From NCBI GenBank assembly GCA_049971295.1, contig JBMFLH010000047.1:1-14953 (forward strand): 14,953 nucleotides of DNA, in the 5' to 3' direction. This stretch comes from Candidatus Ratteibacteria bacterium (GTDB taxonomy: Bacteria; Ratteibacteria; UBA8468; B48-G9; DTJG01). Shown in pieces: positions 1-14,953 of this stretch. Positions within the stretch are counted from its first letter, which is position 1. The number at the start of each line of letters is the position of its first letter. The translations under genes and the position numbers were made by a program. The notes beneath the pieces are model-generated. The model did not search any database. It was not told where the DNA came from and saw only the letters and a program-made list of their open reading frames with translations.

Positions 1-208
1 CCATGATTTTTTTAACACCTTCTTTTTCAAGACCATCACTCTCTATGTATCTTTCAAGTTTCGTCCTGCCTTCTGAAATCTCAAGCAATTTCATAATTTG
101 ATGCTTTGAAAAGGTTGAATTCAAAAATTTAAAGAGAAAACCTCTTTTTATAGTTCCCTGGAGGATATCAGGTGAAACAGGAAAATTATTTAAGTTCCAG
201 AGTCCCAT
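1..208 (-). CDS. Hypothetical protein, 5' part only (runs off the left edge): MGLWNLNNFPVSPDILQGTIKRGFLFKFLNSTFSKHQIMKLLEISEGRTKLERYIESDGLEKEGVKKIM...
   Basis: Manual translation gives 69 open codons from ATG at 208, preceded by a strong SD (GGAGGTG, 213-219 on -). It starts 20 nt after the stop of the upstream HTH gene. Not in the ORF track; no family recognised. Confidence 0.75.
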   Translation of the reverse strand, partial: MGLWNLNNFPVSPDILQGTIKRGFLFKFLNSTFSKHQIMKLLEISEGRTKLERYIESDGLEKEGVKKIM

Positions 209-228
209 ATTTCACCTCCATGCTGGAT

Positions 229-696
229 TTATACTTCAGTTTCGTATCTCATTTTTTTTAAATCAATATTTTTCTCCTTCAGCATAAGTCTAATGGATTC
301 ATAACTGATTTTTTCAACCCATTCCTTGCTTTCTACATATTGCTTTAGTTTACAAAGTGTCCATCGAGAAAATTTCAAACCAAGTTTTCTTGGCGAAACA
401 TGGACAAGATTTATAATCCTATCTCTCAATGCATCATTGAATTTCTTTCGGATTCCTCTGGCAGGTGAGGTGACAATGGCTTTAATTCCTGCCTCATTAT
501 ATCGATGAATCCATTTTCTCAGATGATTCGGATGAAAACCTAGAATTCCTGCAATCTCCTTTACTTCGTATCTTTTAACACCAGACAAAAAAATTGCCCT
601 GGCACGTTTTTTTAGGTAATTATGCCCTTTTTCCATTAAATGCAGAAGGAGTTCCCTTTCCTTCTTGGTAATTTTCTTGACAAATATCGGCCTCAT
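229..696 (-). CDS. Helix-turn-helix protein resembling the N-terminal DNA-binding half of IS630-family transposases; no DDE domain
   Basis: Motifs RARAIFL..G...EIA.ILG.....LRKWIHRYNEAG, P..LG...SRWTL..L and ISYESIR..LK are typical of IS630 OrfA HTH plus winged helix. Has an SD (GGGGTGAT) and a clean TAA. Confidence 0.8.
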   Translation of the reverse strand: MRPIFVKKITKKERELLLHLMEKGHNYLKKRARAIFLSGVKRYEVKEIAGILGFHPNHLRKWIHRYNEAGIKAIVTSPARGIRKKFNDALRDRIINLVHVSPRKLGLKFSRWTLCKLKQYVESKEWVEKISYESIRLMLKEKNIDLKKMRYETEV

Positions 697-717
697 ATCA
701 CCCCTTTTTTTGAAATT

Positions 718-746
718 ATTTTACCTATTTTTTTGAAAAACGTCAA
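718..746 (-). promoter_or_regulatory. Sigma70-type promoter for the HTH gene
   Basis: On - strand: TTGACG (746-741), 17-bp spacer, TAAAAT (723-718). Confidence 0.65.
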
Positions 747-812
747 TATCAAACAATTTTTACCAAAAAACATTCGCAGGACTTAAAATGCAATCTTTTT
801 TGCGTCAATTCT

Positions 813-842
813 TTGACAAATGGAAATTATATGTGATATAAC
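813..842 (+). promoter_or_regulatory. Sigma70-type promoter for the aroC-like gene
   Basis: TTGACA (813-818), 18-bp spacer, extended -10 TGaTATAAC (834-842). Confidence 0.7.
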
Positions 843-912
843 ATACCAGGATAGAGTAAATAGGAAGAAAAATGAAACAACAATCAAGATGTTTTTCAAC
901 CGAGGGGGGAGA

Positions 913-2247
913 ATGGTTGGATGTACTTTAGGCAGGTGCTTCAAGGTTACAGTTGCAGGTGGTTCTTATCAGGAAGGGCTTCTGGCGGTTGTACAGGGCG
1001 TCCCCTCAGGAATGCTTTTAACTGAGCAGGAAATATATGGAGACTTATTATTACGCAAACCAGGAACAGATGAACTTGCGAGCCCTCGGAAAGAACCTGA
1101 CCTTCCTGTCATTTTTACAGGTCTTAACGCTGACGACACCATTGAAGGAGCTGGAAACAAAAATCTTACCAATGGTACACCTCTTACAATACTCATTCCA
1201 AATTTGGACAGGCATTTTATACACGTAAAGCAATATCAGGATACAAATCGTACACCCCGACCAGGACACGCTTCATACGCATCTTTTATTAAATATGGCC
1301 CAGATGATGACGCCATAGGTGCAGGGATATTCAGCGGAAGATATACATCAACCATTGTTGCTGCTGGATATGTTGCAAAAAAAATTCTGGGATACTGTGG
1401 TATAAGAGTTTTTTCTTACATAAAAGAATTGGCTGGTGTTAGATGTGGTGAAGTCGATTACGAAAAGGCATTTACATACACAGAATGTTACAAACAAATG
1501 AGAAGGGATACAGACCCATTTTACCAGGAAATATATGTAAAAAATCGTATAAACATGGATATGCGTTTTCTTGAAAAGATGCAAATTTTTTTAGAGATAG
1601 AAAAAGAGATTGACGCTATTCGCGAAAAAACGCCAAAATTATCACACCAGGAAATATATGAAAAATATAAGGTCCATCATGTTGTTAACTGTCCTGATAT
1701 AGAGGCAGCAAAGGCAATGCTTGAAGCCGCCAATAAAATCACTGTCACAGGAGATTCTTCAGGCGGAGTGATTGAAGTGATTGCCCTTGGCGTTCCTGCT
1801 GGGTTGGGAGAACCTGTTTTTGATAAACTGGATGCGGAGCTTGGTAGAATGATGGGGATTGGTGCAGTTAAGGGAGTGGAAATTGGAGCCGGATTTGCAG
1901 TGAAGGATATGACAGGAAGCCAGTGTAATGACCAGATGCGAGCAGAAAATGGAAAAGTCATTTTCCTTTCAAATAATGCTGGTGGGATAACAGGAGGACT
2001 GACAACAGGACAGCCAATAGTGGTGCGCCTTGCAGTGAAACCCACTCCTACAATTGCCAGAGTACAGCAAACTATTGATAAGTATACTTTCGAAAATAAA
2101 ACCCTTGCTGCGATCACCAGGCGCGATCCGACCATTGTGGGAAGGATCTGGCCAGTGGCAGAAAACTATACGGCACTCGTGCTTCTTGATCATCTCATGA
2201 TTAACTACGGATATCAGGCAATCAGAGAGAAGATTACCAACCAATAA
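913..2247 (+). CDS. aroC: Chorismate synthase family protein (divergent AroC-like flavoenzyme), 444 aa
   Basis: Retains PRxEPD, GTPL, PRPGHA, VAAG, CPD, GDSSGG, GLGEPVFDKLDA, AVKGVEIGAGF, NNAGGITGG, KPTPTI and RxDP. Start moved from 820 to ATG 913 because of the SD GAGGGGGGAG and because the promoter overlaps 820. The family is secure; canonical activity is not (see findings). Confidence 0.85.
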   Translation: MVGCTLGRCFKVTVAGGSYQEGLLAVVQGVPSGMLLTEQEIYGDLLLRKPGTDELASPRKEPDLPVIFTGLNADDTIEGAGNKNLTNGTPLTILIPNLDRHFIHVKQYQDTNRTPRPGHASYASFIKYGPDDDAIGAGIFSGRYTSTIVAAGYVAKKILGYCGIRVFSYIKELAGVRCGEVDYEKAFTYTECYKQMRRDTDPFYQEIYVKNRINMDMRFLEKMQIFLEIEKEIDAIREKTPKLSHQEIYEKYKVHHVVNCPDIEAAKAMLEAANKITVTGDSSGGVIEVIALGVPAGLGEPVFDKLDAELGRMMGIGAVKGVEIGAGFAVKDMTGSQCNDQMRAENGKVIFLSNNAGGITGGLTTGQPIVVRLAVKPTPTIARVQQTIDKYTFENKTLAAITRRDPTIVGRIWPVAENYTALVLLDHLMINYGYQAIREKITNQ

Positions 2248-2283
2248 ATTTTAAGCCAAAAAATAATGATAAAGCACCATCAC

Positions 2284-2312
2284 TTGACAGAAAATTTTTA
2301 TTAGATTAAACT
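2284..2312 (+). promoter_or_regulatory. Sigma70-type promoter of the tetR-efflux operon
   Basis: TTGACA (2284-2289), 17 bp, TAAACT (2307-2312). Confidence 0.75.
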
Positions 2313-2313
2313 C

Positions 2314-2333
2314 TTGACTGACTGGTCAGTCAA
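2314..2333. promoter_or_regulatory. Palindromic operator, probably bound by the adjacent TetR
   Basis: TTGACTGAC-TG-GTCAGTCAA is a perfect 9-bp inverted repeat over the predicted transcription start, directly upstream of tetR. Confidence 0.8.
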
Positions 2334-2348
2334 AATTATGACAATACT

Positions 2349-2924
2349 ATGAAAAACAAAAGAAAAACTATTATTGAAGCGGCTTCGAAAATTATTGGCA
2401 AAAAAGGCTATTCATTGACAACAGTTGATGAAATTACAGCAAAATCCGGCATTGGTAAAGGCACATTCTATATCTATTTCAAAAATAAGGACGATCTTTT
2501 CTATGCGATCATAGAAGAAAATTTTAATCAATTTCTTGTTGATGTAAAAACCACCATAGAAAAAATTGACGACTTTTTCGAAAAAATCAGAAAGGTGATT
2601 GAAATGTATCTTTCACATCATGAAAAGAATTATTTCTTGTTCAAAATCTTGATTCAGGAAAAACCGTCCATTAAGAAGGGTGAATTTATGAAATTTTGGA
2701 ATACGTTTTTTTCGAGGTGGGATTTTCTAAAAAAAGAAATTTCAGAACAGATTAAGGCAGGGACACTTCAAAATCTTGAATCTGATGATGTGATGTATTC
2801 ACTTCTTGGAATTTTGCACGGCAATATTCACAGGTGGTTGTTAAGTGGAAGAGAGTACTCCCTGGTAAAAAAAACCGACATCGTTTATCAAATGTTTGTA
2901 AATGGAATAAGGAACAGGAAATGA
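2349..2924 (+). CDS. TetR/AcrR family transcriptional regulator
   Basis: N-terminal IIEAA..I..KGY..TTVDEI...SGIGKGTFYIYFKNKDDL HTH signature; first gene of an efflux operon. Confidence 0.95.
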   Translation: MKNKRKTIIEAASKIIGKKGYSLTTVDEITAKSGIGKGTFYIYFKNKDDLFYAIIEENFNQFLVDVKTTIEKIDDFFEKIRKVIEMYLSHHEKNYFLFKILIQEKPSIKKGEFMKFWNTFFSRWDFLKKEISEQIKAGTLQNLESDDVMYSLLGILHGNIHRWLLSGREYSLVKKTDIVYQMFVNGIRNRK

Positions 2925-4216
2925 AAAAAATTATATTTTTGTTTTTGTTCATAACATCTTTGTTGTTTGCCGAAGAAATTCTTTCTCTTGAAGATAGCAT
3001 CAGAATTGCCATTGATAATAATCCTAAAATAAAAATTTCGCAGGCCAGAATCGACCAGGCATATTATCAAAAAGAGATCGCGAAAACGAATTTTTTGCCT
3101 AAGCTTAGTTCTTCTTTTAACTATACTTACCTTGGAAAAAATAGACCAATTAGTTTCAATCCACTTTTTCCATCATTCAAGGTCACTGATGATAATCTTT
3201 ACACCGTAAGTTTTAAAGTTACACAGCCAATTTTTACTGGATGGAAAATCGAAACAGCGTACCAGGTTGGAAAAGAATCATTTGAAAAAACAAAAATTGA
3301 TTATGAAACAGAAATTCAGAATCTTGTTCTTGATGTCAAAAAAGCATATTTCAATGTATTAAAGGCGCAGAGGCTTCTGGAGACAAGTTTAAGATACCGA
3401 GAATCGCTTCAGAACCATCTCAAAGACGCAAAAAGAATGTTTGAAATGGGACTTGTGACCAAACTTGACATTTTGAAGACAGAAGTGGCATTGAAGGATG
3501 CAGAAACCAAAATTACCGAAAGCGAAAATTTTCTGAATCTTGCAAAATCAAATTTCAATTTTGTGTTAAACAGGCCGGTTGACCATAATTTTATCATTCA
3601 GGACATGCTGGAACAGCAGGAAGTAGAAAATGATTATCAGTGGTGGTTAACAACCGCCATGAAACAAAGAAACGAAATAAAAAGTTTCGAAAAAGTTCTC
3701 TCAATCTACGATAAAAACATTAAAATTGAGAAGAGTAATCTATATCCGCAGATGTATTTTTTCTTCAATTATAACTTTGAAAAGGGAACTCAAACATCAA
3801 GAGAGGACTGGAACGATAATTGGAACACTGGTATTCTGTTATCTTACGACATATGGAACTGGGGTGAAACGCAGAATAAGATAAAAAAAGCCGAAAAAAG
3901 CAAGCAGGAAATTGAAAAACAATTTGAACTCGTAAAAAATTCTATTGAGATTGAAGTGAAAAATGCATACCTTAATTTCCTTTCCGCAAAGAAAAAAATC
4001 GAGCAGGCAAAAAAACAAATTGAATCCGCTGAAGAAAACCTGCGGGTTGCCAGGCTTTTATTCAATGAGGGAATGGCAACAACAACAGATGTGATTGATG
4101 CAAATACTGCATTAATTCAGGCAAACAACAATTTTTTTAATTATCTTTACGAGTATCAAATTTCCTGCGCAGAACTTGAAAAAGCAGCGGGTACATGGAC
4201 ATGGAGGAAGCAATGA
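2921..4216 (+). CDS. TolC family outer membrane efflux protein
   Basis: Signal peptide MKKIIFLFLFITSLLFA, then LSLEDSIRIAIDNNP and duplicated OEP helical repeats (FEMGLVTKLD / FNEGMATTTD). Start re-assigned to ATG 2921 (ATGA overlap with the tetR stop). Confidence 0.93.
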   Translation: MKKIIFLFLFITSLLFAEEILSLEDSIRIAIDNNPKIKISQARIDQAYYQKEIAKTNFLPKLSSSFNYTYLGKNRPISFNPLFPSFKVTDDNLYTVSFKVTQPIFTGWKIETAYQVGKESFEKTKIDYETEIQNLVLDVKKAYFNVLKAQRLLETSLRYRESLQNHLKDAKRMFEMGLVTKLDILKTEVALKDAETKITESENFLNLAKSNFNFVLNRPVDHNFIIQDMLEQQEVENDYQWWLTTAMKQRNEIKSFEKVLSIYDKNIKIEKSNLYPQMYFFFNYNFEKGTQTSREDWNDNWNTGILLSYDIWNWGETQNKIKKAEKSKQEIEKQFELVKNSIEIEVKNAYLNFLSAKKKIEQAKKQIESAEENLRVARLLFNEGMATTTDVIDANTALIQANNNFFNYLYEYQISCAELEKAAGTWTWRKQ

Positions 4217-5364
4217 GAAAAACCGTTACAGTAATTGTCATCGTGGTTCTTTTAATCTTTGGTTTTCGTCTGTATAAAAAAATTACAACAAAGGTGCCTC
4301 CAGGTATATCAGAAATTCAGAAACAAACTGGAGTACCTGTTGAAATTGCGGACGTAAAAAGTGAAACATTTACACAATCTATTACCCTTACAGGAGTGGT
4401 GGGAAGTGATGAGGAAGCAAACATTTCCACCAAAATTCCCGGCCGTGTTACAGGCGTTTATGCGGACGAAGGTATGGTTGTTAATCAAGGACAAATTCTT
4501 TTAACCATAGATGACCTGCAATTAAAAATACAAAAATCCCAGGTTCAAAACCAGATTGTTGTTGCCCAAACCAATGTTGATACAATCAAACTGCAACTCA
4601 ACGATGCTGAAAAGGACCTGAAAAGGATGGAACAATTATTTAAGGAAAATGCAATCTCACAAAAACAACTTGAGAATTATCAACTGAAACTTGATACATT
4701 GAAAAATAATTATGAATCAGCCATTAGGAACTTACAGGTTGTTAAAGACAATCTGAAACTTATTGAAACACAGATTGACGATTGTACAATCAGAGCACCA
4801 TTTTCCGGTATCATTGGAATTAAAAACGTGGATATAGGCGAAATCGTTACTTCCGGGCAGGTACTGATGACGCTATTTAATACAAATAAACTTAACGTAC
4901 AGATCAAGGTACCAGAAAATTATCTTCCCGAAATAAAAGTCGGACAGGATATCATTATTGAAATCGATGCAACAAATGGCAAGCAAATCATTGGAAAAGT
5001 TAAGAAAATTTCTGGTTCTCCTGATCCTAAAACAAGAATGTTTATTGTTTATGCTTCTTTACCAGGGAACCACAGAGATGCCAGACCTGGGATGTTTGTG
5101 CATGCAAAAATTATCATCAGGACAAAGCAAAATGCCATTGTTGTTCCCCAGCAAGCAATTTTGCAAGAAAACAATAAAACATTTGTCTACATTGTTGACG
5201 CAAACAAAGCAAAAAAAATTGAGGTTGTGACAGGGGATAGAACCGATGATACTATTGAAATTATTTCAGGTCTGAAACCAGGAGAAAAAATCATTACATC
5301 AAACCTCGAAAATCTTTCACAGGGAACAATAATCAAAATCACAGAAAGAGAGAGCAATCAATGA
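4213..5364 (+). CDS. RND efflux periplasmic adaptor (membrane fusion protein)
   Basis: N-terminal anchor, lipoyl halves (IPGRV...EG..V..GQ.L and IRAPFSGII), coiled-coil hairpin, RPGMFV, VVPQQAI, SGLKPGEKII. Start at ATG 4213 with SD GGAGG and ATGA overlap. Confidence 0.95.
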   Translation: MRKTVTVIVIVVLLIFGFRLYKKITTKVPPGISEIQKQTGVPVEIADVKSETFTQSITLTGVVGSDEEANISTKIPGRVTGVYADEGMVVNQGQILLTIDDLQLKIQKSQVQNQIVVAQTNVDTIKLQLNDAEKDLKRMEQLFKENAISQKQLENYQLKLDTLKNNYESAIRNLQVVKDNLKLIETQIDDCTIRAPFSGIIGIKNVDIGEIVTSGQVLMTLFNTNKLNVQIKVPENYLPEIKVGQDIIIEIDATNGKQIIGKVKKISGSPDPKTRMFIVYASLPGNHRDARPGMFVHAKIIIRTKQNAIVVPQQAILQENNKTFVYIVDANKAKKIEVVTGDRTDDTIEIISGLKPGEKIITSNLENLSQGTIIKITERESNQ

Positions 5365-8300
5365 ATCCTGTAAAACTTGCAATCAAAAGACCAGTACTTG
5401 TGATGGTAATGTTTATGATTGTGATGCTCCTTGGTTTTTTCTCTTTACCAAAACTAAAAGTTGATCTGACCCCAAAGGTAAACATTCCTGTTGTCACAGT
5501 AACAACTGTCTATCCTGGAGCAGGTCCTGACCAGGTTCAGACCCTTGTAACAAAACCAATTGAGGATGCTATCAGTACAACAAACAATTTAAAAAACATC
5601 AGGTCTGCTTCCATAGAAGGGGCTTCAATTATTATTGCGGAATTCAATATGGGGACATCTGTTGACATTGCAACAACAGATGTCAGAGAAAAAATCTCTG
5701 CGATACTCGGAGACCTTCCTGAAGATGTCAGGCAGCCAGAAATTCAAAAAGTGGATATTAACGCTATGCCTGTATTGTACTTAAGCATTTCTGGGGATAA
5801 CCTGAGAAACATATATGACATTGCGGACAATTACATAAAGCCAAAATTACAGTCAGTCAGTGGTGTTGGGAAAATTGAACTGGTTGGCGGAGAGAAACGA
5901 GAAATCAGAGTTGAGGCGTATCCTGAAAAATTGAGATACTATGGAATGGATTTGTCCGGGCTTGCGCAAAGGTTAAAACTTGAAAATGTCAATATCCCTT
6001 CAGGCCATTACCTTTTAGCAGAAAGAGAAATTTCAGGAAGGGTAAACACTGAGTTCAAAAATCCCGCAGAGATTCCTTTTCTCAATATTCCTGTTTTTGA
6101 TATGTCTACGGGAACAGTAAGAACAGTAAAATTGGATTCAATAGCAAGGGTATTAGACACTTCAGCAGAAATAAGAAACAAAACAAAAACAAACGGTAAA
6201 GAATCAGTTGGCTTAATTATACAAAAACAACCTGATGCAAATACAATAGAAGTCGTTGATAATGTAAAAAAGGTAATTCCTGATATTGAAAAAAACCTTC
6301 CAGCAGGGTCAAAAATTGCTGTTGTTGTTGATAATTCTGATTTTATCAGATCTTCTGTCAATGATGTGTGGCACAAACTTTTTATTGCGGTGATTCTAAC
6401 AGGTATAATACTGTTTGCCTTTCTATATAGCTTGGGTAGCACACTTATTGTATGTCTTGCAATTCCTGTTTCACTTGTTGGAACCTTGTTTTTTACCTAT
6501 ATTTCAAGGTTTACTCTGAACATTCTTTCGCTTTCAAGCTTGACACTTTCTGTTGGAATTGTTGTTGATAGTTCTATCGTCATTATTGAAAACATTTATC
6601 GCCATAGAAAAGAATTAAAAGAATCACCAGAAGTCGCGGCAGAGCAGGGCGCAATGGAAGTGTCGTCAGCCGTTACTGCAACCATGCTTACACATATGGT
6701 GGTATTTTTACCCATCGTTTTCATGTCAGGTCTTATAGGACAATTTTTTAAAGAATTTGGAATGATACAGGTTTATACATCTCTGCTTGCCCTTGCAGTT
6801 GGTTTTACATTAACGCCGATGCTGACGACAAAATTTTTGAAGGACGCAGGTGAAAAACCATGGGTAATAAAAGCAGAAAAACAATTTGAGGCTTTCAAAA
6901 ATGGGTACAGGCACGGATTGCAAAAATTTCTTAAAAAACCAAAGGCATTTCTAATCTTGATTACCATCCTCATACCGGTAAGTTTTATCTTGCTTCCCCT
7001 GATTGGTTTTGAAATGATTACAAAGACAGACGAAGGTATGTATCAGGTATCGGTACGACTTGCCCCGGGTACAAACCTTGCAAAAACAGAAAGCATCGTT
7101 AAACAGATAGAAAATAAAATTATGTCATATCCTGAAACCGAACAGGTCTTTTCAACGATTGGTAAAATTGTTGGTGGTACGATATCAATTGGCGCAGAAG
7201 GTCCAGAATACGCTCAGATTCAGGTAAAATTGAAAGAAAAAAGAAAGAAAAGCACACCTGAAATCATTGAAGAAATCAAACCATTTCTTGCAACAATCCC
7301 CGGGACAATTACAGTGTCGCAATATACATCAATGTCACGTGGTGGTAGTCCTTTGCAATTATATGTAACTGGGTCTGATGAAAATACAGTTACAAAAACA
7401 TCAGAACAGGTATTTCAATTAATTAAAGAAATACCTGGTATTTCCACAATTGATACATCATACCATCCAGGAAAACCGGAAATAAACTTTGTCGTCAAAA
7501 GAGACCAGCTTGCTGAAAATAATCTCAGCTCCAGTCAGGTTGCGACGATATGCAGGTCTGCCCTTGAAGGAATTGTTCCGACAAAGTTCAGATATAAAGA
7601 GAACGAATATGATATCAGGGTAACAATTCCTGAAGAAATGAAAAAAGACCATCAAATTCTTGAAAACCTACCTGTTGTCAACTCAATGCAAAATATGTTC
7701 GTTTTGAAACAGGTTGCAGAAATCAAAGAAACCACAGGTCCAACAATGAAAGAAAGATATAATAGAAGACCAAGTGTAACAATCCAGGGAGACGTAAATA
7801 AACCGCTGGGAACAGTGCTGACTTCAATAAAAAATAAAATCAAGAATGAAAAACTTCCTCCAGAAGTAAAAATCGTGATTGGCGGAGAAGGCGAAAGAAT
7901 GGCTGAGGCATTTAAAGATTTATTCCTTGCAATTTTGCTTTCAGTACTTCTTGTTTATCTCGTAATGGCTGCGCAGTTTGAAAGCTGGATAGAACCCTTT
8001 ATCATTATGGGGACATTGCCACTTTCAATCATAGGCATCCTCACAGGATTGTTTCTAACTGGAAAAACCATAAATATTTTCAGTTTAATGGGAGTGATTG
8101 TTCTGGTTGGAATTGTTGTAAGTAATGGCATCCTCATTATTAACTTTGCAAAAAATATGATTTTAAGTGGCAGGGACCCAGAAGAGTCAGTTATAGAGGC
8201 GAGTGCATCAAGATTGCGGCCAATTTTAATGACAACGCTTTCAATGGTTGGTGGAATGCTTCCCCTTGCACTTGCTGTGGGAAAAGGTTCAGTATTAAAA

Positions 8301-8411
8301 GCACCAATGGCAGTCAGTGTGATCAGCGGGCTATTGAGTTCAACGCTCCTGACTCTTTTCATCATCCCGCTTGCATACCTTTTTTATGTTAAAAAGGCAC
8401 ATAAAAAATGA
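5361..8411 (+). CDS. RND efflux transporter permease (AcrB/AcrD/AcrF family), 1016 aa
   Basis: IKRPV, YPGAGP..V...VTKPIE, GIVVDSSIVIIENI, AQFES...P, RLRPILMT, PMAVSVISGL; repeated hydrophobic TM pattern; ATGA overlap with the MFP gene. Confidence 0.96.
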   Translation: MNPVKLAIKRPVLVMVMFMIVMLLGFFSLPKLKVDLTPKVNIPVVTVTTVYPGAGPDQVQTLVTKPIEDAISTTNNLKNIRSASIEGASIIIAEFNMGTSVDIATTDVREKISAILGDLPEDVRQPEIQKVDINAMPVLYLSISGDNLRNIYDIADNYIKPKLQSVSGVGKIELVGGEKREIRVEAYPEKLRYYGMDLSGLAQRLKLENVNIPSGHYLLAEREISGRVNTEFKNPAEIPFLNIPVFDMSTGTVRTVKLDSIARVLDTSAEIRNKTKTNGKESVGLIIQKQPDANTIEVVDNVKKVIPDIEKNLPAGSKIAVVVDNSDFIRSSVNDVWHKLFIAVILTGIILFAFLYSLGSTLIVCLAIPVSLVGTLFFTYISRFTLNILSLSSLTLSVGIVVDSSIVIIENIYRHRKELKESPEVAAEQGAMEVSSAVTATMLTHMVVFLPIVFMSGLIGQFFKEFGMIQVYTSLLALAVGFTLTPMLTTKFLKDAGEKPWVIKAEKQFEAFKNGYRHGLQKFLKKPKAFLILITILIPVSFILLPLIGFEMITKTDEGMYQVSVRLAPGTNLAKTESIVKQIENKIMSYPETEQVFSTIGKIVGGTISIGAEGPEYAQIQVKLKEKRKKSTPEIIEEIKPFLATIPGTITVSQYTSMSRGGSPLQLYVTGSDENTVTKTSEQVFQLIKEIPGISTIDTSYHPGKPEINFVVKRDQLAENNLSSSQVATICRSALEGIVPTKFRYKENEYDIRVTIPEEMKKDHQILENLPVVNSMQNMFVLKQVAEIKETTGPTMKERYNRRPSVTIQGDVNKPLGTVLTSIKNKIKNEKLPPEVKIVIGGEGERMAEAFKDLFLAILLSVLLVYLVMAAQFESWIEPFIIMGTLPLSIIGILTGLFLTGKTINIFSLMGVIVLVGIVVSNGILIINFAKNMILSGRDPEESVIEASASRLRPILMTTLSMVGGMLPLALAVGKGSVLKAPMAVSVISGLLSSTLLTLFIIPLAYLFYVKKAHKK

Positions 8412-8482
8412 GCCCACGGGGAGATTCGAACTCCCGACCCGTCGCTTACGAAGCGACTGCTCTACCACTGAGCTACGAGGGC
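8411..8482 (-). tRNA. tRNA-Thr(CGT)
   Basis: GCCCTCGTAGCTCAGTGGTAGAGCAGTCGCTTCGTAAGCGACGGGTCGGGAGTTCGAATCTCCCCGTGGGCT folds as a cloverleaf. Anticodon arm GTCGC-TTCGTAA-GCGAC; T-loop TTCGAAT; CCA not encoded. Confidence 0.95.
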
Positions 8483-8490
8483 TTTATTTA

Positions 8491-8519
8491 ATTATACCTG
8501 AAAAATTCTATCCTTCCAA
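8491..8519 (-). promoter_or_regulatory. Probable promoter of tRNA-Thr
   Basis: On - strand: TTGGAA (8519-8514), 17 bp, TATAAT (8496-8491). Confidence 0.6.
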
Positions 8520-9650
8520 TGCTGGCTGGTCTTTGATATTCTTCAGTGCGTACCTTGCAGCATCGATAAGTTCGCTATATGGATAAAAGAGCACAATTTG
8601 CAAAAAACATTCCTTTGCCTTTCTTATCTCGCCCCTTTCAAGGTAAATTTTCCCAAGATTATAAAGGGCATTGTCAGCGAGTTTACTGAATGGATTTTTT
8701 CTGATGAATCTTTTGTACGCAATGATAGCCTCATCAATAAGACCATGCTGGGATAATATTTCAGCAAATTTATAGTCATAAAATGGCGGTATGGAAACAT
8801 CAGGATACTTCCTGATACATTCTCCAAAAAGAATGGCTGCTTCTCTTTCATCCTTATTTTGAATCAACTGTCCAATTTCTTTTTCCTTCTTGAATAGTTC
8901 GACCTGGTCATCAAAAGGTATCATCTTCATTGGGATTTCACCGACAATTCTTGAAAGAGCATTTTTCCCGGATGCAACATTGCGAATATACATTGCCTGC
9001 TGAAATATTTTTGTCAAAAGTCCGATAGCAATGCCTGCTAAAAATCCACCAACATGCGCTCCAAAAGCAACACCAGATACTGCTGTCACATTCGTATTAA
9101 CCAGCATCCCAACCAGTTGCTGAACAAACCATATTGATATCCAGAACCAGGCAAAAATATCAAAGGTTCCTGAGTAAACCCTGTAAAACGCGAAAATAGA
9201 ATACCAGAAAGTGATGTTACTACGCGGAAACAAAACCAGATACGCGCCGAGCACGCCTGAAATTGCACCAGATGCTCCGATAGACGGAACTGACCTCGCC
9301 TGGCCATAAGTAAAAGTCCCGTAAAAAACAGCTGCAATCACGCCCGAAAATAAATAAAATAAAAGGTACGGAAAATGTCCCCATCTATCTTCAATGTTGT
9401 CACCCATCAGGTACAGATACCACATGTTTCCGATCAGATGCATGATTCCTCCATGCAGAAACATTGATGTAAATATGGTCAACCAGGAAAATCTATCAGG
9501 AATAAAGCCAAATCTATTTACGATTTCCTGATAGGAACTACTCAATCCATACAGAAAAAACACGCAAACATTAATAAAAATAATAGTATAGTTAACTATT
9601 GGAAGTTTCTTTACTCCAAATTCATCACGGACAGGCCATAGAAAAAACAT
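8508..9650 (-). CDS. Rhomboid family intramembrane serine protease with C-terminal TPR domain
   Basis: FTSMFLHGGIMHLIGNMWYL, catalytic GASGAISG and AHVGGF; C-terminal TPR helices (ALYNLGKIY...AKECF..IV..YPYS). ATG 9650 is preferred over GTG 9653 on SD AGGAG spacing. Confidence 0.93.
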   Translation of the reverse strand: MFFLWPVRDEFGVKKLPIVNYTIIFINVCVFFLYGLSSSYQEIVNRFGFIPDRFSWLTIFTSMFLHGGIMHLIGNMWYLYLMGDNIEDRWGHFPYLLFYLFSGVIAAVFYGTFTYGQARSVPSIGASGAISGVLGAYLVLFPRSNITFWYSIFAFYRVYSGTFDIFAWFWISIWFVQQLVGMLVNTNVTAVSGVAFGAHVGGFLAGIAIGLLTKIFQQAMYIRNVASGKNALSRIVGEIPMKMIPFDDQVELFKKEKEIGQLIQNKDEREAAILFGECIRKYPDVSIPPFYDYKFAEILSQHGLIDEAIIAYKRFIRKNPFSKLADNALYNLGKIYLERGEIRKAKECFLQIVLFYPYSELIDAARYALKNIKDQPALEG

Positions 9651-9667
9651 CACATTCTCCTGTTTTC

Positions 9668-9703
9668 TGATAAAATTATAATATGAATAAAAACGATCGT
9701 AAA
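9668..9703. promoter_or_regulatory. Overlapping divergent promoters (rhomboid / GT9)
   Basis: + strand extended -10 TGaTAAAAT (9668-9676). - strand TATAAT (9680-9675) with TTTACG (9703-9698) at 17 bp. Confidence 0.5.
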
Positions 9704-10606
9704 AATGCCCTGGTAATAAGACCTGGAAGTTTAGGAGACACTATCGCAACAATTCCTGTCTTTTTATCTTTGAAACATGCATCTTTTAATGTCTATCATA
9801 TAGGTAGAGAAAATGTCAACAGGTATTTAGAATATAAAGGCATCATAAAAAAAGGAATTGATTTCAGTGATACCAGGTTGATAGATTATTTTAATGAAAC
9901 AAAAAAATTAGATATCCCTGATTTCCCTGACTTTGACCTTGTTTTGTGCTACATTGAGCCAGAATGCAAGTTTTCTCAAAACTTAAGTTTGACATATGGA
10001 AATAAGATTATCTTTCACCCATTATCAGAACACATATCCACCCACATTACGGATTTCCTTCTTGCGCCATTAAAAAAATATGGCATAAGTACCTTTTATT
10101 ATACGCCTCCAACAAGAAAAGAAAACAGGAATGTTTTTTTCATTCATCCCGGTAGCGGCAGTAAAAGGAAAAACTGGCCAGTAGAAAATTTTGCAGCAGT
10201 TTTTAAAATCATAAACAAGAGCCTTGACTGTAAAATTCTAATCGGCGAATGTGAACAAGAACAAAAAAATTTTTGGATACATAACGCAGGAACTCAAAAT
10301 ATCATTGAAACGCAGGATTTAATTTCTCTGGCAGAAGTCCTTGAAAAAGGAAAATATTTCCTCGGAAATGATTCAGGAGTTTCGCATCTTGCAGCATTTT
10401 TGGGTTTACAGTGTTTTATAATTTTCGGTCCAACTGACCCAGCTATATGGGCACCCAAAGGTAAAAATGTGAAAATTATAAAAACATCTGTTGAATGTGC
10501 ACCATGTAGCAGAGAAAAAAGGTCTAACTGTTTAACTCTCATCTGCTTGCAGGAAATCAAAATTCATCATACTATATCAATGATTGAAAGACATCTAAGC
10601 TTATAA
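9683..10606 (+). CDS. Glycosyltransferase family 9 (ADP-heptose:LPS heptosyltransferase-like)
   Basis: RPGSLGD, HPGSGSKRKNWP and GNDSGVSHLAAFLG....IFGPT motifs. Confidence 0.9.
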   Translation: MNKNDRKNALVIRPGSLGDTIATIPVFLSLKHASFNVYHIGRENVNRYLEYKGIIKKGIDFSDTRLIDYFNETKKLDIPDFPDFDLVLCYIEPECKFSQNLSLTYGNKIIFHPLSEHISTHITDFLLAPLKKYGISTFYYTPPTRKENRNVFFIHPGSGSKRKNWPVENFAAVFKIINKSLDCKILIGECEQEQKNFWIHNAGTQNIIETQDLISLAEVLEKGKYFLGNDSGVSHLAAFLGLQCFIIFGPTDPAIWAPKGKNVKIIKTSVECAPCSREKRSNCLTLICLQEIKIHHTISMIERHLSL

Positions 10607-10618
10607 CAGAGTATAATC

Positions 10619-10945
10619 ATGAATAAAAAAATAAATTTAATGTCTGTAATTCTATTGCTTGCTTTTATTTTGGTTGGAGGATGTGGGAGAAAAGATACTG
10701 GAACAATAGAAGAAAAAGCAAAACAAACAGGTGCAAAAACATTGGAAAAGTTAAAAGCCACTGTACATCAGGATAATCTTCTGTACCTGAAAAATAAAAT
10801 CAATACCTATAAGAGGCAAAACGGAAAATATCCTGATTTACTTCAGCAACTGGTTAATGAAGGGTTTATTGACAAAATTCCTGACGCCCCCTCTGGTATG
10901 CAATATCAATATAACCCGTCAACAGGGCAATTGACCTTGAAATAG
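10619..10945 (+). CDS. Small predicted lipoprotein with a pseudopilin (GspG/ComGC-like) globular segment
   Basis: Signal peptide ends in LVGG-C22. C-terminal INTYKRQNGKYPDLLQQLV..GFI.KIP..P.G..YQY resembles pseudopilin heads. Confidence 0.65.
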   Translation: MNKKINLMSVILLLAFILVGGCGRKDTGTIEEKAKQTGAKTLEKLKATVHQDNLLYLKNKINTYKRQNGKYPDLLQQLVNEGFIDKIPDAPSGMQYQYNPSTGQLTLK

Positions 10946-10971
10946 AGGTAAGTTTATGGTAAAAAAAATTG

Positions 10972-10980
10972 TGATATAAT
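10972..10980 (+). promoter_or_regulatory. Extended -10 promoter upstream of tRNA-Pro
   Basis: TGaTATAAT ends 13 nt before the tRNA 5' end. Confidence 0.65.
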
Positions 10981-10993
10981 AATATTATGGAAA

Positions 10994-11068
10994 CGGGGCG
11001 TAGCGCAGCTGGCTTAGCGCGCTTGGTTTGGGACCAAGAGGTCCCCAGTTCAAATCTGGGCGCCCCGA
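10994..11068 (+). tRNA. tRNA-Pro(TGG)
   Basis: Acceptor stem CGGGGCG/CGCCCCG with discriminator A; anticodon arm CTTGG-TTTGGGA-CCAAG; T arm CCCAG-TTCAAAT-CTGGG; CCA not encoded. Confidence 0.96.
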
Positions 11069-11079
11069 TATTCAAAAAT

Positions 11080-12708
11080 ATGAAAAAAAATCTTCTCGTG
11101 TATTTTCTCGTATATATTGGTCTATCATCCGCAAAATTATTTTCAGCAAGTATTGAAGTGCCAAACATTACAATACAAAACCCATCAACACAGCAAATCG
11201 TAGATGTAAACATCACCTGCTCTTCAGAAAAAATTTTTGTAGGATATCAGATAACTCTCCAGTATAACCCGCAAATCTTAAAACTTATTGATGTTACAAA
11301 AGGTCCTCTGGTTGGTTCGTTTACTGTGTTGGTAAATATAAATACCCCTGGCATAATCAGAATTGCAGGATTTCATCCAATGCTTTCTGGAACTTCAGGA
11401 AGTGGAATTCTTTCAATTTTACGTTTTCAAATTCTGCAGCAGGGAAATTCAAATCTGATTCTTTCTTCTGTGAAACTATCTGACCCCTCAGGTCAGACAA
11501 TACCATGCTCTGTTGGATCCGGCAGCATTAAAGCTGGCGAAACGCTACAGAAACCAGAAAAATCACAGGAAACAACGCCAAAACCTGATTCTTCACCTGA
11601 TAAAACACCAACTGCACAAAAATCGCAGACCACAATCATTCCTGGTCAAGAAATAAAGCCATTTGTTCCAAAACCCATTGAAACCCCATGGCCAGAGGCA
11701 CAAAATCTTGATATTGATACCTTTCTTGCAATGCAAGAATCAATGGACCACATTGAAACCCACAAAGAACAACCGCAAACAAGGCCATCAAACAGTGTGA
11801 CTCTTCTTGTTTTTTCTGACTTTGGAAATCCTGTACCACCTGCTGGTATTACCACGTTTGTGAAAGGCGAAAAAGTTAACTGTAGCGTTGAATCAGAAGT
11901 CCTTGTCAGTGATACTGAAAAGGTCGTGTGTACGGGATGCGAAGGAAAGGGTTCTGCCTACAACACGAAGAACAACAGTATTTCCTTTGTTATTGATAAG
12001 GACTCGAAAATTATCTGGAAATGGAAAAAAGTCCCAGTAGAACCTGGCTTTTTAATAGACACACCCTCTGAAATAAATTTTGAATTTTCAAAAAAAGAAG
12101 TTTCCATCCCGGTAAAAGTTAGATTTCTGGGCGGACTTACTGACACAATATTTTTGGAAACAGCCAGCAAATTTGACATAACATTTTCTGACACATGTTT
12201 AACCCCTGAGAAAAAAGAGACTTCGGCCGTCATCAAAATACACGACAATTTTTCAGCAGGGAAATATTCAATATCAATTTATGGAAAAACAAAGGACAAA
12301 AAATTACAAGCAGAAAAATCCATCACCGTCATGGTGCCTGTATTTGCCTTTTTTGGAGAAGTAAGTTCAAACGAAACGGATAAATTGATTATGATTCCTG
12401 TTATGCTTAATGGCAATGTAAAAAACATTTCAAGTTTTGAAATTATTATGGAAGCACCGGAAGAGGTCAAATTTGTTAGAATTGAATCTATGCCTGGAAT
12501 AAAGATTATGAACGGTTTTGTTCAAAAAGGAAAATATTTGAAAATCAGTGGCGGACTCATACCCCCAGTAGATATAAAAGACAGAAAACTTTTCAGTGTT
12601 ATTCTATCATATTCAAAAACACCTGCGGAAAATCAGTTTAAACCTGTTCGTGTTTTTTTATGGGACCAGCACGGTGAAAAAATACCGACCCAAACACAGA
12701 TAAAATGA
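11080..12708 (+). CDS. Secreted cohesin-domain protein (cohesin - P/T/Q linker - small beta domain - Ig-like - probable second cohesin), 542 aa
   Basis: True start is ATG 11080 (the track's 10987 start runs through the tRNA). Signal peptide, then a cohesin pattern VDVNI......GYQITLQYNPQILKLIDVTKG...GIIRIAG.....GSGILSILRFQI......LILSSVKLSDPSG. C-terminal IPVML....ISSFEI....EVKF.......G.LKISG......LFSV.L.Y....V.LWDQHGEKIP. Confidence 0.8.
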   Translation: MKKNLLVYFLVYIGLSSAKLFSASIEVPNITIQNPSTQQIVDVNITCSSEKIFVGYQITLQYNPQILKLIDVTKGPLVGSFTVLVNINTPGIIRIAGFHPMLSGTSGSGILSILRFQILQQGNSNLILSSVKLSDPSGQTIPCSVGSGSIKAGETLQKPEKSQETTPKPDSSPDKTPTAQKSQTTIIPGQEIKPFVPKPIETPWPEAQNLDIDTFLAMQESMDHIETHKEQPQTRPSNSVTLLVFSDFGNPVPPAGITTFVKGEKVNCSVESEVLVSDTEKVVCTGCEGKGSAYNTKNNSISFVIDKDSKIIWKWKKVPVEPGFLIDTPSEINFEFSKKEVSIPVKVRFLGGLTDTIFLETASKFDITFSDTCLTPEKKETSAVIKIHDNFSAGKYSISIYGKTKDKKLQAEKSITVMVPVFAFFGEVSSNETDKLIMIPVMLNGNVKNISSFEIIMEAPEEVKFVRIESMPGIKIMNGFVQKGKYLKISGGLIPPVDIKDRKLFSVILSYSKTPAENQFKPVRVFLWDQHGEKIPTQTQIK

Positions 12709-14672
12709 GACAGATATTTTTTAAAAATTTTTTCTGCACAGCGTTTTTCATTTTGTTGCTCTTCACCGCATATGCAACCTGCCAGGCAAAATGGACAGTG
12801 ATGATATACCTCGATGGAGATAATAATCTTGAAAAGTACGCAATCAATGATTTTCTTGAAATATCTTCAGTTGGTTCAACGTCAGAAGTAAATTTTGTTG
12901 TCCAGTTTGACAGGATTGCAGGTTATGACACAAGATATGGAAACTGGACAAATACCCAGAGATTTAGAATAAGCAAAGATATGGAACCAACAATTGATAA
13001 CGCAATTTCTGATTGGGGCGATGGATTTGGTGGGCGAGAAACAAATTCTGGAGACCCTGAAACGCTCTCTTCATTTATAAGATGGGCAAAACAAAATTAT
13101 TCAGCAGAGCATTATGCTTTAATTCTTTGGGACCATGGAGATGGATGGAAAACATTGAATGATGTTGCAGAAAATATCCAACTGCAACTAAAACAACCCG
13201 AACTTTCCCATCAAGAAAAAATTTCTCTTGAAAAAACGCTCAAGGAATTGAAAAGAAAAATTCATTCCAGACGATATCAGAAAAGTATGTGTTTTGATTA
13301 TACCTCATCAGATGAACTCACTCTGAAAGAAATAAGACAGGCTCTTTCTTCTGAAAATTGTAATGTTGACATCATTGGATTTGATGCCTGTCTTATGGGA
13401 ATGGTAGAAATAGCATATGAAGTAAGAAATTTCGCAGCCTATATGGTCAGCTCTGAAGAAACAATCATGGTAACAGGCTTCCCTTATGATTCAATTGCCC
13501 AGGATATTGTTAATAACCCTGCAATTACACCTGAAGAATTTGCAAGACGTATTGTCCAGCATTACACTGATTTTTACGGTCACTATAGCACAGAAACATT
13601 AGCAGCGATAAACCTTTCCTTAATGAGCCAGATTTATGAGGCAATAAACTCGTTGTGCACATCTGCGATAGAACTTGATAATCAATGGATTTACTTTTAT
13701 ATCGCCCTTTCAAAAACCCCGCATTTTGATGACCAGGATTATAAAGATTTGAAAACTTTCATTGAGGAGATCACTTTTAATGCATCAGACCAGACGATTG
13801 TAAATGAAGCAAACCACATTATCAATATCCTTAATGACGCAATCATAGAAAATTTTGGTGGCACAGCAGGAAAAGGACTGTCAATTTATTTCCCTGATAA
13901 AACAGCAGGAATTTCACCAGAGTATAACCCAGAAAATCTTGAATTTGCCAGTGGAACGTGGAAAAGTTTCCTTGAAAAATTTTCAACTGCAAATATATCA
14001 AACGGGTTTACAGCTTTATTGCTGGAAACATTTGACTCAGGCATACCGACAAACTGGACAATTGTTGACGGAAATAATGATAACAAAACCTGGATGACTA
14101 CAAATCCAAAAAATAGAGTAATTTCAAATCTTGATAGCCCCTTTGCGATTGTTGATAGCGATTGGGCTGGTAGAGTGCGGATGAATGAACAGTTGATTAC
14201 AAAAACCATCAGTATCGATGGCTCAAAAAGAATATTTCTTGCGTTTGACCATTATCTCAAATCATATGGTACAGAAATTGCTGATGTGGATATAAAGGTT
14301 GATTCAGGCGAGTGGCAGAATCTCGTAAGGTACCAGTATCAGGATGTTAGTGGTCTTTTAATTTTTCCACTCAATCCCTATATCAATAAAACAGGTAGCA
14401 CGCAAATACAAATCAGGTGGAACTATCAAAATGCATATGATGCATATTACTGGGCTATTGACAACATTCGTATTCTACAGGAATCAGGGATACCCAAAAA
14501 AGGCGACTTAACAGGAGATGGCACGATTGATATTTCCGATGTAATACTATGCCTTCGTATGGCGATAGCACTTGACCCAATGAATGTTGAATTTGCGAAT
14601 ATGAATGATGACCAAGTTGTTGATATCTTAGATGTAATACTGATTTTGAGAAAGGCAATAGGACTTGATTAA
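12705..14672 (+). CDS. Secreted clostripain-family (peptidase C11) cysteine protease with a beta-sandwich adhesin/MAM-like domain and a C-terminal dockerin
   Basis: KWTVMIYLDGDNNLE, LILWDHGDGW (catalytic His, codon 13134), DIIGFDACLMG (catalytic Cys, codon 13389), SEE, GLSIYFP. Then ETFDSGIPTNWTIVDGNND domain, and a duplicated Ca-loop/helix GDLTGDGTIDISDVILCLR / ANMNDDQVVDILDVILILR. ATGA overlap with the upstream gene. Confidence 0.92.
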   Translation: MRQIFFKNFFCTAFFILLLFTAYATCQAKWTVMIYLDGDNNLEKYAINDFLEISSVGSTSEVNFVVQFDRIAGYDTRYGNWTNTQRFRISKDMEPTIDNAISDWGDGFGGRETNSGDPETLSSFIRWAKQNYSAEHYALILWDHGDGWKTLNDVAENIQLQLKQPELSHQEKISLEKTLKELKRKIHSRRYQKSMCFDYTSSDELTLKEIRQALSSENCNVDIIGFDACLMGMVEIAYEVRNFAAYMVSSEETIMVTGFPYDSIAQDIVNNPAITPEEFARRIVQHYTDFYGHYSTETLAAINLSLMSQIYEAINSLCTSAIELDNQWIYFYIALSKTPHFDDQDYKDLKTFIEEITFNASDQTIVNEANHIINILNDAIIENFGGTAGKGLSIYFPDKTAGISPEYNPENLEFASGTWKSFLEKFSTANISNGFTALLLETFDSGIPTNWTIVDGNNDNKTWMTTNPKNRVISNLDSPFAIVDSDWAGRVRMNEQLITKTISIDGSKRIFLAFDHYLKSYGTEIADVDIKVDSGEWQNLVRYQYQDVSGLLIFPLNPYINKTGSTQIQIRWNYQNAYDAYYWAIDNIRILQESGIPKKGDLTGDGTIDISDVILCLRMAIALDPMNVEFANMNDDQVVDILDVILILRKAIGLD

Positions 14673-14748
14673 AATTTTAATTAAAAAGCGTAATTATTTA
14701 GAAAATTTAAAGAGGGCAGACATACTAAAAAGTTAAAAGGGGAAAAGC

Positions 14749-14953
14749 GTGAGATACTTAGAAAAATTAAAAACTTTATATGTGTGTATTTTTTTGTTCG
14801 GTGTCTCTTCTTTTGCAGTGACAGTTTCAATCCCGAATACTAATGCCAATCCAGGGACTGCGACTGTTGAAATTCCGATTAATATTGATAATGCAACTGG
14901 TGTTGCAGGATTTCAATTTACAGTAACTTTTGATAACACCATTTTGAATGCAA
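14749..14953 (+). CDS. Secreted cohesin-domain protein, 5' part only (runs off the right edge)
   Basis: GTG at 14749 after SD AAGGGG. Translation MRYLEKLKTLYVCIFLFGVSSFA-VTVSIPNTNANPGTATVEIPINIDNATGVAGFQFTVTFDNTILNA is a signal peptide plus a typical cohesin N-terminus. Not in the ORF track. Confidence 0.85.
   Translation, partial: MRYLEKLKTLYVCIFLFGVSSFAVTVSIPNTNANPGTATVEIPINIDNATGVAGFQFTVTFDNTILNA

Follow-up and report, generated by a model that had tools for sequence, protein, structure and literature searches.

Non-cellulosomal cohesin-dockerin systems, both peptidase-bearing and of the adhesion type, have already been proposed. One of them is the "planctosome" of the Nemodlikiaceae (Planctomycetes), itself a proposed model, which, in the available text of its description (PMC6461901), resembles the system of Candidatus Ratteibacteria presented here in its diderm host on the PVC side, its cohesin-bearing anchor, a Coh-Doc adaptor (seen in relatives of the present genome), dockerin-borne peptidases that include M14 enzymes, and the absence of cellulases. 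The planctosome anchor is a lamin-tail and P-domain protein, whereas that of Ratteibacteria combines CFI-box-CTERM with a barrel; the planctosome endopeptidase belongs to M12B, whereas the core enzyme here is of family C11 and the cargo is mostly non-catalytic (PMC6461901). The systems of ANME archaea and of syntrophic sulfate reducers are likewise non-cellulosomal, are read as serving surface attachment or adhesion, and carry variable cargo (PMC9012536, PMC10553843). The ANME systems differ: a chain can hold up to five cohesins, S-layer-dockerin proteins occur, and the cargo includes ABC binding proteins. The main-text passages of these papers do not describe a CFI-box or barrel anchor. With the type I cellulosome of Clostridium thermocellum and its kin the Ratteibacteria system shares the cohesin fold, adaptor scaffoldins, and a dockerin with duplicated Ca loops, internally symmetric as in dual-binding dockerins (PMC8063739), but it lacks the many-cohesin scaffoldin, CBM3, the SLH or sortase anchor, and the cellulase cargo.

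The anchor itself recalls TraA-TraB of Myxococcus, in which a stalk with a Cys-containing C-terminal membrane tag is found beside a related barrel (PMC12045341, PMC11980579). Here, in contrast, the tag is CFI-box-CTERM, the head is a cohesin, the barrel is devoid of TSP3 and OmpA, both parts are often encoded by a single ORF, and a search of the genome gave no protease of the myxosortase family. The barrel part matches the TraB family NF033763 with E 1.5e-8 but scores 27–33 bits against the 700 required, and MYXO-CTERM gave no match on the anchor orthologues. FapF-FapD, from amyloid secretion in Pseudomonas, is similar in that a 12-stranded COG4313-like barrel is encoded beside a Sec-exported cysteine peptidase (PMC5557850). 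The Fap peptidase is a C39 enzyme, whereas that of Ratteibacteria is a C11 enzyme with a dockerin; the Ratteibacteria barrel also differs in beginning directly after a signal-like segment and in having folded Ig and cohesin domains as passengers (PMC5557850). The only literature found to join Ratteibacteria with dockerins consists of preprints on giant proteins of Omnitrophota.

We propose, with confidence evenly balanced for and against, that the locus described here forms the centre of a modular machinery by which the host, most likely Candidatus Ratteibacteria, exposes peptidases and adhesin-like proteins, rather than cellulases, at its cell surface. The window, that is, the whole stretch of DNA analysed (14,953 nucleotides), is contig C47 in its entirety and ends at position 14953 inside the third of three genes that lie on the same (+) strand, downstream of a tRNA-Pro gene. 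The features are as follows.

10994..11068, + strand: tRNA-Pro(TGG), found by ARAGORN, ending 11 bases upstream of the first start codon.
11080..12708, + strand: P0001, a secreted protein of 542 aa with a signal peptide, a cohesin, a linker, two beta-domains, and a cohesin-like C-terminal domain.
11146..11535, + strand: type I-like cohesin, P0001 residues 23–152, from Pfam and fold comparison.
12340..12705, + strand: degenerate cohesin-like beta-sandwich, P0001 residues 421–542, from profile comparison.
12705..14672, + strand: P0002, 655 aa, with a signal peptide, a C11 (clostripain-family) cysteine peptidase, a cleaved-adhesin-like beta-domain, and a C-terminal dockerin.
13134..13136, + strand: catalytic His144 (D-H-G motif), from alignment with clostripain 9cip_A.
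13389..13391, + strand: catalytic Cys229 (F-D-A-C motif), from the same alignment.
14496..14669, + strand: dockerin module with two 12-residue Ca-loop repeats, from the Dockerin_1 score, the family profile, and conservation.
14749..14953, + strand: start of gene 3 (68 codons from GTG at 14749), a signal peptide and the beginning of a cohesin, truncated by the contig end.

The tRNA and the genes that follow it may be co-transcribed; in three relatives (G002, G005, and G009) a tRNA read-through extension also lies upstream of the orthologue. A start of P0001 at 10987 is ruled out, as that frame passes through the tRNA. Scans for promoters (17 against 15.2 ± 4.5) and terminators (3 against 2.7) gave results at the level of chance. 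A preliminary description of the locus had noted three same-strand genes, the coupling of P0001 to P0002 through an ATGA overlap (12705–12708), and a C11 protease, and all three observations hold. Its statement that the window contains no glycoside hydrolase also stands, with no match to such a family among the 12 window proteins scanned with Pfam, as does its assignment of a diderm host: the window encodes a TolC-type protein (OEP, 243 bits) and a GT9 gene (Pfam), and the genome (G000) encodes BamA and three secretins. G000 also has three signal peptidases I. The gene order recurs in relatives: 12 of their 14 loci have the P0001 orthologue within two genes of the C11 gene; in G029 a bare cohesin and CFI-box protein sits between the two.

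P0002 belongs to peptidase family C11, as it carries the Pfam domain (193.7 bits, cut-off 25.8) and an intact His144/Cys229 dyad, with the D-H-G motif of His144 preserved in all 16 dockerin-bearing C11 relatives; it is not an equivalog of clostripain (TIGR02806, 89.6 bits against the 550 required). The earlier claim that the protease ends in a dockerin is sustained by the family rather than by the single sequence. The whole protein has no Pfam dockerin match, and the module scanned alone reaches 20.2 bits with Dockerin_1, below the cut-off of 22.9, but PF00404 hits every one of the 27 family members at E ≤ 0.1, the best of them at 1.3e-9, and the family profile places type I dockerins on top in the PDB (best E 1.4e-7). 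The two repeats of the P0002 module are identical at 11 of 22 positions, and its loops and recognition positions are conserved over 37 modules (I13 in 36, R21 in 37, I44 in 36, R52 in 32).

P0001 carries neither an anchor nor a dockerin, and its 18 relatives (coverage 64–100%), where named, are labelled Omnitrophica, Ratteibacteria, or "bacterium". The preliminary description had taken it for a cohesin scaffold. The fold is that of a genuine cohesin, residues 39–150 scoring 37.4 bits with Pfam Cohesin (cut-off 24.1) and the model superimposing on the type I cohesin 6kgc_A with a VIA Z score of 19.0 and an rmsd of 1.9 Å over 132 of 144 residues, but this is the only cohesin of Pfam grade in the chain. 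It is followed by a disordered linker (residues 155–236). The last domain (residues 421–542) has no Pfam match, compares with the cohesin alignment at 60% in hhalign (E 8.4e-5), and appears cohesin-like, in degenerate form, by profile only; a cohesin dyad (3l8q_B) aligns over 244 residues across the model range 21–540. In relatives, too, a scaffold with many cohesins did not materialise: among 103 fetched loci no chain has more than two scored cohesins, there is no primary scaffoldin, and Pfam scans of the cohesin proteins gave no CBM. Co-folding the P0001 cohesin and the P0002 dockerin in the presence of two Ca ions, without control pairs, gave a score of 0.25 and a mark of 0.32, values that count neither for nor against binding.

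Of 65 genomes of the phylum, 32 carry dockerins; the 25 with a cohesin are strictly nested within those 32, and the 33 dockerin-negative genomes gave no cohesin match. Two caveats apply: the genomes are kin rather than independent samples, and the profiles derive from the same relatives. Relatives also encode Coh-Doc adaptors of ~225 aa without any further domain (none was found in G000), and the surface-type positions of the cohesin are kept (Q57 in 31, N86 in 33, and D135 in 30 of 38). All three observations speak against the notion of a dockerin-like tail serving by itself as a tag for Ca2+ binding or secretion, with the cohesins as generic beta-sandwich spacers. That notion draws on the sub-threshold Pfam score of the P0002 dockerin, on seven of the 32 dockerin-positive genomes without a cohesin match, and on an internal position of the dockerin in 13 of 128 unique ORFs, some of them truncated at the end of the locus; we consider it very improbable.

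Gene 3, described previously as a further cohesin protein, does score as one (31 bits with Pfam Cohesin), but just 68 of its codons lie within the window, and its most telling portion, CFI-box-CTERM with the barrel, was out of sight for that description. Its fragment shares 42 of 46 residues with a protein of 1299 aa (G002) and 40 of 46 with one of 1266 aa (G009), each of which follows the C11 gene; a short Coh-Doc adaptor is ruled out by only 24–26 identities, against 40–42 for the anchors. Judged by its orthologues and by a further contig of the same genome, C109, gene 3 is probably the anchor of the system. Its C-terminal 806 codons would lie on C109 (L046:2-2422), whose frame matches residues 471–1298 of an anchor orthologue at 66% and is 71–76% identical to three orthologues over the CFI-box-CTERM region and barrel. 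This link is drawn from orthologues, ~390 residues being absent between the non-overlapping contigs, and no exact overlap of 16–25 bases joins either C47 or C109 to any other contig. In the orthologues and C109 the order of domains is cohesin, Ig stalk, choice-of-anchor U, CFI-box-CTERM, a signal-peptide-like segment, and a 12-stranded barrel. The orthologues score 44–45 bits with choice-of-anchor U (cut-off 32), and the four scanned for CFI-box-CTERM (NF041770) score 95–101 bits (cut-off 40) and are devoid of lamin-tail and P-domains; CFI-box-CTERM is matched in place of an SLH or sortase wall anchor, which none of the orthologues has. No literature on CFI-box-CTERM was found, and "CFI" is not mentioned in the sorting-signal preprint 10.1101/2023.06.07.544157. 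The same tag replaces the dockerin on homologous bodies: P0223, with a dockerin, is 32.5% identical to a CFI-box protein of G000 over 538 columns (E 5e-55), and P0211 and P0093 form a second such pair (51% over 268). In the best reading, dockerin and CFI-box-CTERM are interchangeable anchors in a modular envelope display system.

In all 13 fused loci the segment ahead of the barrel is hydrophobic, resembles a signal peptide, and ends in A or G; where the two parts are split (four loci), the barrel gene always carries a signal peptide of its own. The codon that reads ATG in G005 reads ATC in G000 within an identical context, and the near-identical P0065 likewise has Ile, so that in G000 the barrel would be obtainable solely from the fused chain. 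The predicted model has 12 strands, and its best folds in Foldseek are FapF (E 1.0e-10) and the COG4313 channel Pput2725 (E 1.5e-10); the sequence gave only weak VDAC matches in the PDB (E 0.02), and PF13557 matches several homologues but not the G000 copy. A type Va autotransporter is ruled out, since a transmembrane segment, basic residues, and the signal-peptide-like segment separate the stalk from the barrel; no anchor or barrel protein matches the Autotransporter domain of Pfam. Barrels are found in at least 22 dockerin-positive and at least eight dockerin-negative genomes among the 150 of 189 matches listed, and in six of 17 barrel loci the preceding ORF has no cohesin, though it is uncut by a contig end. 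The barrel is not specific to the cohesin-dockerin system. We can speculate, and regard it as possible but rather doubtful, that gene 3 represents a new route of surface display. On this view signal peptidase would split the polyprotein into a cohesin stalk tagged with CFI-box-CTERM and a FapF-like outer-membrane channel belonging to it, by which the stalk is exported or held; maturation within the system would fall to the dockerin-tagged C11 protease, the role that FapD has in Fap; and across the phylum the dockerin would be a sorting tag able to replace CFI-box-CTERM. Among the literature matches listed, polyproteins split by signal peptidase are only viral and eukaryotic, and the literature searched gave no precedent for such an anchor, a polyprotein that signal peptidase probably splits and that brings its own barrel.

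In the CFI-box a bundle of helices leads into a transmembrane segment and basic residues, an arrangement that would also suit a complex assembled in the periplasm on an uncleaved CFI-box-CTERM in the inner membrane, with the barrel as an ordinary channel for the uptake of small molecules. Import is the function described for COG4313 channels (PMC5557850), a PPIase/SurA-like gene lies within the cluster in G016, G018, and G020, and no CPBP/myxosortase-type protease was found in G000, a genome 92% complete; a neighbouring rhomboid is ruled out as a rhombosortase (20 bits, cut-off 84). However, the two other CFI-box genes of G000 adjoin two GspC-like PDZ genes (T2SSC 25.9 bits, below the cut-off of 27), and the largest cargo proteins, of 3,400–4,540 residues, carry RCC1, Kelch, FG-GAP, and NHL propellers on Ig stalks, an architecture typical of surface proteins. 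We regard periplasmic assembly as unlikely.

The cargo rules out an ordinary cellulosome, as no glycoside hydrolase was found joined to a dockerin: there was none in G000, the 25 and 36 cargo representatives gave none above the cut-off except a GH73 ORF in a different frame from its dockerin, and a GH127-like match in three of 126 bodies is weak (E 0.022). The expectation that the dockerin cargo would be proteolytic proved right for the enzymes and not for the bulk. Peptidases account for 30 of the 35 recognised catalytic cores among 126 dockerin-bearing bodies (16 C11, 6 M14, 3 S8, 2 C14, and 3 HExxH), with the C11 count inflated by the selection of loci with C11 as the query. One dockerin-borne M14 reaches 205.5 bits, and the three HExxH cargos gave no family assignment that would equate them with, or separate them from, the M12B enzyme of the planctosome. 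Such numbers, together with an additional M23 and a weak C45-like match from a second census, the GH73 gene of G005, which overlaps a dockerin ORF in a different frame, and the M14 of the planctosome proposal (PMC6461901), would fit a nutritional "protease-some", in which surface endo- and exopeptidases digest extracellular protein or dead cells and the non-catalytic cargo supplies modules that bind the substrate. When counted per cluster, however, peptidases make up only six of 43; one or two cohesins per chain leave scant room for enzyme synergy; and in G000, where four of nine dockerin loci are remnants, just two intact peptidase cargos are kept, one C11 and one M14. We find nutrition improbable as the main role. 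Since ~33 of the 43 clusters show no enzyme but propellers, Ig stalks, and fragments, the label "protease-some" covers only part of the system.

The preferred explanation, a surface display system for peptidases and adhesin-like proteins, rests on folds, motifs, gene order, the domain order of orthologues, and the cargo census; the steps of the mechanism we infer. All parts would pass the inner membrane via Sec. The gene 3 product would be made as a single chain and cut by signal peptidase I at the internal signal-peptide-like segment, yielding a cohesin-Ig stalk with a CFI-box-CTERM end and a separate 12-stranded barrel, which BamA would insert into the outer membrane. To reach the surface, the tagged stalk might use type II secretion, like MYXO-CTERM proteins, or be helped by its own barrel, and it would stay paired with that barrel as TraA does with TraB; placement of the stalk on the outer side of the outer membrane is what we propose. 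Dockerin-tagged cargo of one specificity class is predicted to dock on the stalk in a Ca2+-dependent manner, the Coh-Doc adaptors of relatives would lengthen it, and the unanchored P0001 would act as a soluble carrier with one or two sites. Among the cargo, the C11 protease recurs most constantly; it may trim or mature surface proteins, besides or in place of scavenging protein.

For the tethering of cohesin scaffolds in diderms without SLH or sortase anchors there was only the proposal for the planctosome anchor, and Ratteibacteria offers a concrete candidate, one that comes in fused, split, and barrel-less forms within a single phylum. The orphan CFI-box-CTERM domain thereby gains a testable substrate and a partner barrel. 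Engineered surface display in Gram-negative hosts could benefit from an outer-membrane cohesin anchor that is native and has a dockerin specificity of its own. About half of the genomes of this uncultured phylum, on which hardly anything has been published, would devote genes to peptidases and adhesin-like proteins that clip onto the surface.

The first gene of the three-gene cluster, P0001 (11080-12708), begins 11 bases past tRNA-Pro and encodes a signal peptide, a cohesin, a disordered linker, two β-domains, and a terminal β-sandwich (model pLDDT 77.6). The cohesin proposed for this protein in the preliminary description is borne out by Pfam (37.4 bits) and by the model, which superimposes on a type I cohesin with Z 19.0 (1.9 Å, 132 residues). 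The terminal β-sandwich is without a Pfam match and is cohesin-like by profile comparison (60%, E 8e-5); a solved cohesin dyad aligns with both ends of the P0001 model. P0001 has neither an anchor nor a dockerin.

P0002 (12705-14672), which overlaps P0001 by ATGA, belongs to peptidase family C11 (193.7 bits), and its His144 and Cys229 align with those of clostripain. It was described as a coupled clostripain ending in a dockerin; the C11 assignment and the overlap hold, whereas clostripain in the strict sense is rejected (89.6 versus 550 bits required), and the dockerin, formed by the last 58 residues, scores 20.2 bits, slightly below the Pfam cut-off, and in the PDB its family profile matches type I dockerins best. 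Its two repeats are identical to each other at 11 of 22 positions, an internal symmetry displayed by dual-binding dockerins (PMC8063739).

The other features of the window are as follows.
229-696, minus strand: transposase-like HTH fragment (Pfam HTH_32, HTH_23)
820-2247, plus strand: chorismate synthase, 475 aa
2349-8411, plus strand: TetR, TolC, MFP, AcrB-type efflux operon
8410-8482, minus strand: tRNA-Thr
8508-9653, minus strand: rhomboid protease fused to TPR repeats
10619-10945, plus strand: putative lipoprotein, 108 aa (weak T2SSG match, 16.9 bits, cut-off 21)

The lipoprotein gene lies directly upstream of tRNA-Pro. The extra length of chorismate synthase over the 327-position Pfam model is apparently an internal insertion. 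TolC-type and GT9 genes in the window, together with BamA, three secretins, and three signal peptidases I encoded in the host genome (G000; 1.89 Mb, 127 contigs, completeness 92%, the window being all of contig C47), show a diderm envelope, in agreement with the diderm, TolC-bearing organism first described.

Gene 3 (from 14749) has 68 codons inside the window, and its mature part is identical at 42/46 and 40/46 positions to proteins of 1299 and 1266 aa in two relatives (G002 and G009), each encoded next after the C11 gene. These orthologues comprise a signal peptide, a cohesin, and Ig-like and InlB-B-like spacers, followed by choice-of-anchor U, the C-terminal membrane tag CFI-box-CTERM (NF041770; 98-101 bits, cut-off 40), and a barrel weakly matching the barrel part of TraB. 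Another host contig, C109, opens within an open frame that matches anchor orthologue residues 471-1298 at 66%; since the two contigs do not overlap and ~390 residues are missing between them, their join is inferred. Gene 3, originally listed as a further cohesin protein, retains the cohesin and, judged by its orthologues, is probably the anchor of the cluster.

The model from CFI-box to barrel has five helices, a linker of low confidence, and 12 strands. Its best folds are FapF, an amyloid exporter, and Pput2725, a COG4313 channel (E 1e-10), and its neighbours by language model are 'MotB family' proteins of Myxococcota and PF13557 (0.96). A periplasmic complex in which the barrel serves as an uptake channel is a reading that we consider improbable; the channel-like fold is compatible with it, and so is the lack of any CPBP-family sortase found in G000 (92% complete), which counts against TraA-like delivery. 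In G016 and G020, the anchor gene is closely followed by a putative outer-membrane transporter gene, ShlB/FhaC-like by reading (L032:3897-6168; L063:1-972), the two being separated in G016 by an OmpH-like gene, and in family f3 a PPIase/SurA-like foldase gene lies between the C11 and P0001-like genes (L031:6282-7178, L032, L041).

Among 17 loci with both CFI-box and barrel, picked from barrel search results and earlier loci, the two form a single ORF in 13 and overlapping genes in four (G001, G004, G010, G011). All 13 fused forms have a transmembrane segment, basic residues, and a second hydrophobic segment directly before the barrel, ending in Ala in 12 and Gly in one, whereas all four split barrel genes have their own signal peptide. 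From these sequences we infer that signal peptidase I would cut the fused chain into two products; the Bradyrhizobium gene fbcH, a cytochrome b-c1 fusion, is a precedent for a split fusion. A purine-rich run with ATG, kept at the junction by four fused forms, makes an internal start of the barrel possible there; the G000 codon is ATC, as in the near-identical P0065. A minimal form in G029 has cohesin and CFI-box without the barrel, and cohesin-less fusions of a similar kind occur both within the phylum and among proteins that carry Thermodesulfobacteriota and Caldiserica labels. The barrel is present in 22 dockerin-positive and eight dockerin-negative genomes (hand count, 150 of 189 matches listed), which makes it a general partner of a single CFI-box protein in each genome, with the cohesin grafted on. 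Outside the phylum, P0086-P0092 and P0098 are CFI-box/barrel fusions with other heads, one labelled Thermodesulfobacteriota and one, with a cohesin-like start, Caldiserica. The rhomboid-TPR gene, two genes upstream of the cluster and kept in several same-genus genomes (synteny seen within the genus only), scores 20 as a rhombosortase against a cut-off of 84, and its product is a possible CFI-box processing enzyme.

The cargo was surveyed in 103 fetched loci, part of 210 matches and biased to C11 loci, which yielded 128 unique ORFs with a dockerin, falling into 43 clusters, and at most two scored cohesins per chain. A catalytic core was found in 35 of the 126 ORFs with a body long enough for comparison (16 C11, 6 M14, 3 S8, 2 C14, 3 HExxH, 3 weakly GH127-like, and 2 PHP). 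By cluster, six are peptidases, two other enzymes, two adaptors, and ~33, some of them fragments, have no recognised enzyme; the last, up to 4,540 aa long, include RCC1, Kelch, FG-GAP, NHL, and PQQ propellers, β-helices, and Ig stalks. The proteolytic cargo first proposed therefore holds for the catalytic cores (30 peptidases of 35) but not for most clusters, and the same two figures bear, in opposite directions, on a purely nutritional protease complex, which we regard as doubtful. A database search (120 of 261 hits listed, 34 of these removed as low-scoring, non-terminal, or bearing another motif) gave at least 86 dockerin proteins in 19 families; its 25 representatives include S8, M14, M23 (P0239 is an M23-dockerin protein), and a weak C45-like match, and no glycoside hydrolase. 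The census called for in the preliminary description thus rejects an ordinary cellulosome. In G005, a GH73 glucosaminidase ORF (L028:7676-8910) overlaps a dockerin ORF in a different frame, possibly a frameshifted peptidoglycan hydrolase cargo. Proteins of 1,700-3,450 aa have an internal dockerin followed by ~950 residues (L073, L078, L080, L082, L085, L087, L100). Between genomes, dockerin and CFI-box take each other's place at the end of homologous bodies (32.5% over 538 columns; 51% over 268), a swap that marks the dockerin as a putative anchoring tag.

Among the 65 genomes of the phylum, 32 have dockerins of the P0002 type, at 1 to 18 matches each, and 25 have cohesins, every one among the 32, in a single-class sample with non-independent kin and many incomplete assemblies. 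In 12 of 14 loci, an orthologue of P0001 is no more than two genes away from the C11 gene. Against this co-occurrence, and with the sub-threshold dockerin score on the other side, it seems very unlikely that the modules do not interact. P0001 orthologues carry the label Ca. Ratteibacteria, Ca. Omnitrophica, or 'bacterium'; one database files Ratteibacteria genomes under Omnitrophica, according to a preprint (10.1101/2023.11.21.568195). The host most likely belongs to Ca. Ratteibacteria. G000 has eight whole dockerins and one half. Besides P0002, the intact proteins are an M14 carboxypeptidase (205.5 bits), two small ones that are non-catalytic, and one rich in Ig domains that is interrupted by a contig end; four remnants are decayed by frameshifts and truncations (L003, L004:8731-9960, L005:384-851, L052:4217-4366). 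Cargo turnover seems fast. One decayed gene adjoins a tRNA-like stretch (by reading).

The Ratteibacteria system works in like manner to the proposed planctosome (PMC6461901) and to the systems of adhesion type in ANME and in the sulfate reducers that partner them (PMC9012536, PMC10553843), so a cohesin-dockerin complex carrying peptidases is an idea already published. In the literature searched, mostly outside subscription journals, neither a Ratteibacteria cohesin-dockerin system nor CFI-box-CTERM is described, nor, in texts without supplements, a barrel-coupled cohesin anchor, for which parallels could be listed in the ANME S4 Data, the SRB S10 Table, and the supplementary figures on the planctosome.

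The likeliest reading, to which we give about an even chance, is surface display of peptidases and adhesin-like proteins. The parts would be exported by Sec, the anchor split by signal peptidase, and the barrel inserted by BamA; the CFI-box-tagged stalk would be delivered to the cell surface as modelled on TraA, and the peptidases and adhesin-like proteins would dock there in a Ca2+-dependent manner. The MYXO-CTERM tag of TraA is cleaved and routed via type II secretion, with the TraB barrel as its predicted seat (PMC11980579, PMC12045341). The other two CFI-box genes of G000 adjoin two genes for GspC-like PDZ proteins on contig C9 (L051:3266-19975), in a cluster that also has a pilin-like gene and encodes an Ig-repeat protein of 1,636 aa. 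Export through FapF requires FapD, a periplasmic cysteine peptidase (PMC5557850), and by analogy the C11 protease may mature the system, or it may scavenge protein.
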